This document shows positions 1-64,000 of a stretch of DNA of 64,000 bases, in pieces. The translations under genes were made by a program, and so were the position numbers. This DNA comes from Spirulina sp. (lineage in GTDB: Bacteria > Cyanobacteriota > Cyanobacteriia > Phormidesmidales > Phormidesmidaceae), in NCBI GenBank assembly GCA_044070495.1, contig JBIPSI010000021.1, positions 26,833 through 90,832 on the forward strand, given 5' to 3'. Within the stretch, counting starts at the first letter, position 1. Each line of letters starts with the position of its first letter. The notes below the pieces were generated by a model, which worked only from the letters and a program-made list of their open reading frames with translations, was not told the DNA's origin and did no database searches.

Positions 1-102
1 AGCCTGAAATACAGCATTTCTGGCCAATCTCAACTGTATTTGTTCACCATCATGGCCGGGGTGGGCCTGATTGGCGTTTTCATGACCTGGAGCCTGTGGT
101 AG
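1..102 (+). CDS. ndhF4: 3' end of NDH-1 subunit NdhF4 (partial)
   Basis: Frame 1 reads SLKYSISGQSQLYLFTIMAGVGLIGVFMTWSLW*, a typical NdhF3/F4 C-terminus; lies directly upstream of ndhD-cupB. Confidence 0.8.
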   Translation, partial: SLKYSISGQSQLYLFTIMAGVGLIGVFMTWSLW

Positions 103-104
103 CT

Positions 105-1733
105 ATGCTAAGCGCACTGATTCTGATTCCATTATTGGGGGCCTTAGCGGTTATCCTTTGGCCTGGGAAAATTACGGCCTTTATCGCCAAACTGGTCAGC
201 GGCCTAACGATTGGGTTGACCCTAGTGGGGGTTGTGTTTTTGGCGACCCAGTTTGAAATCACCACACCGGGCTTTCAGTTTGAAGAACTGCTGCCCTGGG
301 TGGAACCGCTGGGGCTGAGCTATCGCCTGGGGCTGGATGGCCTCTCCCTCCCTTTGCTGGCGGTGAATAGCCTGCTGGGAATTGTCGCCATCTACATCAG
401 TGACCCCCACCTGCACCGACCTCGGCTGTACTATGCGCTGATCTTGGTGATCAACAGTGCGGTGGCGGGGGCCTTCCTCTCGGCCAACCTGCTGCTGTTC
501 TTTATCTTTTATGAATTAGAACTCATCCCCCTGTATCTGCTGATCGCCATCTGGGGCGGGGCACGGCGGGGCTATGCGGCAACGAAGTTCTTGATCTATA
601 CGGCCCTATCGGGGATTTTGATCCTGGGCGCTTTCCTGGGCCTAGTGTGGCTATCGGGCAACACCAGCTTCGACTACGACAGCGGTTTGGCGACTGCGTT
701 ACCCTTGGCCCAGCAAATCACCCTACTGGTGGCGCTGCTGATTGGCTTTGGCATCAAAGTCCCCCTCTTTCCCTTTCATACTTGGTTGCCCGATGCCCAC
801 GTGGAGGCTTCGACCCCGGTTTCGGTGCTGCTGGCGGGGGTGCTGCTGAAGTTGGGCACCTACGGCCTAGTGCGGTTTGGTCTGGGCCTCTTCCCCGATG
901 CCTGGATGGCCCTGGCTCCGGTGATGGCCACCTGGGCGGTAATCAGCGTCCTCTACGGTTCCCTGGCGGCCATTGCCCAGACGGACATGAAGAAAATGGT
1001 GGCCTACAGTTCCATTGGTCACATGGGCTATGTGCTACTGGCGGCGGCGGCTTCCACGCCCCTCAGCATTGTGGGCACGGTGTTCCAAATGGTGAGCCAC
1101 GGGCTGATTTCGGGGCTGCTGTTTTTGCTGGTGGGGGTGGTCTACCACACCACGGGCACCCGCGATCTCACCGTGCTGCGGGGGCTGCTGAACCCCGAAC
1201 GGGGCTTGCCCTTCGTCGGTTCCCTGATGATTTTGGGGGTGATGGCCAGCGCAGGGATTCCCGGCATGGTGGGCTTTATCTCGGAATTTCTTGTATTTCG
1301 GGGCAGTTTCCTGATTTTCCCGGTACAAACCTTGCTCTGCATGGTGGGATCGGGCCTTACAGCGGTTTACTTTCTGCTGCTGGTGAATCGCGCCTTCTTT
1401 GGACGGCTGGCGGTGGCTCTCCCCAGCACGTCGCCCCAGTTGGATGTTGACCTACCTAGCGTCACCTGGCGCGACCGCCTCCCCGCCCTCGCCCTGGCCA
1501 GCCTGATCATCGCCTTTGGCCTGCAACCCAACTGGATGGCCCGCTGGAGCGAACACACCACCCTGGCTCTGCACGAACCCTACCAAGGCTTTGTTCAGGT
1601 CAGCACCCTACGGCGGACTCCCCTGAATGAATCCCTGGTGGCCGATACCCTAATGGCTGATATCCCAGGGGTGGATGCCCCGGTCAATACCCTAGGGATG
1701 GATGTTCCGGTGATTGTCCCGGTGCTTCCCTGA
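105..1733 (+). CDS. ndhD4: NDH-1 subunit 4 (NdhD4), CO2 uptake
   Basis: NuoM-type motifs (FYELELIPLYLLI, KVPLFPFHTWLPDAHVEA, NPERGLP); ATG at 105; followed by cupB. Confidence 0.88.
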   Translation: MLSALILIPLLGALAVILWPGKITAFIAKLVSGLTIGLTLVGVVFLATQFEITTPGFQFEELLPWVEPLGLSYRLGLDGLSLPLLAVNSLLGIVAIYISDPHLHRPRLYYALILVINSAVAGAFLSANLLLFFIFYELELIPLYLLIAIWGGARRGYAATKFLIYTALSGILILGAFLGLVWLSGNTSFDYDSGLATALPLAQQITLLVALLIGFGIKVPLFPFHTWLPDAHVEASTPVSVLLAGVLLKLGTYGLVRFGLGLFPDAWMALAPVMATWAVISVLYGSLAAIAQTDMKKMVAYSSIGHMGYVLLAAAASTPLSIVGTVFQMVSHGLISGLLFLLVGVVYHTTGTRDLTVLRGLLNPERGLPFVGSLMILGVMASAGIPGMVGFISEFLVFRGSFLIFPVQTLLCMVGSGLTAVYFLLLVNRAFFGRLAVALPSTSPQLDVDLPSVTWRDRLPALALASLIIAFGLQPNWMARWSEHTTLALHEPYQGFVQVSTLRRTPLNESLVADTLMADIPGVDAPVNTLGMDVPVIVPVLP

Positions 1734-1789
1734 TCGTCAATCCCCCCCATCGCCACCCTTGCCGATAGCCCTGTCAAGACCTTGCCGCC

Positions 1790-2923
1790 ATGACCAACAC
1801 TCTCCCTAAACCCGCGTCGGTTCATCCCCTAGAGCCGTTTATCGACCGTCTGCTGTCGGCGGATGCCCTGCTGCCCGACTCGGATACCAACGTGCTGGAG
1901 GTGGTGGGCATTCTGAAAAGCTATGGGGTGGTGCTGGATGCCTACTCGGACAACCTGATCTACATTGCCGACCACCAGTTCTTGGTGCTGTTTCCCTTCT
2001 TCAAATACTTCAATGGCGAGGTGTCCGTTGGCAAACTGCTCAAGCACTGGTGGCACGACCGCATCAACTTTGAGTACGCCGAATACTGCATGAAGGCCAT
2101 GCTTTGGCACGGTGGCGGCAAAATGGACGAGTATCTGGATTCTGAAGAATTCCTAGCCCTCTGCCGCAGGGCTACCACCGCCAAAACCAAGGCCAATCCC
2201 CTCGTTCGCAGCATCAACGCCGTATTTCCAGACTTCCTCCCTGAGCAGGTGCGCCAACTCGCCTACTACAGCGCCCTCGGCCAATTCTGGCGGGTGATGA
2301 GCGATCTCTTCATCGACCTATCCGACGCCTACGATGCCGGAACGGTGAAAACTATCCCCGAAGTGGTCGCCTTCATTAAAGCGGGTCTGGTTGCCGCCGC
2401 CAGCAACCCCATCACCTACAGCGTTGACATCAACGGCCAAACCTACGACCTCATGCCCAAATCCGCTGGGCTAACCTTTTTGATGGATGTGGCGGTGCCC
2501 TACGTGGAGGCCGTCTTTTTTCGGGGTGCGCCCTTCTTGGGGACGGTGTCCTACAATGCCCAGGCCAACCAAATCCCCGCCGAGCAGAGCCGATTTCAGT
2601 ACGGTGCCCTCTACGCCGACCCCATCCCCGTGGGCGGTGCCGGGATTCCCCCCACCCTGCTCATGCAGGACATGCGCCACTTCCTGCCGGATTATCTGAC
2701 TGAGTTCTACCTGTCCAGCGGTCGCGGTCTGGACGATGTGCGGGTGAAGATTTGCCAGAGCTTCCAAAAATCGATGTTCTGCGTTACCAGCGCCTCGTTA
2801 CAAGGGCTACTGCCCCATGCCGCAGACACCACCAACCCCCAAGAACAAGCCGCCAACCGCACCTTCCTAGCCGCCTGGATGGATCGTCTCATAACTTCCC
2901 GGTTGGATATTGTGCAACTTTAA
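1790..2923 (+). CDS. cupB: CO2 hydration protein CupB (ChpX)
   Basis: HWWHDRINFEYAEYCM and GIPPTLLMQDM motifs; 377 aa fits CupB rather than the longer CupA. Confidence 0.88.
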   Translation: MTNTLPKPASVHPLEPFIDRLLSADALLPDSDTNVLEVVGILKSYGVVLDAYSDNLIYIADHQFLVLFPFFKYFNGEVSVGKLLKHWWHDRINFEYAEYCMKAMLWHGGGKMDEYLDSEEFLALCRRATTAKTKANPLVRSINAVFPDFLPEQVRQLAYYSALGQFWRVMSDLFIDLSDAYDAGTVKTIPEVVAFIKAGLVAAASNPITYSVDINGQTYDLMPKSAGLTFLMDVAVPYVEAVFFRGAPFLGTVSYNAQANQIPAEQSRFQYGALYADPIPVGGAGIPPTLLMQDMRHFLPDYLTEFYLSSGRGLDDVRVKICQSFQKSMFCVTSASLQGLLPHAADTTNPQEQAANRTFLAAWMDRLITSRLDIVQL

Positions 2924-3029
2924 GCCCGTTGATAAAGTCCCCATGGAGAAGGCTAGGTTACGAAAGCCTGCTCGGCTACCTCCGATTCCCCGCTGGTGCA
3001 TGGTGGCTCATCAAAGCGTGCAGATGAGT

Positions 3030-3881
3030 CTACTCGCCTCCTAGGTTTGGTTCACTTTTCAGTGGCAGCACCCCGCCACCCCGCTGGCAAGGCTGCTGAA
3101 AGGCGTAGATATCCTCCAGCACCTTGACCCAGCCCTGGACAAGGGAGGCCAGAATTTGGGCTCCTTTGTCGGTGGTGGCCACGGTGGGATCGCCGAGGAC
3201 ACCGCTCTGGCTCAAATCCTGCGTGACCCAGGCGAAGGGGAGTGCCCCTTCCATGGTGAGCCAGGTATGGGTGGGCAAATGCCGGGGAAATTCGGCCTGG
3301 GCCTTTTCCATCCGCACCTGATCAGGCAAAATCGACAGCATTAGGCTAGTTTCGGCATCTCCAGCGTGAATGCCTAGCTCTAGCTCCTTGGGAGTGAGCA
3401 GATCCCCTGCGGCGTTGGGCACTGCCCAGACAAACAGCGGAAACACCATCAGATCCGGGTGGGCCAGGTGCAGATCACGGGCGGCAATCTCCAGCACTTG
3501 GGGCTGACCACCGTGGGCATTGATCAGCACAAACTTGCGAAATCCCGCCCGATAGACGCTTTCGGCCACTTCGGTAATTACCCGCAGCAGGGTTTCCGCC
3601 GAAAGGGTGATGGTGCCCGGAAAATGCCAATGTTCATTGGATTTGCCGTAGCACAGAGGAGGCAAAGCGTAGGCTGGAATGGCCGGGTCTAGCTGCCCTA
3701 GGGCACCACCGAGGACGGTGGTGGCAATGGCGCTATCCACCACCAGGGGCAGGTGGGGGCCATGCTGTTCAATGGCTCCAATGGGCTGCACGATGACCAC
3801 CTGATCGCGCTGGGGCATAGTTTCGATCTCCGTCCAGGTGAGATAAGGGAAAAACCGATGGGGGGGAATGGGGCCGTGCAT
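3030..3881 (-). CDS. Creatininase/creatinine amidohydrolase family protein
   Basis: GAIEQHGPHLPL, NAHGGQ and HAGDAETS motifs. Confidence 0.9.
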   Translation of the reverse strand: MHGPIPPHRFFPYLTWTEIETMPQRDQVVIVQPIGAIEQHGPHLPLVVDSAIATTVLGGALGQLDPAIPAYALPPLCYGKSNEHWHFPGTITLSAETLLRVITEVAESVYRAGFRKFVLINAHGGQPQVLEIAARDLHLAHPDLMVFPLFVWAVPNAAGDLLTPKELELGIHAGDAETSLMLSILPDQVRMEKAQAEFPRHLPTHTWLTMEGALPFAWVTQDLSQSGVLGDPTVATTDKGAQILASLVQGWVKVLEDIYAFQQPCQRGGGVLPLKSEPNLGGE

Positions 3882-3979
3882 CGCTCAACCTAGCGCTAGG
3901 GAGTGGTCATCCGTGGGCAACCCATCGGCAGGGAAGGGCCTGCGCCAGCGGGATTCTTCTTGTTTCCTGACATTAAGCC

Positions 3980-4014
3980 TTGACAGGCTCCAGGAAAACG
4001 GTAACAATAAATAC
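3980..4014 (+). promoter_or_regulatory. Sigma70-type promoter with an overlapping NtcA box
   Basis: TTGACA at 3980-3985, 17 bp spacer, AACAAT at 4003-4008; GTA-N8-TAC (GTAACAATAAATAC) at 4001-4014 overlaps the -10. Confidence 0.65.
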
Positions 4015-4021
4015 AGAAACT

Positions 4022-4076
4022 ATCGTTCATCTCTAGCTTTAGAGACGGAAGTAGAGCTTAGCTCGAAGGAACGCGC
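4022..4076 (+). ncRNA. Glutamine riboswitch (glnA RNA motif)
   Basis: ATCGTTCA-[stem]-GACGGAAGTA-[GAGC/GCTC stem]-GAAGGAACGCGC matches the glnA motif; upstream of a DUF4278 gene. Confidence 0.9.
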
Positions 4077-4117
4077 CTCTGTTTATCCCCTTCAATTCAT
4101 TTAAGGAGAGGCGAATT

Positions 4118-4288
4118 ATGTCCCTAATGTATCGCGGTGTTGCCTACAATCCAGTTCAATCAGCGGTTACCGTGTCCGATGAAGTGATCGGTCGTTATCG
4201 TGGTGCCGTGGCCACTCGCCACCTGGCCAAAGGGGTCAAGGTTGACCACGCCCAAGGTCTCAAGTATCGCGGGGCGGTGGTTAGGTAG
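4118..4288 (+). CDS. DUF4278 small protein (56 aa; not in the ORF track)
   Basis: AAGGAG RBS, then MSLMYRGVAY...GRYRGA...LKYRGAVVR*, with the triple YRG motif of DUF4278. Confidence 0.88.
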   Translation: MSLMYRGVAYNPVQSAVTVSDEVIGRYRGAVATRHLAKGVKVDHAQGLKYRGAVVR

Positions 4289-4357
4289 GCTTTTGTCCGG
4301 CCATTTCCCTTGGCCTCCTAGATTGAAAATCTTGAGGTCGCTCGCAGTATCTCGTTC

Positions 4358-4384
4358 AAGCACTCCCCAGGGGGTGCTTTTTTT
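4358..4384 (+). terminator. Intrinsic terminator
   Basis: AAGCACTCC/GGGGTGCTT hairpin followed by a T-tract. Confidence 0.75.
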
Positions 4385-4421
4385 GCGATAGGCTTGAAGG
4401 CATCCTCCTTGGCGGTATGAC

Positions 4422-5816
4422 TTGGCGGTACAACTCCAAGGGTCTCCACTGCGGGGGCTGCTTTGGGATGGCTTGGCCCTTATTCACCCTTTGGCTGTGG
4501 CGGTTCTTTGGTATTTTCTGGGCCTGTTAACGGGCGTTCTACTGCTGGGATGGCCATGGCTCCGGCAGCGGGACCGGCAACGGCGTATTTTAGCCCTGCT
4601 CCGCACGTCATCCTGGCCGGTGGCTCTGGGGCGCATTGAGCAACTGGTAGCAGCCCACCCTGAACAACAGGAAAAAATTGATCTGCTGGGCACCAGTCGC
4701 GACACCCTGGAGAGCGTTCTGCGCGTTGCCCCCGTGGGCTATTTGCAGGTGGATGAAGAAAATCAGTTGATTTGGTGCAATGAAGAAGCCATGCGACTGT
4801 TGCACATCAGTCAACCCCTGGCGGGGCCACTGCGGCAGCGACGGTTGTTGCTAGAGGTAGCCCGTTCCTACGAGCTAGACGCCCTGATTGATGAGGCGCG
4901 GGATCGGCAACAGCCCTGCCAGCGAGAATGGATGCTCTACCAAATTTCCCCCGACCCCCTGCATCCCAAGGAAAAACCCACCTATCCCCTGCGCGGCTAT
5001 GCCCTGCCCCTCAGCGGTCGAGAGGTGGGTGTTTTTTTAGAGAATCGGCAGGAGGCGGCCCTGTTGGTGCAGCAGCGGGATCGCTGGACCTCCGATGTGG
5101 CCCACGAGCTTAAAACGCCCCTCACCTCCATTCGCCTTGTGGCTGAAACCCTCCAGCCCAGGGTTGATCCGGCCCTAAAGGTTTGGCTGGATCGGCTGAT
5201 TAACGAAACGATTCGCCTCAGCAACTTGGTGGAAGATCTGCTCAACCTCAGCCGTTTGCAGGGAGGTCAGTTCCAGGGCTTAACCCTCAAATCGGTGGAT
5301 CTACCTTCCCTGATTCAGTCGGCTTGGCACAGCCTAGAACCCCTGGCCCAGGTAAAGCACCTCACCCTCGACTACCAGGGGCCTCGCGAATATCGGGTGC
5401 CCCTCGATGAAACCCTGTTCCATCGGGTCTTGCTGAACCTGATGGACAACGCGATTAAACACAGCCCCAACGGCGCGGCCATCTACCTCTGCCTAGTTCC
5501 TGGTTCCCCCAACGCATCGGCCGGGGAAGCCGCCTTTTCCCTGGATGTCATTGACGGCGGTACGGGCTTTAGCCCTAAGGATCTGCCCCACATTTTTGAT
5601 CGATTCTACCGAGCCGATCCCTCCCGTAGCCGCAACGCCCTGGCGTCCTCCTCCGAGGTCACCCCCACGGAGATGGGACAGGGCACAGGGCTAGGGCTCG
5701 CCATCGTGCACCAAATTTTGGAGGCCCACGGCGGCACCATCACCGCTGCCAACCATCCCGATTTAGGGGGAGCCTGGCTTCGTATCACCCTGCCCCAGGG
5801 CGAGGATGACCGCTAA
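4422..5816 (+). CDS. Sensor histidine kinase, PhoR/SphS-like (PAS-HisKA-HATPase); start uncertain
   Basis: DVAHELKTPLTSI H-box; NLMDNAIKH, DRFYRAD and GTGLGLAIV; N-terminal TM segment. Confidence 0.85.
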   Translation: MAVQLQGSPLRGLLWDGLALIHPLAVAVLWYFLGLLTGVLLLGWPWLRQRDRQRRILALLRTSSWPVALGRIEQLVAAHPEQQEKIDLLGTSRDTLESVLRVAPVGYLQVDEENQLIWCNEEAMRLLHISQPLAGPLRQRRLLLEVARSYELDALIDEARDRQQPCQREWMLYQISPDPLHPKEKPTYPLRGYALPLSGREVGVFLENRQEAALLVQQRDRWTSDVAHELKTPLTSIRLVAETLQPRVDPALKVWLDRLINETIRLSNLVEDLLNLSRLQGGQFQGLTLKSVDLPSLIQSAWHSLEPLAQVKHLTLDYQGPREYRVPLDETLFHRVLLNLMDNAIKHSPNGAAIYLCLVPGSPNASAGEAAFSLDVIDGGTGFSPKDLPHIFDRFYRADPSRSRNALASSSEVTPTEMGQGTGLGLAIVHQILEAHGGTITAANHPDLGGAWLRITLPQGEDDR

Positions 5817-5893
5817 GAACTTATACCTAGGGAACAATTGCTATAATCGTATACTGATCCACTTTTAATTCATTTTTTTAGGGGTTCCCCTCC

Positions 5894-6682
5894 ATGGCAG
5901 AGCGCCTCCAAAAGCTGCTGTCCCAGCATGGTCTGGCCTCTCGACGCAAGGCCGAAGAGTGGATTGTGGCTGGGCGGGTCACCGTGAATGGTGTTCCGGC
6001 CCACCTCGGTCAAAAGGTCGATCTCGCCCACGACCAAGTCTGCGTTGACCAGCGACCCCTAGTGCCTCAGCAGCGTCCCCAGTCCCATTATTTCTTGCTG
6101 AACAAGCCCCTAGGGGTAGTCTCCACCTGTGCCGATCCAGAGGGTCGTCCCACTGTCATCACTATCCTGCCATCCTCCCTACACACCCTGGGGCTGCATC
6201 CCGTGGGGCGGCTGGATACTTACTCCACCGGGGCCTTAATTCTGACTAACGACGGCGACTTTACCTATCGCCTCACCCACCCCAAGCATGACGTTGCCAA
6301 GCGCTACCAGGTGCGGGTGGCGGGAAAGGTCTCCCCAGAAACCCTAGCCACCTGGCGACGAGGAATTCCCCTTGATGGTCGCCCGACCCGCTCTGCGGAG
6401 GTAGACATCCTAGGCACCCCCACCCCCCATCACACCGATCTGGCGATTACCCTGTGGGAGGGACGCAATCGCCAAATTCGCCGTGTGGCCGAGGCCCTGG
6501 GGCATCGCGTATTGCGCCTTCATCGCCTATCGGTGGGGCCAGTCCACCTAGACAAGCTAAAAGGGGGGGCTTACCGATCTTTATCCGCAGCCGAAATTAG
6601 GGCATTATTAGCTGAGTCAGAGGTTCAACCGACAAGCCCACAGTTACCCTCACAGGTTCTCGTTGGTACGTCGCCGTTTTAG
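5894..6682 (+). CDS. rRNA pseudouridine synthase (RsuA/RluB family)
   Basis: S4 domain ERLQKLL..SRRKAEE; VGRLD catalytic motif; EGRNRQIRR. Confidence 0.92.
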   Translation: MAERLQKLLSQHGLASRRKAEEWIVAGRVTVNGVPAHLGQKVDLAHDQVCVDQRPLVPQQRPQSHYFLLNKPLGVVSTCADPEGRPTVITILPSSLHTLGLHPVGRLDTYSTGALILTNDGDFTYRLTHPKHDVAKRYQVRVAGKVSPETLATWRRGIPLDGRPTRSAEVDILGTPTPHHTDLAITLWEGRNRQIRRVAEALGHRVLRLHRLSVGPVHLDKLKGGAYRSLSAAEIRALLAESEVQPTSPQLPSQVLVGTSPF

Positions 6683-7473
6683 TGAATGCTCCCTGTATGA
6701 AGACAAAACAGTTGGTTGATTCTAACCGCTTGTACCAAACCCAGCTCATTGAACTGGGCAAATTGTTACAGGCCGCTCGGCAAGACCAAGGCTACTCCTT
6801 GGAATCCATGGCGAGCAAAACCCTGATTCGGGCCAGCTTGCTGACGGCTATCGAACAGGGCAACCTCGATGGTTTGCCAGAACCGGTTTACATCCGGGGA
6901 CTGCTGCGTCGCTACGGCGATGCCCTCAACCTGGATGGCGACACCCTGTCTAGCCAGTTCTTCGCGCCAGCGCAGCCTCAGGTTCGATCCTGGAAGGACT
7001 CCCCGGCGGCTCAATTACGTCCCCTCCACCTCTATGCGGCCTACTTTGTGGTGCTCATGGCGGCGGTCAGCGGGCTATCCTATCTGCTGAAGCAGACCGC
7101 CCCAGAAACCACGATGCTGCCGCCCCTAGATCCCCTGAACTCGGTGGAAACGCCTGCCACCCCCACCGCTCCAGCTATCCCTGAGGCACCCCCGGAGGTG
7201 GCGGCATCGAATGCTCCCATTGCCGTCAAAACCACCCTGACGGCCCAATCTTGGATGCGCGTCACCACCGACGGCAGCACTACCTTTGAAGGAATTTTGC
7301 AGCCGGGGGACAGTCGCCTGTGGACGGCGGATCAAGCCCTTACCATTCGGGCAGGCAATGCGGGGGCGGTGGTGATTAGCTACAACAATCGGCAGGCCGA
7401 GCCCCTGGGCCAGCCTGGCATGGTGAAGGAAGTGACCTACTCCTCCGACAACATGGTCAGTCTCATCCCCTAG
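6682..7473 (+). CDS. RodZ-like HTH/TM/DUF4115 protein
   Basis: LPEPVYIRGLLRRYGDAL HTH; TM segment; SWMRVTTDG...RAGNAGAV. Confidence 0.85.
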   Translation: MNAPCMKTKQLVDSNRLYQTQLIELGKLLQAARQDQGYSLESMASKTLIRASLLTAIEQGNLDGLPEPVYIRGLLRRYGDALNLDGDTLSSQFFAPAQPQVRSWKDSPAAQLRPLHLYAAYFVVLMAAVSGLSYLLKQTAPETTMLPPLDPLNSVETPATPTAPAIPEAPPEVAASNAPIAVKTTLTAQSWMRVTTDGSTTFEGILQPGDSRLWTADQALTIRAGNAGAVVISYNNRQAEPLGQPGMVKEVTYSSDNMVSLIP

Positions 7474-7608
7474 GTTCCGTCTTGCCTGAGGCGATGAGGG
7501 CGAAGCTTGGAGGTGAAGGCTGTATGGGTTGGGTTACTTACGCTCAGTCCCTGGCCCAAAGGGGAGAGAGGTAGAACCGTTTGGGGCTTCCTTCTCCCTC
7601 CCCAGGGG

Positions 7609-8463
7609 CTAGCTAGGGTTGGGTTGAACCGCCTCACCACTGAGGTTGTAGATGAAAGGAACGTTGCTTCCTTGCCCATCGCCAATCACCAGCACCTGCG
7701 GCACCAAAGCTCCACCAGACTTCCAGGCTTCAATGGCCTCCTTTTGCAGCACTAGCTGACCACCTTGGGCTTTCAGGGTTTCGGCAATCAGGCGCTGGGC
7801 TTCGGCGCGGCCCTTGGCTCGGTTAACTTCCGCCTGGGCTTCCTGTTCGGCTTCCTGGGCGATGTAGACCGCTCGGCGGGCGCGCTGTTCGGCAATTTGT
7901 TTGTCTTCTACGGCCTTGGCAAACTCCGTTGAGAAGGTCAGGTCTACTACGCTCGTATCCAGCACCAGGATGCCGTACTTGGCAAGCCGGGAGGTGAGGG
8001 CGTCGTCAAAATCTTGCTTGAGTTCTGCCCGCTGGGTGATGGCTTCCTCAACGGTGCGGCGGGCAGCGGCAATTTTGAAGGACTCCTGGGTTTGGGGAGC
8101 CACAATTTTAGACACCAGGTTTTCTAGGGTGCCCTGGGTGCGGCGAATGTTGACCACCTCGGTAGGGTCTAGGCGAAAGTTAATGGCAAACCGCCCTGAC
8201 AGATCCTGCAAGTCCTTGGTGGAGCTTTGGGCTGGAACCTCAAATTTTTGCACCGTCACATCGTAGACATCCACCGTGGACACCAGGGGCGGTTTCAGAT
8301 GCAAGCCCTCCAGCAGGGCACCGTCCTGGGCCTTACCTAGGATGCTCAACACCCCCGCCTGACCGGGGTTAATAATCACAAAGCTACTGGTAAGCAGCGC
8401 CAATCCCACAATGGCCAACACACTCAGGATGACAGGCTGCCAGTTTGCCGAAGTTGATTTCAA
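7609..8463 (-). CDS. Prohibitin/SPFH domain protein
   Basis: EGLHLKPP, STKDLQ, FAKAVEDKQIAEQ. Confidence 0.9.
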   Translation of the reverse strand: MKSTSANWQPVILSVLAIVGLALLTSSFVIINPGQAGVLSILGKAQDGALLEGLHLKPPLVSTVDVYDVTVQKFEVPAQSSTKDLQDLSGRFAINFRLDPTEVVNIRRTQGTLENLVSKIVAPQTQESFKIAAARRTVEEAITQRAELKQDFDDALTSRLAKYGILVLDTSVVDLTFSTEFAKAVEDKQIAEQRARRAVYIAQEAEQEAQAEVNRAKGRAEAQRLIAETLKAQGGQLVLQKEAIEAWKSGGALVPQVLVIGDGQGSNVPFIYNLSGEAVQPNPS

Positions 8464-8840
8464 GGGATCCTCTCCACACCACGTTGCCCTTCTACCGTAC
8501 CGAGGATTGCCCTAAATCGCCGGGATTCTTTAGGAATACTCACGATTGACCGTAGACACGGGTGAGCTACCCCCGCGATTTGCCTTAGCAGGTAGGGGAC
8601 AGGATTGGCTGTCAGACCTTAGGCTGTGGGACGGAAGGCGAGCCTAGGATCGGTTGGCTAGGTTCCTGTAAAACGTATGGCAGACTGCCAAAGTCATCCA
8701 TCTTGGTATGCCAGCCTACAAAAGCTTAAGGGATTATTGGTCGGAGCTTAACCTAGCTAAGGGAGTCCCTTAACGTTGGGTGCTGAAGATAGAGACGGGC
8801 AGCCATTGTGCTGGGCATCGTCTAGGCCAAAGTCTCGGCC

Positions 8841-9572
8841 ATGCCTAACCCTAGGCCGCATCGGCTGATCCTTCGGCGCATTCTGGGTATTTCTGTGTCT
8901 ATTGCCCCGGCTATTTCCTACGCAGCCACCCTTGGAGAGCAGTCCCAGCGAAGTTTTATTGATTTGCTGGAGCAGCTTTATCGAGAGCGATCCCTGATGG
9001 CTTACCCCGCAGGGCAGGCGATTCCGTTAAAGCCAGAGGAGGTTTTGGTGGTGTGCCGGGGGGTGGTTCAACTGTTCACCATCCAGCCAGAGGGCAGCGA
9101 AACCCTGCTGGGACTGGCGGGGCCATCCATGCCCATGGGCCTTCCCCTCACCCTGGTGGATCCCTACTGGGCGACGGCCCTCACCGATGTTGATGTGCTG
9201 GTGTTGCCCTTCGGCGAAATTGAGGCTTCCCCGGTGTTGATGACGGGGGTATTTCGGAATCTTACCCTGCGTCTTCAGCAAACCGAAGCCTGGTTGGCAC
9301 TATCGGGCAAGCGTTTGGTGGCGGATCGGCTGCGGCACTTTTTGGTACTCCTCGCCAAGGACTTTGGCCAGGTAGAACCCCAGGGCATTCGGATTCCCCT
9401 GAAACTTACCCATCACCAACTGGCCACCGCCATTGGCACCACCCGCGTCACCGTCACCCGCCTGCTGAAAGAGTTTAAGACAGAGGGCTGGCTGACCCTA
9501 GACCAGCGCCACATCATTCTCAATACTGGAAACCAGTCTTTGGCAACCCAATTGCTCGACCCCCGGTTTTAG
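8841..9572 (+). CDS. Crp/Fnr family transcriptional regulator (CysR-like); start uncertain
   Basis: LTHHQLATAIGTTRVTVTRLL HTH; cNMP-like N-terminal domain. Confidence 0.88.
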   Translation: MPNPRPHRLILRRILGISVSIAPAISYAATLGEQSQRSFIDLLEQLYRERSLMAYPAGQAIPLKPEEVLVVCRGVVQLFTIQPEGSETLLGLAGPSMPMGLPLTLVDPYWATALTDVDVLVLPFGEIEASPVLMTGVFRNLTLRLQQTEAWLALSGKRLVADRLRHFLVLLAKDFGQVEPQGIRIPLKLTHHQLATAIGTTRVTVTRLLKEFKTEGWLTLDQRHIILNTGNQSLATQLLDPRF

Positions 9573-9610
9573 GCAGGATCTAAACCAAGTCCAGGTTTCA
9601 ATGACGGGCA

Positions 9611-10444
9611 TTAAATCACGTCGGCAAAGGTGCGTTCCATGCGGCGGAAGTAGAGAATTCCGGTGAAGAGCAGGACTAACACCAGCAGCAGGGACAGCAA
9701 AAATCCAGGCCAAAAGAGTTGCACATCGCCGCCAATGATGGCCCAACGAAAGCCGTCGATCACCCCCACCATGGGGTTGAGGGAGTACAGCATTCGCCAG
9801 CGGTCGGGCACGATGGCGCTACTGAAGCCCACGGGCGAAATATACAGACCAAACTGCACCAAAAACGGCACTACATAGCGAAAGTCGCGGTACTGCACAT
9901 TGAGGGCCGCTAGCCACAGCCCCGCCCCCATGGCCGCCGCAAAGGCAATGGCGGTAAACAGCGGCAGGGTGAGGATACGCCAGGAGGGCACCGCGTTGTA
10001 CCAGGCCATCAGCCCCAGCAGGATCACGCCGGAAATCAAGAAGTCCACAAAGCTAACAATCACGGCACTGGTAGGCACCACCAATCGGGGAAAGTACACC
10101 TTAGAAATCAGGTTGGCGTTGGTGATCAGGCTGTTGCTGCATTCCGAGAGGGCATTGGCAAAAAACTGCCAGGGCAGCATGGCAGAAAACACCAGGATTG
10201 GGTAGGGGGCATCGCCTTCACTGGGCAGGTTAGCCAAACGGCCAAACACCACCGTAAACACCACCATGGTTAAAAAGGGTCGAATCAGCGCCCAAGCCAC
10301 CCCCACCACGGTTTGCTTGTAGCGCACCAAAATATCTCGCCAGGCCAGGAAGTAAAACAACTCCCGGTAGCGCCACAGATCGCGAAAGTACTGGGCCTCG
10401 GTACGGCCAGCTTCAATCACCAGTTCAGGAATGGGTTCAGCCAT
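9611..10444 (-). CDS. ABC-2 polysaccharide export permease (Wzm-like)
   Basis: DLWRYRELFYFLAWRDILVRYKQT, SKVYFPR, RRMERTFADVI; ATG at 10444. Confidence 0.9.
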   Translation of the reverse strand: MAEPIPELVIEAGRTEAQYFRDLWRYRELFYFLAWRDILVRYKQTVVGVAWALIRPFLTMVVFTVVFGRLANLPSEGDAPYPILVFSAMLPWQFFANALSECSNSLITNANLISKVYFPRLVVPTSAVIVSFVDFLISGVILLGLMAWYNAVPSWRILTLPLFTAIAFAAAMGAGLWLAALNVQYRDFRYVVPFLVQFGLYISPVGFSSAIVPDRWRMLYSLNPMVGVIDGFRWAIIGGDVQLFWPGFLLSLLLVLVLLFTGILYFRRMERTFADVI

Positions 10445-10682
10445 GGGGGCAACGTCGATGCCTACAGTGTCTAGACTACCCAGAAGCCGTCCCGATGTGC
10501 GCTTTATTCCCGCTGCACCTAACCCCGCCGCCCCCGCCCCAGTTCCAACCATTCACCGTAGGGGAGAGGTTCCCTCGCCCTGATCCACGGGCAGCCAGGT
10601 ATCCATTATTTATTAGAACCTGTAGGGGATAGGTCTCCTGCCCCTTTGACCGCTCTGAGTTCTGGCCAGGTTTGTCCGTCAA

Positions 10683-12317
10683 TCAGGGGGTATTGATCAG
10701 GGGGTAGATCTGACTCAAGTTAAGTTCTCCCATGGCAATGGGTTCAGGGAAAGAGAACTGGTTGAGAATTTTGGGGTGAACTTCGCCAAACTCGCCAATG
10801 GTTTGCCCATTCATCTGCACCAGGGCCGACCGTCCTGGAATGTAGTAGGGGCTGTGACCTTCAGTAAGATCGTAGGTAACCCCCAAGGCCCGCAGCAGGG
10901 TTTGCAGGTAGGCCTTGGCCGTGGAAAAGGACGCCCTGGCATTGAGGCTGGCAAAGCCCCAGGACTGGGATTCTTCGCCCTGTCCATCGGCGGCGAGGCG
11001 GAGAATTTCCCCGGTTTCGTAGAGGTTGATGGGTTTGGGGGCATTGATGTTGCAGGATAGAACCTCCAGAAGCCCGACCTGGAGTGTGGTGCGGGTGGCG
11101 CTGTAGGCACGGCTTTTGGCGTTGCTGGTTTGTAAGTAGTGTTCAGAAAACAGGGCCAACAGGGTGGGATCGGTGAGGACATGGCCCTTCACCTCCATTA
11201 GCCCCAAGCGCTGGGACACATCGCACACCCGAAACACAAACTGGCGTAGTCCATCGGCCTCGCCCAGGTGAAACTTCACCGACAGCGGTTCTGGCTGAAA
11301 GCTATCAATCCCCAGGGCTACCATCAAATCTCCAGCCAAATCTACCTGGCTGATCAGGTCGGTGCGGTAGGTGGGCACATAGACCTCGTTCGTGCCGCTG
11401 ACCACCAGATCCATGCGCCCCAACACCTGGCCCAGCTTGGCCTTAGGAATGGCCGACCCCATGATTTCATTCAAAAACCGCGCCGAAAAGGACACGGCAC
11501 GCCGATCTAGGCTAGGGGTAACCTGCGATCCGGCGGGGGTAACCACGGTGACGGTCTGCACCTCGGCCCCAGTGTCTAAAAAATTATGGGCCAGAATATT
11601 AATGGTTTCCTGCACCGTGCGATCTAAAATGCCCGTGACATCGATAAACAGGTTGCGGGTGTCGGCGGAAATCTCCCCCACGCCAGCGGCGTTAATGATC
11701 GGCGGCAGCGAGAGCACCTGCCCCTGGGCATCGCGCAGCACGGGCACGGTGTCTCCCTCCGGCAGGGTAGAGCCATAGAGCTTACCAGCGGGGTGGTGGG
11801 CCAGCAGATTGACGGCGGTGAGGGGGGCCGTTTCCCCTAGGGGCACAAAGGTAACGTCGGTTTTGGCCTGGGCCGTGTAGGTGAGGGGGCCAACGATGCG
11901 ATCCAGGTCGTAGACCCCAATGGCGATCTTTTTGCGTTGGCGACCAAAGGTTTGGGTCACCTTCTCCTGAAACTGAATCAACACCTCCAGTCCGCCATCC
12001 CGAAGATGGGCCTGCCGCACCACCAACGCCGCCAGGTGAGGCCGTAATCCTAAAACTGACGGATCCACGGTGACCCGATAGCCCGAATCGGCTAGGGTTT
12101 CGGGCACAGTGCGGGGTTGCCCACCATAGATATTCATCGCCCGAATAAAGCCCTCGGCGGATAAGAGGTCGGGCCGTTCGGCGGTTACCTCCACCTCTAG
12201 GTTGTCCTCCCGCAGGGTGACTTCTAGGCCGTAGTCAAAGGCCTGTCGTTCAAGCTGGGCCAGGGGTGTTTGGGTGAGCTGCTGAAGGTAAGACAGGGGA
12301 AACGTTACCGTGGGCAT
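10683..12317 (-). CDS. pheT: Phenylalanine-tRNA ligase beta subunit-like protein, short archaeal/eukaryotic type (544 aa)
   Basis: MPTV...RPDLLSAEG, IQFQEK..GRQRKKIAIGVYDLD, LSLPPIIN, NLFIDVTG, GEFGEVHPKIL; no bacterial B2 OB-fold or B8 anticodon-binding domain. Confidence 0.8.
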   Translation of the reverse strand: MPTVTFPLSYLQQLTQTPLAQLERQAFDYGLEVTLREDNLEVEVTAERPDLLSAEGFIRAMNIYGGQPRTVPETLADSGYRVTVDPSVLGLRPHLAALVVRQAHLRDGGLEVLIQFQEKVTQTFGRQRKKIAIGVYDLDRIVGPLTYTAQAKTDVTFVPLGETAPLTAVNLLAHHPAGKLYGSTLPEGDTVPVLRDAQGQVLSLPPIINAAGVGEISADTRNLFIDVTGILDRTVQETINILAHNFLDTGAEVQTVTVVTPAGSQVTPSLDRRAVSFSARFLNEIMGSAIPKAKLGQVLGRMDLVVSGTNEVYVPTYRTDLISQVDLAGDLMVALGIDSFQPEPLSVKFHLGEADGLRQFVFRVCDVSQRLGLMEVKGHVLTDPTLLALFSEHYLQTSNAKSRAYSATRTTLQVGLLEVLSCNINAPKPINLYETGEILRLAADGQGEESQSWGFASLNARASFSTAKAYLQTLLRALGVTYDLTEGHSPYYIPGRSALVQMNGQTIGEFGEVHPKILNQFSFPEPIAMGELNLSQIYPLINTP

Positions 12318-12520
12318 GGGCCAAGGAGAATAGACAAACTCAGGGGCGTCGCGCAACGCGAGGGGCTATTGAAGCCGAATCAAGGCACGATCACAATGTT
12401 ATGAACGCAGAATCGAAGCACAACCGAAGCACACTATATCCTATCTGGCCCTAGCCTCAGCCAAGGCCCTAGCCGCGCCGCCCCACACCATTCCCTGGGG
12501 GTGTGAGATAATGGCCTGCC

Positions 12521-13498
12521 ATGATGCCTAGATCCCCAGCCCAGCCCTCAAATCTGCTGATTAAGCTCAGCCGCCGCCTGTTCGACCAAGCGGAACAACA
12601 GTCTGCCTTTGTGGAAGCCCTCACCTCGCCCCCAACCTTTCCCCAGGCCATTCTGTGGACTCAGCCCCGCCCGTCGGAGGTGCCCTTTGACCTTGCCCCC
12701 GCCTTGCCCTGGCAGCCGCCCGCTGTGGATCGCCTCTGGCCCGACCAGCGCCCTGGACAGCATCCCCTACACCAGGCGGGGGCCTACTACTGCCTAGACA
12801 TGGCCTCGGTCTTTGCGGCGGCGGTGTTGAACGCGATCCCAACCTCGGTTGATCTGGTGCTGGATATGTGTGCGGCACCGGGGGGCAAAAGTTTGCTGGC
12901 CCGTCAGCAGCTCCGGCCCAAACAGCTTTGGTGCAATGAAGTCATCCGTAAGCGGGTCAGAATCCTCATCGCCAACCTCAAACGCTGTGGGGCCATGGAG
13001 AGCCTAGTGTTCAACCTAGACCCGAAAATTTGGGCTGAACATCTACCCCAAGCCGCCTCGGTGGTGATTGTGGATGCCCCCTGTAGTGGCCAATCCCTCC
13101 TCGCTAAGGGCGATCAAGCCTTGGGTTGTTTCCATCCGATCACCATCAAGAAAAACGCCAGTCGCCAAAAACGCATTCTGGGCCAAGCCGCCCAAACCGT
13201 GGCTGGGGGCGGCTACCTTGCCTACATGACCTGCACCTTCTCCCCGGAGGAAAACGAACAGGTGGCGGCGTGGTTGCTGAAGCACTTTCCCCAGTTTGAG
13301 GCGGTGCCCGTTCCCCTCCTCGCCGACCATCAGTCGCCCTTGGCCGAGTTTCCCTGCTATCGGCTGTGGCCCCAAATGGGCCTAGGGGCTGGAGGGTTTA
13401 CGGTACTCTTCCGCAACCGAGATCTCCACCACTACCCCGCCACGCTCCCCGATGCCCTCGCCACCTACACCCTGCACCTTTATGCAGACCAGGAGTGA
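12521..13498 (+). CDS. RsmB/RsmF (NOL1/NOP2/Sun) RNA m5C methyltransferase
   Basis: DMCAAPGGKS, VDAPCSG, TCTFSPEENE. Confidence 0.92.
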   Translation: MMPRSPAQPSNLLIKLSRRLFDQAEQQSAFVEALTSPPTFPQAILWTQPRPSEVPFDLAPALPWQPPAVDRLWPDQRPGQHPLHQAGAYYCLDMASVFAAAVLNAIPTSVDLVLDMCAAPGGKSLLARQQLRPKQLWCNEVIRKRVRILIANLKRCGAMESLVFNLDPKIWAEHLPQAASVVIVDAPCSGQSLLAKGDQALGCFHPITIKKNASRQKRILGQAAQTVAGGGYLAYMTCTFSPEENEQVAAWLLKHFPQFEAVPVPLLADHQSPLAEFPCYRLWPQMGLGAGGFTVLFRNRDLHHYPATLPDALATYTLHLYADQE

Positions 13499-13658
13499 TA
13501 CCCGATCCGAATAAGATAACTCCGGTTCCTAACCCGTCAAACCGCAGGGGCGATGTCTCCCACCCGTTGGAACCGAGTAGCTGTGGGGCAAGACCCGCCA
13601 GCTTTAATTCAGCCGTAGGGTAGGCACCCTTAATTCAGCACCCTTCCACTCTCGCTCC

Positions 13659-14126
13659 CTAACCTCCGTAAAAGTCTTCGTCTAGCATTTCCTGACTAGA
13701 AAAAGGGCAACTTAGCGGATAATCGGCCTCGGATGGCGTAGGAATTCCAAATTTTGCCAGCTTACCCTCCTTAATCGCAATCTTGCGAGCATTGGGATAG
13801 GCTTGCTCCATCGTTTCCGATAGAAAAGTCTTCAACGACGGGGTACTCTCCAAGCTATCCAACACCCGCTGACGATGTTCAAGGACAGAGCTATACCAGC
13901 TTCCTTTCATAGTTTCTGGGGCGGTAGATTGAACCCGCAGTTTCAGTAAATGGGCCAGAAGAATCGTGAGGTTGCTCTTTAGGGCATTTTTTTCGGATCG
14001 GCCCAACTCTGTCAACTCCTCAATTAAATGCTCAATATCTAGCCCCTCAAACTGCCGCTTTTGCAATTGCTGTATCGTCTGGCTGAGCCATTGCTGAAAA
14101 TCATGGTCGTAGAGAGTCTTGTCCAT
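13659..14126 (-). CDS. DUF29 family protein
   Basis: LYDHDFQQW, LIEELTELGRSEK, LLAHLLK, TPSLK. Confidence 0.9.
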   Translation of the reverse strand: MDKTLYDHDFQQWLSQTIQQLQKRQFEGLDIEHLIEELTELGRSEKNALKSNLTILLAHLLKLRVQSTAPETMKGSWYSSVLEHRQRVLDSLESTPSLKTFLSETMEQAYPNARKIAIKEGKLAKFGIPTPSEADYPLSCPFSSQEMLDEDFYGG

Positions 14127-14604
14127 CGTCTGACCTCACGGCAAAGGCATCTGTCCCACTGGCAAAGTATTCTAGCGTCGTGGGGTCGGGCTGACTGTCA
14201 AAGTACTTGGCCAGCACTTGCTCGAACACCGACCCCGGTGGCGAGATCCTGGCGAACAGGGTGCAGCAGGAACGCAGTTTTCGATCATCCGGTGTGCCAA
14301 AAATGTCGTAGGCCGATAGCTCCTCTAAGGCCAGAACGGCTGCGGTAATTTCTAGCAACCGTGGCCCCAGGATGGGATGCTGCAAATAGGCTTTGGCCTC
14401 TGCGGCATCCCCAATGGCATAGGTTTGGGACATTTCACTCAAGCCGAGTCCCCGCATTTGCGGGAAGATGTACCACATCCAGTGGGACTGTTTGTAGCCG
14501 TTACGCACCTCGGCCAGGGCGATGGCATAGTCATCCTGTTGAGCCTGCACAAAGCGGTCGAGATCATCCTCACCGGCTGGGAAATTAGGCGGCAGCGCAC
14601 TCAT
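14101..14604 (-). CDS. DUF1810 family protein
   Basis: LDRFVQAQ, KQSHWMWYIFPQ, IFGTPDDRKLRS. Confidence 0.9.
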   Translation of the reverse strand: MSALPPNFPAGEDDLDRFVQAQQDDYAIALAEVRNGYKQSHWMWYIFPQMRGLGLSEMSQTYAIGDAAEAKAYLQHPILGPRLLEITAAVLALEELSAYDIFGTPDDRKLRSCCTLFARISPPGSVFEQVLAKYFDSQPDPTTLEYFASGTDAFAVRSDDGQDSLRP

Positions 14605-14678
14605 GGGACAACCTCACAGAACAACCTAGAATGGAGGGGATAACAGTCCCGACGGCATTATTCTCCTGCATCTAGGCC

Positions 14679-14927
14679 ATGACTGCACAGCCCCAACCCG
14701 AACCTACCCTACGAGACCTCGCCAACAAGCTGGATCAGATCACGCTTGATGTTGATAAACTTACCGCCGATGTGGATCAGCGGTTTGATACGCTCAGTCG
14801 CGAGATGGAACGCTCTAACGACAAGTTTGATGCCTACCAAAAAGGTACCCAATGGGTGGTGCAGTTGGCATTTACCCTGATTGCCAGCGCCACCATCACC
14901 GTCATCTTAACCACGGTATTTAAGTAA
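14679..14927 (+). CDS. Small coiled-coil protein with C-terminal TM (hypothetical)
   Basis: Heptad-like region followed by hydrophobic WVVQLAFTLIASATITVIL. Confidence 0.7.
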   Translation: MTAQPQPEPTLRDLANKLDQITLDVDKLTADVDQRFDTLSREMERSNDKFDAYQKGTQWVVQLAFTLIASATITVILTTVFK

Positions 14928-14929
14928 GC

Positions 14930-14982
14930 CGTAGGGCAATGCCCACCAGTTTAGGGAATCCGTAGGGTAAACACTGTCCACC
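14930..14982. repeat. GTAG-type REP-like palindromes (related copies near 13614 and 25586)
   Basis: CGTAGGGCAATGCCCACC and CGTAGGGTAAACACTGTCCACC; compare GTAGGGTGGGCACTGCTCACC at 25586. Confidence 0.55.
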
Positions 14983-15070
14983 AACTTTAATTCAGCGCCA
15001 TTCCACCTACGATCCCTAACATTTGGAAAAGTCTTCGCCATCTCACCAGGAAGCGATCCCAAGGACAGAT

Positions 15071-16780
15071 CTAAAACAGGAAATACCGCTGGGCCATGGG
15101 CAGCACGTCGGCGGGTTCGCAGGTCAGCAGTTGACCGTCGGCGCGGACTTCGTAGGTTTCGGGGTTCACCTCCATGTGGGGTTGGTAGGTGTTGAGCTTC
15201 ATGTCGGCCTTGCTGAGGTTGCGGCAGTTGACCACCGCAGGGGCGGCTTTGGTGAGGCCAATTTGGGCAGGGATTCCCAATTCCAAGGCCGCTTTAGACA
15301 CAAAGGTCAACGACGTAGCGGCTACCGCACCGCCAAAGCTGCCGAACATAGGCCGCATGTGGACGGGCTGCGGGGTGGGGATGCTGGCGTTGGGGTCGCC
15401 CATTTGCGCCCAGGCAATCGCGCCGCCTTTGATGACGATTTCGGGTTTGACGCCGAAAAAAGCGGGTTTCCACAGGCAAATATCCGCCAGCTTACCCGCT
15501 TCGATGGAACCCACATGGTCGGCAATGCCGTGGGTGATGGCGGGGTTGATGGTGTATTTGGCCACGTAGCGCTTGGCTCGGTGGTTGTCGTTGCGGTCAG
15601 AATCTTCCGCCAGTGGCCCCCGCTGCACCTTCATTTTGTGGGCGGTCTGCCAGGTGCGGATGATCACCTCACCCACCCGCCCCATGGCCTGGGAGTCGGA
15701 GGCAATCATACTAAAGGCCCCCAGGTCATGGAGGATGTCTTCTGCGGCGATGGTTTCGCGACGAATGCGGGACTCGGCAAAGGCAATGTCTTCGGGAATG
15801 CTGGGGCTGAGGTGGTGGCAGACCATCAGCATATCCAGGTGTTCGTCCAGGGTGTTGCGGGTGTAGGGGCGGGTGGGGTTGGTGGAGGAGGGCAGCACGT
15901 TGGCTTCGCCACAGACCTTGATAATGTCGGGCGCGTGGCCACCCCCAGCCCCCTCGGTGTGGTAGGTGTGAATCACCCGATTTTTGAAGGCGGCGATGGT
16001 GTCCTCCACAAAGCCCGCTTCGTTGAGGGTGTCGGTGTGGATGGCGACCTGGATATCGTACTCATCGGCGACGGCCAAGCAGGTGTCGATGGTGGCGGGG
16101 GTCGTGCCCCAGTCCTCATGGAGCTTGAGGCCCATGGCCCCAGCCTTCACCTGCTCCACCAGAGCCTCCGGTAGGGCACTGTTGCCCTTGCCCATAAAGC
16201 CCAGGTTCATGGGGAAGGCTTCCGCCGCTTGCAGCATCCGCCACATATTCCAGGCCCCAGGGGTGCAGGTGGTGGCATTCGTCCCCGTGGCTGGCCCAGT
16301 GCCGCCGCCGATCATGGTGGTGACGCCGGAGGCAATGGCGGTTTCGATCTGCTGAGGGCAAATGAAGTGGATGTGGGTGTCGATGCCGCCAGCGGTGACG
16401 ATCATGCCCTCGCCTGCGACGACCTCGGTACCAGGGCCAAGGATGATATCGACGTTGTCTTGGATGTAGGGGTTCCCCGCCTTACCAATTTTGTGAATTT
16501 TGCCGTCTTTAATGCCAATGTCGGCCTTAACGATGCCCCACCAGTCCAAAATCAGCGCATTGGTAATCACCATGTCCACGGCCCCGGCCTCGCGCCCAAT
16601 GGGAGACTGGCCCATGCCATCGCGGATCACCTTGCCACCGCCAAATTTCACCTCGTCCCCGTAGGTCGTGAAATCCTGCTCTACCTCAATGATCAGTTCT
16701 GTATCGGCTAAGCGGATGCGGTCGCCCACTGTAGGGCCAAAGGTTTCCGCATAGGCGCGGCGATCCATGCGATAGCTCAT
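15071..16780 (-). CDS. ureC: Urease subunit alpha
   Basis: [39 protein letters not shown] at 16780, 569 aa. Confidence 0.97.
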
Positions 16781-16995
16781 GGGGACTCCTGTTGAAGATG
16801 AGGCAGCCGGTTGAAGATGGGGCAGCCTAAACCATTGCACAACCCAGGCCGCCAGACTCTAGAATGCGGGATTTTCCGCCGTTGGTCAATCGAGTCTAGG
16901 GCTGTAGCGGCCTAAAGCTAACCCATAGTAACGCTTAGCTTTGATTAAGGGTTTAAGGAGTATGGTTATTGAAGATGCACCCCTTGGCACTGCCC

Positions 16996-19752
16996 ATGTC
17001 CACCTTTTCGACGCCGATCCCTGCCGCTGGATCAACGTTCAACCCTGCTTCCAACGACCGCCCTGGCGATACTTCCTGGCGGCGACCTGATCTGTTAGCC
17101 CCAGCGGGTCAGTGGGATTGCGCCAAGGCAGCGGTGGAAAATGGGGCCGACGCCATTTACTTTGGCTTGGATCGGTTCAATGCCAGGATGCGGGCCGAAA
17201 ACTTCACAGAGGCCGACCTGCCGGATTTGATGGCCTTTTTGCACCGTCGCGGCGTCAAGGGCTACGTTACCCTCAATACCCTGGTGTTTCCGGCGGAACT
17301 GGCGGAGGCGGCGCAGTACCTCAAAACCATCATCACAGCGGGGGTGGATGCGGTGATTGTGCAGGATGTGGGACTCTGTCGGCTAATTCGGCATCTGTCG
17401 CCGGATTTTCCCATCCACGCTTCAACTCAGATGACCGTCACCAGTGCGGCGGGGGTGGCCTTTGCGGAGGAACTGGGCTGTCAACTGGTGGTGCTGGCGC
17501 GGGAATGTTCCATCAAAGATATCCAAAGCATCCAGGCCCACCTGCGGGATCAGGCCATCGCCATGCCCCTGGAGGTGTTTGTTCACGGAGCGCTGTGTGT
17601 GGCCTATTCCGGGCAATGTTTGACGAGCGAAGCCCTAGGCGGACGGTCGGCCAACCGGGGAGAATGCGCCCAAGCCTGCCGCATGGCCTACGACCTGATT
17701 GCCGATGGGGAAACGGTGGACTTAGGGGATCGTCAATACCTGCTGAGTCCCCAGGATTTGTCGGGACTGGACGTGCTGCCTGCCCTGGGGGAGGTGGGGG
17801 TTCACTGCCTCAAGATCGAAGGTCGCCTGAAAACCCCTGAATACGTGGCCAACGTGACCCGCATCTATCGTCGCGCCATTGATGCGGCGTTTGCTAAGGT
17901 CACTGATCGTTTGCAGACAGAGAGCGTTCAACCAGATCAAACTCATTCCCCCCTTGGTAAGGGGGGCAGGGGGGATCGTCTCTCCGCTGGGGATCCCCCT
18001 AAATCCCCCTTGGGAAGGGGGACTTTGAATCAGATCCCCCTTTCTAAGGGGGGCAGGGGGGATCTCCCATCCGTTGCCCACGCTGAGACCGAGGATCGCT
18101 ACCAGCTAGAAATGGCCTTTTCCCGTGGGTTGTATACGGGCTGGTTTGAGGGCATTGATAACCAGGCCCTCGTTCACGGACGGTTTGGCAAAAAGCGGGG
18201 GGTCTACCTTGGTCGGGTCAGCCGCATTGCCGAGGGACGGGTTTTCCTAACGCCCGAAGCGCCCATCAAAGCCGGGGATGGCGTCGTGTTTGACCAGGGC
18301 AACCCCGCCGCCCAGGAGGAAGGGGGCCGCATTTACCAGGTCATCCCCAAGGGCAAGGAGGTGGCCCTAGAGTTTGGCCGACAGGCGGTGAATTTCAACC
18401 GTATTCGGGTGGGGGATCGGCTCTGGAAAACCAGCGACCCCGCCCTGGATAAAGAACTGCGCCAAACCTACGCCGGAGACACCCCCAAATTCCATCGCCC
18501 CATTACCGTGACCGTTCAGGGTGAGGTGGATCAACCCCTAGTGCTGACCGCCCAGGATGAGGTGGGCCACATCGTTCAGGTGGAATCCGCCATGCCCTTG
18601 GTCGCCGCTGAAACCAATCCCCTCACCACGGAACGCCTAGAACAACAGTTGGGCCGCCTGGGCAACACCCCCTTCTGTCTGGGTGCCTTGGACAACCAAC
18701 TCAGCGGCGATCTGATGCTCCCCGTCAGCGAACTCAACCGCCTGCGCCGCACCATCGTCGAAACCCTAGACCAACAACGCGCCCAACCCCGCCGCTGGCA
18801 AATTTCCCCCCAAGCCCAGCTAGCAGACTTACTCCCCACTCCCCACTCCCCACTCCCGACTCCCGACTCCCCCGCCCTCACCGTCCTCGTTCGCACCCAA
18901 GCCCAACTCGAAGCCGCCCTAGCATCCGGCATCGACACCCTCTACTGCGAATGGGAAAACCCCGCCACCTATCGCACCACGGTGCAGTGGTTTCGGGACA
19001 ATCGTCACCACGAAAACCAAACCCTGTGGGTGGCCCCGCCACGCATCACCAAACCCCGCGAAGCCTACATTTTGGAGCAGGTAAGGCGTTCCGAGGCCGA
19101 TGGCTACCTCATCCGCAACTATGATCACCTGGCCTACTTTGCCGATCAGCGCTGCATTGGGGATTTCTCCCTCAACGTGGCCAATGCCCTAACGGCGGAT
19201 TACTTCATCCAGCGCTACGGTCTAGAGCGTGTCACCGCCTCCTACGACCTCAATGCCGACCAGTTAGGGGATTTACTGCAATCGGCCCCGCCCCAGTGGT
19301 TTGAGATCACCCTGCACCAGCACATGCCGATGTTCCACATGGAGCACTGCGTGTTCTGCGCCTTTTTGTCTGAGGGCAAGGATTTTCGCGACTGTGGCCG
19401 CCCCTGCGAAAGCCACCAGGTGAAGCTGCGGGATCGGGTGGGCACCGAGCACATCCTCCAGGCCGATGCCGGGTGCCGTAATACCCTATTCAACGGTGTC
19501 GCTCAAACCGGGGCAGAATACGCCCAGCGGTTGGTTTCCCTGGGGGCCAGGACGCTACGGCTAGAATTTCTGGACGAAACCCCAGATCAAGTCCGCCGCA
19601 CGATTCAGCAATACCAACAGCTTTTGACGGGGCACATCACGGGCACCCAACTCTGGCGTAGCCTAAAGCTGGAAAGTAAGCTGGGCGTTACCCGTGGGCC
19701 GCTGGATTCTGGGGATCTTTTAACTCGCAAAAGAGTGAAGAAAAGCCGCTAG
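16996..19752 (+). CDS. Peptidase U32 family protein with DUF3656 (RlhA-like), carrying in-frame repeat insertions
   Basis: LLAPAG, HASTQM, EVFVHGALCVAYSGQC..SANRGECAQACR, LKIEGR. Confidence 0.9.
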   Translation: MSTFSTPIPAAGSTFNPASNDRPGDTSWRRPDLLAPAGQWDCAKAAVENGADAIYFGLDRFNARMRAENFTEADLPDLMAFLHRRGVKGYVTLNTLVFPAELAEAAQYLKTIITAGVDAVIVQDVGLCRLIRHLSPDFPIHASTQMTVTSAAGVAFAEELGCQLVVLARECSIKDIQSIQAHLRDQAIAMPLEVFVHGALCVAYSGQCLTSEALGGRSANRGECAQACRMAYDLIADGETVDLGDRQYLLSPQDLSGLDVLPALGEVGVHCLKIEGRLKTPEYVANVTRIYRRAIDAAFAKVTDRLQTESVQPDQTHSPLGKGGRGDRLSAGDPPKSPLGRGTLNQIPLSKGGRGDLPSVAHAETEDRYQLEMAFSRGLYTGWFEGIDNQALVHGRFGKKRGVYLGRVSRIAEGRVFLTPEAPIKAGDGVVFDQGNPAAQEEGGRIYQVIPKGKEVALEFGRQAVNFNRIRVGDRLWKTSDPALDKELRQTYAGDTPKFHRPITVTVQGEVDQPLVLTAQDEVGHIVQVESAMPLVAAETNPLTTERLEQQLGRLGNTPFCLGALDNQLSGDLMLPVSELNRLRRTIVETLDQQRAQPRRWQISPQAQLADLLPTPHSPLPTPDSPALTVLVRTQAQLEAALASGIDTLYCEWENPATYRTTVQWFRDNRHHENQTLWVAPPRITKPREAYILEQVRRSEADGYLIRNYDHLAYFADQRCIGDFSLNVANALTADYFIQRYGLERVTASYDLNADQLGDLLQSAPPQWFEITLHQHMPMFHMEHCVFCAFLSEGKDFRDCGRPCESHQVKLRDRVGTEHILQADAGCRNTLFNGVAQTGAEYAQRLVSLGARTLRLEFLDETPDQVRRTIQQYQQLLTGHITGTQLWRSLKLESKLGVTRGPLDSGDLLTRKRVKKSR
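17947..18064. repeat. Cyanobacterial palindromic dispersed repeat inserted in frame in the U32 gene
   Basis: TCCCCCCTTGGTAAGGGGGGCAGGGGGGATC and GATCCCCCTAAATCCCCCTT...AAGGGGGGCAGGGGGGATC; the same motif occurs in the MITE at ~60964. Confidence 0.85.
18831..18872 (+). repeat. Heptamer tandem repeat (ACTCCCC/G)x6, STRR-like, in frame
   Basis: 6 units = 42 nt; encodes PTPHSPLPTPDSP. Confidence 0.85.
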
Positions 19753-19898
19753 GGGGAGGGTCGAACCTCATGAAAATACAACCTCCTAGAAGATGGAATC
19801 CGCTCAGATGCCCGACGAATCCCCGCCATCCCTGGCCACCATCCATTAAAATAACTTCGTTTAGATTGATTAACCATCACCGAGTTCAGTGAGGTCGC

Positions 19899-20912
19899 GT
19901 GGCTAATTTAGTGCCCACCCAAGTCGAGCAACTTCAGCGCATCGGGGATCATCTTCGCCAAGTGCGGCAGGAACAAGGGCTGTCCCTAGACATTCTGGCC
20001 AACCAGATTTTTATTCGCCCCGCTCTGTTGCAAGCGTTGGAAACTGGGCGAGAGGAGCAGTTGCCAGAGGCGGTTTTTATTCAGGGATTTATCCGTCGCT
20101 ATGCGGAAGCCTTGGGCTTGGATGGCAAGGCGATTTCCCAGGAGTTTGTGGTGTCGCCGCCCCCCATGGTGCCCAGCCCCGATCTCGTCACGCCAGCGGT
20201 GAGTCATCGTCCTGCGGCCCCCGCTCCAGCCCCTCAGTCCACTCCGGCTCCGGCCCCTATTCCGGCCCCCACTCCTGTGGCCAAGGCCGCCCAAGAACCA
20301 GCCCCGACCTCGGTTGTCCAGCCAGAGCCAACTCCAGCATCGGAAGCAGCTAGGGCCACGGCACCATCTCGGCCTGTCTCCACCGTCCAAAATGCTCCCC
20401 TGACTAATCCGTTTCCCCAGGCGGCTGCCATGGCCGAGGAACGGCGTAGCGGTGGTCTATCCCTGTGGCTGGCCTTAGTGGGAGCGGTGATTTTGATTGG
20501 CGGTGGACTAGGGCTATGGTTGGGTCGCGGGTCGAGTCCTCAAACCGCGACACCGCCCGTGGAGGAACCTACCCCAACCGAGCCACCCCCGACCGCCGAG
20601 GCCCCCGTGGCCGCTGAGCCGGAACCGGAACCCGCAGCCCTAGAAGCGCCGATTGTGGTGGCCGTTCGCCTCAGTGAGCGCTCCTGGCTGAGCGTGGTGG
20701 CCGATGGTCGCACGGTCTATGAGGGCACCTCCGACGAGGGCTATGAAGAAACCTGGACCGCCGAGAATTCCCTGGTGTTTACCACGGGCAATGCAGGGGG
20801 CGTTTCCCTGTCGTTTAATGGCGAAAATCCGGTGGTGCTGGGCAACTCTGGGGCCGTACGTACCCTCAACCTCACCCCAGACTCCGATGCCGCTGATCTA
20901 GAAGCACCCTAG
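19899..20912 (+). CDS. Second RodZ-like HTH/TM/DUF4115 protein
   Basis: LPEAVFIQGFIRRYAEALGL; Pro/Ala linker; TM segment; SWLSVVADG..TGNAGGV. Confidence 0.85.
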   Translation: MANLVPTQVEQLQRIGDHLRQVRQEQGLSLDILANQIFIRPALLQALETGREEQLPEAVFIQGFIRRYAEALGLDGKAISQEFVVSPPPMVPSPDLVTPAVSHRPAAPAPAPQSTPAPAPIPAPTPVAKAAQEPAPTSVVQPEPTPASEAARATAPSRPVSTVQNAPLTNPFPQAAAMAEERRSGGLSLWLALVGAVILIGGGLGLWLGRGSSPQTATPPVEEPTPTEPPPTAEAPVAAEPEPEPAALEAPIVVAVRLSERSWLSVVADGRTVYEGTSDEGYEETWTAENSLVFTTGNAGGVSLSFNGENPVVLGNSGAVRTLNLTPDSDAADLEAP

Positions 20913-21081
20913 ATCCGGCCAGACGGGTTTGGGGTTTCCCAGGCCGTAACGGTTGCGGACTGAGATCGTTGATAGGAACGCCGAATGGCCTAAGCGCACC
21001 AGAGCATCCCGCTACAATAAAAGACACCGCAACCCAAAGACACCGTAACCAAGACCTTCACCCTGGGATATTGCCGCAGCT

Positions 21082-21870
21082 ATGACGCCGCCCACCGAGC
21101 TTGACACCGCCACCCCCCAGACAACTCGCCTCAATGGCACCGCCCCTGAGGCTGACCTCGATGAAGCCCCCTACGATGTGGAGATGTCGCTGTTCGACCA
21201 TTTGGAAGAACTGCGAATGCGGATTTTCTACTCCCTGATTTCGGTGCTGGTGGGTATTGTGGCCTGTTTTTGGCAGGTGAAACGCATCGTTAGCCTGCTG
21301 GAGGTTCCGGCCCAGGGGGTCAAGTTTCTTCAGTTGTCGCCGGGGGAATATTTCTTTGTGTCCCTCAAGGTGGCGGGCTACAGCGGCTTGGTGATTGCCA
21401 GTCCCTTCATCCTCTATCAAATCGTGATGTTTGTGCTGCCCGGTCTTACCCGCCGCGAACGTCGCCTAGTGGGGCCGATGGTGCTGGGTTCCAGTGTGTT
21501 GTTCTTTGCGGGATTATTTTTCGCCTACTTCGCCCTCATCCCCGCCGCCCTCAACTTTTTTATCAGCTACGGGGCCGATGTGGTTGAGCAACTGTGGTCG
21601 ATTGATCGCTACTTTGAGTTTGTGCTGCTGCTGCTGTTTAGTACCGGTTTAGCGTTTCAAATCCCCGTCCTGCAACTGTTGCTGGGGCTGCTGGGCATTG
21701 TGAATTCCAAGCAAATGCTCTCTGGCTGGCGCTACGTGCTGCTGGGGGCCGCTGTGCTGGGGGCGGTTCTCACCCCGTCTACGGATCCGGTCACCCAGAG
21801 CTTGCTGGGAGGGGCGGTGCTGTTCCTCTACTTTGGCGGCATTTTCCTGGTCAAAGCCATTGGCCGCTAA
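21082..21870 (+). CDS. tatC: Twin-arginine translocase TatC
   Basis: [29 protein letters not shown]. Confidence 0.96.
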
Positions 21871-21996
21871 TCCCAAGTCCCCTCTTGCGTAACGCATCAA
21901 TTCGTAACGCATCAAAGCCTTGACCTGCATGGGTTACGTTCCCCTAACCCATCCTGCCGATGGGCTTACCTTTAAGCCGTCCTACCTCCGCAGATC

Positions 21997-22674
21997 CTAG
22001 CTCGGAGGCTTGAGATAAAGGGTACGCTCGGCCTCACGGCGACGCACCAGCCCCGGCAGCACTTGGCCATCGGCGTAGACCCAGCGGGGAAATTCGTTGG
22101 CGGCCCCGGCAAAGTCTCCGGCGTTGTGTTTGCGGAGCAGGGTGGAGTTGCGGTAGGCGTTGAGTCCCACATTAAAGGCAAAGGACACCATGGCCGAGAA
22201 CTGGTTTTCGTGGGTGGTCACGGTCAACGCCTGGGAGACCCCACGCTCAAACAGATCTAAATCCTGCTGAAGGATGGCTTCGGCTTCGGCGACGGTGATC
22301 ACCATGCCGGGGTAAACCTGGGGGGGGCCAGCCATGCTGGTGTGGCCATAGCCAATCGTCCACACGCCGACGGAATCTTGGTAGGCGGTGGTGCGTAGGC
22401 CCTCGAAGTGTTTGATCATGGCCAGCCCTTCGGCATTAATTTGCCCCGTCACGGGGGGGGGCTGCCAGGGTTCGGGTTCCGGTGCTCCGGTGGCGAGGGA
22501 GATGGTCATGGCGGTGGGGGCATCGGCGCGGGCAAACCAGGCTTCCATGCCCGTGATGTCCGCCACCTGTTCCTTGGGGTTAGAGGCGGAGGGGGATTTC
22601 GTGATGCGGGAAATCCACACGCCCCCCTGCATCAGGTACATCGCTATATCGGTTTCTTTAATCCAGGTGCCCAT
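21997..22674 (-). CDS. GH24 (phage-type) lysozyme with an unrecognised 69-aa N-terminal domain
   Basis: FEGLRTTAYQDSVGVWTIGYGHT (E-x8-D-x5-T), VSFAFNVG, LPGLVRRREAE. Confidence 0.92.
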   Translation of the reverse strand: MGTWIKETDIAMYLMQGGVWISRITKSPSASNPKEQVADITGMEAWFARADAPTAMTISLATGAPEPEPWQPPPVTGQINAEGLAMIKHFEGLRTTAYQDSVGVWTIGYGHTSMAGPPQVYPGMVITVAEAEAILQQDLDLFERGVSQALTVTTHENQFSAMVSFAFNVGLNAYRNSTLLRKHNAGDFAGAANEFPRWVYADGQVLPGLVRRREAERTLYLKPPS

Positions 22675-22685
22675 CGGTTTTCCTC

Positions 22686-24659
22686 CTAAGCGGGGCCAGT
22701 GCCGTCGTAGTTCCAGCGGGCGCGATAGCCCCTGGCATCAATGTGGGTGAAGGATCGGGAACTGGCCAGCCCTCCTTGGCCGCCCCACCAAGCATCCAAA
22801 TCGGCGTAGACATCGTAGGGATGGCGACCGGACACCACAAAATCCACCGCATCCCCCAGCAAATGACGCGACTGGGAGGCCCCTCCCACCGCCGCATTGG
22901 TGGCCGGATCACGATACCAGGAGTTGATGGTGATGGGTTTGCCGTAGCGTTTGCGGATGTCCTCCAGGGCTTTGGCGATACGCAGGATGCCGTAGATCAC
23001 ATCAGCACTGGTGGGGCGGCGATACTGCCCGGTGCTGGCGTTGACATGGAGCGCCTCGCCCCAGGTGAAATTTCCTTTCTCGCCGTGCTGGGTCGTCCAG
23101 TAAATGGGGTCGTTGGAGTAGTAGGTGCCCGTAAACCCCGGAAACCGGAGGGGAATGCCACGATTACCGGGGGGTGGCTTGGGCTGGCCTTGGTCGTTGG
23201 GGTTATTGCCAATTTCGGTACCGATTAGGTAGATATCCGGCACGTAGCAGTACCAGGTATTGCGGTTTTTGACCCCCAGAAAGGCCCCCCTAAAGGACAC
23301 CCGCACATGGTTTTTCTCCGGCTGGGCGTAGGAGGATACCTCTAAGACGGTATTGGCCTTCACCAAAACCTTGTCCTCTTCGGGCAGATCGCTAGAGAGG
23401 GCGGTGCTGGTTTTGAACACCGTATCCCCCAAGACCTGAAGCAGTTGCCGCTGACCCACAATGCGCACATGGGGATTGTAGACATACCAGGTATCGAGTT
23501 CGTCGGGGCCGAGGGTGGTATCGGCAAGGCGCACCTTGGCATGATCCGCCGCCGCTGGTAGGTGACCGATCAGGTTGAACTGAGTGTTGACAGGCACGGC
23601 CACCTTGCCCTCCTCCGGCAGTTCCGATGACGGAATCGGCTCTTCTTTAAAGACCGTGTTGGCTACCACCGTGAGGGTGATGTCGGACAGCAGCTTGGTG
23701 TCTTGGGTGTTGATATACCAGGTGGTAGCCTTGCCATCCCCCAGTTCTGGCTTCACCAAGTCGATCAGCCAGCGGTCGCTGCCTTGGTCAATGTAGTACT
23801 GAATATCCAACACCTGCCCCTGGGGCACCGCCACCTTTTGGTTGTCTGGCAGCATTTCCGGTAGGTCGGGGCTGAGGGTGAACACCGTATCGCGCAGGGT
23901 TTCAATCTGGAGGCCATCGTGGGGGCGGGGCACTTCGCCGCCGTCGGTACTGGCGCTGGCATGGAGGTTGTAGACGTACCACAGGGTGTTGTTGTTGGGG
24001 CCAAGGGTGGTGTCCGCCAGCTCGATCAGGGTGTGATTATCGGCGGCGGGCCGAAAGGACTTTAGCTTGAAGGTTTGCGCCTCAGCCACAAACACCTTGG
24101 CGCTGTTGGGCAGGCTGGTGGAAGGTTTGGGTTCCTGCTTAAACAGGGTGTCGCGGGTGACGGTGAGGGTGGCGTCGGTGCCCAGGCGGGCATGGAGGCT
24201 GTAGACATACCACAGGGTACGGTTCCCCTCGCCCAGGGAGGGTTCCGCCAGTTCTATCCGCCAGTGGTCGCTGCCGCCATCGGTGTAGTAGCGCAGGGCG
24301 AGCTGAGTGCCCCGCTTCACTGTCACCTTTTCCGCCGATGTTAGTTGGCTAGACTGCACGGGCCTCACCTTAAAGACCGTGTCGGTGGTGACCAACAACT
24401 GATTATTGTCGGGAATCACCAACCCATCCCCTGGCCCTGGTGGCTTTGGAGCCGGTTCCGGTTCTGGTTCCCCCGTACCCACCGAAAAGGTCATCCCCCT
24501 CGGTCGGTCGCTCCGGGCAAACCAGGCTTTCATGGCTGCCACATTGGCCACTTGTTCCTTGGGGTTGGTGGTGGAGGGACGTTTGGGAATCACCGCAATA
24601 TAGGTGCTCCCAGACATCAAGTAAATGGCCTGATCGGTTTGTTTAACCCAGGTGCCCAT
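22686..24659 (-). CDS. Peptidase M15 (D-Ala-D-Ala Zn peptidase-like) with the shared N-terminal domain and five ~75-aa repeats
   Basis: INSWYRDPATNAAVGGASQSRHLLGDAVDF...FTHIDARG (H-x6-D...HxD). Confidence 0.88.
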   Translation of the reverse strand: MGTWVKQTDQAIYLMSGSTYIAVIPKRPSTTNPKEQVANVAAMKAWFARSDRPRGMTFSVGTGEPEPEPAPKPPGPGDGLVIPDNNQLLVTTDTVFKVRPVQSSQLTSAEKVTVKRGTQLALRYYTDGGSDHWRIELAEPSLGEGNRTLWYVYSLHARLGTDATLTVTRDTLFKQEPKPSTSLPNSAKVFVAEAQTFKLKSFRPAADNHTLIELADTTLGPNNNTLWYVYNLHASASTDGGEVPRPHDGLQIETLRDTVFTLSPDLPEMLPDNQKVAVPQGQVLDIQYYIDQGSDRWLIDLVKPELGDGKATTWYINTQDTKLLSDITLTVVANTVFKEEPIPSSELPEEGKVAVPVNTQFNLIGHLPAAADHAKVRLADTTLGPDELDTWYVYNPHVRIVGQRQLLQVLGDTVFKTSTALSSDLPEEDKVLVKANTVLEVSSYAQPEKNHVRVSFRGAFLGVKNRNTWYCYVPDIYLIGTEIGNNPNDQGQPKPPPGNRGIPLRFPGFTGTYYSNDPIYWTTQHGEKGNFTWGEALHVNASTGQYRRPTSADVIYGILRIAKALEDIRKRYGKPITINSWYRDPATNAAVGGASQSRHLLGDAVDFVVSGRHPYDVYADLDAWWGGQGGLASSRSFTHIDARGYRARWNYDGTGPA

Positions 24660-24699
24660 GGGGTTTCTCGTGGATAGGAGGGATTGGTGACGGGAGACA

Positions 24700-24735
24700 G
24701 GTTATTAGTTATTGGTTATTGGTTATTGGTGATGG
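24700..24735. repeat. Heptamer tandem repeat (GGTTATT-like); related array near 40833-40865
   Basis: GTTATTAGTTATTGGTTATTGGTTATTGGTGATGG. Confidence 0.7.
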
Positions 24736-24854
24736 ATTACTTAAGCTGCCGCTGTCTCGTCACCCGCTGCCAGAACTCGTTTATGATAATTCGTCAGCCC
24801 CTATCCGGATCTCCAGGGGGCACAATCTGATCGATAACCAAGCCCTCGGCCCTG

Positions 24855-25544
24855 TTACCAGGCTTTGGGTTCAAAGGTAGCATCGTTGAGAATTCGCATG
24901 GTTTCCCCCGATTGGGCTAGCACAAACAACCCCTGGCGATAGGCATAGCGGTCGGCCCCATGGTCAAAGGCAATCCCAGCCACCGCCCCATAGAGCTGTC
25001 GTTCAGCGTGTTCTGGAAAAAACTGGTGAAATTGCTGCAAATCTTCCACAAATTCTTTCACATCGTCTACGCTAAGGCTGCTTTTCACTTCCACCGCCAA
25101 AATGTGATTTTGATTCTGCACCAGCACATCAATTTCTAAGGTCTCGCCATCGCGAATCTTCTGCACCCGCTGGCTCACCTGATGCACCGGAATGCCCCGA
25201 TCTAAAAACAACGTTTTGCAGGCCGGAGCCACCATATTTTCGACAAACAACCCCCACTTGCCGCCCAACGCCCCCAACTGCTGGTTTAGTTGACGACTGG
25301 ATTCAGCCATATCCCGTCGAGTTTCCGCAATGATCCGATCCAGATTCTGGCTCGATTCCTGAAGTCTACGATCTGTCTCCTGAAATTTGCGATCCGTTTC
25401 CTGAAACTTGAGGTCGGTTTCCTGAAACCTACGAGCAGTCTCCTGAAACTTGAGGTCGGTTTCTTGAAACATGCGCTTCGTTTCTTTTTGCGATTCTGCC
25501 AGTTCAGCCAGTAACCGCCATACATCGTCTGCCGTGGTCGCCAT
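24855..25544 (-). CDS. DUF3782-like coiled-coil plus PD-(D/E)XK protein
   Basis: ETDLKFQ heptad repeats; GGKWGLFVE; EIDVLV..AVEVKS; YAYRQGLFVLAQSG. Confidence 0.85.
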   Translation of the reverse strand: MATTADDVWRLLAELAESQKETKRMFQETDLKFQETARRFQETDLKFQETDRKFQETDRRLQESSQNLDRIIAETRRDMAESSRQLNQQLGALGGKWGLFVENMVAPACKTLFLDRGIPVHQVSQRVQKIRDGETLEIDVLVQNQNHILAVEVKSSLSVDDVKEFVEDLQQFHQFFPEHAERQLYGAVAGIAFDHGADRYAYRQGLFVLAQSGETMRILNDATFEPKAW

Positions 25545-25664
25545 TCTCTTTTCCTGTCACCCGCTATGCCCTTATTTTAGTCGTCGTAGGGTGGGCACTG
25601 CTCACCACCCAGCCTGTCTCCTCCATAGTCTGAATCTATCCCATCGCCATGGATTCCATGGCCG

Positions 25665-27158
25665 CTACACCACAAAGGGTTGCTGCACCCGTTGCAGCAG
25701 GTCATAGAACGGTTGCCAGTCGTCTTCGACGGTGATGGGTTCCCAGATGGCTTCAATTTCGGGCCGCAGCAGCACGGTTTCGGGGTTGGTTTGCCGCAGG
25801 GTTTGTTGAAGGTTGTCTAGGGCAGATTCCGGCAGGGATCGCAGCGCTTGATGGTACCACTGCCGCCAAAGCTGGAGCCGTTCCGCCGCTGCGGGGTCGG
25901 AGGCTTGCAGGGTGGTGGACAAGATTTGATCGGGTTCCGTCCGCCACTGGGGAGAAAACTGCTGGGCCAGGCCCAGGAAAAACTCGTGGTAGCCGACTTC
26001 CACAGCGGCCAGGAGTTCCTGGGTTTGGTTGACCAATGTAGTCGCTAGGTCGTCCGTCAATAGAGCAACCTGATCGGCCCCAAAGCCGAGTTTCCGCAGC
26101 ATCAGGCATTGATAGTGGTGCTGGTAGCGGTCTTTGTATTGGGCTAGGGCGGCGTCCATTTCGGTTTCGGGCATCACCAACTTGAGAGGCTTTTGCAGCG
26201 CCTTTAGGTTCATTTGGCAGATGATCGGCTGGTTGCCGTAGCTGTAGCGGCCCCCGTGGTCAAAATAAGCGGCGGTGAAGCGGCGGTCGAACTTGTCCAT
26301 GAAGGCGTAGGGGCCGTAGTCGAAGCTTTCCCCGGTGATGGACATGTTGTCGGTGTTGAGCACCCCATGGCAAAAGCCGACGGACATCCACTGGGCCACC
26401 AACTGGGCCACCCGTTCCACCAGTTCGTCATAGAACCGCACAAACCGCTCCTGGGGATCGGTGAACAGGCGCACCGCTGGGTAGTAAACGTCGATGACAT
26501 GCTCCAGCAGCTTGGCGATCAGGTCGGGCCGTTGGTGGTATTCCAGGCGCTCGAAGGTGCCAAAGCGAATGTGGGAACGGCTGAACCGCACCATCACCGA
26601 GGATCGGGTGGGGGAGGGTTCATCGCCGCGCCACAGGGCTTCCCCGGTTTCCACCAGGCTAAAGGTACGGGAAGTCGTCACTCCCAGGGCATGGAGCGCC
26701 TCCGAGGCCAGCACCTCCCGCACGCCACCCTTCAGGGTCAGCCGTCCATCGCCGCCCCGCGAGTAGGGCGTAGTGCCGGAACCCTTGGTGCCAAAGTCGT
26801 AGAGTCCGCCATCCACCCCCCGCACCTGGCCATGGAGAAAGCCCCGCCCATCGCCCAAAAAGGGGTTGTATTGGCCAAACTGGTAGCCGTGGTAGCGCAG
26901 GGCCAGCAGGGGTTCTCGGCCCTCAAACTTACCAAAGGCTTGGATAAAGTGATCATCGCTCACCGCCGCCGGATCTAGCCCCAGCCGCCGCACTAGGTCA
27001 TCATTGCGAAACCGCAGTTGGTGAGATGGAAAATCCGCCGCTTCCACCACGTCGTAATACTCATCGCCGAGGGCTTCTAGGGCGGGCAGATAGTCCAACG
27101 CCAGCAGGGGATTCGCTGCCGTGGCGGAGGTCGGGACGGAGGAGGCGGGGGAAGACAT
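25665..27158 (-). CDS. selO: Protein adenylyltransferase SelO/YdiU
   Basis: [43 protein letters not shown]. Confidence 0.93.
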
Positions 27159-27256
27159 GGGATGTAGGACTTTAGCAACACAAGTATTTCTAAAATCTTA
27201 GCCTGGATTCCTCCCAAGTCCGGCGATGGGCGACCGCTCGGTCTTGTAGCAGGCTA

Positions 27257-28432
27257 TCAGGCCCCAAGGTCTTGGTAAAAGGCGAAGAGTTCTTTGGCGA
27301 GGGCGGTGTTGGTGTAGTGGGTCATGGCGCGGCTGTAGCCCCGTTCGGCCAGGGTTTGGCGTTGGCTGGGGTTCTCTAGCAGCAGGCGTAGACGTTCGGC
27401 CAGGGCGGCGGCGTTGCCTTCGGGGAAGACCAGTCCGGCCTCTTGGATGACGTGGGGAATCTCGCCGGAATCTGACCCGATGACGGGCACGGCGCAGGCC
27501 ATGGCTTCGATCAACACATGGCCAAACTGCTCTTTCCAACCAGCGGAGGTCAGGGTCTTAAACTGATAGGTGGTTTCCGAGGGCAGCACCAGGGCGTCCA
27601 TCAAATTGATGTAGCTCGGCACATCGGCGTGGGGCACGCTTTCCACCCAGCGCACCCGGTCGGACAAGCCCGCCGCCGCAATTTTGGCTTGCAGAGCGTC
27701 TTTCAAGTCGCCTCGGCCCAGCAGCAGCCACACCCAGGGTTGAGGATGATCCTTCAGCATCGTTAGGGCGTCGCAGAGGGTGAGTAGCCCCTTTTCGGCC
27801 ACAAACCGCCCCACAAACCCCACCACAAAGGTGCCCTCTGGGATACTAAACTGCTGGGCTAGGCTGGGCTGGGCCTGGGGAAAAAAGCGGGTTTCATCCA
27901 CCCCAAGCTGGGGCATCACCCGGTATTGTCCTTGGTAGCCCCGCTGACGCAGCACATCGGCTCCGTCTTGGTTGCCCGCCACTAGGCCATCGGTGTGGCG
28001 CAGGTTATAGGATTCCAGCCAGGACACGGGAAATTTGAGGTCGTAGGGCAAATTCCACCAGGTAAAAAAGACGTTCTTGGCGTTGAGTCCTAGCAGGCGG
28101 TTGAGGGTGATGGTTTGGGCATAGGCGAGGGATTTGGCCCCCTGTTCCACCTGGATCACCTGGGGGCGGAACTCGCGCATCAGCGTGACTAAATCTGGCC
28201 CAAAGCCCAGTAAGCCTTGGTTATTTTGGCTAAAGTTGCCCAGGGGCACCAACCTAAAGTTGCCATCCTCCCACCCTTGGGATTCAATCAGTCGATTTTG
28301 CACCCCCCCAGGACTCCAACGTCGGGGCACCCCCACCACCACCTCTAGGGCTGGATCGAGATGGGCTAAGGCCCGCAGCTTTTCGCAGTTGAGGTCAACA
28401 ATGTAGGTATGGCTGAGCACCAGCACGCGCAT
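27257..28432 (-). CDS. hpsO: GT4 glycosyltransferase, HpsO-like (hormogonium polysaccharide)
   Basis: SHTYIVDLNCEKLRAL; WKEQFGHVLIEAMAC GT4 motif. Confidence 0.75.
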   Translation of the reverse strand: MRVLVLSHTYIVDLNCEKLRALAHLDPALEVVVGVPRRWSPGGVQNRLIESQGWEDGNFRLVPLGNFSQNNQGLLGFGPDLVTLMREFRPQVIQVEQGAKSLAYAQTITLNRLLGLNAKNVFFTWWNLPYDLKFPVSWLESYNLRHTDGLVAGNQDGADVLRQRGYQGQYRVMPQLGVDETRFFPQAQPSLAQQFSIPEGTFVVGFVGRFVAEKGLLTLCDALTMLKDHPQPWVWLLLGRGDLKDALQAKIAAAGLSDRVRWVESVPHADVPSYINLMDALVLPSETTYQFKTLTSAGWKEQFGHVLIEAMACAVPVIGSDSGEIPHVIQEAGLVFPEGNAAALAERLRLLLENPSQRQTLAERGYSRAMTHYTNTALAKELFAFYQDLGA

Positions 28433-28535
28433 GGCAAAAACCGTCGGGCGGCGGTTGGAGAGGGTTACTGTTAGGGTGCCCAGGTTTGCCGTCTGGAACT
28501 ACATTTTCCTAAGGGCTTAGGGATACCTTAAGGAC

Positions 28536-29486
28536 TTAGGGACGGTTAGCAAAGGCATCGGTAGCTTCGATCAGAGTGCTGACAATCCCCGGTTCTAGAG
28601 CCGAGTGGCCCGCCTTTTGCACCATCACAAACTTGGCCTCTGGCCAAGCGCGATGCAGTTCCCAGGCCGTGGTGGGCGGACACACCACATCGTAGCGCCC
28701 CTGCACAATTACCCCAGGAATATGGCGAATACGATCCACATTTTGGAGTAGCTGATCGTCTTGTTCAAAAAAGCCGTGGTTGACGAAATAATGGCACTCA
28801 ATGCGGGCAAAGGCGAGGGCAAACTCATCGGCCCCAAAGCGATTCACCAAGTTGGCATCCTGAATCAGCATACTGGTGCTGGCTTCCCAAATCGCCCAAG
28901 CACGGGCGGCCTCCAGGCGAGTTTGCCGATCCTCGCTGGTCAGCCGTCGATAATAGGCCGCTAACAGATCATCCCGCTCGGTCTCTGGAATCGGGGCGAG
29001 ATATTGCTCCCAGGCGTCGGGATATAAAAAGCTGGCCCCCTCCTGGTAAAACCAGTGGATTTCCCTTTGGCGCAGGGTAAAAATGCCGCGCAGAATCAAC
29101 CCATTGCAGCGGTCGGGGTGGGTTTGGGCATAGGCCAGGGCCAGGGTGCTGCCCCAACTGCCGCCAAAGACCGTCCATTGCTCAAGTCCTAGGGTTTTGC
29201 GAATGGCCTCCATATCGCTGACCAACGCCCAGGTGGTGTTGTCCTCTAGCTCGGCGTAGGGCGTGCTTTTGCCACAGCCACGCTGATCAAACAATATGAT
29301 TCGCCAGCGTTTCGGATCAAAAAACTGTCGATAGGTGGGCACCAAGCCGCCCCCTGGCCCCCCGTGTAAGAAAATGACGGGCTTGCCGTGGGGGTTACCG
29401 GCCTCCTCAACGTAGAGATGGTGGAGGGGCGACACCTGAAGGCTAAAAGTATGGTAAGGCTCGATGGGGGGATACAGTGTACGCAT
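28536..29486 (-). CDS. pip: Proline iminopeptidase
   Basis: HGGPGGG, FDQRGCGKS, GGSWGS, GRYDVVCP, AGHS. Confidence 0.95.
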   Translation of the reverse strand: MRTLYPPIEPYHTFSLQVSPLHHLYVEEAGNPHGKPVIFLHGGPGGGLVPTYRQFFDPKRWRIILFDQRGCGKSTPYAELEDNTTWALVSDMEAIRKTLGLEQWTVFGGSWGSTLALAYAQTHPDRCNGLILRGIFTLRQREIHWFYQEGASFLYPDAWEQYLAPIPETERDDLLAAYYRRLTSEDRQTRLEAARAWAIWEASTSMLIQDANLVNRFGADEFALAFARIECHYFVNHGFFEQDDQLLQNVDRIRHIPGVIVQGRYDVVCPPTTAWELHRAWPEAKFVMVQKAGHSALEPGIVSTLIEATDAFANRP

Positions 29487-29620
29487 AGGGGCCAGCGAAG
29501 AAAATCAGAACACTGTCAACACACTCCTGGAGACGATGGAGGCCATTGAGGGAGTGGAGTCATTCTACCGCTGGTCGCGATGTTCCGAGATGCAAAGCGG
29601 ATGGTTTTTATCCCCAGGAA

Positions 29621-29731
29621 TTATTGACGGTTCCTGGGGCTGCTCTTTACCACGCGCCACTCTCCCGTTTGCGGATCCCGCAGACTAATAAAGGGATTGA
29701 CTTTTAGGGGCTTGTTACAAGGGCTGGCCAC
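29621..29731 (-). CDS. Small hypothetical protein, 36 aa
   Basis: AGGAGG RBS ~9 nt before GTG; MASPCNKPLKVNPFISLRDPQTGEWRVVKSSPRNRQ*. Confidence 0.55.
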   Translation of the reverse strand: MASPCNKPLKVNPFISLRDPQTGEWRVVKSSPRNRQ

Positions 29732-29889
29732 GGTAGGTACCCTCCTACGCTTTTTTCTATGGTAAGAAATGACACCCCTGGCGTTGGTGACATACCAGGG
29801 GTGTATGTCGTGACTTTGATCACACTGATGGGTGATTGAGATCAAGTTGATGGCCCATGGTTGGCCATAGGGCGCTTTGACCTAGCCAA

Positions 29890-30105
29890 TCACTGGGAGC
29901 ACAGGCTTTCCCCGGCGGCATTGGTGAGGGCTGAGGCATCAAATTCCAGGGCGCTAAACTCCCCAGCTACGGTCAACGGATCGCCCACCGACACAGTTTG
30001 CTGGGTATTGTCGCCACAGACATCCCAGGCATCGACGTGCCAAAGTCTAAGCGGGGCCTTGCCTGTCATCCGTTCCACCGATTTCAGTGACCTAGATATG
30101 AACAT
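29890..30105 (-). CDS. Possible small hypothetical protein downstream of trpB
   Basis: 71-aa ORF co-oriented with trpB, starting ~24 nt after its stop; no recognised motif. Confidence 0.3.
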   Translation of the reverse strand: MFISRSLKSVERMTGKAPLRLWHVDAWDVCGDNTQQTVSVGDPLTVAGEFSALEFDASALTNAAGESLCSQ

Positions 30106-30128
30106 CGGTTCATGTTATGTCATCGAGC

Positions 30129-31382
30129 CTAGTCTAGGTCACCCAGGGCCTTGGCCACGGTGTTCACGTCCTTATCGCCCCGGCCAGAGGAGTTGATCAC
30201 AATGCGGGGGTTGCCCGATAGCTGGGGGCACAGGGTTTCCAGGTAGGCGAAGGCGTGGGCGGTTTCGAGGGCGGGGATGATGCCCTCTAGGCGAGAGACC
30301 CGCTGGAAGGCATCGAGAGCCTCCTGGTCGGTGACGCTGTAATACTCCGCCCGTCCGGCATCCTTGAGGAAGCTGTGTTCGGGGCCAACACCGGGGTAGT
30401 CTAGCCCCGCGCTGATGGAGTGGGCTTCGATCACTTGGCCATCGGTGTCTTGCAGCAGGTAGCTCATGGCCCCGTGCAGCACACCCACCCGTCCTGCGGT
30501 GAGCGTCGCCGCGTGTTTGCCACTGTCTACCCCACTACCCGCCGCCTCAATGCCGATCATCCGCACGCTGGCATCGTGAATGAACTCATTGAACAGGCCC
30601 ATGGCGTTGGAGCCGCCGCCCACACAGGCGATCAGAATATCCGGCAAGCCGCCCCATTTCTCCTGGCACTGGGCGCGGGTTTCTTCGCCGATGATGGCAT
30701 GGAAATCGCGCACCATCATCGGGTAGGGGTGGGGGCCAGCCACGGAACCGAGGATGTAGTGGGTGGTTTCTACGTTCGTTACCCAGTCGCGGATGGCCTC
30801 GGAGGTGGCGTCCTTGAGGGTGCCTGTGCCAGCGGCCACGCCCCGCACCTCGGCCCCCATCAGCCGCATCCGAAACACGTTTAGCGCCTGCCGCTCCATG
30901 TCGTGGACACCCATATAGATGACGCACTGAAGGCCAAAGCGGGCGCAAACCGTGGCGGTGGCTACCCCGTGCTGTCCGGCCCCGGTTTCGGCGATGATGC
31001 GCTGTTTGCCCATGCGCTTGGCCAGCAACACCTGGGCCAGGGCGTTGTTGATCTTGTGCGCCCCAGTGTGGTTGAGGTCTTCCCGCTTCAGGTAAATATC
31101 GGGGCCTTGGCCATCGGGGCGGCGATAGTGGGCGGTGAGCCGTTCGGCAAAATACAGCGGGCTGGGGCGACCCACATAGTCGGCCAGGAGACCGTCCAGT
31201 TCCGCCTTGAACCCCGCCTCATCCTTGTAGCGATAGAAAGCCTCCTCCAGTTCGCTGAGGGCGGGCATTAGGGTTTCGGGCACATACTTGCCACCAAACG
31301 GGCCAAAACGGCCCAGGGCATCGGGACGGGGCGCATCGATGGAAGCGGCGGACTGGCGGGGGGAAAGCGGCGTTTGGGTCAC
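30129..31382 (-). CDS. trpB: Tryptophan synthase beta
   Basis: [37 protein letters not shown]. Confidence 0.97.
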
Positions 31383-31687
31383 AGGAAATGCAGGATGAAG
31401 GGCAGAGAGTAGCCCCCATTATAAGGAATGGGATTACCCTGAGGCTAGGGATAGCGGCGCATTGCTACACCATTGCCATTGGGATGCCAGGGTTGTGACT
31501 CCCCGCCTAATTTGAGATGATGCAGCGAGTCTGCCCTAATCCACCAACCAGGTCACGACTGCCATACAGGTTGAGATAAGAACTTAAGTCAGATACACCA
31601 GAGGCAACTTTGAGCTAAAAGCAAGGCCATGCTGGGAGATGCGAAGATGGCTATAGTAAACAAAGATCCGAAGGAGGCATCTGGCCA

Positions 31688-31972
31688 ATGAGTGACCTAA
31701 CAGTAAGCCTAAGTCTACCAAGGGATTTACTAGGAACCTTAGATGTTTCCGAATCACAATTAGCTGACCAAATCCTAGAGCTTTTGGCCCTGGAGTTGTT
31801 TCGTCAAGGGCGCATTTCTACGGGCAAGGGAGCGGAGTTACTCAGAATTTCCAAGGCAGATTTTATCCATCTTTTAGACCGTCACCAAATTCCCTATTTC
31901 ACCATCACTTCAGCGGAATTAGAAATGGAGGTCGCCACCGTAGAGGCATTACTCAAACCATCAGGTCGATGA
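31688..31972 (+). CDS. UPF0175 family putative antitoxin
   Basis: LALELFRQGRISTGKGAELL; overlaps the downstream PIN gene (ATGA). Confidence 0.85.
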   Translation: MSDLTVSLSLPRDLLGTLDVSESQLADQILELLALELFRQGRISTGKGAELLRISKADFIHLLDRHQIPYFTITSAELEMEVATVEALLKPSGR

Positions 31973-32454
31973 TTGTTGTCTCTAATGCTGGGCCACTCAT
32001 TGCCTTAGCCAGGATTGATCATTTAGCCCTAATTCAAGGTCTCTATGGCAACGTACTGATTCCGAGGGCCGTTGAACAGGAGGTCGTTGGTATGGGCTTC
32101 AATCGCCCTGGAGCTAGGGAAATCAGCACCGCAACCTGGATTCAAGTCGCCGACGTATCCGATTCCATTGCGGTTAGTCTTTTACGAGAACGGCTAGATG
32201 CAGGCGAGAGTGCGGCGATTGTCCTGGCCCTTGAACAACAGGCTGACCTATTACTTATGGATGAAGCCAGAGGACGACGCATGGCCCAATCCAAAAACCT
32301 CGCCCATACTGGAACGGTAGGAATTTTGGTGCTAGCCAAGCGTCAGGGGTTACTCAATGCCGTTACGCCTGCCCTAGATCAGCTCATCACCACTGGATTT
32401 AGGATGAATGATGACTTGAGAGAAACCGCCCAAAAGCTCGCTGGCGAATCGTGA
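31969..32454 (+). CDS. DUF3368 PIN-domain putative toxin
   Basis: MIVVSNAGPLIAL, LDAGESAAI, LLMDEARGR, GTVGIL. Confidence 0.88.
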   Translation: MIVVSNAGPLIALARIDHLALIQGLYGNVLIPRAVEQEVVGMGFNRPGAREISTATWIQVADVSDSIAVSLLRERLDAGESAAIVLALEQQADLLLMDEARGRRMAQSKNLAHTGTVGILVLAKRQGLLNAVTPALDQLITTGFRMNDDLRETAQKLAGES

Positions 32455-32537
32455 CGGCTGCGCCTTGGGCGAATTGGGATGGGTAGATGAGCAGGGTGAA
32501 CCATCCACAGGGCCGCTGGGGATTTAAACTAGAGTTA

Positions 32538-32914
32538 GGAAGGAGTTGGCGAGGTGGTTGCGGGTTGGCTACGGCTGGCCTGAGGAAAGTCCGGGCTCCC
32601 GAAAGACCAGACTTGCTGGGTAACGCCCAGTGCGGGTGACCGTGAGGAGAGTGCCACAGAAACATACCGCCGATGGCCTTGGGGTGTCTCCAGGCACAGG
32701 TAAGGGTGCAAGGGTGCGGTAAGAGCGCACCAGCAGCATCGAGAGGTGCTGGCTCGGTAAACCCCGGTTGGGAGCAAGGTCGAAGGGGCAAGGGTTGGTC
32801 TTTTTCCTGTCCCGTCTTTGCGTACCGCATGAGGCGGCTGGTAACAGTCGTCCCAGATAGATAACCGCCCCCCGGCAACGGGGAACAGAACCCGGCTTAT
32901 GTCCGACTCCTTCC
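32538..32914 (+). ncRNA. rnpB: RNase P RNA (class A)
   Basis: GAGGAAAGTCCGGGCT, AGTGCCACAGAAA, AGAACCCGGCTTA; P1 stem GGAAGGAGTTGG/CCGACTCCTTCC. Confidence 0.97.
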
Positions 32915-32927
32915 CGTTTTTTAGGAT

Positions 32928-33629
32928 ATGTCTTCGGTGCCTTCCCATTCGCTTCAGCGGTGTTTGCAAAAGTTGGGTTTACCTGCGGATTTGGAGGTGA
33001 ACTGGGAGCGGCTGGATCTGGCCCTCACCCACGAATCTGCCAACGCCACGGACAACTACGAGCAGTTGGAACTGCTGGGGGATGCGGTGCTGCGGCTGGC
33101 GGCGACGGAATGTTTGCAGGAGAGTTTTCCGGGTGCCTCAGTGGGGGATTTATCAGCGTTGAGATCCCAATTAATTAGTGACCGCACCCTGGCCCAGTTG
33201 GCGGCTCGTTTGGGTCTGGATGCCTATCTGATTACCGACCCCAGCCTGAAAACCAAGGGCGTGCCCACCCAGCGGTTGGCCGACGCCCTAGAGGCGGTGG
33301 TGGCGGTGATTTACCTGGAAACCCACGACCTTAAGCTCATTCGCCCTTGGTTAGATCCCCACTTTCGTCGCTTGGCCCACAGTCTGCAAAACGACCCTAG
33401 CCGCAAAAACTACAAGGATCTGCTGCAACAGATCACCCAAAAACGCCATCGCGCCCTGCCCGAATACCGCACCACCGAACCCGGTCGTGAGAATGATCCC
33501 CAGCGCTACCGGGCCGATGTTTGGTTCCAAGACCGCTGCCTAGGCACAGGCCATGGCCCCACCAAAAAACAGGCGGAACAGGCCGCCGCCGCCCTCGCCT
33601 ACGAAGCCTTAACCCCTGAGGAGCCATAG
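32928..33629 (+). CDS. rnc: Ribonuclease III
   Basis: EQLELLGDAVL, ADALEA, NYKDLLQ and dsRBD G.G.TKKQAEQ. Confidence 0.9.
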   Translation: MSSVPSHSLQRCLQKLGLPADLEVNWERLDLALTHESANATDNYEQLELLGDAVLRLAATECLQESFPGASVGDLSALRSQLISDRTLAQLAARLGLDAYLITDPSLKTKGVPTQRLADALEAVVAVIYLETHDLKLIRPWLDPHFRRLAHSLQNDPSRKNYKDLLQQITQKRHRALPEYRTTEPGRENDPQRYRADVWFQDRCLGTGHGPTKKQAEQAAAALAYEALTPEEP

Positions 33630-33683
33630 CTGGCCTCCAGGGGTTTGATCCTCCTAAGGACGAGGGAAAGGACAACTGTTTTA

Positions 33684-33833
33684 CCTGGCTGACGAACGCA
33701 ACGCCAAAAAGCATTGATCTCTAGTAGGTTGGGTAGCGCGATAGCAGAACCCAACAAGCCCGAAATCCCCGGTGAGTGTTGGGTTCCGCTTCGCTGCACC
33801 CAACCTACTTTGGAGAGGTGTCAAGCAGTCAGG
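33684..33833. repeat. ~150-bp REPIN/MITE-like element, copy 1
   Basis: Inverted GTAGGTTGGGT...ACCCAAC / GTTGGGT...ACCCAACCTAC core; flanks shared with 44219-44368. Confidence 0.8.
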
Positions 33834-33837
33834 TATT

Positions 33838-36279
33838 TTACCCCAAATCGGTGACCACAATGCCGGGGAGGGCATTGAGTTCCTGATCGCTGAGGGGGTC
33901 GCCGCCGTAGATAGAGGCCATCCGGGCCAAGGCTCCGGTGAAGGCCGCATTGTAGTCTAGGGCCACTTCGTTGGTGAAGTAGTTGCTGCGGACATCTTCA
34001 TAGGCGAAGTCGTTGGGGGCCGAGAGACCACCCACCAGACCGCCATAGAGGATGTGGTCGTTGGGGGCGGGGTCGTTGATGTTAGTGGTGCCGGAGGCGG
34101 CGCGATGGTGGGGGTTGAGCGGATAGTTTTCGCCAAAGCCAATCATGTAGCTGGCGTTGCGCGGATTATCTCCCAACATGTAGTTGATTTGGCTAGTGGC
34201 AAAGACATCGTACCGACCGTTGGGATCGTTGACGGTATCGGCATAGACCCCAGCTAAGAAGGCGGTGTTGGCGGCATAGCGCAGGGAACCCCATTCGCTC
34301 AGCCATGCCAGCCCCCCTTGGGTGTAGCGCACGCTGCCCCCCGGTAGCCAGCTATTCAGCCAGGTTTCTACGTCGGTGCGGTAGCGGCTGTCATTGGTTT
34401 CCTGGGCCAGCAAAATCGCGGTGCCGTAGGACTTGTCATCCCAGGATTGCGTCCAGCCGGGGCCAATGCCTCGATACTCGGCTTGGGCCTTGGCCAGATA
34501 GCTGGTATCGGTGGAACCCTTGGCTTCTAGGGCTTTGTGTAGCCAGGTGGCCCCCCAGGCCAGTTCGTCTTGGTAGCCGCTCCAGGAATTGTAGTACTGG
34601 GCGCTGGCCGGAATGGAACTGGAGTAGGTGCCCCGGTAGGTATCGGCGAAGGTATAGAGCTGTTGGGCGTTGGTGAGCAGGGTGTCGGCATAGCCCGCAT
34701 CCACCGACCGAAACAGGATGGAGGCCGAAGCCAGGGCCGCTGCCGCCTCTGCCGCCAAATCACTGCCGGGACGGTTGGGGGTGATGGCAAAGGCGGGTCG
34801 CGCCATGGTCATATTTTCTGGGGCACCCCAATAGCTGTGGTCGAGGGCACCATCTCCCACCTGCCCCCAAAAGGCCTGGGTGACACCATTTTGGCTGACA
34901 TGGGCCTTGAGGATGTAATCCGTGCCCCACTTAATCGCCTCCAGGGCTTCATCCAACTGACCCATTTGGGCATAGGCATCGCCATATTCCACCACGCCCC
35001 AGCCCAGCATCGTCATAGAAGCCGCCATGGGGAGGCCAAATTTCACATGGTCGCCCGCATCGTAGTAACCACCGCTGAGATCGCGCCCCACGCTGGCTCC
35101 GTCGTTGAGGGCCGAGTCTCCCCGCCAGGCAATGCGGTTGTCGTCCGGCAGTGCGCCAGACCGTTGGGCCTCATAGAACAGGAAAGACTTTTGCAACGCC
35201 TCACCATAGTTAAACGGCCCGGACATCTCAGGCCCAGGGGCGGGGTCGGGAATAGGATCTGGAGTCGGGTCAGGTGTGGGATCCGGAATAGGATCTGGAG
35301 TCGGGTCAGGCGTCGGGTCAGGCGTCGGGTCAGGAATGGGATCTGGGGTGGGTTCGGGCGTTGGATCAGGCGTCGGTTCGGGGGGCGGTTCTACTACGCC
35401 ACCGGACTGACCCACGGTGACACCATTTAACTCATAGCTTGTCGGCGCTACGGCCTCGCCATTGAGCCTCGTAGCCTGCACGCCAAAGGTAACTTTGCCC
35501 CCCGCTGGAATGGTTTGGTTCCAGCCCAGGTTTTCTACGGTAATGCCGTCTTGGGTGCTGAGTAGCTTGGCATTCCAGATATTGTCAACGCGGAAATTGG
35601 CATCAAAGGCTAGCGTCCAGCCCGAAATGGCCGTATTGCCCAAATTCTCGATCACAATATTGGCGACAAAGCCCGATCCCCAGTCGTTATCGATGTCGAA
35701 GTTAACCGTCACCGCTGGGCCAGGCGCTGGCGCTGGCGTGGGCGCAGGGGTTGGATCTGGCGTGGGCGCAGGGGTTGGATCTGGCTCTGGTGTAGGTTCC
35801 GGTTCTGGCGGCGGCTCTGGAGTGGGTTCTGGTTCAGGTGTAGGCTCCGGTTCAGGTGTAGGTTCCGGATCAGGTGTAGGTTCAGGATCAGGTGTAGGCT
35901 CAGGAGTAGGCTCCGGCTCAGGAGTAGGCTCCGGTTCTGGAGCGGGTTCCGGTGCTGGCGTGGGAGTCCCCGCTACGGGTACACCATTTAAAGTGAGATT
36001 GAAAGGGGACACCGTGACCCCAGGGGAATTTTGGCCATTAAAGCCAAAGGTAATGCTCTGCCCAGGGGCCAACCCGCCATTCCAGACAGCATTGGTAATC
36101 ACAAAGCTCCCGTTCGTCCCCTGCTGAAGCGTGGCGCTCCACAGGTTGGTAATTTGAAAGGGCGCATCAAAGGCAAGTTCCCACTGGGTCAGGGGTTCAG
36201 TACCGAGGTTGGTGATCGTTACGTCGGCGGTAAAGCCTGTCCCCCAGTCGTTTCTAATAATAAATTTCACTGATGGCAT
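33838..36279 (-). CDS. GH9 endoglucanase with two CBM2 domains and Pro/Thr/Glu linkers
   Basis: NDWGTGF..W..NLW CBM2 x2; [32 protein letters not shown]. Confidence 0.93.
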
Positions 36280-36422
36280 GGTGTTTAATTTCCCAAGTCA
36301 AGTTAAAGACGCGCTGAAAATCCTGCACTCGCGCTACTATCTGTTGCTCGTGTGACGCTTTTGACATAGAAGACGTTCCATACTTCAGGAGTTTTATGGA
36401 TAATCCGGAGCATTAACCCTGA

Positions 36423-36587
36423 GAGGATATTTGGAAACAGCGCCCAGAACCCGTTGCCAGGACATACGGAATGGCGTTGACCACCTCATACCGGTCAACT
36501 GTGTTCGCTACTCTGAGCCTAATACCGAGGAAGCCTTTTCTGCGATTCGGGTCGCTGTATGCTCATTAATACTTTCCTAAGATCCTC
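36423..36587. mobile_element. Degenerate IS5-family MITE
   Basis: Ends GAGGATATTTGGAAA / TTTCCTAAGATCCTC resemble the IS5 end at 63862; flanked by TGA/TAA (imperfect TSD). Confidence 0.5.
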
Positions 36588-36596
36588 TAAGACTCC

Positions 36597-37228
36597 CTAG
36601 GTTTGGCTATGGGCCGCAAACACATCCCGAAATGGCCCCAGGAATTTTCGTTCTGGCGACCAATCGCTAATGGCAAACACAACGTCGGAGAAAGCTCCGC
36701 TGTAGGTGGTTTCTAGGGCCTGCCGAAAGTCCATCGCGGTACGGTGGGGATCAATCGACAGAGCACTTCCTCCTGTGCCCTGGCTCCATTCAGAAAGCCG
36801 CCGCCCGGAGTGAGTCCGTTGGCAAAATTTAGGGCCAGGGGTCGCAATCCACGCTCTACCAGCCGTTGGGATGCGCCCAGCGTGGTCTCATTGGTGACTT
36901 GGATGTGAGTTTCCTGGAATGAGGCTTGCCCCTGACTTGGCAAGGTTGCCTCTGGGGGAATGCTGATTTTGGCTGCACAGGCCGCTTGCACCGCTTCGCG
37001 CCAATCAATGGTTTGTCTGGCCTGAGTCCTATAAAACCCGGTGCGGGCTGCTTCTGCCGCCGACCTTCCTAGGCTGGCGGCAACCTTCCTAGGAAGGGTT
37101 AACTCCTGCTGTCGAGTGGCGGCCATCCATTCGGAATCGAGACAAGGATGTATACGCACTGTGCTCACCATTCTTCTGGGTATTTCCATGGTTCCATTAG
37201 CCGTCGAGTGCAGACTCTGGTGGGTCAA
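36597..37228 (-). pseudogene. TIGR02452/DUF2263 (bacterial PARG-like) pseudogene with an internal deletion and frameshift
   Basis: LNFANGLTPGGGFLNGARAQEEVLCR switches near 36755 to another frame reading DPHRTAMDFRQALE..FSDVVFAISDWSPERKFLGPFRDVF..*. Confidence 0.8.
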
Positions 37229-40200
37229 TCGCAGACTTGCCGGATATCGTCGCTGAGATCGGGATGGTGGGTGAGGTAGTCTTGCACCCAGTCGCAGGCA
37301 TAGGCTAAGGGATCGACCGTCATCACCGCTTCTAGATCCCAGCGAATCAGCCGTTCGTCGGCACTAGCGGAAAACAGCCATCGGCCATCGGGGCTAAAGC
37401 TAAGGCGATACACCGCCGCATTGTGTTTATCCAGGATGGCGATGGGGTCGCCCGTCAACGTCCAGAGCCGGATGCTTTTGTCGCCCCCAGCGGAGGCCAA
37501 AAACGGCACCCCCAGGATCGCATCAGCCGCCGGGGGAGCAAAGGTGACATCCCAAATAATATCGGTGTGCCCTTCTAGCACAGCGACCTCCTCTCCCCGA
37601 TCCGCATCCCACAGGCGCACGGTGCGATCTTCGCTGGCGGAGGCCAGGTAACGGCCCTCGGCATCAAAGGCTAGGTCGCGAATGTGGGCGGTATGGCCTA
37701 CCAAGGTTTGTTGGAGGCTGTTGGTGGCCGGATCTAGAAATTGGATGGCGTTGTCGGCGTTGCTGTAGGCCAATAGAGACCGCTGGGGATGCCAGACCAG
37801 GCTGGAGATTCCCAGGCGATCCGCACCAGAAGGCTGACGATCTTGGCCATCGAGCTGCCAAACCTGAAGATTCGACTGCATCCCCGCCGAGGCAATGGTC
37901 TGCCCATCGGGGGAGAAGGTGACTCGCGCCACGTTGGGCTGGTGCCCTGGGTAGGTGAGGAGGGGGGTGCCATCGGGTTGCCAGAGCCGAATGGTGCCGT
38001 CCATGCTGGCGGAGGAGAGGATTTGGCCATCGGGGCTAAACACCACATCGATGGCGGGGGCACGGTGGGCCGGAATGGCGGCTAACGGCGTGCCGTCCGT
38101 CTGCCACAGTTTAACCTGGCCATCCACCCCGGAGGAGGCCAGCAGATCCGCTGTGGGGCTGTGGGCCACCCCAATAATCGGCGCATCGTGGCTACCGATG
38201 ACGTTATAAAAGGGGGATGCGATCCGCCAAAGGATGGCCTCGTGGTTATCGGGCAGGCCCGACGACACCATAAATTCTCCATCGGGGCTGAGGTCAATGG
38301 AGCGTCCGGCGGCGGCAATGCCTTCGTAGGCAGGCAGAGACTCGCCGTTGCGCTGCCAAAACCGCACCTCATGGTCAAGACTGGTGGACACAAGCCGTTG
38401 CCCATCGGCGAGGTAGCGCACATGGGTCACCGAGGACTGGTGCCCTTCCAAACGGGTGATGATCTGCCCCGCCCGATCCCAGAGCACAATGGTTTTGTCG
38501 GAACTGGCGGAGGCCATTTGATCGCCATCGGGGCTGAACGTAACATGGGCCACGGTGGCGCGATGGCCGCTGAGGGTATTGAGCAATCGGCCCTCGGTGG
38601 GATGCCACACCTTGAGGGTTTGGTCGGCACTGCCAGAGACCAGCACCTCCCCATCGGGGCTGAAGGCGACTGTTCTAATCATGGCATCGTGGGCCTTGAT
38701 GTGGTGGAGCAGGGTGCCATCCCGCCGCCAAAGCTGGAGGTTGCCCCGGATATCCCCCGCCGCCACCCGTTCCCCATCGGGACTAAAGGCCAAGCTCAAC
38801 ACCCGATTCGCTCCGGTTTCCCAGGTCTCTAGCAGATCCCCGCTGCTGGTATCCCAAAGCTTAATGGCCCCGTTAACATAGCCCGCCGCCAGTTGATCCC
38901 CCGTGGGGCTATAGGCGATGCTCAACGCCTCCTGATCAGCCTCGCTGTCGTCCGGGGTGGCCAGGGTGTGGCCCAGGGAACCATCGGGATTCCAGAGCTT
39001 GATGGTGTTGTCTTTGCTGGTGGAGGCGATTTGGCTACCGTCGGGGCTGTAGGCCACGGCTCGAATTTCCCCGCTGTGACCAGAGAAGCGGTTGACCTCG
39101 TTGATGCCCAAAATAATTTTCTTCAGCACCCGCTCAACCTCGGCTTGCAGGGCGGGGTCGGGCTGGCGCAGACGGGCCAATTGTCGCTGGGCACGGATGG
39201 CTTGCAGCAGGGCATCCAATCGATTTTTGGAGTCGAACCAGCCCTCAGCGGAGGCGGAGAGGGCCTTAACCTCACTGCTTCGGGCCATCTGCTCACTCTG
39301 GCTAGCCCGCCCAGACTGGTACCAGGCCAAGCTGCCTAGCCCACTGGCCAGCACAAACCCAATGCCTAGGGTGCCTAGCAGCCACCGTTGCAGGTGCGTC
39401 ACCCGCTGGGCCTGCTGGAGTTGGGCCGCCATGGCTTGGCTGCGTTCTGCAGCGAGGGCCAGCCGCATAGCCTGACGATCAAACTCCACCGAGGCGGCTA
39501 GAAACTGATAGTCATCATCGCTGAGCCGCTTTCCCTGCGCCCAATCCTGGGCATCTTGCAGGGCTTGGCCCCGCAGCAACCGCGAGGCATCGGTGCGCTG
39601 AGAATCAATCCAGGCTTGGATGGCCTGGGAATAGGGCCGCCAGTGGTTCAGATGGTGGGCCACCCAGGCTTCATCGAAAATGGCTGAGTAAATGGCGTTT
39701 TTAACCCGCAAATGCCCCTCCGCCTTCACCACCAGGCCCGACAGCAGCAACTCCGTTTCCTCCGCCGATTGGTCGAGGGGCACTTGGCCCTGCTGTAGGA
39801 TGCGCTGGTATTGGCCCAGCACCCGACCCATGCCGTCGGTGTGGCGCAGCAGGCGGTCGCGGATGGTGCGAAGGTGCTCCGGTTCGTCCTGGGTTTCCCA
39901 GTGGTTAATAATGTGATCCAACACCCGTTGGCGCACCCAGTCGGCCTCCTGCCCCGCTGGCACCGCAATCTGGCTCCCCTGATCCGCATGGAGCTGCCAG
40001 ATGTAGGCACACAGCTTTTGGGTAAGAAAGGGCTGTCCCCCGGTCCAGTCGAGGATGGCCTGCAAAATGGCCTCGGCCTGGGTAATGGCGGGTTCTAGAC
40101 CCGCTAGGAGCGGCCCACATTCTGACCCTTCAAAGCCATTGAGAGGAATGGCCTGCCCGATGTTGAACGGTGTGCGCTGGCGATCCTGAATTAAATCGGC

Positions 40201-40794
40201 GGGGGTGGCCACGCCAAAAATCGCAAAGGTGATCCGCCGATACCTAGGATCCACCGCCCGCTGGTTGTAGCAGAACCGAATCAGGGCAAAGAAGTCATCC
40301 AGGGAAAAATCCACCCCCAGAATGCTGTCGATTTCGTCGATGAAGATAATAAAAGTTTGGTCGGGGCAGGGTTCCAGCAGTCCCTCTCGCAAAAAGCCGT
40401 GGAGCTTTTGCACCGGAGGCACATCGCCCTGGTTCTGCCACCAGGTTTTGTAGTCAAACTGCCCAACCAGGCCAAACCCCCGCCACAGATCCGCCACCAC
40501 GCCGCGATACCACTGGGCCGCCGTCACCTGGTGAGACCCAAGGCTGGTGATGTCTAGGGTGGCGCAGCGATAGCCCTCAGTCTCTAGCCGCCGCAGGGTG
40601 TGCACCATCAGGGAGGACTTGCCCATCTGACGGCTGTTGAGGACGTAGCAAAATTCCCCAGCGATCAGCGCTTGGTAAAGCTGGGCATCCGCCTGACGGT
40701 AGACATAGCTGGGCCGATCTGGACTGAGACTTCCCCCAACTTGGTAGGGCGGCAGTGGGCTAAGGGAGGAGGGGGGGAGGGGGAGGCTTTTCAC
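37225..40794 (-). CDS. AAA_35 (STAND-like) NTPase with TM segment and WD40 repeats
   Basis: YQVGGSL, LNSRQMGKSS, IFIDEID, WTGGQPFLTQ; many GH...W(D/N) WD40 repeats. Confidence 0.9.
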   Translation of the reverse strand: MKSLPLPPSSLSPLPPYQVGGSLSPDRPSYVYRQADAQLYQALIAGEFCYVLNSRQMGKSSLMVHTLRRLETEGYRCATLDITSLGSHQVTAAQWYRGVVADLWRGFGLVGQFDYKTWWQNQGDVPPVQKLHGFLREGLLEPCPDQTFIIFIDEIDSILGVDFSLDDFFALIRFCYNQRAVDPRYRRITFAIFGVATPADLIQDRQRTPFNIGQAIPLNGFEGSECGPLLAGLEPAITQAEAILQAILDWTGGQPFLTQKLCAYIWQLHADQGSQIAVPAGQEADWVRQRVLDHIINHWETQDEPEHLRTIRDRLLRHTDGMGRVLGQYQRILQQGQVPLDQSAEETELLLSGLVVKAEGHLRVKNAIYSAIFDEAWVAHHLNHWRPYSQAIQAWIDSQRTDASRLLRGQALQDAQDWAQGKRLSDDDYQFLAASVEFDRQAMRLALAAERSQAMAAQLQQAQRVTHLQRWLLGTLGIGFVLASGLGSLAWYQSGRASQSEQMARSSEVKALSASAEGWFDSKNRLDALLQAIRAQRQLARLRQPDPALQAEVERVLKKIILGINEVNRFSGHSGEIRAVAYSPDGSQIASTSKDNTIKLWNPDGSLGHTLATPDDSEADQEALSIAYSPTGDQLAAGYVNGAIKLWDTSSGDLLETWETGANRVLSLAFSPDGERVAAGDIRGNLQLWRRDGTLLHHIKAHDAMIRTVAFSPDGEVLVSGSADQTLKVWHPTEGRLLNTLSGHRATVAHVTFSPDGDQMASASSDKTIVLWDRAGQIITRLEGHQSSVTHVRYLADGQRLVSTSLDHEVRFWQRNGESLPAYEGIAAAGRSIDLSPDGEFMVSSGLPDNHEAILWRIASPFYNVIGSHDAPIIGVAHSPTADLLASSGVDGQVKLWQTDGTPLAAIPAHRAPAIDVVFSPDGQILSSASMDGTIRLWQPDGTPLLTYPGHQPNVARVTFSPDGQTIASAGMQSNLQVWQLDGQDRQPSGADRLGISSLVWHPQRSLLAYSNADNAIQFLDPATNSLQQTLVGHTAHIRDLAFDAEGRYLASASEDRTVRLWDADRGEEVAVLEGHTDIIWDVTFAPPAADAILGVPFLASAGGDKSIRLWTLTGDPIAILDKHNAAVYRLSFSPDGRWLFSASADERLIRWDLEAVMTVDPLAYACDWVQDYLTHHPDLSDDIRQVCD

Positions 40795-40954
40795 GGTGAG
40801 CTTGGCCGCAACTGGGCCGAAATGGGAGGGGCTGGTGATTGGTTATTGGTGATTGGTGATTAGTTGGTGGTGGTTAGTTACTGATGATTGTTTGTTGGGA
40901 GAGGCAGGTTACTCGGAGGTTCTAACTGTGCTGGTTATTCGACGGTTCTAACGT

Positions 40955-42604
40955 TTAGGAAAATTTAAGCTGGGATACCGTGGTCACCCGGTCGCGCCCC
41001 AGTCGTTTCGATTCGTACAACACCCGATCTGCCGCCGCCACCAATTGCGCGGGGCTACCCGTTGCGGTTGGCTGCACATTCGCCAGCCCAATGCTCAGGG
41101 TGACACCGGGCAACTCTGAATCGGCGGTGATGGTTTTAATTTGTGAGCGCAACTGTTCGGCCCGCTGTTGGGCAATGTCGAGGGAAATATTCGGGAAAAT
41201 GACCGCAAATTCTTCGCCACCGTAGCGGGCGACAAAATCGGTGAGGCTGGATCGCACCTGACGACGCAAAATACGGGCCACCAACTGCAAACAGGCATCT
41301 CCCAAAAGATGCCCGTGGCTATCGTTATAGTGCTTGAAGTGGTCGATATCGGCCAGCATTAGGGTGACGGGCGTTTGGGTGAGTAGCCCCTGCTGCCAAA
41401 CCTGGGCCAGCCGTAGGTCAAAGGCGCGACGGTTAGGAATGCGGGTGAGGCCATCGGTATAGGCCAAAGCCTGAAGCTTCTGGTTTTCGCTTTGCAATTG
41501 GTTGACAACGCGCAGGGGTTCCGTGGCTGGGTCGCCCAACTCGGCCTCAAAATAGCGCCGATAGAGTTCGCAGGAAAACCGACATCGGCCATTCTCCTCC
41601 ATGACAATTCCCAAACTGGTGAGGGAATAGGCCACCTGGGCGGGTAGCCGCAGTCCCTCCGGTGCCGTTAAAAGTGTCCGCAACCCCTGCACGAGATCGG
41701 GGCAAGCCTTGACGTTGGCCGCACAGCTCAACAGTTCCTCCCCAAACAACCCCGTCAGGTTAGTGATGCTTTGCAGCAACAACTGGGGAGAACACCCCAC
41801 CTGGCTGAGCCGCGCAATGGCTAGGTGAGTTAAGTAAGGATGGCCCCCCACTAGGCGCATCAAATCTTGAATCGTGTTCTCGTGCTTGCCCCCCGGTGCA
41901 ATATCTAAACCATAGCGACTCGCCAAATCCCGCACTTGGTCAAGGGTAAACCCTGGCAGCCACACCTGCTCCCCCACATTAAAGGGCGACTGTTCCATCC
42001 CCAGTGGCACATAGATTTCCGTGGAGTAGGCCAAGACAAGGCGCAAATTTTTCCAGATCGGTGATCGCTGCCCCTGTTCATACCAAAACCGCAGCAGCGA
42101 TAAAAAATCTTCGGCAATCTCGCGATACTCAAACAGACGATTGACTTCATTAATGGACAGCACAAAGGGCTTGGATAACTGTCGCAGGATGTAGTGCTCA
42201 AAGTAGATCGAGGCGCTGACTTTGCTGCCAATTTCTGTATCCCAATAATCGTCTAGCTTTGGTTCTAGCCCCAGTTGAAAGGTAACAATGCGGCAAAACC
42301 AGCGCAGAAATCGATCCAAGCTGTCAAAGCAGGCGGTGTCGGCTTGCTGAAAATCAATGGTGCAATGGGCATAGTCTAGGCGGCTAACATGGTCTGAAAG
42401 CCTTGCCAGCAGGGAACTTTTTCCCGTGTGGAGAGGAGACTTGATTCGCAGTAAGGTACCGGGCTGGGTCACCTTAGTAAAGACGGACTGCTCTAGGGGA
42501 GGCCGCTCAATATAAAACTCAGAATCACAGCTCAGTGGCCCCTGGGGCGCGACGTAATGCTTACAGGCTTGGGAACAGCTTGGCTGATTAAGGTCTGTCA
42601 TCAT
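40955..42604 (-). CDS. AAA_35 domain fused to a GGDEF diguanylate cyclase
   Basis: FYIERPPLE, KSPLHTGKSS, SPFNVG, GGHPYL; TDGLTRIPNRR, DIDHFKHYND, RYGGEEF. Confidence 0.9.
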   Translation of the reverse strand: MMTDLNQPSCSQACKHYVAPQGPLSCDSEFYIERPPLEQSVFTKVTQPGTLLRIKSPLHTGKSSLLARLSDHVSRLDYAHCTIDFQQADTACFDSLDRFLRWFCRIVTFQLGLEPKLDDYWDTEIGSKVSASIYFEHYILRQLSKPFVLSINEVNRLFEYREIAEDFLSLLRFWYEQGQRSPIWKNLRLVLAYSTEIYVPLGMEQSPFNVGEQVWLPGFTLDQVRDLASRYGLDIAPGGKHENTIQDLMRLVGGHPYLTHLAIARLSQVGCSPQLLLQSITNLTGLFGEELLSCAANVKACPDLVQGLRTLLTAPEGLRLPAQVAYSLTSLGIVMEENGRCRFSCELYRRYFEAELGDPATEPLRVVNQLQSENQKLQALAYTDGLTRIPNRRAFDLRLAQVWQQGLLTQTPVTLMLADIDHFKHYNDSHGHLLGDACLQLVARILRRQVRSSLTDFVARYGGEEFAVIFPNISLDIAQQRAEQLRSQIKTITADSELPGVTLSIGLANVQPTATGSPAQLVAAADRVLYESKRLGRDRVTTVSQLKFS

Positions 42605-43361
42605 GCTGCATCCCCGATACAAACTAACGAGAAACGTCCTCGCTCCTCCTACCCTCTAAATATTCACAGGTTTAGAGAGTTGTGCACCACTATTATCGTC
42701 TACCTTTTCATACCTAGGGCAAAAATGTCTAACTTTTTACGCTGAGGGCGAAGGTACTCAACGGCTAGTCCCCCTGGGGGAGAATGCTCAGCCCCGGGCC
42801 AGATCACGACCAAAGATTGGGTTTGCGATCCACTGAGTCTGGGAAAAGTCCGCCCTGAACATTAATTGCATCTATTGCGAATACTTTATTAAATAAGTCA
42901 GACTTATCTTTTGCATCGAAAATTGCAGCCTAAATTAGGGGCATCGGGTATTCCATCCCTCGAAACTTTCGTATAGACTCAGAAATATAGATTCATGAAG
43001 AACAATTTATAAAACTAAATTCCTTGAGCCTGTAGCTGCGCTAGGCCCAAGGGCCATGGGTCTACCTAGCGCGTTCTCCGGTCTTGGTTCAGGCATGTGA
43101 ATCTCAGAGTGGGCCGCAGTTCCATCGCCAAATGTTCGCTGCGGCACCATCGCCCTCTGAGCCTGAGCCAGCCTACCTCGACGGCCTTAGTCCCCAACCA
43201 GGGTCGTCGGGGTAGGTTTCCTACTCCCTGCGCCTCGACAACGGGGATGGCTAGGGGGTATGGCGCTGGTCTAGGCTAAAAAGAAACGATGACCGCCAAC
43301 CCGTGCGCTGCGGTTACGCTTGACAGCATCCTATAATATTTCCCCGTCGATCACCGTTGCC

Positions 43362-44198
43362 ATGACCGACCTATTTGCCCATCGCGTGGTCGTCCTTGCC
43401 ACCATGCACCGCAAAGAGCAGGCCATCGCCCCCCTCATCGAACGGCACCTGGGCCTCACCGTCACCGTGCCCGCTGGGTTTGATACCGACAGCTTTGGCA
43501 CCTTCACCGGCGAAGTCAAGCGCCCCGCCGATCAGCTTTCCACCGCCCGCCTTAAGGCCGAAGCCGCCCTAGAACGCACCGGGGAAACCCTAGCCATTGC
43601 CAGCGAAGGAAGTTTTGGGCCACATCCCCACCTTCCCTTTGTGCCCTGCAATCGCGAGCTGGTGGTGCTGATTGACCGTCAGTATGGCTTAGAAATCGTG
43701 GGCGAATGTCTCTCTACCGAGACCAACTATCGACAGCAGTCCGTTCAGAATGTTCAAGCAGCAGAAGCCTTTGCCGCCGCCGTAGACTTTCCCCGCCACG
43801 GGTTAATCGTTCGCGCCAACGGCACCGTCATCGCCAAGGGCATCACCACGGAATCGGCATTATCGACAGCGGTAGAAACCGCCCTACGCCAAGCCGCCAC
43901 GGTGCAACTCGAAACCGACATGCGCGCCCTCTACAACCCAACCCGCATGGCCGTCATTACCCAAGCTACAGAGGACTTGCTGCGGGCCATCGCCAAAACC
44001 TGCCCCGCCTGCAATTGTCCCGGCTTTCGGGAGGTAAAACGCTGGCCGGGGCTACCCTGCGCTCTGTGCGGCACCCCCACCTTGCTCACAGCCCGAATTC
44101 GCCACCAGTGCCAGCGCTGCGATCACACCCAGGACAACCCTCCCGCCGACCTCCCAGCCAAGGCCGACCCCAGCTATTGCCCCTACTGCAACCCTTAA
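43362..44198 (+). CDS. DUF6671-like protein with Cys-rich C-terminus
   Basis: LATMHRKEQAIAP, DTDSFGTFTGE, ASEGSFGPHP, ETDMRA; four CxxC motifs. Confidence 0.75.
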   Translation: MTDLFAHRVVVLATMHRKEQAIAPLIERHLGLTVTVPAGFDTDSFGTFTGEVKRPADQLSTARLKAEAALERTGETLAIASEGSFGPHPHLPFVPCNRELVVLIDRQYGLEIVGECLSTETNYRQQSVQNVQAAEAFAAAVDFPRHGLIVRANGTVIAKGITTESALSTAVETALRQAATVQLETDMRALYNPTRMAVITQATEDLLRAIAKTCPACNCPGFREVKRWPGLPCALCGTPTLLTARIRHQCQRCDHTQDNPPADLPAKADPSYCPYCNP

Positions 44199-44218
44199 GA
44201 GTGCAGCAAAACAGAACG

Positions 44219-44368
44219 CCTGATGGTCTGACACCTCTCCAAAGTAGATTGGGTGGCGCGATAGCAAAACCCAACAAGTCCGAAATCCTCGGTGTGTGTT
44301 GGGTTCCGCTTCACTGCACCCAACCTACTAAAGATCAGGGCTTTTGGGGATTGTGTCAGTCAGCTAGG
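44219..44368. repeat. ~150-bp REPIN/MITE-like element, copy 2
   Basis: Same GTAG inverted core and same flanks as 33684-33833. Confidence 0.8.
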
Positions 44369-44390
44369 AGAAGGCTTAATGATCCACTGC

Positions 44391-45224
44391 TTAATGATCT
44401 AGGGAAGGCTGACGGTGCCGCTGATAAAGAACAAATCCCGCTAACGCCATGGCCGCCGCCGATAAAATATGCACCACATTAAAGGGGGTGCCAGGGAAAA
44501 ACCAGGAGTCCGTGCGAAGAAATTCAATGAAGAAACGGCCTAAGGGATACCAGACCAGGTAGCCTAAGGCCAAGTCTCCGGGCTTAAGTTGCTTTTCAAA
44601 CTTGCGAGCGATCCAAAACAAAAGGGCAAACCCTACTAAGTTCCAAACCGACTCATACAAAAAGAGAGGATGGAACCGAGTCGATTCTGGATATTGGGCC
44701 AAATTATTGTAGGGCGGAATGCGATGTTGGGCATCAATGCGTAAACCCCAAGGTAACGTTGTCGGAGGGCCGTAGAGTTCCTGATTAATAAAGTTTCCCC
44801 AGCGACCGATGGCTTGGGCTAAGGGTAATCCTAAGGCGATACCGTCTAGGTAAGGCAGTGGATTGAGCTTGCGAATACGGCTGAACAGAAATAGCGCAAT
44901 GGCCCCAAAGATAAACCCACCGAAAATGTGAATGCCGCCACCCCAAACCTGCAAGATTTTGCCGGGATTCGCCAGATAATAGCCCAACCCCTCCGGCCCC
45001 CGTGGGGACTGAATGAACACGTAATACAACCGCGCCCCAATGAAGCCTGGAATTAAGATCCAGAACAGCATATCCCACAGGTTATCGGGGTCTTCACCTT
45101 GGCGGGCTACATAGCGACTGGCCACCGTTGCGGCGGATAAAATGGCCATCAACATCAACAGCCCATACCAGCGCAGGGCAAAGGGGCCAAGTTCAAAAAT
45201 AATCGGGGAAACAGGGGGATACAT
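44391..45224 (-). CDS. lgt: Prolipoprotein diacylglyceryl transferase
   Basis: LRWYGL, GARLYYV, QAIGRWGNFINQELYG, HPLFLYES. Confidence 0.95.
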   Translation of the reverse strand: MYPPVSPIIFELGPFALRWYGLLMLMAILSAATVASRYVARQGEDPDNLWDMLFWILIPGFIGARLYYVFIQSPRGPEGLGYYLANPGKILQVWGGGIHIFGGFIFGAIALFLFSRIRKLNPLPYLDGIALGLPLAQAIGRWGNFINQELYGPPTTLPWGLRIDAQHRIPPYNNLAQYPESTRFHPLFLYESVWNLVGFALLFWIARKFEKQLKPGDLALGYLVWYPLGRFFIEFLRTDSWFFPGTPFNVVHILSAAAMALAGFVLYQRHRQPSLDH

Positions 45225-45266
45225 GGGCAGGTTAAATATACAATCTGAGCATCTGAAACACAGCAT

Positions 45267-45707
45267 CTATTCTGGCAAAAAGTCTCTGGCTAGGGTTTGT
45301 TCTGGAGTAAATGGGCTGTTTTCAGGGAGTTTTTCCAAGTCTAGTCCAGTTTCGGTAGCGGCCAAGTCTCTAGCCTCAACGTAGCATTCGTCGAATTTTT
45401 GAAGAAAGTAGTCTTTTAGGCTGGGGCTAGTCTTGAGCAATTCGTGAATCTGGCGACGGTGTTCTTTGAGGGTAAATCGCCAGCTATTGGAACGTTTTTG
45501 GGGTTGGTAGGCGTATTTCAAAAGATGTATCAGAACCACAATTATATTGGTGGTTAAGGCTCGTTTTTCGCTACGCCCCATGTCGCTCAGTTCTTCCAGT
45601 AAGTTAGACAAATCTAGATCTGTAAATCGTTGTTCTGCCAGTTGTTGACAGGTCGCCTCTAACCAGAGCGCATAATCCTGGTCATATAAGTCTTTAAGTG
45701 TTTTCAT
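45267..45707 (-). CDS. DUF29 family protein
   Basis: LYDQDYALW, EELSDMGRSEK, HLLKYAYQP, SPSLK. Confidence 0.9.
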   Translation of the reverse strand: MKTLKDLYDQDYALWLEATCQQLAEQRFTDLDLSNLLEELSDMGRSEKRALTTNIIVVLIHLLKYAYQPQKRSNSWRFTLKEHRRQIHELLKTSPSLKDYFLQKFDECYVEARDLAATETGLDLEKLPENSPFTPEQTLARDFLPE

Positions 45708-45755
45708 TGTCAGCAAAGTAAATGATGAACATAGGAGTTAGCATAGAAATTTGAT

Positions 45756-46184
45756 CTAGATAAATGAATTAATAATAGTCAATACGTCATTGACTATTAG
45801 CCCATGATTCATATCTTCTGTGTAGAAAAGTGAGCATTGGGATTGAATGGCTGTACTGACAAGCATAGAATCCCAAAATGATATGTTGTAGCGTTGTCTT
45901 ATGCTAGATGCTTCCAAAAGAAGCACTTCATCCATTATTGGACAGACTGTATAGGTTCGATAGAACGACTTAACCAGTTTCTGAATATCCGGTTCAGTAA
46001 AATTGAACTTTCTGACTAAGTTGTAAGAAACTTCGTTAATCACCTGCACAGAGAGGACAGGTTGCATTTGATTGATCAGGGTTCTTGCTATTTCATGGCG
46101 AGGGTCAGGGGGAATATCTTCAGATTGAGTGGCTGCATAAATCCAGACGTTAGAATCAATGAAGCAACGCTTAGCCTCGATCAT
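45756..46184 (-). CDS. PIN-domain (VapC-like) toxin
   Basis: FIDSNVWIY, SVQVINE, SFWDSML, YTEDM; lower GC than flanks. Confidence 0.88.
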   Translation of the reverse strand: MIEAKRCFIDSNVWIYAATQSEDIPPDPRHEIARTLINQMQPVLSVQVINEVSYNLVRKFNFTEPDIQKLVKSFYRTYTVCPIMDEVLLLEASSIRQRYNISFWDSMLVSTAIQSQCSLFYTEDMNHGLIVNDVLTIINSFI

Positions 46185-46494
46185 AGATCTCATCCCGACT
46201 CATGGGCTTAAAGTTTCTCACCGGAATTGGATGTACCAAGAGGTAATCAATACTACCTTCTTGGTTATGAGTGTCTGTACCCGTTAAAAGATCTATTTCT
46301 GCTGCTTCTGCTTCTGCTTCTGCTATTATTGCTGCTGCTGGTTTTCTGGCGATTGTTTTTTTATCCGTCGTAGGCTTTTCTAGCTGATTATCGACAAGCA
46401 GAAGTAGCTGTCTTGCGAGTTGTAGCTGTTCTTTTGTAGATAGTTGATTGGCCTCCTGAAGCAGTTCTTGAACCGTTCTTGCTTGACTAGGCAT
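46171..46494 (-). CDS. Putative antitoxin
   Basis: Small ORF overlapping the PIN start; C-terminal FKPMSRDEIYDR. Confidence 0.65.
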   Translation of the reverse strand: MPSQARTVQELLQEANQLSTKEQLQLARQLLLLVDNQLEKPTTDKKTIARKPAAAIIAEAEAEAAEIDLLTGTDTHNQEGSIDYLLVHPIPVRNFKPMSRDEIYDRG

Positions 46495-46563
46495 AAACAG
46501 CCCTCCATACGCAAAGAATGATCGAGGAATAGACTCAAAATCTATCCCCTTTCCCATCATAAA

Positions 46564-48114
46564 TCAATCCTCCAAATACCCTAGTTCCTCTAGGCGGCGG
46601 CGCACTTCGGGGTCGTCGTAGTCGGTGGCGCGGGTGGGGGTGGCTTGGGAAAGGGAGCGGTCGCTGCGGTCGGCGAAGGCTTGTAGGCAGTCTTGCAGGG
46701 CTTCCACGTTTTCGGGCAGGATGGCGCTGAGGTCGAGGGCTTCGGTGGGGTCTTCAAGCACGTCGTAGAGTTCGGCTTCGGAGCCTTCGGTTTCGATCAG
46801 TTTGTGTTGGCCCATCCACACGGCGCGGCGGACGCGGTCACAGCTCATTTCTCGCACCAGTTCCGGCTGGCGTTTTTGCATCAGGTTCACCACGTTTTGG
46901 GGCGGGATGGCCTCGGCAAAGACGTAATCGCGGCTGCGGGACTCATCTTGGCTGTGGATCAGGTCTAGGGTAAGTTCTTTGTCGTTGGCGAGGCCTGCGG
47001 CGGCGAGGACGGTGTGGAATAGGCGGCGGGTGGAGACTACCCCATCGACCGTGGTACCCTGGACGAGGCGGTTTTGGGGATCGCGGATGATCAGCGGTAC
47101 CCGCACCAGTTCGTTATAAATAGACAGGCTGTGGCCCATGAATTTCTTCTCGCCCAGGTGTTCCCCGTGGTCGGCGCAGATGATCACCAGAGTATTGTCC
47201 AAACGGCCAGAGTCCTTAAGGCGTTGGAAGAATTGGCCCAAGAGGGCATCCTGGTAGGCGACTTCGGCGTCGTACATGCCGTCGAGGGTTTGCTTTTGGT
47301 GGTCGTCTAGCGCTCCGGTGAGGGGGGCCAGCCAGCCGTAAACATCGCCGTTGAAGCGCTGCAAAAAGGTTTGGGCTTTGCGGTCAGCCAAAACGTGGGG
47401 GGCAAATTGCTCGATGTAGCGGCGGGGGGGATGGTAGGGCATGTGGGTGCCCATCAGGTTCACGAAGGCGAAGACGGGCTGGTCGGCCTGGGTGCCGTGG
47501 CGGTGGATCAGCAGGTTGGCGGTGTCGTCGAGGGATTTGGGGCCGTTGCCCTTAAAGCTGAGGGCGGTTTGCCACAGGGGCACCATCAGCGGCGTAAAGC
47601 TGAGGGCTAGCAGCGCATCGGAACGGGCAAAGGCGTCCTGCACCCGGTTCAATACCCCTGCGACTTGGCGCTTAAACCATTGCCGATAGCGGCTTACCAA
47701 GCCGGGGCGACTACCTGCCTGGTTGGGTTTGGAGGTCAACAGGCCGCTGTAGTTCAAAAAGCTGGTGAAGCCTCGCCGCAAACCGTTGTTGATCACACCC
47801 ACCAGGGGATTGTTGCAAAAGCCCGCCGTGTAGTAGCCGCTGGCCTCCAGGCGTTCGGCTAGGGTGGGCAGGTCGGCGGGCAACACGGAATAGGACTGCA
47901 CCATCGTGTGCTCTGAAGGGTACAGCCCCGTGAACATGGAGGCATGGGATGGCACCGTCCACTGGGCGGCGGAAATGGCCTGGGTGAAGCGGGTGGCCTC
48001 GGCGGCGAGGGCATCTAAATTCGGCGAGGTGGGCTGGTCGTAGCCGTAGCAGGAGAGGCGATCCGCCCGCTGGGTATCGAGCACGAGGAAGAGAATATCA
48101 GGACGAGAAGCCAT
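46564..48114 (-). CDS. Sulfatase/alkaline-phosphatase superfamily protein (Thr at the nucleophile position)
   Basis: LVLDTQRAD, WTVPSHASMFTG, ADHGE, LEELGYL. Confidence 0.85.
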   Translation of the reverse strand: MASRPDILFLVLDTQRADRLSCYGYDQPTSPNLDALAAEATRFTQAISAAQWTVPSHASMFTGLYPSEHTMVQSYSVLPADLPTLAERLEASGYYTAGFCNNPLVGVINNGLRRGFTSFLNYSGLLTSKPNQAGSRPGLVSRYRQWFKRQVAGVLNRVQDAFARSDALLALSFTPLMVPLWQTALSFKGNGPKSLDDTANLLIHRHGTQADQPVFAFVNLMGTHMPYHPPRRYIEQFAPHVLADRKAQTFLQRFNGDVYGWLAPLTGALDDHQKQTLDGMYDAEVAYQDALLGQFFQRLKDSGRLDNTLVIICADHGEHLGEKKFMGHSLSIYNELVRVPLIIRDPQNRLVQGTTVDGVVSTRRLFHTVLAAAGLANDKELTLDLIHSQDESRSRDYVFAEAIPPQNVVNLMQKRQPELVREMSCDRVRRAVWMGQHKLIETEGSEAELYDVLEDPTEALDLSAILPENVEALQDCLQAFADRSDRSLSQATPTRATDYDDPEVRRRLEELGYLED

Positions 48115-48155
48115 AGGATGCCGCCAAACCAGTTCACAAAGCGTTAGGTTCCATC

Positions 48156-48905
48156 CTAAACAGAAGCGTTGCCTTTCGTCACAATCTGAGGGGAGATGTG
48201 GGCTTGATCGTTAAACCGCTGGACGCGCCAGAGTTCGGTATTGAGCCGCTGATTGGGGTCGGTTTCAAACCAGCGATCCCGGTCTAGCCAAAGTTCGGTA
48301 ATCGCCGTGTGGCCGAGGGGAATCCCCCAAGTGCGCCCACAGCCCAGAAGACAGGCGAGGATGTGCTGCAAAATCCACTGGTGGCTGATCACCCAAAGCT
48401 GATCGCCGTTGTGATGCTGCAACAGGTCGTTCACAAAGCGCTCGGCTCGTTGATGTCCGGCCTGTGGGGTTTCTGCGTCGGGGATAGGAATCCAGTCCAG
48501 GGAGGTTTCCAGGCGTTGGCAGAGGTCGGGATAATTCGCCTGCGCCTCGGCCCAGGTCAACCCCGTTAAAATGCCCTGGTGATTTTCCCGTAGGTCGTCG
48601 TGAAATATCGTCGGCACGGGGATTTCAGATATCGGGATTGCTGATGTTGGGACTTCAGGTATCGGGATCTCTGCCGTTGCCCACAGTGCTGAGGCCATGG
48701 CGGCTAGGGTTTCGGTGGCCCGTTGTAGGGGGCTGCAATAGATATGGGTGGGCTGTCTGTTTTCTTTAGCAAGACGCTGACCCAATTGTTGGGCCTGTTT
48801 TCGGCCTAAATCCGTCAGCCCCGTGGATGACCAGCCCTCCATGCGGCCCTCGACATTGCCCTGGGATTGGCCATGGCGCATCAGCAGGATTTTGAGAGGG
48901 GCCAT
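48156..48905 (-). CDS. Histidine phosphatase family protein
   Basis: RHGQS, SPLQRATET, LRE, ISH. Confidence 0.9.
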   Translation of the reverse strand: MAPLKILLMRHGQSQGNVEGRMEGWSSTGLTDLGRKQAQQLGQRLAKENRQPTHIYCSPLQRATETLAAMASALWATAEIPIPEVPTSAIPISEIPVPTIFHDDLRENHQGILTGLTWAEAQANYPDLCQRLETSLDWIPIPDAETPQAGHQRAERFVNDLLQHHNGDQLWVISHQWILQHILACLLGCGRTWGIPLGHTAITELWLDRDRWFETDPNQRLNTELWRVQRFNDQAHISPQIVTKGNASV

Positions 48906-48907
48906 CC

Positions 48908-50191
48908 CTACCACATCACCCGCCACAGGGATTGTCGGGCCGACTGGAGGCGTCCCGGTGAAACCTCTAGGGGCAGCAGGCCAAACCAGGCCAGGTTTTG
49001 GGTGTAGTAGGCGGTGTCGTTATCCCAGAAGCCGTCTTGGTAGGCGGGTAGAAGCTTCTGCTGGTAGATTTCCTCAGCGGTGGCGGGATCGACCTGGAGC
49101 AGGGCCGAGTAGAGCATGGCGTAGTGGGCGGTGGACTCGTAGCTAGATTCTGTCAGCCCATCTAGGGAAAGGCGGGCCGGAAGCCGATCATCCGCTTCCC
49201 AGCGCTGGATCAGTTCGGGCAGTTGGGCTTGCAGGTAGGCTTTGGCGCGGGGTTCTTGGTTCCAGGCGGCATCTTGGCCCACCCGCCACCACACCCGGAT
49301 GGCATCGAAGCTGTAGCGACTTTGCAGGGGAAAGTCCGGTTCTAGGGGGCGGTAGGTTTGGGTGATGGGGTTGTAGATGATCCAGTCGGGGGGGAGTCCG
49401 GTGTCGGAGAACTGGCCCAGATCCGCCAGCATGGTGTAGCCGCTGTCGATCAAGCTTTCCCAGTCGCGATCAGGATCCACCTCAGCAAAGAGTCGGAAAC
49501 TGGCTGGGGCAAAGTAGGAGGGATTGAGAATCAGACGGTCGGGTTGGTTGAAAAAGGCCTCCTTGGGGCCAGGGAGCAACTGGCGCTGACCATCGGGGAG
49601 CGGTACCGTGCCCAGTTCCCAAATGTCGTCCAAGATGGCTTTGGCTTCGTCTAAATACTGAGGGCAACGCCAGCGCTGGGCCGCCCAAATCAGGGCGGTG
49701 GCGGCATCAATGTCGGCATCGGTGGCGAAGTTTTCGTCCACAATGCCCCAACTACCATCGTCCCGCTGGCCCCAGTGCCATGCCCAGAGGTGATCGGTGA
49801 TCTGCCCCTCAGCATCGTGGCGGGCTAGGTTGTTTTTGGCCCAGGTGTAGGTGCGCTCGAAGGTGACGGGGTCGTTAATGGCAACGGCCCGCAGCATGGC
49901 GTAGGCTTGCCCTTCGGAGACCGTGCGATCCCGATCCTCCCGGTCAATCACCCGACCATCGGCTTGGATAAATCGATCTCGATAAACTTGCCAGCTTTCC
50001 CGCAGCAGGGTGTTATATTCGCTGGCAATGGAAAGCGTCATCGGCTGAGAGGCCGAAACCTGGCAGAGTTTGGGCTGGCTAGAGATCGCCGCCGAAGGCG
50101 AGGTGTGGCTTTGGCTAACAATCGATAGGGTTAGCGCCAGGGGCACTAGGGAGAGAAGGAGTCGTTTTTGGGGGCGTTTTAGAGTAGGCAT
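48908..50191 (-). CDS. GH8 endoglucanase (BcsZ-like)
   Basis: TVSEGQAYAML, ATDADID, NPSYF, FDAIRV; N-terminal hydrophobic segment. Confidence 0.9.
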   Translation of the reverse strand: MPTLKRPQKRLLLSLVPLALTLSIVSQSHTSPSAAISSQPKLCQVSASQPMTLSIASEYNTLLRESWQVYRDRFIQADGRVIDREDRDRTVSEGQAYAMLRAVAINDPVTFERTYTWAKNNLARHDAEGQITDHLWAWHWGQRDDGSWGIVDENFATDADIDAATALIWAAQRWRCPQYLDEAKAILDDIWELGTVPLPDGQRQLLPGPKEAFFNQPDRLILNPSYFAPASFRLFAEVDPDRDWESLIDSGYTMLADLGQFSDTGLPPDWIIYNPITQTYRPLEPDFPLQSRYSFDAIRVWWRVGQDAAWNQEPRAKAYLQAQLPELIQRWEADDRLPARLSLDGLTESSYESTAHYAMLYSALLQVDPATAEEIYQQKLLPAYQDGFWDNDTAYYTQNLAWFGLLPLEVSPGRLQSARQSLWRVMW

Positions 50192-50440
50192 TACCAATGG
50201 GTCGTTGCCGCTGACGAGAGAACATAAAGGAAGAAGCACAGACCTCGGTGGGGAGGTCGGGGAGGGTGGCCTACAGACCGATAGGCCGCTATCCCACCAT
50301 CCACTTAGGGATTAGCGCGCCTAAGTGACTTAACGATGTCACCCCATTCTCCCCCTAGGATAGTCGGTGGCCCTGGCTTCGGTAGGAGACAGTGGCCACT
50401 GCCAAAATAGGCACAGGGCCAGGAACCCCCAGGGCCGTCG

Positions 50441-52417
50441 CTATACCAGGTAAGTATAACGACCTAGACTATGTTCATACTGCTGAATCAACAGTTGCGA
50501 CTCTTCCAGGGTGATTTGGTTTTCCTGCAAGGACTGTTCCGACCGCCGCCGGATGTTTTCGATCATGTCCTCGGCATCGTACTGAACGTAGCCCAGCACC
50601 TCGGTCATGGTGTCGCCCTTCACCACATGCTCCACCTGGTAGCCCTTGGGGGTCATGTGGATGTGGACGGCGTTGGTGTCGCCAAACAGGTTGTGCAGGT
50701 TGCCCATAATTTCCTGGTAGGCCCCACCGAGGAACATACCCAGGTAGTAGGGTTTATCAGCGTCTAGGGGATGCAGTTCCAAGACGTGCTTCACATCCCG
50801 GAGATCGATAAACTGGGAAATTTTGCCATCGCTATCGCAGGTGAGATCGGCTAGGGTGCCCCGACAGGAGGGTTCTTCGTTGAGGCGGTGGATGGGCAGG
50901 ATGGGGAACAGTTGGTCGATGGCCCAGGCGTCGGGCATGGACTGGAATACCGAGAGGTTGATGTAGTAGATCGAGGCCATGCTTTGGGTCAGTTCCTCGA
51001 TGTCTTCGGGCACATAGTCGGCATCGCTTACCACCGAGAGCGCCTTACGGCAGCAGGCCCAGTAGAGCCGTTCCGCCTTGGCTCGGTCGGCCAAGGTTAG
51101 GTAGCCGAAGTTAAACAGACTGATGGATTCCTCTTTAAATTGCAGGGCGTCGTTGTAGAGTTCCTGCACGTTGTGGGAGGTAATGCCCTGGTGAATTTCG
51201 TACAACTCCCGCAGGATGGCGTGATCGTCTTCGCCAGGAATCTCCAGATCATCCTGGGCCGGAGCATCGCTGCACCCCAGCACATCAAACACCAGTACCG
51301 ACTGGTGGGAGACAATCGCCCGTCCACTTTCGCTAACCAGGGTGGGAACGGGGACATTTTTCACCCGGCAGGCTTCCTGCACCTCGGCCACCACATCGTT
51401 CGCGTAGTTTTGGGTGCTGTAGTTCTTGGAGGCGTAAAAGCTGGTTTGGGAGCCGTCGTAGTCCACCGCTAGGCCGCCGCCCACGTCCAGGTAGCCCATC
51501 TTGGCCCCTAGGCCCACCAATTCCACATAAATGCGGCTGGCTTCCCGCAGAGCCTCCTTGAGGACGCTAATGGCGGAAATTTGGGAACCAATGTGGAAAT
51601 GCAGCAGTTGCAGACAGTCCAGCATGTCGGCCTCCCGCAGCCGATCCACCACCGTCAGAATTTCCGGCACCGTGAGGCCAAACTTGGCCCGATCCCCCGC
51701 CGAGACCCCCCAGCGGCCACTCCCCTTGGTGCTGAGCTTAGCCCGCACCCCTAGCACCGGACGAATATTGAGGCGACGACTGGCGGCAATGGCCAAGTCC
51801 ACCTCATTGAGTTGTTCAATCACGATAATCGGCTGCTGACCGAGGCGCTGGCCCAGCATCGCCGTTTCGATGTAGTCCTTGTCCTTATAGCCGTTGCAGA
51901 TCAGCAGAGCACCGGGGGTATCGAGGGTGGCCAGGGCGATAAGTAATTCCGGCTTGGAACCCGCCTCCAGACCAAACTGGTAGGGCTTACCGAAGCGCAC
52001 AATATCCTCCAACAACTGCCGCTGCTGGTTGCATTTCACCGGAAACACCCCCCGGTAAACGCCGTTGTACTTGTAGCGGGCAATGGCCTTCGCGAAGCAG
52101 GCGTTAATCCGCTCAATGCGGTCTTCCAAAATGTCGGGAAAGCGGATCAGCAGGGGCAAATGCAGGTTCCGCTGCTTGATCGCCTCCACCAACTCCAGCA
52201 AATCCAGCGACCCACCCCGATCCCCCTGGGGCGACACCGTAATATGGCCATCGGCATTGATAGAAAAATAGGGATCTCCCCAGCTATGGATGCGGTATAG
52301 CTCCTCACTGGCTTCAATCGTCCATCCGGTGGCAGGGGTTTTCGTGGCTTGTAACATACTTTCCAGGGTGGCACGGTCAAAGGGGCGAACAGGCTCTAGG
52401 GATGGTTGCTGTGCCAT
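50441..52417 (-). CDS. speA: Biosynthetic arginine decarboxylase
   Basis: FPVKCNQ, GLEAGSKPEL, HFHIGSQI, DLTCDSDG. Confidence 0.96.
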   Translation of the reverse strand: MAQQPSLEPVRPFDRATLESMLQATKTPATGWTIEASEELYRIHSWGDPYFSINADGHITVSPQGDRGGSLDLLELVEAIKQRNLHLPLLIRFPDILEDRIERINACFAKAIARYKYNGVYRGVFPVKCNQQRQLLEDIVRFGKPYQFGLEAGSKPELLIALATLDTPGALLICNGYKDKDYIETAMLGQRLGQQPIIVIEQLNEVDLAIAASRRLNIRPVLGVRAKLSTKGSGRWGVSAGDRAKFGLTVPEILTVVDRLREADMLDCLQLLHFHIGSQISAISVLKEALREASRIYVELVGLGAKMGYLDVGGGLAVDYDGSQTSFYASKNYSTQNYANDVVAEVQEACRVKNVPVPTLVSESGRAIVSHQSVLVFDVLGCSDAPAQDDLEIPGEDDHAILRELYEIHQGITSHNVQELYNDALQFKEESISLFNFGYLTLADRAKAERLYWACCRKALSVVSDADYVPEDIEELTQSMASIYYINLSVFQSMPDAWAIDQLFPILPIHRLNEEPSCRGTLADLTCDSDGKISQFIDLRDVKHVLELHPLDADKPYYLGMFLGGAYQEIMGNLHNLFGDTNAVHIHMTPKGYQVEHVVKGDTMTEVLGYVQYDAEDMIENIRRRSEQSLQENQITLEESQLLIQQYEHSLGRYTYLV

Positions 52418-52641
52418 AGGTGATTAACGGTGCCCCCTCATAGGTATGGTGAACGGTGTTGTGAAATAGTCTGAACGGGTCGCTGGGCTGGCTGCTGGCA
52501 CGAATCGCCAGAACAGGTCGCTGGCATCCTGGCCAGTCGCATCGACAAAGGGCGCAAACGCTATGCCACTCTGTATCTAGCCTAACCATAATGCGACCAA
52601 AATTCTAACAAAACCCCAAGCACAAATCCGACAATTCCCCC

Positions 52642-52711
52642 CACCCCCCACCCATCACCTGCCACCTGCCACCTATCACCTGCCACCCGCCACCTGCCAC
52701 CCGCCACCCCC
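52642..52711 (+). repeat. Heptamer tandem repeat (CACCTGC-like), ~10 units, abutting the bioF start
   Basis: CACCCAT CACCTGC CACCTGC CACCTAT CACCTGC CACCCGC... Confidence 0.85.
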
Positions 52712-53893
52712 ATGCCCACCCCCTACCACTGGATGAACCAATCCCTCGCCGCCCTCCACCGTGCCCAGCGTTATCGAACCGTGCAGGTGGCCCAAGGACG
52801 CGCCGGATCCGTCATGGTGCGGGACGGACAGTCCTTAATCAACTTTGCCAGCAACGACTACCTGGGCCTAGCGGGGGATCCTCGCCTTGCCGCCGCCGCC
52901 ATGGAGGCGATTGAGACCTACGGCACGGGCAGCACCGGATCACGGTTATTGAGCGGTCATCGGGATCTGCATCGGAATCTGGAACTGGCCTTGGCTGACC
53001 TCAAGCAGGCCGAAGACGCCCTGGTGTTTAGCTCTGGCTATCTAGCTAACCTCAGTGCCATCACCGCCCTAGTAGGGCCACCAGACTTAATCCTCGGCGA
53101 CGAATACAACCACTCCAGCCTGCGGACAGGGGCTAAGGCCAGCGGAGCCACCACCTACAACTATCGCCACGGGGATGTAGCACACCTGGAGGAATCCCTC
53201 GCCGCCCACCGTGCCCAGCATCGCCGCTGCCTGATTGCTACCGACAGCGTGTTCAGTATGGATGGCGACCTTTGCCCCCTGCCCAAGCTTCTCGATTTAG
53301 CCGAAACCTACGAGGCCATGGTGCTGGTGGATGAGGCCCACGGTACGGGAGTTTTAGGGGAGCGAGGGGCCGGAGCCGTGGAGCATCTGGGCTGTCTCGG
53401 ACGCCCCATGGTGACGGTGGGCACCCTCAGCAAGGCGCTGGGCAGTTTGGGCGGCTATGTGGCGGGTTCCCAAACGATGGTTGATTTTCTGCGGAACCGT
53501 GCCCCCGGCTGGATCTACACCACCGGGCTTTCGCCAGCGGATACGGCGGCGGCCCTAGCGGCGGTGCAAATTGTGGCCACAGAACCCCAGCGACGTCAGA
53601 GTCTCTGGCGCAATGTAGACACATTAAAAAATCGCCTAGACGAAACCCTAGGCGACGGGGGGAACCCGCTGCTTCGGCGACTACCCTCAGAGTCTCCCAT
53701 TCTGTGCTTAGCGGGGGACTCGGTTCATCAAATTATGAGGGCTAGTCAACGGTTGCAAGGGTTAGGACTGTGGGTCTCAGCGGTGCGTCCACCCACGGTA
53801 CCCACCAGTCGCCTACGCATTACCCTGATGGCCACCCATACCCTAGATCATCTGGAACAACTAGTGGCCAGTCTGGCTTCTCTAACGCTTTGA
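52712..53893 (+). CDS. bioF: 8-amino-7-oxononanoate synthase
   Basis: [36 protein letters not shown]. Confidence 0.92.
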
Positions 53894-54070
53894 ACCCCAG
53901 CGGCGTTGCTTGTGGCGGGCCAGGGTTTTGCGCTTGCGCTTTTCGATGGGGGTTTCAAAATGGCGATTTTTCCGCATGTCGGAAAAGATGCCAGCCCGGG
54001 ACACCTTGCGCTTGAAGCGGCGGAGGGCTGATTCGATATTCTCGTCTTCTCCCAAAACAACTTGGGCCAT
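53882..54070 (-). CDS. rpsU: 30S ribosomal protein S21
   Basis: [24 protein letters not shown]. Confidence 0.96.
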
Positions 54071-54371
54071 GGGTGCTCCTTAACGTAACAACAATCATGC
54101 TATTCCAACCCTTCGCTGACAACCCCCAAGGTGTGAGGGCAAGGTTTCCTTGCCTCTACGGTTGGATGGGCAGCCCTGCGGAAGGCGGGAACTTAAATCA
54201 ACAAAGCTGCCCTGGGATCTCCGGGACAGATCCCAGGGTTCTACGTCGGTACACCCTAACAAGTTTGGATAACGCACTAAAGAACCCTGGGACGGCTCAA
54301 CCGAGGCCCCACTCCATGCAGCGGCAGCAACCGCTAGTCGCAGGTTGAGGGGTTGAGGCAAGGGAATTGAA

Positions 54372-54665
54372 TTAGCGACGGTCGCGACGATTATTCCAGC
54401 CGCCGCCATCGGAGGGGCGAGATTCGCGGGGGCGGGCTTTGTTAACCTTCAGGTCGCGACCCATCCACTCAGCACCGTCTAGGGCGCTGATGGCGGCGTC
54501 TTCCTCGGCTTCGGAACCCATTTCTACAAAGGCAAAGCCGCGAGGCCGACCGGTTTCCCGATCCGTCGGTAGACTAACTCGGCTAACGCTACCATACTCA
54601 GCAAAAATTTCGCTGATGTCCGCCTGGGTGGCGTCAAAGGATAGGTTGCCAACATAGATCGACAT
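54372..54665 (-). CDS. RRM RNA-binding protein (Rbp family)
   Basis: SIYVGNL RNP2, RGFAFVEM RNP1; upstream of rpsU. Confidence 0.95.
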   Translation of the reverse strand: MSIYVGNLSFDATQADISEIFAEYGSVSRVSLPTDRETGRPRGFAFVEMGSEAEEDAAISALDGAEWMGRDLKVNKARPRESRPSDGGGWNNRRDRR

Positions 54666-54669
54666 AGAG

Positions 54670-54717
54670 ACATCTCCAAACAATAAAACGTAGGGGCAGG
54701 CAGTTTTCCGGAGATGT
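54670..54717 (-). promoter_or_regulatory. rbp 5'UTR stem that sequesters the SD
   Basis: In the mRNA, ACAUCUCC pairs with GGAGAUGU, which contains the GGAG SD. Confidence 0.6.
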
Positions 54718-54947
54718 ACCCAGGCCCAGGACAAATCTGACGCGGTAGGCAAGTCAACCATCAACTAACTCCGCCCAGCATATCACAGGGGTCAGAATTC
54801 TGCCGTCTTGCTGCGTGGTGAGGGTAAGACCAACAAAAACCCCCCAAGCCAAAGGCTCGAGGGGCAGGAGTTCCTGAAAATCGTCACTATATCTATCATC
54901 CAGCCTTTATTTTTAGCTGCCCAGGGGGGTATGACCCATCAGGGGGG

Positions 54948-56129
54948 TTAGCTGTGGATGGACGGAGCCACAAACTGCTTATCCCAGATTTGAGGCCGAT
55001 CCTCAAGGCTGACATAGCCCTGCTGCCGTGGCCCGGTATAGATTTGGGTGGGCCGGAAGATGCGGTTTTCGCCCAGTTGCTCCTTCCAGTGGGCCAGCCA
55101 ACCCGCCACCCGCGCAATGGCAAAGACGGGGGTGAACAGATCGACAGGAATGCCCAGTTTGCGATAGACCAAGCCGGAGTAGAAGTCTACGTTAGGGTAA
55201 ATGCCCTTATGGCCCAGCCGTTCGGATACGGCCTGCTCCATTTCGAGAGCGATGGCGTAGTACTCATCTTGGCCAAATTTTTCAAACAGTTGCTCAGCCA
55301 GCCCTTGCAGGATGGTGGCGCGGGGGTCTTTGACCTTGTAGACCCGGTGGCCAAAGCCCATAATTTTAGACTTTTCAGCGATGCAGCGATCCACAAAGGG
55401 GCGCACGTTTTCGACCGATCCAATCTGCTGGAGCATGTCGATCACCTCTTCATTGGCCCCACCGTGGAGCGGCCCCGCCAGGGTGCCTACCGCCGAGGCC
55501 ACCACCGCGTAGGGATCGGTGAGGGTGGAGGCGGTGACCATGGCCGAAAAGGTGGAGGCGTTGATGGTGTGTTCGGCGTGGAGGGTAAGGCACACATCAA
55601 AAATACGGGCCGCTAGGGGATCGGGCTCGCGTTCACTGAGCATGTAGAGGAAGTTGGCCGCATAGTCAAGGTCGTCACGGGGCTGTACCGGGTCGTTTCC
55701 CTTGCGAATGAGCTGAAAGGCCGCCACCATCGTGGGAATTTTGGCCAGCAATCGCACCACAGCCTTCTGAATGTAAACCGGGTTGTCTAAGGCTCGACGG
55801 GAGTAAAACAAACCTAGCGCCGCCGCACAGGCCTGTAGGGCATCCATGGGGTGCCCACTCTCCGGGAAGCACTTCATCATGTCGCGAATGCGGTATTTGA
55901 GGCGGCGATGGTAGCGAATTTCATACTCAAAGGCATCCAGTTCGCTCTTGGAGGGCAGTCCACCCCAAATCAGCAGGTAGGCCGTTTCTAAAAACGTACT
56001 ATGCTGGGCCAGATCTTCAATACGAATGCCCCGATACTCCAGAATGCCCGTCTGTCCATCCACGTAGCTAATGCTCGACTGGGTGGCCGGTACCCCTTCT
56101 AGGCCAGGTCTATACTCACATACGGTCAT
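54948..56129 (-). CDS. gltA: Citrate synthase
   Basis: HAEHTINASTF, GPLHGGANE, GFGHRVYK, PNVDFYSG. Confidence 0.96.
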   Translation of the reverse strand: MTVCEYRPGLEGVPATQSSISYVDGQTGILEYRGIRIEDLAQHSTFLETAYLLIWGGLPSKSELDAFEYEIRYHRRLKYRIRDMMKCFPESGHPMDALQACAAALGLFYSRRALDNPVYIQKAVVRLLAKIPTMVAAFQLIRKGNDPVQPRDDLDYAANFLYMLSEREPDPLAARIFDVCLTLHAEHTINASTFSAMVTASTLTDPYAVVASAVGTLAGPLHGGANEEVIDMLQQIGSVENVRPFVDRCIAEKSKIMGFGHRVYKVKDPRATILQGLAEQLFEKFGQDEYYAIALEMEQAVSERLGHKGIYPNVDFYSGLVYRKLGIPVDLFTPVFAIARVAGWLAHWKEQLGENRIFRPTQIYTGPRQQGYVSLEDRPQIWDKQFVAPSIHS

Positions 56130-56576
56130 AGGTTCACTGCTCCCAATCGCTGATTCATGATTTCAACGGGGGTCAACACTCCGCCGTTATCCACGCTACC
56201 AAACGTCGTATTCCCCCTGGGCAAGCCCCGATCCCTAGAATCGTGGCCTGTTTCCAATCATTTCAATCAAATTACACCATGGCGGGGCAACTCTCGGAGA
56301 CCTTGGCTCCACGGGCGATCCCCAGAACCAATCCTGGGGAAGGCTACTCACCGCCGCCGGCTCGCCACTGAACGCCCTGGATAGATGTAGCGGTTCTCGC
56401 TGCAGTGAGATACACCCTGGCTGGGGTCTAGATCCCCCCAGTGCCTAGCTGCCTAAACAGGTTTACCCGGTACCTCCCTGATTAGGGGGGCAGGGGTATC
56501 ATCGCCACGCACTTCACCCGAGGGAAATCGGCCATGGGAAATCAGCTATGGATGTAATACCTAAATGCAAAAAAAT

Positions 56577-56609
56577 GCAAAAAGGCTCTGAACATAAAGC
56601 TCAGAGCCT
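56577..56609 (-). terminator. Intrinsic terminator downstream of tRNA-Glu
   Basis: AGGCTCTGA/TCAGAGCCT stem with a T-tract on the minus strand. Confidence 0.8.
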
Positions 56610-56617
56610 CCTTAATA

Positions 56618-56690
56618 TACCCCCAGGGGAATTCGAATCCCCGTCGCCTCCGTGAAAGGGAGGTGTCCTAGGCCTCTAGACGATGGGGGC
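56618..56690 (-). tRNA. trnE: tRNA-Glu(UUC)
   Basis: GCCCCCATCGTCTAGAGGCCTAGGACACCTCCCTTTCACGGAGGCGACGGGGATTCGAATTCCCCTGGGGGTA; CCA not encoded. Confidence 0.97.
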
Positions 56691-56872
56691 CTGTGTTTTT
56701 CGACAATTCTCAGTATAGGGAAGGGAAATGCGCTTGTCAAACATCTCCCCAAAAAATCTTTAGGCGGAGGGGTAGGACGGAGATCGCCCCAGGAACAGGG
56801 GCTTTGAGACAACCGAGGGGGAAGCCTCGTCCTCGATAGGGCCTGAGAGCCAATGTCCTGGCTAGGGGATTC

Positions 56873-57145
56873 CTAGAGGGGAGGCAGGTTGCGAAGACGA
56901 ATGAGCTGACGCCGCATCAGGGGAGAGGCCGCCACCTCGTCGATGGCCGCCACCTTAACCTGTGACTCAACTGCCTCGACAAACTCATCACTCCCGTAGG
57001 AGAAGGCGTCGATCAGCAGTTCTAGCAGGTGATCACGGTTATTCATCACCTGATCCTCCTCGATCAGCCGAAACTTCAGCGTGACCTCGCATTCATAAAC
57101 GCCGACTTGGGAGGGAATAGGAGAATGGGATGCAGAAGTAGCCAT
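56873..57145 (-). CDS. Npun_R1517-family small protein
   Basis: VGVYECEVTLKFRLIEE...ASPLMRRQLIRLRN. Confidence 0.75.
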   Translation of the reverse strand: MATSASHSPIPSQVGVYECEVTLKFRLIEEDQVMNNRDHLLELLIDAFSYGSDEFVEAVESQVKVAAIDEVAASPLMRRQLIRLRNLPPL

Positions 57146-57974
57146 ATAGCAACGTTGAGTCTGAAAGGATCTAGGGGAAATGGCAATCCTAGGCAAAGTC
57201 ATGGGGCTTAGAGGGGGCACCGGAGGTCTCCAAGCTAGGATCGCCACAGCAAGGAGAGCTACCTACACAAGCCTTTGCCAATCACGGATAGCACGAACCC
57301 GTATATCCCTAGGGGCGAAGGAAATACATCGTTCGGCACGGCCTGTCTCTATCAAACCAAAGAACGGATTGAAGCACCCTAAAACATCTTTTTTTTTACA
57401 GGATTAATACAGTTTTGTAATGCTAGATTAAACCTGCGGAAATGTCCGTAATCATGCCTATAAGGATTCTATTTTTTATACTCAAACCTCGCTTCGATAG
57501 CAAAGCATAAGCCTGGAAAATTGACTTGTGCCTGATTTCCAAGAAGCCCATTAAACGACCATGCAACGCTCTATCAGCTACATCAGGGTTCTGTCAAACG
57601 TGGTGTCGCTAGCGTTGATATACACCGGTCATCAGGCCTGAGTCTCCCATAGGGGCTTAACTTATCCAAGCGATACTCCGCTATCCAGGGCTTAGTTTAT
57701 CCTTGGCATTCAGAGACAATAGTCTTCGTTGCCAACGCCCTCAGTTCTGGGAATCTGATAGGCCAGATCGCCGTCAATTCTGACCTTTATTACTCCAAAG
57801 CGGTCGGCGGTCTTGTTCAGCATGATGTTAGTCGGGTTGTAATTTAACCCTGGCCACCTTGGGATTGGTATTTTGCCAGGTCTTCTGCGGTCAGTCGCGA
57901 CAATAACGGTGACTAAGATCGGAAAGGTCATGGAGCGGGTCTCTGTTTGGTGAGGTACATATTTACTTGGCTCA

Positions 57975-58104
57975 GAGGACGTTTGAAAAGGGTTGCCTCA
58001 GGGGTGATTGGTCGCTAGATCGGTTAAATTTACGGGGTTTTTAACGGCTGAGGCTGACCTCAGAGGGATAACTTAGGACACGATTCGGTGTTTCAAACGT
58101 CCTC
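57975..58104. mobile_element. IS5-family MITE (130 bp)
   Basis: Perfect 14-bp TIR GAGGACGTTTGAAA/TTTCAAACGTCCTC; TSD TCA on both sides. Confidence 0.9.
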
Positions 58105-58448
58105 TCAGGATGCTCCTAGTTTTTTCCTGTTTAAGGTTCAACCTGTGCTTCACTCTTGACTATGGGGATAGTGGGGTTGTTCGCGACGTACTGCATTCGA
58201 GTAAAATCTGCCCCATTGAATGCGTACCTTAGAGTCGAAGACTTTTCTGAGTTTTGCAGGATTACCACAGATTCTCCATACTTGCCAAGGGGGAATATAC
58301 CAGGCTGGACAAATGATTTTTAGAGCTTGGCTTCTAACTCTAATAAGATTTGTGTTTTCCCAGGCGCTTCTTAAAATGAAATGTTTCCATGGGGATAGAG
58401 TCTCGCTGGGAAAATACCTTAACGACATAACCCAGTGATGGAGGTGAA

Positions 58449-60833
58449 ATGAGTAATTCTTTGATTCCAATATCTGACGATCAAGATTTTGACGTAGTTA
58501 CACAAGATCATCTATTGGGAGTTTTATCGGAAGCGCTTTCAGGGGTTAAGGAGAGTCTTTTTAAGGTCTCACAAGATAATAGCTTTTATGGTCTTCTAGG
58601 TCAGGCCTTTGAAGGTAAAGATCTATCTGGCATCGGTACGCTTTTAGCTGAAGATTCTATGCCATGGCCCACCATTGACATTCGCTCCACAACCGAGATT
58701 AACGGAGCTTTGGGAGCTTTCTCTGAGGCAACTAGCACCATTTATCTATCCTCTGAGTTGCTTTTGCAGCAGTGGCGGACAGGATTGGTCTCTTCCCTGA
58801 TTCAGTCGGTTTTGTTGGAGGAATTTGGTCATTATTTAGACTCAGTTTTAGGCGATGGGGATAGCCCAGGTGATGAGGGCAAAATTTTCGCTAATCTCGT
58901 GCAAGGCGTCACAATCTCTGGGCAAGAGTTGATATCGCTTAAGGGAGAAGTCGATACAGCGACGGTGCAGATTGATAACCAGGCTATCGTGATTGAGCAA
59001 GCCACCCTCAGCGGCCCTTCGGCGGAAGAGGTGGAAATGCTGGAACTGATCAACCGGATGCGAACGAATCCCCAGGGGGAACTGCCGCTGCTGATCAATT
59101 CCACCGATGCCAACGTGAACTCAGCCCTCACCTTCTTTAAGGTAGATCGCACGGTTTTGGCGACTCAGTGGAGTCTTTTGTCTCCGGTTCAGCCCATAGC
59201 CTGGTCTGATCAATTGGGGCTCTCGGCGGCAACCCACTCTGAACTGATGATTCAGTACGATAGCCAGAGCCATAATTTGCCGGGAGAGCCTACCCTAGGC
59301 CAACGCATTTTGAACGCAGGCTATAGCTATAGCTCCGTTGCCGAAAACATTTACGCCTTTGGTAAATCTACCTTTCATACCCATGCAGCTTTCGCGGTAG
59401 ATTGGGGCAATACCTCCACCGGCATTCAAAATCCCCCCGGACACCGTAATGCGATTATGAGCCCGGGCTATCGGGAAGTGGGCCTAGGCGTGGTTCCTGA
59501 TAATAACCCCGGCACCAACGTTGGCCCACTGGTGGTGACCCAGCATTTTGGCAACCGATTCGCGCTGGGCGGCAAAGCTTGGCTGTTGGGGGTGACGTTT
59601 CAAGATCAAGATGGTGATGCGTTCTATGACGTTGGCGAAGGCGTCGGCGGCATTACCGTTAACGTCCTAAATACCGCCAATGCGGCCCTGAGTTATTCCA
59701 CCTTCTCTAGAACGGCGGGGGACTACCAGATTTTGCTTGACCCAGGTAATTACCAGGTCAGCTTCCTTCAAGGGGGCACCCTGCTGCGCACGGAGGCGGT
59801 GTCCATTAGCCCAACGAATCCGGTGAATGTCAAGCTAGACCTAAAATCCCTGGCACCCGCGCCACCACCAGCACCGCCTTCCATCCTATCCCTCCAGCGT
59901 TGGGGCACTCGGCAGGGCGGATTTTGGGACAGCCAGCGATGGATTGTGGGCGATTTTAACGGGGATAACCGGGCGGATCTGGCTAAAGTCTTCAGCGAAT
60001 TTGGTCTGGGTAGTGTGGATGCCCACCTATCGAGTGGATCGGGTTTTGCTATCCAGCGCTGGGCTACCCAGCAGGGGGGCTTTTGGGATGCTCAAAAGTG
60101 GCTGAGTGGTGATTTTAATGGCGATGGAAAAACCGATCTTGTGAAGGTTTTTAGTGAATACGGCCTAGGCAGTGCGGATGTGCATCTGTCTAATGGGGCC
60201 GGGTTTGCCATGCAGCGTTGGGGCACCCAGCAGGGGGGCTTTTGGGATAGCCAAAAATGGTTGGCAGGCGACTTCAACGGCGATGGAAAAGCCGATCTTC
60301 TCAAGGTGTTTAATGATGTTGGGATGGGTAGCGTCGATGTTCACCTGTCCAATGGTGCAGGTTTTGCTATCCAGCGCTGGGGCACTCGGCAGGGAGCCTT
60401 TTGGGATGCCCAAAAATGGATTGTGGGCGATTTTAATGGCGATGGACGGGACGACTTGGCCAAGGTATTTAATGACAATGGCCTCAGCAGTATTGATGTT
60501 CACCTATCTAGCGGGACGGGGTTTGTGATGCAGCGCTGGGGCACCCAACAGGGGGCATTTTGGGATGCCCAAAAATGGATTGTAGGCGATTTTAACGGCG
60601 ATAATCGGACCGACCTAGCCAAGGTTTTTAATGACAATGGTGCAGCGACTATTGACGTTCACTTGTCGAACGGATCTGGGTTTGCCATGCAGCGCTGGGC
60701 TACCCAGCAGGGCAGTTTCTGGGATGGTCAAAAGTGGCTAGCCGGTGACTTCAATGGCAATGGGAATGATGAACTGGCGAAGGTTTTTGGCGATGGGGGC
60801 CTCAGTAGTATTGACCTTCACCGGTTGGTCTGA
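58449..60833 (+). CDS. Multidomain surface-type protein: LEExGH N-domain, CAP (SCP) domain, beta-sandwich, six FG-GAP-like repeats
   Basis: LELINRMR..HSELM..AENI..GHRNAIM..EVGLG..TQHFG (CAP); QRWGTQQGGFWD..W..GDFNGDG..DL repeated six times. Confidence 0.85.
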   Translation: MSNSLIPISDDQDFDVVTQDHLLGVLSEALSGVKESLFKVSQDNSFYGLLGQAFEGKDLSGIGTLLAEDSMPWPTIDIRSTTEINGALGAFSEATSTIYLSSELLLQQWRTGLVSSLIQSVLLEEFGHYLDSVLGDGDSPGDEGKIFANLVQGVTISGQELISLKGEVDTATVQIDNQAIVIEQATLSGPSAEEVEMLELINRMRTNPQGELPLLINSTDANVNSALTFFKVDRTVLATQWSLLSPVQPIAWSDQLGLSAATHSELMIQYDSQSHNLPGEPTLGQRILNAGYSYSSVAENIYAFGKSTFHTHAAFAVDWGNTSTGIQNPPGHRNAIMSPGYREVGLGVVPDNNPGTNVGPLVVTQHFGNRFALGGKAWLLGVTFQDQDGDAFYDVGEGVGGITVNVLNTANAALSYSTFSRTAGDYQILLDPGNYQVSFLQGGTLLRTEAVSISPTNPVNVKLDLKSLAPAPPPAPPSILSLQRWGTRQGGFWDSQRWIVGDFNGDNRADLAKVFSEFGLGSVDAHLSSGSGFAIQRWATQQGGFWDAQKWLSGDFNGDGKTDLVKVFSEYGLGSADVHLSNGAGFAMQRWGTQQGGFWDSQKWLAGDFNGDGKADLLKVFNDVGMGSVDVHLSNGAGFAIQRWGTRQGAFWDAQKWIVGDFNGDGRDDLAKVFNDNGLSSIDVHLSSGTGFVMQRWGTQQGAFWDAQKWIVGDFNGDNRTDLAKVFNDNGAATIDVHLSNGSGFAMQRWATQQGSFWDGQKWLAGDFNGNGNDELAKVFGDGGLSSIDLHRLV

Positions 60834-60919
60834 TAGTAAATCCACCTCCCATAACCCCAAAACGCCAAGCCACAGGCGTGAAAGAAGGTTGACTTTCTAG
60901 GCCGGGTACTGGTCTGTTA

Positions 60920-61047
60920 GAGGACGTTTGAAAAGGGATCCCCTGTAGCTTTAGGCACTCGCCGATCCCCCTAAATCCCCCTTTCTAAGGGGGATTTAGG
61001 GGGATCGCCACCATTGCTACAGGCAACAGGACTTTTCAAACATCCTC
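60920..61047. mobile_element. IS5-family MITE (128 bp) with an internal long hairpin
   Basis: TIR GAGGACGTTTGAAAAG/CTTTTCAAACATCCTC; TSD TTA; internal GATCCCCCTAAATCCCCCT..AGGGGGATTTAGGGGGATC. Confidence 0.9.
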
Positions 61048-61094
61048 TTAAACAGATACTAAATTCACCCCACCTTTCGTGACAACCAACATTT

Positions 61095-63860
61095 CTAACG
61101 TTTGATAACACCTAGATAATTAGCCATGAGCTGCACGACCATTTCGGAATGAGGGGCAAGAGCTGGTAGGTAAAGCGAGATCGCCCCCTCAACCGCTGCT
61201 TTCAACTCTTCCCAGGATTGCGTATTGTGGCGAATGAAAGGTTCTAGTTTTTTGATGAGCTCATAATTGCTATCAATATCGCTAGCAACCATGGCTTTTT
61301 CCAGGGCGGGTAGATTGGTTGTCTTTTCAAATTCTGGTAAGACGCGGCTGACGAAGGTGACGCGATGCATGACTCGCCAGCAGGGGGGCTTTTTATCCGT
61401 TTGCTGAGCTTGCCGTAGGGCGATTGCGTTGGGATGTTGCCCCTGGCTTAACCAGATGGGGTCAACCACTTTGTTGAAAAATTCATCAAAGTTGCTGTTT
61501 CGTGGCTCCAGGTAGAAGCTCATAAAGCGATAGGCATCGACTTTGCCCGGTTTCTTTTTCGGTTGCGGGTTCAGCTGATCGCTTAAGTCCATAATCAAGT
61601 TGCCGTCAGCATCCTGTAATGAAAGATCCCCTTCCACGTCGAGTTCCACGTTCATGCCAAACGACGTTTCAGAATCTTTGCTCTTGGTCACCGTCAGATT
61701 GCGGTGACCACCAAACATCGCCTGAAGCTCAAAGCCGACTGCGGCTTTAGAAATGGCAATCTCTGCCGATAACGTTAGTCCTGCCATGCCCGTAAAGGAA
61801 TAGGAACCCCCGGTCACTTCCTGCTGAACATCCATCGTTTCGTTAGACTCGGCGAAGAGCCCACCATCGGCTGTCCAAACGTAGGTATTGACCAGATTGC
61901 GCTTAGCCAGGTTGGGTAGCGATGGATCTTTTTCCGAGCGTCCCCTATCTCCTGCATCAAACTGATCAAAATAGGCTTGCAGTTCTTCCTCTTCTCGCTG
62001 AATTGCCTGCTTCAAGCTATAGGCTTCGATCGGCTTGAAATAACTGATATTGGGGCTATAGGTTTTCGCATTGGGATAGTTGGGATCAACATCGTTACCG
62101 ACTTTGCCATCCAGCACCCCCTGCTTGGTATAGCGAGGGTTAATGGGAAACGTGATGATGTTCCAATCTTTGGGGATATCGGGATTAGGACGCATTTGGT
62201 AAGAAACCAGCGCGTTATTATGCCGCAGGCGCAAAGCGAAAATATCTGCCGTTTCCGACTGGACGAGGGCAAAGCCCACATTCAATGGGACGAAGCGTTT
62301 GCCCAGATCAGCATACTGGGCCTCGTTTTCCCAAAAGCCCTGCATCGTCATGGAACTGACTTTTGAAGTCGTCTTGCCGGTACCGGTGCTGGCATCATCA
62401 AGCCAACCCCGCGAATTTTCAAAACTGGCCGCTACCCCCACTTGCACGTCGGATTCCTCAAGGCTGGTGGCTAAGCCCAGGCCCGCATCGGTGTGGGACT
62501 TAAACCCGACTTGAGCCGATGTCGCAACGGACATATCGAAGCCTTTGTCTTTGGACGATGAATAGGTGTAAGTGGTGCTTTGGGCTTGGGTTAGCTCAAT
62601 TTTGCTGGCTCCAGCATAGTCTTGCCCTAGGGCCGCACTGCGGGCCGTCAGATTTTCGCTAGGTACCGGGGGAGCCCCTTCAATAAAGCCAATCAGTTGA
62701 GGATCGGTTTGCACCTGGCCAATCCACTCGGTGACCAGGCTACCCACCTTAAAGCCGGTGAGCAAATGCCACTGCTGGTCTTTGATGTAGCTATAGCAAC
62801 GCTTGAGGACACCGACCAAGTTGCCCGCGCTATCAACCTCTAGATCGCCGTATTCTTGCACCCCCGGCTGACTGTGAATGACATCTTGAAAAGCGGTTTT
62901 GACCCCAGCCAGAGCACTGCGCACCTGGGCAATATCACTACTGATGGGGGCAGTAGATAGGGCAAAAGTGTTCATGGGGTCGGGGCAATTCACCAGGGTC
63001 AGATGCTGACCCCGCAAAGATTGATCTTTGATCTCAGTCTTACTCTCGGCATCAAAGGTGTAGTAAGCAATCAGGTCATCGCGATCGCCCAACAGACGAG
63101 TAAACAGGTTATCGGTAATTTGCTCTTGGGTGCGGGCCACTTTCCAGATGCGGGTTTCTTCGATAAGCCCTTTAAAGCAGTCCGTCGGCTGCTGATTGCG
63201 TACCACCGCGCCTAGAGTAAATTGAGGACTCCCGCCCTCTGTTCCGGGGGCGGGATAATCTTCGGTTTGTAGGGGTTCGCCATTGGCGTAGAGGGTCAAG
63301 GGCGAGGCTTGTGGGCTGGGATCTTTAGCCCACTGACAGCCTGATTTGAGGGTGGCATGGTTGGTACTCTTGGCATCGGTGGCGATGTTGCCCGCGTTTT
63401 CAGTAAATTGCCACCAAGATACTAACCCCGATTCTGAGCCTTTAATTTCTCTGCCGATATCGGCAGATTTGCGGGCCGCACTCCAGAGGCGAACTTCGCT
63501 AATGATGCCAGCAAACGGTATTATCTGTGAGGTACCCATATCATTTCCGACATAGCTACGGCCAATTTCCAATGGTTGGGAGTTGCTGCCGACGTCAGGT
63601 TTGTCTTTGTGAGTGTAGGAACCCACTTCTTTTTGGTTGATGTAAAGCTTAATCGCCAGCCATTTCTGAATATTGACCCCGGTCACCTGACCGTCTTTGT
63701 CTTTAGTGGGGTCTACTTGGGTGTGCTGTTCACGGGTTACTGCGACTTTACAAAACTCGTTAGCGCGAACGGATGTGGTAGACACAAAAGACTGATTGGT
63801 GTGTTCGGTATCTTCAAACTCAAACTTAACTTTGCCGTCGCGGGTGAGGTAAAGCGAGTA
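61095..63860 (-). pseudogene. 3' part of a large LamG-repeat protein gene interrupted by IS5
   Basis: LamG motifs FAGIISEVRLW, FKGLIEETRIW, LVSWWQF; the frame stays open to YSLYLTRDGKVKFEFED right at the IS end. Confidence 0.8.
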
Positions 63861-63861
63861 A

Positions 63862-64000
63862 GAGGATATTTAAAAACACGGAGATGAGGTATTAAACCCC
63901 TCACGCGAGCCTCCGTAGCATGATGCGAATCATGGCGATGTGAATGAAGGCCTCCGAGGATTCGGGTAAGCGCTCGTAATCGACATTGAGGCGACGACAC
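63862..64000 (-). mobile_element. Right end of an IS5-family element (transposase C-terminus, stop at 63901)
   Basis: Minus frame CRRLNVDYERLPESSEAFIHIAMIRIMLRRLA*; TIR GAGGATATTTAAAAA next to a TAA target. Confidence 0.9.

Follow-up and report, generated by a model that had tools for sequence, protein, structure and literature searches.

The gene on the minus strand at positions 10683 to 12317 of the stretch of Spirulina sp. DNA analyzed here (64,000 nucleotides in all, referred to below as the window) very probably codes for the beta subunit of an additional PheRS, one of the archaeal/eukaryotic type, which was taken up as a pheS-pheT pair by a cyanobacterial ancestor and has been kept beside the bacterial PheRS. 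Archaeal-type PheRS in bacteria was known before from spirochaetes, where it replaces the bacterial enzyme; what is new here is the host group, in which this familiar type of enzyme coexists with the resident one and carries fixed substitutions at four conserved columns. The public records for these proteins name them simply PheRS alpha and beta. The portions of the literature covered by our search, including parts of PMC3191353, PMC9437257, PMC4787780, and PMC5388404, contain no mention of an archaeal-type or dual PheRS in cyanobacteria, and the supplementary tables of two large aaRS surveys may list it.

Architecture and editing site of the beta subunit

The frame is open on the minus strand between a TTG at 12356 and 10683, and from the ATG at 12317 it encodes an intact protein of 544 aa. 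Since an N terminus reading MPTVTFPL is common to all 10 orthologues examined, this ATG was taken as the start codon. The features of the gene, with residues numbered on the 544-aa protein, are the following.

10683 to 12317, minus strand: coding sequence of aPheT, the archaeal-type PheRS beta subunit (544 aa plus stop; TIGR00471, 345.6 bits)
12120 to 12212, minus strand: B1 domain match (aa 36 to 66; Pfam PF18262, 23.5 bits, the gathering score of 26.8 not being reached)
11604 to 11969, minus strand: B3/B4 editing domain match (aa 117 to 238; Pfam PF03483, 26.2 bits, slightly below the gathering score of 29.3)
11691 to 11714, minus strand: LSLPPIIN (aa 202 to 209), with editing residues S203 and N209, assigned by alignment to S211 and N217 of P. 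horikoshii
11631 to 11648, minus strand: FIDVTG (aa 224 to 229), with editing residues D226 and T228, assigned by alignment to D234 and T236 of P. horikoshii
11310 to 11492, minus strand: B5 domain match (aa 276 to 336; Pfam PF03484, 40.4 bits, above the gathering score of 28.6)
11328 to 11366, minus strand: B5 motif RTDLISQVDLAGD (aa 318 to 330), with Gly329 replacing the canonical Glu, from the translation and alignments
10716 to 11246, minus strand: B6/B7 catalytic-like module (CLM; aa 358 to 534; Pfam PF17759, 102.9 bits), which holds the clade-specific changes G370R and F433Y

Scored against the curated models, the protein passed the cut-off of the archaeal one (TIGR00471, pheT_arch; 282.65 bits), with residues 1 to 536 spanning model positions 1 to 549 of 551, and failed that of the bacterial one (TIGR00472, pheT_bact; 114.5 bits for a cut-off of 402.65), of which only positions 400 to 692 were matched. 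The Pfam domains detected were only B1, B3_4, B5, and CLM, in the order B1-B3/4-B5-B6/7, and neither an OB-fold (tRNA_bind) nor a B8 (FDX-ACB) domain was matched in a Pfam search at an E value of up to 0.1. The initial annotation, made from the DNA alone, had described a 544-aa archaeal-type PheT devoid of OB-fold and B8, and the frame, the TIGR00471 score, and the Pfam matches bear it out; the motifs that it had listed (IQFQEK, GRQR, LSLPPIIN, FIDVTG, and the B5 motif given above) are all present in the translation.

The best relatives of solved structure are human FARSB (3l4g_B; E value, 4.3e-47) and the beta fragment of P. horikoshii (2cxi_A; E value, 4.4e-44). When 123 members of the clade to which the protein belongs were compared with 139 canonical archaeal-type PheT sequences, 55 of the 59 columns conserved in at least 85% of the canonical sequences turned out to be kept in the clade. 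The likeness to the archaeal/eukaryotic PheRS beta subunit as represented by TIGR00471, human FARSB, and P. horikoshii thus includes the domain order, without B2 and B8, a score above the curated cut-off, retained editing residues, and most of the conserved columns, and the reading of the gene as a horizontally acquired archaeal-type PheT is supported.

As regards the editing site, the five B3/B4 pocket residues of P. horikoshii (L202, S211, N217, D234, and T236) are identical in the alignment to 2cxi_A. We take L202, S211, D234, and T236 to be editing-pocket residues, and D234 and T236 reportedly have a role in editing. The initial annotation had called the editing motifs intact, and this holds throughout the clade, where the editing residues are retained in 117 to 123 of the 123 members: the residue corresponding to N209 is kept in all of them, as it is in 139/139 canonical sequences, and within FIDVTG the D is kept in 122 and the T in 117. 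Furthermore, B3/B4 is the domain nearest to canonical archaeal-type PheT, with a mean identity of 0.36 versus 0.26 to 0.27 for the other domains. The editing role of Asn217 in P. horikoshii is documented in the part of PMC3275996 that we consulted.

The alpha partner and the resident bacterial PheRS

The absence of a pheS nearby, already noticed in the initial annotation, holds for the whole 64-kb window. The picture changes when related loci are considered, 65 of which were fetched from named genomes (61 cyanobacterial or assigned to an uncultured bacterium, 2 archaeal, 1 labelled Rhizobium, and 1 fragment of 99 aa). Several of them contain, immediately upstream of the beta gene and on the same strand, an ORF with distant resemblance to PheS, which scored 390 and 429 bits against the archaeal-type PheS model NF003210, a curated equivalog with a cut-off of 350. 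An archaeal-type pheS lies directly upstream of pheT in L028, L029, L030, L031, L049, L068, L075, L082, and L084 and about 1 kb upstream in L048, for a total of 10 linked related loci, and the two genes are also adjacent in both archaeal loci; in 10 of the remaining loci, the upstream sequence is too short to judge linkage. Aligned to human FARSA (E value, 2.3e-78), this alpha subunit is identical in class II motifs 2 and 3 and in the TEPS/GNSG stretches of the substrate pocket.

Within the genus of the window's genome, a search of 53 genomes found the beta gene in 51 of the 52 others and, in 47 of these 52, a long archaeal-type pheS match (69 to 76% identity) that was in every case unlinked to beta; two more (G045 and G059) carry pheS pieces cut by contig ends, and the three in which no archaeal-type pheS was found are 69 to 86% complete. 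Across the class, an even sample of 401 genomes, with carriers in 4 of 41 family codes, contained beta in 18, alpha in 17, and both in 16, and the three genomes with one subunit only are the present one, G059, where alpha is cut at a contig end, and G173, which is 85% complete. Adjacency in 10 loci and co-occurrence across the class mean that the description of a stand-alone trans-editor fails for the lineage, where the gene, judged by sequence, is predicted to be one half of a complete second PheRS. This had been the second option of the initial annotation, and it agrees with the adjacent, unlinked, and co-occurring pheS genes described above. For annotation practice, a lone archaeal-type pheT should prompt a genome-wide search for alpha before the label "stand-alone" is applied.

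The archaeal-type gene is not the sole pheT of this genome, since a full bacterial pheT (759.5 bits) is present on contig C14, and one bacterial pheS, also full-length (333 aa), on contig C11. Among 41 relatives sampled, a bacterial-type pheT match with frames of about 810 to 980 aa was found in 38, G030 included, the other three comprising two with short bacterial pheT pieces only and one (G011) with no match; bacterial pheS is present in 41/41. Five further carriers showed a bacterial pheT that is full-length in four and partial in one. The archaeal-type PheRS is therefore an addition to the bacterial enzyme and not a replacement, different from the situation in spirochaetes. Degenerate editing in the bacterial PheT was considered as a reason for the second enzyme and rejected, because the protein of this genome aligns over its full length to solved bacterial PheT and has an intact B5; the stretches that we take to be its editing motifs are intact as well.

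No archaeal-type pheS, not even a remnant, was recovered from this assembly (97% complete, 74 contigs) with TIGR00468, NF003210, two protein queries, and tblastn/blastn at E values of up to 10, while the same gene is present in most of the genus. The pheS flanks of G005 and G019 map mid-contig on two contigs here (C9 and C31), the pheS context being different in the nearer relative G067, whose 9-kb pheS contig has no orthologous stretch in the assembly. Such observations would agree with a true loss of alpha, after which beta would either act alone, deacylating mischarged tRNA-Phe in trans, or form a hybrid with the bacterial alpha. The beta gene shows no relaxation that would speak against its having such a task, with an omega of 0.111 versus G067 and 13 private replacements here versus 22 in G067. 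Moreover, when beta was modeled in complex with the bacterial PheS of the same genome, the score was 0.76, the best of three controls scoring 0.00, with a partner pLDDT of at least 87 and runs agreeing in at least 85% of contacts; of the solved complexes, 116 of 157 attain this mark, compared with 2 of 215 mismatched pairs, which are rough counts because custom alignments were used. However, PheRS alpha-beta complexes have already been solved, so the pass may only mirror likeness to them, and a hybrid would have neither the bacterial B8 anticodon-binding domain nor the N-terminal domains of the archaeal alpha. The assembly is also draft- or MAG-like, with only 36 tRNA genes. The roles of the bacterial B8 and of the archaeal alpha N-terminal domains are treated in the consulted portion of PMC3275996.

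Further evidence against a loss comes from two public runs (X1 and X2), in which the beta region of the window is found at an identity of about 97% (35% of the 31-letter words sampled) together with a contig bearing an archaeal-type pheS that is 87 to 88% identical to that of G067. Since the beta gene studied here is 88.4% identical to that of G067, matching the alpha distance of X1 and X2 to G067, the lineage probably still has alpha, and a strain about 97% identical to ours appears to carry the gene. A real loss and an assembly gap are about equally plausible, with some leaning towards the gap, and we regard an orphan beta subunit working without its cognate alpha as quite unlikely.

It could also be supposed that beta is a functionless leftover in the first stages of decay, alpha having been lost recently from this genome. 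Apart from the missing alpha gene, this finds some basis in Chamaesiphon polymorphus (L082), where the two archaeal-type frames are cut short at 372 and 399 aa, and loss of the system seems to occur. We consider it very unlikely for the present gene, whose frame is intact and reads as in the clade at the 55 canonical positions kept there, except for Leu instead of Ile at 171; its omega equals that of pairs in which both genomes have alpha, and its private replacements are fewer than those of G067, the nearest relative and an alpha carrier.

Clade-wide substitutions and evolutionary history

The B5 motif R-x-D-x5-D-x2-E-(D/E) is incomplete in the window's beta, where D320, D326, and D330 are present and position 329 is Gly; the replacement of Glu pointed out in the initial annotation is confirmed by both translation and alignments. 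The two solved archaeal/eukaryotic sequences carry Glu at this column, as do 90% of the 139 canonical sequences, and Gly is found in 122/123 clade members. We assume from the UniProt/HAMAP annotation that the B5 acidic residues are ligands of a Mg ion shared with alpha, and in the complex model with the bacterial PheS, residues 323 to 333 are placed at the alpha/beta interface, where residue 329 contacts alpha residues 260 to 262. The preferred reading of the initial annotation was that the Glu-to-Gly change flags an alpha-independent trans-editor. This finds no support in the distribution of the "GD" form of B5, which occurs in 8/8 linked and 52/52 unlinked loci (60/60 examined): being common to both arrangements, Gly329 is not a mark of life without alpha, and it probably arose while the alpha gene adjoined the beta gene.

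Altogether, four differences are fixed in the clade at conserved columns, namely, P144 to D or N, E329G (122/123), G370R (122/123), and F433Y (123/123), the last two affecting near-invariant positions of the CLM. Compared with the nearest canonical sequences, the window's beta also has a deletion of five residues after B5. Different from the archaeal/eukaryotic beta subunits that it otherwise resembles, the protein therefore combines these substitutions and this deletion with residence in a bacterium that also holds a bacterial PheRS. With Gly at one of the four B5 acidic positions, together with G370R and F433Y, canonical behavior cannot be assumed.

A FastTree phylogeny placed the cyanobacterial sequences, four metagenome proteins, and the protein of locus L075 in one clade (64 rows, 100% SH-like support). 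The loci with the linked arrangement fall on basal branches, and the Nodosilinea crown and Prochlorotrichaceae are unlinked; these are quick FastTree trees only, in which long branches were flagged. The simplest reading of the branching order is entry as an operon followed by separation of the two genes. Very probably, an ancestor within the cyanobacteria acquired the pheS-pheT pair, which was retained beside the bacterial PheRS in several filamentous lineages (Nodosilinea and kin, Prochlorotrichaceae, and Oculatellaceae/Elainellales), and the alpha and beta genes were later unlinked in the genus of the window, with beta alone recovered from this assembly. The nearest named archaea are DPANN MAGs, with 28 to 34% identity. 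Locus L075 lies on a contig labelled Rhizobium whose other genes are 47 to 72% identical to those of this cyanobacterium, and it is probably misbinned.

Both archaeal-type subunits are under purifying selection, with an omega of about 0.1 (0.055 to 0.13 over eight pairs). The identities of the beta and bacterial proteins in two comparisons are as follows.

This genome versus G005: archaeal-type beta, 84%; bacterial beta, 95%; bacterial alpha, 99.7%
This genome versus G023: archaeal-type beta, 69%; bacterial beta, 81%; bacterial alpha, 89%

The archaeal-type subunits thus change in sequence at roughly three times the rate of the bacterial pair, and faster change under purifying selection fits an accessory enzyme. 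That the whole clade keeps both PheRS under such selection raises the questions of what the role of the second one is and how mis-pairing of the four subunits is avoided.

Genomic context and possible roles of the second enzyme

In the mechanism that we propose, beta and the archaeal-type alpha would assemble as an (alpha-beta)2 PheRS charging tRNA-Phe, and the B3/B4 site of beta would hydrolyze Tyr-tRNA-Phe. The surroundings of the gene were inspected for functional partners. The neighbors in the window (an ABC-2 permease, a Crp-type regulator, and an RsmB/F-like methyltransferase) adjoin the gene in 0/11 relatives and were discarded as operon partners, and the context of beta differs between subgroups; since the neighbors are not conserved, no functional partner can be inferred from context. 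Weak hints come from the main Nodosilinea group, where beta is flanked by a Dps/ferritin-like gene on one side and by Band-7 and glyoxalase-family genes on the other, and where the neighbors of alpha are a CHASE3-GAF histidine kinase and response regulators. No dedicated tRNA was found near the genes in 12 loci, this genome having one tRNA-Phe, and no RNA leader or riboswitch was found at Rfam gathering scores in the window and six loci. Likewise, no promoter-like site and no biosynthetic cluster near the genes were found, terminator-like sites occurred at chance level, and no RNA run was among the listed public runs that hold the gene. A Trm1 gene beside the operon in three loci was examined as a possible link and set aside as coincidence, Trm1 being also unlinked in this genome and the control search being positive in Synechococcus elongatus.

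The clade-wide changes at four otherwise conserved beta positions, the three-fold faster change with respect to the bacterial pair (beta, 84% versus 95%, with bacterial alpha at 99.7%), and the position of pheS beside histidine kinase and response regulator genes in several Nodosilinea-group genomes might suggest that the pair is no longer a PheRS and has taken on a new task, such as the charging of some other amino acid or regulation tied to the neighboring two-component genes. Against this, alpha scores above the curated PheS equivalog cut-off, its motif 2, motif 3, and TEPS/GNSG stretches are those of human FARSA, the editing residues of beta are retained, and neither an extra tRNA gene in the 12 loci nor a second tRNA-Phe in this genome was seen, so that recruitment to a different function appears extremely improbable.

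Comparison with known systems helps to frame the preferred reading, that of a second PheRS kept beside the bacterial one. According to the consulted part of PMC3191353, the spirochaetes Spirochaeta, Borrelia, and Treponema obtained both PheRS subunits from Archaea and then inherited them, the bacterial form being replaced. On that account, the two cases share the transfer of both subunits into a bacterial lineage, and they differ in that the enzymes coexist here and the genes are unlinked in the genus of the window. Another parallel is offered by Anabaena, for which the part of PMC4787780 consulted describes two ThrRS that form mixed oligomers under zinc limitation. There too a cyanobacterium has two synthetases for one amino acid, and mixed oligomers between the copies may form; the model of beta with the bacterial alpha passed here. 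Unlike the duplicated ThrRS, the two PheRS differ in their domain of origin, and each is made of two subunits.

The B3/B4 editing fold is also common to CtdA, which the consulted part of PMC12449066 presents as a free-standing B3/B4 deacylase acting in trans on mischarged tRNA, compared there only with the B3/B4 of PheRS. This is the type of role proposed in the initial annotation. However, the window's protein is a full beta subunit of 544 aa with B1, B5, and CLM and with a cognate alpha in the lineage, and its architecture rules out a CtdA-like free-standing B3/B4 protein.

As for the reason for keeping two enzymes, our guess is that the second one is an accessory enzyme with a different amino acid discrimination or stress behavior. 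In the consulted part of PMC3275996, human cytosolic PheRS, which is of the archaeal/eukaryotic type, is described as binding m-Tyr about ten-fold less well than bacterial PheRS and as not hydrolyzing m-Tyr-tRNA-Phe, and a 2025 study traces the m-Tyr hypersensitivity of cyanobacteria to PheRS (PMC12525003). It is tempting to speculate that the second PheRS helps to cope with oxidized phenylalanine (m-Tyr). A broader proposal is cross-talk of the two PheRS in one cytoplasm, in which the archaeal-type beta would also pair with the bacterial alpha, serving in this genome, for want of the archaeal-type alpha, as a hybrid partner or trans-editor, and the second enzyme would be a quality-control specialist, for instance, against m-Tyr; we deem this unlikely. 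The cultured carriers include Nodosilinea nodulosa PCC 7104 and Leptolyngbya sp. BL0902, the latter of which has a complete genome and, we take it, is genetically tractable.

Assembly completeness and the missing alpha gene

Only 36 tRNA genes were detected by ARAGORN in the whole assembly that contains the window, and genes for tRNA-Ile and tRNA-Ala(TGC), for example, were not found among them, so that the assembly must be regarded as incomplete in places. This incompleteness has a bearing on the lack of the archaeal-type pheS (alpha) gene in the same assembly. In the comparison with the two relatives G005 and G019, the bacterial PheS (contig C11 in the window's assembly, C2 in G005 and C193 in G019) showed 99.7% identity, whereas the archaeal-type beta subunit reached only 84%.

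Gene context of the archaeal-type pheS and pheT

In the window, the beta gene (10683-12317, minus strand) is transcribed divergently from the following neighbor, which adjoins the beta gene in none of 11 relatives:
12521-13498, plus strand, RsmB/F-family RNA m5C methyltransferase (Pfam PF01189, 95.3 bits)

Different arrangements were observed in related loci:
L030 1403-3371, L031 2695-4444 and L068 2402-4384, ClpS, DUF2103 protein and Trm1-type tRNA m2,2G methyltransferase
L020 5885-10033, with the same stretch in L021, L022, L025, L026 and L027, Dps/ferritin-like gene, beta gene, SPFH/Band-7 and glyoxalase-family genes
L111 2064-6154, and also L114, L101 and L109, CHASE3-GAF histidine kinase, hybrid kinase and single-domain response regulator

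In the first three, which are marine cyanobacterial loci related to that of the window, the ClpS, DUF2103 and Trm1 genes share a strand with a linked archaeal-type pheS-pheT pair and lie just upstream of it; Trm1 is also present in the window's genome, where it is unlinked. The beta gene of the main Nodosilinea group is flanked by the Dps/ferritin-like gene on one side and by the SPFH/Band-7 and glyoxalase-family genes on the other, a context that does not occur in the window. Among genomes of the genus, several have an archaeal-type pheS that adjoins the three signaling genes, and this clustering may reflect shared domains rather than orthology.

Interrupted frames and a contig labelled Rhizobium

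Both archaeal-type frames end early in one locus:
L082 1308-3675 (Chamaesiphon polymorphus), alpha of 372 amino acids and beta of 399 amino acids

These premature ends could be due to a sequencing error, or the copy could be decaying. A single TAG also occurs inside the alpha match of genome G405. The contig labelled Rhizobium sp. Q54 MAG (L075) carries a linked archaeal-type pair; its remaining open reading frames (ORFs) share 47-72% identity with proteins of the window's cyanobacterial genome, its GC content is 42%, and the contig probably belongs to a cyanobacterium and was misbinned.

RNA features and base composition

Rfam matches in the window, counted at the gathering score, were the following:
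4022-4077, plus strand, glutamine riboswitch
16339-16625, plus strand, '5_ureB_sRNA' match, overlapping a 589-aa minus-strand ORF
32542-32914, plus strand, bacterial RNase P RNA class A
56618-56690, minus strand, tRNA

The G+C fraction falls to 0.48 at 44001-46000 and to about 0.50-0.52 at 56001-64000, compared to about 0.58 elsewhere in the window.

Follow-up and report, generated by a model that had tools for sequence, protein, structure and literature searches.

Enterococcal and clostridial lysins that carry extra free binding domains oligomerise, as does PlyC. Type 10 secretion depends on a holin and a peptidoglycan hydrolase, represented by the M15 endopeptidase ChiX of Serratia and the muramidase TtsA of Salmonella. 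In filamentous cyanobacteria, TftA of Nostoc punctiforme is a morphogene product that combines Amidase_3 and glucosaminidase domains, is conserved specifically in such organisms and is assigned to filament remodelling (PMC10710843). Also common there are the effector-associated domains (EADs) of conflict systems in multicellular prokaryotes, which are described as small adaptor-like terminal domains with several paralogs per genome, often in adjacent genes, and with a proposed homotypic coupling function (PMC7159879).

The stretch of DNA analysed here (the window) comprises 64,000 nucleotides of a Spirulina sp. genome and carries genes for two hydrolases that begin with the same new domain. 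The relevant features are as follows.

22686..24659, reverse strand: gene for a signal-less M15 peptidase of 657 aa, consisting of the new domain, a Pro/Glu linker, five repeats and Peptidase_M15_3 (ORF listing and Pfam)
21997..22674, reverse strand: gene for a signal-less GH24 lysozyme of 225 aa, consisting of the new domain, a linker and Phage_lysozyme (ORF listing, Pfam, NCBIfam, PHROGs)
24471..24659, reverse strand: domain copy 1, ~63 aa, M15 protein residues 1-63 (BLASTP, alignment, profile search, AlphaFold2, complex prediction)
22486..22674, reverse strand: domain copy 2, ~63 aa, lysozyme residues 1-63, the modelled copy (alignment, AlphaFold2, complex prediction)
24411..24470, reverse strand: Pro/Glu-rich linker, M15 protein residues 64-83 (read from the sequence)
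23235..24404, reverse strand: five ~72-aa repeats in the M15 protein, the other four sharing 37-42% identity with repeat 1
22737..23012, reverse strand: Peptidase_M15_3 catalytic domain, residues 550-641 (Pfam; PHROGs endolysin families)
22027..22413, reverse strand: GH24 (Phage_lysozyme) catalytic domain, residues 88-216 (Pfam)
22675..22688, reverse strand: TAG stop codon of the M15 gene and 11-nt spacer (spacer itself 22675-22685; GGAGG at 22682-22686)

The two reading frames are co-oriented and 11 nt apart, as an earlier note on this DNA had reported and the ORF listing confirmed. A Shine-Dalgarno sequence, GGAGG, overlaps the M15 stop codon and lies 7 nt ahead of the lysozyme ATG; because of this overlap and the 11-nt gap, we regard the genes as a tight operon, and the coupled junction suggests that the peptidase and the lysozyme are co-expressed. 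Scanning for promoters and terminators returned nothing exceeding shuffled expectation. Pfam searches of the 44 largest other ORFs in the window identified housekeeping or ordinary cyanobacterial families and no phage, holin, spanin or secretion family, in line with the earlier remark that no holin, spanin or phage gene is nearby.

PF00959 (Phage_lysozyme) matched lysozyme residues 88-216 with 168.1 bits (cut-off, 22.3; E=1.3e-49), and the lysozyme also matched the PHROGs endolysin family phrog_7 (E=2.3e-67). PF08291 (Peptidase_M15_3) matched M15 protein residues 550-641 with 69.7 bits (cut-off, 23.2; E=2.8e-19). Judged by motifs that we take to be catalytic (E-x8-D-x5-T for GH24; H-x6-D plus a later H for M15), the residues first noted are present in both enzymes: the lysozyme translation has the triad in HFEGLRTTAYQDSVGVWT, and the zinc ligands H-x6-D and a later H-x-D of the M15 protein can be read in SRHLLGDAVDF and FTHIDARG. 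Both proteins begin MGTW(V/I)K(Q/E)TD. By reading, neither has a Sec, Tat or lipoprotein signal, as previously stated, nor a hydrophobic stretch or twin-arginine N-terminus, and signal peptides were likewise absent, on the same kind of reading, from the examined relatives. Neither frame has an upstream start codon, since ORFs were called from the first start codon after a stop. The five M15 repeats matched no Pfam family and no PDB sequence (best E=1.1); their ESM Atlas neighbours give a lead, and a lead only, that they may be SH3b-like wall-binding modules.

The N-termini of the two enzymes are identical in 42 of 69 columns without gaps, which reproduces the count made earlier by hand. BLASTP of the M15 protein against the lysozyme gave 37 identities over 63 positions (E=1e-23 in this single comparison), far beyond chance, and no region outside the shared N-terminus could be aligned. 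Pro/Glu-rich linkers (EPEPEPAPKPPGPG and APEPEPWQPPPVTG) come next in both proteins, and unrelated domains after these, again as had been described. Over residues 1-69, Pfam returned nothing at E<=0.1 and NCBIfam nothing at E<=1. The domain had no match in PHROGs or PADLOC, and the two full proteins also lacked a match to the PADLOC defence families. The earlier note had allowed for a match to a known cell-wall-binding domain; the 63-aa domain showed no profile membership in such families (SH3b, LysM, PG_binding_1 and others), and the titles and abstract openings retrieved in a literature search held no description of it. Residues W4, T8, Y13, L14, M15 and W46 are the most conserved, and the region 30-40 varies in length among subfamilies. 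The shared N-terminus is a genuine, modular, previously undescribed domain of ~60 residues combined with many hydrolase families, so the earlier view of it as an unrecognised module joining unrelated peptidoglycan hydrolases holds.

AlphaFold2, run on 70 diverse sequences, confidently predicted that the domain folds as a compact beta-rich unit of five strands and one helix (pLDDT, 94.6; pTM, 0.78); this model supersedes one from a two-sequence alignment (pLDDT, 43.8). Fold searches with the predicted model gave nothing significant in the PDB with Foldseek (best E=1.0), with VIA-align wide (best Z, 4.3) or in BFVD (best E=0.38). The ESM Atlas returned only weak feature matches (0.90-0.91), to small hypothetical proteins from viruses, and its recognition score stayed under the threshold.

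The earlier note had also considered that the shared stretch might be one recent duplication. The domain is instead widespread. Of 401 genomes sampled from class Cyanobacteriia, 71 carry it, and within the family to which the window belongs the figure is 36 of 39; species-representative genomes contain it at 204 confirmed places, and 415 protein clusters match it at E<=1e-3. The census is not exhaustive, and the searches of 1.84 billion proteins and of the phylum's genomes used a 230-position profile that included lysozyme/amidase columns, with only matches starting at profile position 1-3 kept. An alignment of 10 closer rows underlay the search that gave the 204 places and also the pattern search of IMG/VR, in which no match to the domain was confirmed. 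A tblastn search of 50,697 phage records found nothing at E<=1 with either the window copy or an internal-type copy; more divergent versions may still exist in phages. The domain is specific to cyanobacteria, mainly to thin filamentous lineages. Of seven matches at E<=10 in the source genome, four are strong (E<=6.7e-22), and these lie on two M15 peptidases and two lysozymes. Carriers with a single copy are common, as in genus g157, where they make up most of 17 genomes; 24 of the 71 positive genomes (hand count from the table) have at least two copies within ~3 kb or in one ORF.

Partner domains above the Pfam cut-off belong to seven families (Phage_lysozyme, Peptidase_M15_3, Amidase_2, Amidase_3, Peptidase_M23, Glucosaminidase and SLT), with GH19, DPBB, M74 and Tlde1 as leads below threshold. 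All identifiable partners are peptidoglycan hydrolases, and the remaining partners examined have no family match; an alpha/beta-hydrolase match in L185 spans half the model and is doubtful. Some partner proteins also bear PG_binding_1-like or LysM modules. The domain starts at residue 1-30, usually 1-2, in 187 of 190 stored proteins, a set biased by the manner of its collection, and a flexible linker comes after every copy. Other arrangements occur as well. Internal copies exist, proteins P0052, P0053 and P0057 among them, and the domain can follow a glucosaminidase domain; one family has three tandem copies ahead of Amidase_2, and stand-alone domain ORFs of ~63-90 aa adjoin genes for domain-bearing enzymes. 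In seven clusters and in L174, the M15 peptidase and the lysozyme are fused in one ORF of 893-1008 aa that retains both copies, the second of them internal. Neighbouring domain genes often differ in bond specificity, as in the window (M15 and GH24) and in the adjacent pairs L158/L159 (amidase and DPBB-like) and L170/L171 (M15 and GH19-like). A 459-aa Glucosaminidase/Amidase_2 neighbour in L163 gave no match to the domain profile and has a different internal repeat.

Among the options in the earlier note was hetero-assembly, and complex prediction lends it support. For the two window copies the overall score was 0.68, with 0.67, 0.69 and 0.68 in the individual runs, against 0.01 for the best control, on a calibration in which the mark was reached by 116 of 157 solved complexes and by 2 of 215 mismatched pairs. 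The runs shared at least 89% of their contacts, the partner pLDDT was at least 84, and the predicted interface was symmetric (residues 34-41 and 52-62). The model thus supports pairing of the two copies, with one caveat. The paired chains are 59% identical paralogs that were both given one 70-row alignment, so intrachain contacts (strand 36-38 with 56-58) could be misplaced between chains. Also against the pairing, the most conserved residues (W4, T8, Y13, L14, M15 and W46) are mostly outside the predicted interface, and the region 30-40 differs in length from one subfamily to another. Judged by gene architecture, the M15-lysozyme fusions that keep both copies are consistent with assembly by a Rosetta-stone type of argument, and the neighbouring copies, stand-alone ORFs, tandem copies and coupled operon junction are consistent with it too. 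Because many genomes have a single copy, hetero-assembly cannot be a requirement.

Our leading reading, which we hold tentatively and at somewhat less than an even chance, is that the domain serves endolysin-like hydrolases without a signal peptide as a module for assembly or targeting that associates with itself. The modelled contact runs between an edge strand of one copy (residues ~36-40) and the final strand of the other (~54-58), and such pairing would produce dimers or oligomers of domain-bearing enzymes. In the window operon, it would join the peptide-cutting M15 enzyme and the glycan-cutting GH24 enzyme as one lysin with two activities, and the resulting multivalency may also help to keep the enzymes on the wall. 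A possible use would be concerted breakdown of the sacculus in a cell with a breached membrane, for example in sacrificial-cell lysis or filament breakage. Two findings count against an assembly module: a pure one would not need the strong N-terminal bias, and the five M15 repeats, as a lead only, may already bind the wall. We think it rather unlikely that this extends to a wider picture for thin filamentous cyanobacteria, in which a cytoplasmic kit of a signal-less glycan cutter, peptide cutters and amidases, clipped together by a self-pairing domain of new fold, would act only when the membrane opens (lysing sacrificial cells cleanly, as in necridia and filament breakage or when a cell dies altruistically on infection), or in which the domain would be the handle of an undescribed export route for folded hydrolases.

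The alternative that survives best, possible though on the unlikely side, is that the domain is a plain wall (substrate)-binding module for some lineage-specific feature of the sacculus, with the predicted pairing being artefactual or secondary. The exclusive fusion to enzymes that act on peptidoglycan, by way of flexible Pro/Glu linkers, the occurrence at N-terminal, internal and three-tandem positions and the restriction to certain taxa are all in its favour, as is the aromatic or hydrophobic character of near-invariant residues such as W4, Y13 and W46. Modular endolysins that act on Gram-negative hosts, moreover, usually have their binding domain at the N-terminus. The domain nevertheless has no sequence match and no significant fold match to a known wall-binding family, as the Pfam, NCBIfam, Foldseek and VIA-align results given above indicate; M15 proteins already have five other repeats, and some partners have modules of the PG_binding_1-like or LysM kind. 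Stand-alone copies would also be less expected of a simple binding module.

We consider it distinctly unlikely that the domain is a folded address tag by which a translocator, an injection machine or a channel of the holin type would recognise signal-less hydrolases and carry them over the cytoplasmic membrane. The earlier note had leaned toward such a leader for export or cargo loading, and the lack of Sec, Tat and lipoprotein signals in all examined proteins and the N-terminal bias would suit it; one conserved head on variable enzymatic tails also resembles polymorphic effector families. Its proposal sits poorly with a folded domain that also occurs internally, in tandem, alone and internally within fusions. 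The suggested link to injection loci fared no better. The source genome does encode sheath and gp25 proteins, on contigs other than the window's, but among five single-contig carrier genomes (completeness, 96-100%) PF04984 (sheath) and PF04965 (gp25) were found in G510 and had no match in the other four (G017, G595, G448 and G038). Pfam analysis of 59 neighbour proteins from 14 divergent loci revealed housekeeping families only and no conserved transporter, holin or injection gene, and no immunity-like neighbour was seen.

Storing lytic enzymes in the cytoplasm without a signal calls for some control, and a regulatory or auto-inhibitory pro-domain that silenced them until release, or until cleavage of the Pro/Glu linker present after every copy, would provide it; this is very improbable, since specific docking of one small domain onto upwards of seven unrelated catalytic folds is hardly to be expected, and tandem and stand-alone copies would be left unexplained. 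Least probable of all is an effector-associated adaptor (Kaur et al. 2020) acting as a homotypic coupler that recruits wall-degrading effectors to the sensor or NTPase of a regulated cell-death or conflict system in multicellular bacteria: the domain is small, non-enzymatic, often encoded in adjacent genes, predicted to pair homotypically and found in filamentous cyanobacteria, but no copy lies on an NTPase, vWA, GTPase, STAND or other core component among the partners examined, the source genome has only its four hydrolase copies, and adjacent copies are not mutual closest relatives (59% identity within the operon versus up to 94% to orthologues).

The domain family lies outside the curated libraries, its predicted fold has no significant structural neighbour, and it ties together hydrolases of at least seven Pfam families in ecologically important filamentous cyanobacteria. 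Since the substrate lies outside the cytoplasmic membrane and the enzymes have no export signals, the family poses a testable question: how and when do endolysin-like enzymes reach the cell's own wall? Filament breakage, regulated cell death, release of biofilm matrix and an undescribed export route are possible settings. A cyanobacteria-specific module for self-pairing or wall targeting would, if the proposal is right, give a practical tool to lyse, label or engineer these organisms.

Compared with known systems, the new domain has most in common with the binding domains of modular endolysins and autolysins: a small non-catalytic module, a flexible linker, many kinds of hydrolase, repeats, restricted taxa, free copies beside the enzyme gene and self-association, which here is predicted. 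It differs from them in having no sequence or significant fold similarity (the endolysin binding domain of LysIME-EF1, 6ist, reached a VIA-align wide Z of 3.2 only), and its genes lie on the chromosome among housekeeping genes, with no occurrence found in the phage collections searched. Ribosomal protein bS16 may resemble it in topology, as a lead only: the profile weakly matched PDB sequences of bS16 at E=0.022, and VIA gave several bS16 chains a Z of 3.5-3.9 with an rmsd of 3.0-3.5 A over 53-56 residues, scores under the stated noise level (a best Z of 7-8 is typical of unmatched models) and with no functional link apparent.

Type 10 secretion loci also have chromosomal genes, outside prophages, for a signal-less, endolysin-like M15 peptidase and muramidase; such loci depend on a holin, and no holin Pfam family was found among the neighbours in the window or at the 14 loci, although holin sequences vary widely and the scan did not extend to small ORFs. 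We know of no counterpart of the shared domain in type 10 systems. A conserved N-terminal head on tails of varying enzymatic activity, in the absence of a classical signal peptide, is likewise a feature of contractile injection systems, in their N-terminal cargo signals, and of polymorphic effectors, in their trafficking domains. The new domain differs in that it is folded, occurs internally, in tandem and alone, and showed no linkage to such loci. EADs, compared here by description, share the terminal adaptor-like position, the paralogs, the adjacent-gene copies and the filamentous cyanobacterial hosts, but the copy on a core component (NTPase, vWA or GTPase) that defines them was not found for the new domain, whose identified partners are wall hydrolases (PMC7159879). 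TftA has another architecture, is not reported to carry the new domain and is cited only to show that some enzymes of wall remodelling are lineage-specific; the resemblance is that it is a multi-activity peptidoglycan hydrolase conserved specifically in filamentous cyanobacteria (PMC10710843).

The two hydrolase genes were placed by ORF reading as follows.

22686-24659, minus strand, M15 peptidase gene, 657 aa
21997-22674, minus strand, GH24 lysozyme gene, 225 aa

Pfam located Peptidase_M15_3 at residues 550 to 641 of the 657-aa protein (E = 2.8e-19) and Phage_lysozyme (GH24) at residues 88 to 216 of the 225-aa protein (E = 1.3e-49). The N termini align gap-free over 69 residues with 42 identical columns; a single BLASTP comparison of the whole proteins gave 37/63 identities (E = 1e-23) and no further alignment outside this shared N terminus. 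A Pro/Glu-rich linker directly follows the ~63-aa domain in both proteins. The 11-nt spacer between the genes carries GGAGG, which overlaps the M15 stop codon and lies 7 nt 5′ of the lysozyme ATG, indicating a tightly coupled operon. Both N termini lack a hydrophobic stretch and a twin-arginine motif, and neither gene has an upstream start codon in frame. The earlier note's description of paired M15 and GH24 genes with a common N terminus and no export signal was therefore confirmed. Five repeats in the M15 protein may be SH3b-like, a lead taken solely from ESM Atlas neighbors (feature score of 0.92, TM of <0.4).

Within the 195 nt that precede the M15 gene, the heptanucleotide GGTTATT (plus-strand reading) is repeated in tandem 4.4 times (window 24700-24730). 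The gene directly upstream of the operon (24855-25544, minus strand) encodes a DUF3782/PD-(D/E)XK-like protein with a repetitive coiled N terminus and weak PADLOC matches to Csx1 and CARF_PDDEXK nuclease models (E = 7.6e-5 to 2.4e-3). By Pfam analysis of its ORFs, the window is ordinary chromosome, with genes for NDH, ChpXY, urease alpha, PheT, two RodZ-like proteins, TatC (convergent with the lysozyme gene), SelO, glycosyltransferases, and similar functions. The RodZ-like genes (HTH_25 plus RodZ_C) lie at 6682-7473 and 19899-20912, both on the plus strand, the latter beside tatC and ~1 kb from the hydrolase operon. The gene at 33838-36279 (minus strand) has stop codons just 5′ of it and encodes a GH9 cellulase (813 aa, two CBM_2 modules, the protein opening with CBM_2 from residue 4), another extracytoplasmic-type enzyme of this genome with no signal peptide. 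Large WD40-repeat proteins are encoded at 36713-40794 (minus strand), beside a microbial PARG gene, and directly adjoin the domain gene pairs of two loci from other genomes (L170 and L171); such proteins are abundant in cyanobacteria, so the adjacency is probably coincidental. Likely toxin-antitoxin pairs are UPF0175 with DUF3368 (31688-32454, plus strand) and a PIN-domain gene preceded by a small ORF (45756-46560, minus strand).

The domain had no match in Pfam, NCBIfam, PHROGs, or PADLOC and was not found in IMG/VR (pattern search) or in 50,697 phage records (tblastn, E of ≤1). AlphaFold2, supplied with 70 copies thinned to ≤~80% identity (20% to 86% identical to the target), predicted that the shared stretch is folded, giving a compact model (mean pLDDT of 94.6, pTM of 0.78) with strands at residues 3-7, 11-16, 19-28, 36-38, and 56-58 and a helix at 40-47. 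Foldseek returned no significant neighbor in the PDB (best E = 1.0) or among viral models (BFVD; best E = 0.38), and VIA-align against 48,161 representative chains reached a best Z of 4.3, under the tool's typical level for unmatched models. Several chains of ribosomal bS16 scored Z 3.5 to 3.9, and bS16 topped a PDB sequence profile search (E = 0.022); we treat this weak resemblance as a topological lead, not homology.

The Spirulina genome itself (5.3 Mb, 74 contigs) contains seven domain matches at E ≤ 10, four of them strong: the two in the window and one each in another GH24 lysozyme (contig C10) and another M15 peptidase (contig C27). The remaining three (E of 0.006 to 0.31) are noise. 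A word-indexed search limited to proteins of 123 to 394 aa yielded 43, comprising 42 GH24 lysozymes from sources named Nodosilinea, Leptolyngbya, or unnamed cyanobacteria and one protein with Amidase_2. Among longer proteins, 415 clusters matched a 14-copy profile at E ≤ 1e-3, scored among the 7999 candidates that shared the most words with it, with the best 120 listed. In a pattern-seeded scan covering one genome for each prokaryotic species, 204 places were confirmed; the best 80 were titled as cyanobacteria (73; Nodosilinea, Leptolyngbya, Phormidesmidales, Leptothoe, Tildeniella, Trichocoleus, and others) or "uncultured bacterium" (7). Of 401 genomes sampled evenly across the class, 71 had the domain: 36/39 in the window's own family, 9/17, 11/39, 6/39, 3/39, 2/39, 1/4, and 1/8 in seven others, 1/40 in eleven further families pooled, and none in the remaining sampled families. 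No genome in a phylum-wide sample outside the class had a match starting at the domain; the profile used there was badly built, and its matches were counted when they began at the domain. The exhaustive search of representatives used that profile as well, which leaves the census of partners and taxa incomplete. The shared stretch itself is a real domain family.

A domain-only HMM found the domain in 190 of 302 collected proteins; its first copy begins within residues 1 to 30 in 187 of them, mostly at residue 1 or 2, counts to be read in light of a set skewed by its manner of collection. The domain is not strictly a leader. In three proteins (P0052, P0053, and P0057), it lies at approximately residues 146 to 220, between Glucosaminidase and Amidase_2, and some of them also carry LysM and M23 farther downstream. 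In a ~420-aa family, Amidase_2 is preceded by three copies in tandem, and a PEPEP-type linker follows each copy (P0067, P0195-P0197, P0199, and P0203; loci L155-L157). M15 peptidase and lysozyme are fused, with an internal second copy, in proteins of 893 to 1008 aa (at least seven clusters plus locus L174). Stand-alone copies of ~63 to 90 aa adjoin domain-enzyme genes in L155, L156, L161, and L162, while that of L167 sits at a contig end with no such neighbor visible. By our count, 24 of the 71 positive genomes have at least two copies within ~3 kb or one ORF, and enzymes paired by nearby copies frequently differ in bond specificity.

At its C terminus, the fused protein of L174 (5206-8229, minus strand, genome G579) has a Ser/Thr-rich stretch and then a hydrophobic segment, VAAVTAGVAAIAGLAFGAYNLF, which may anchor it in the membrane; no other membrane-type segment was seen in any domain member. 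In L161 (6919-9825, minus strand), a 969-aa LRR-Roc-COR-TIR protein, the sole neighbor of conflict-system type seen, adjoins the stand-alone copy and an SLT-type domain gene.

Seven partner families exceeded Pfam cutoffs: Phage_lysozyme, Peptidase_M15_3, Amidase_2, Amidase_3, Peptidase_M23, Glucosaminidase, and SLT. Subthreshold leads were GH19 (E = 0.0023), a DPBB lytic transglycosylase (E = 0.0022), an M74/MepA-like domain with PG_binding_1 (E = 7e-4 to 0.025), and Tlde1 (20.7 bits against a cutoff of 30.1). A ~290-aa partner in L182-L184 matched no family. A doubtful alpha/beta hydrolase (L185), whose match spans half of the model, was left out of the partner count. In L163 (3471-4847, plus strand), a 459-aa Glucosaminidase-Amidase_2 protein beside a domain-Amidase_3 gene contains, between the two catalytic domains, a distinct repeat of ~55 aa in two copies; this repeat does not match the domain profile and may be a second unannotated accessory module.

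These data are consistent with an accessory module of endolysin-like hydrolases, and all functional statements here are predictions. We rank self-association first, at slightly below an even chance. Complex prediction for the M15 and lysozyme copies, each with its 70-row alignment, scored 0.68 (runs of 0.67, 0.69, and 0.68) versus 0.01 for the best control; the tool's mark was reached by 116/157 solved complexes and 2/215 mismatched pairs, counts that by its own remark apply roughly with user-supplied alignments. The runs shared ≥89% of contacts with partner pLDDT of ≥84, and the predicted interface, symmetric between the chains, sets residues 34-41 against 52-62 of the partner chain. Because the chains are paralogous and the alignment is identical, intrachain contacts may have been assigned between chains. 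The prediction supports binding of the two copies, short of demonstrating it, and lends support to the hetero-assembly option raised in the earlier note. A self-associating domain would bring together hydrolases whose specificities complement each other, in this operon the M15 peptidase and the GH24 lysozyme. The signal-less enzymes might reach the sacculus by release upon membrane breach, as in sacrificial lysis. A plain wall-binding role ranks second and is rather unlikely; the two roles are not mutually exclusive.

Contractile injection loci, for which the earlier note proposed a co-occurrence test, cannot be the general partner of the domain, since sheath and gp25 were both absent from four of five single-contig carrier genomes (completeness of 96 to 100%); the Spirulina genome has three sheath and two gp25 matches, all on contigs other than the window's. 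No family of holins, transporters, injection proteins, or phage structural proteins recurred among the 59 neighbor proteins scanned from 14 divergent loci, and further wall hydrolases were present in a few loci. No domain protein read has a signal peptide, and an export route of an as-yet-undescribed kind, which we consider improbable, could account for such hydrolases. The proposal of an N-terminal leader or address tag is weakened by copies that are internal, in tandem, stand-alone, or within fused proteins, by the predicted fold, and by the absence of conserved adjoining machinery or injection system co-occurrence.

For homotypic couplers in filamentous cyanobacteria, the nearest concept in the literature is that of the effector-associated adaptors of Kaur et al. 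2020 (PMC7159879). The copy that defines such adaptors resides on a core NTPase-type component, and none was found among the copies of this domain examined here.
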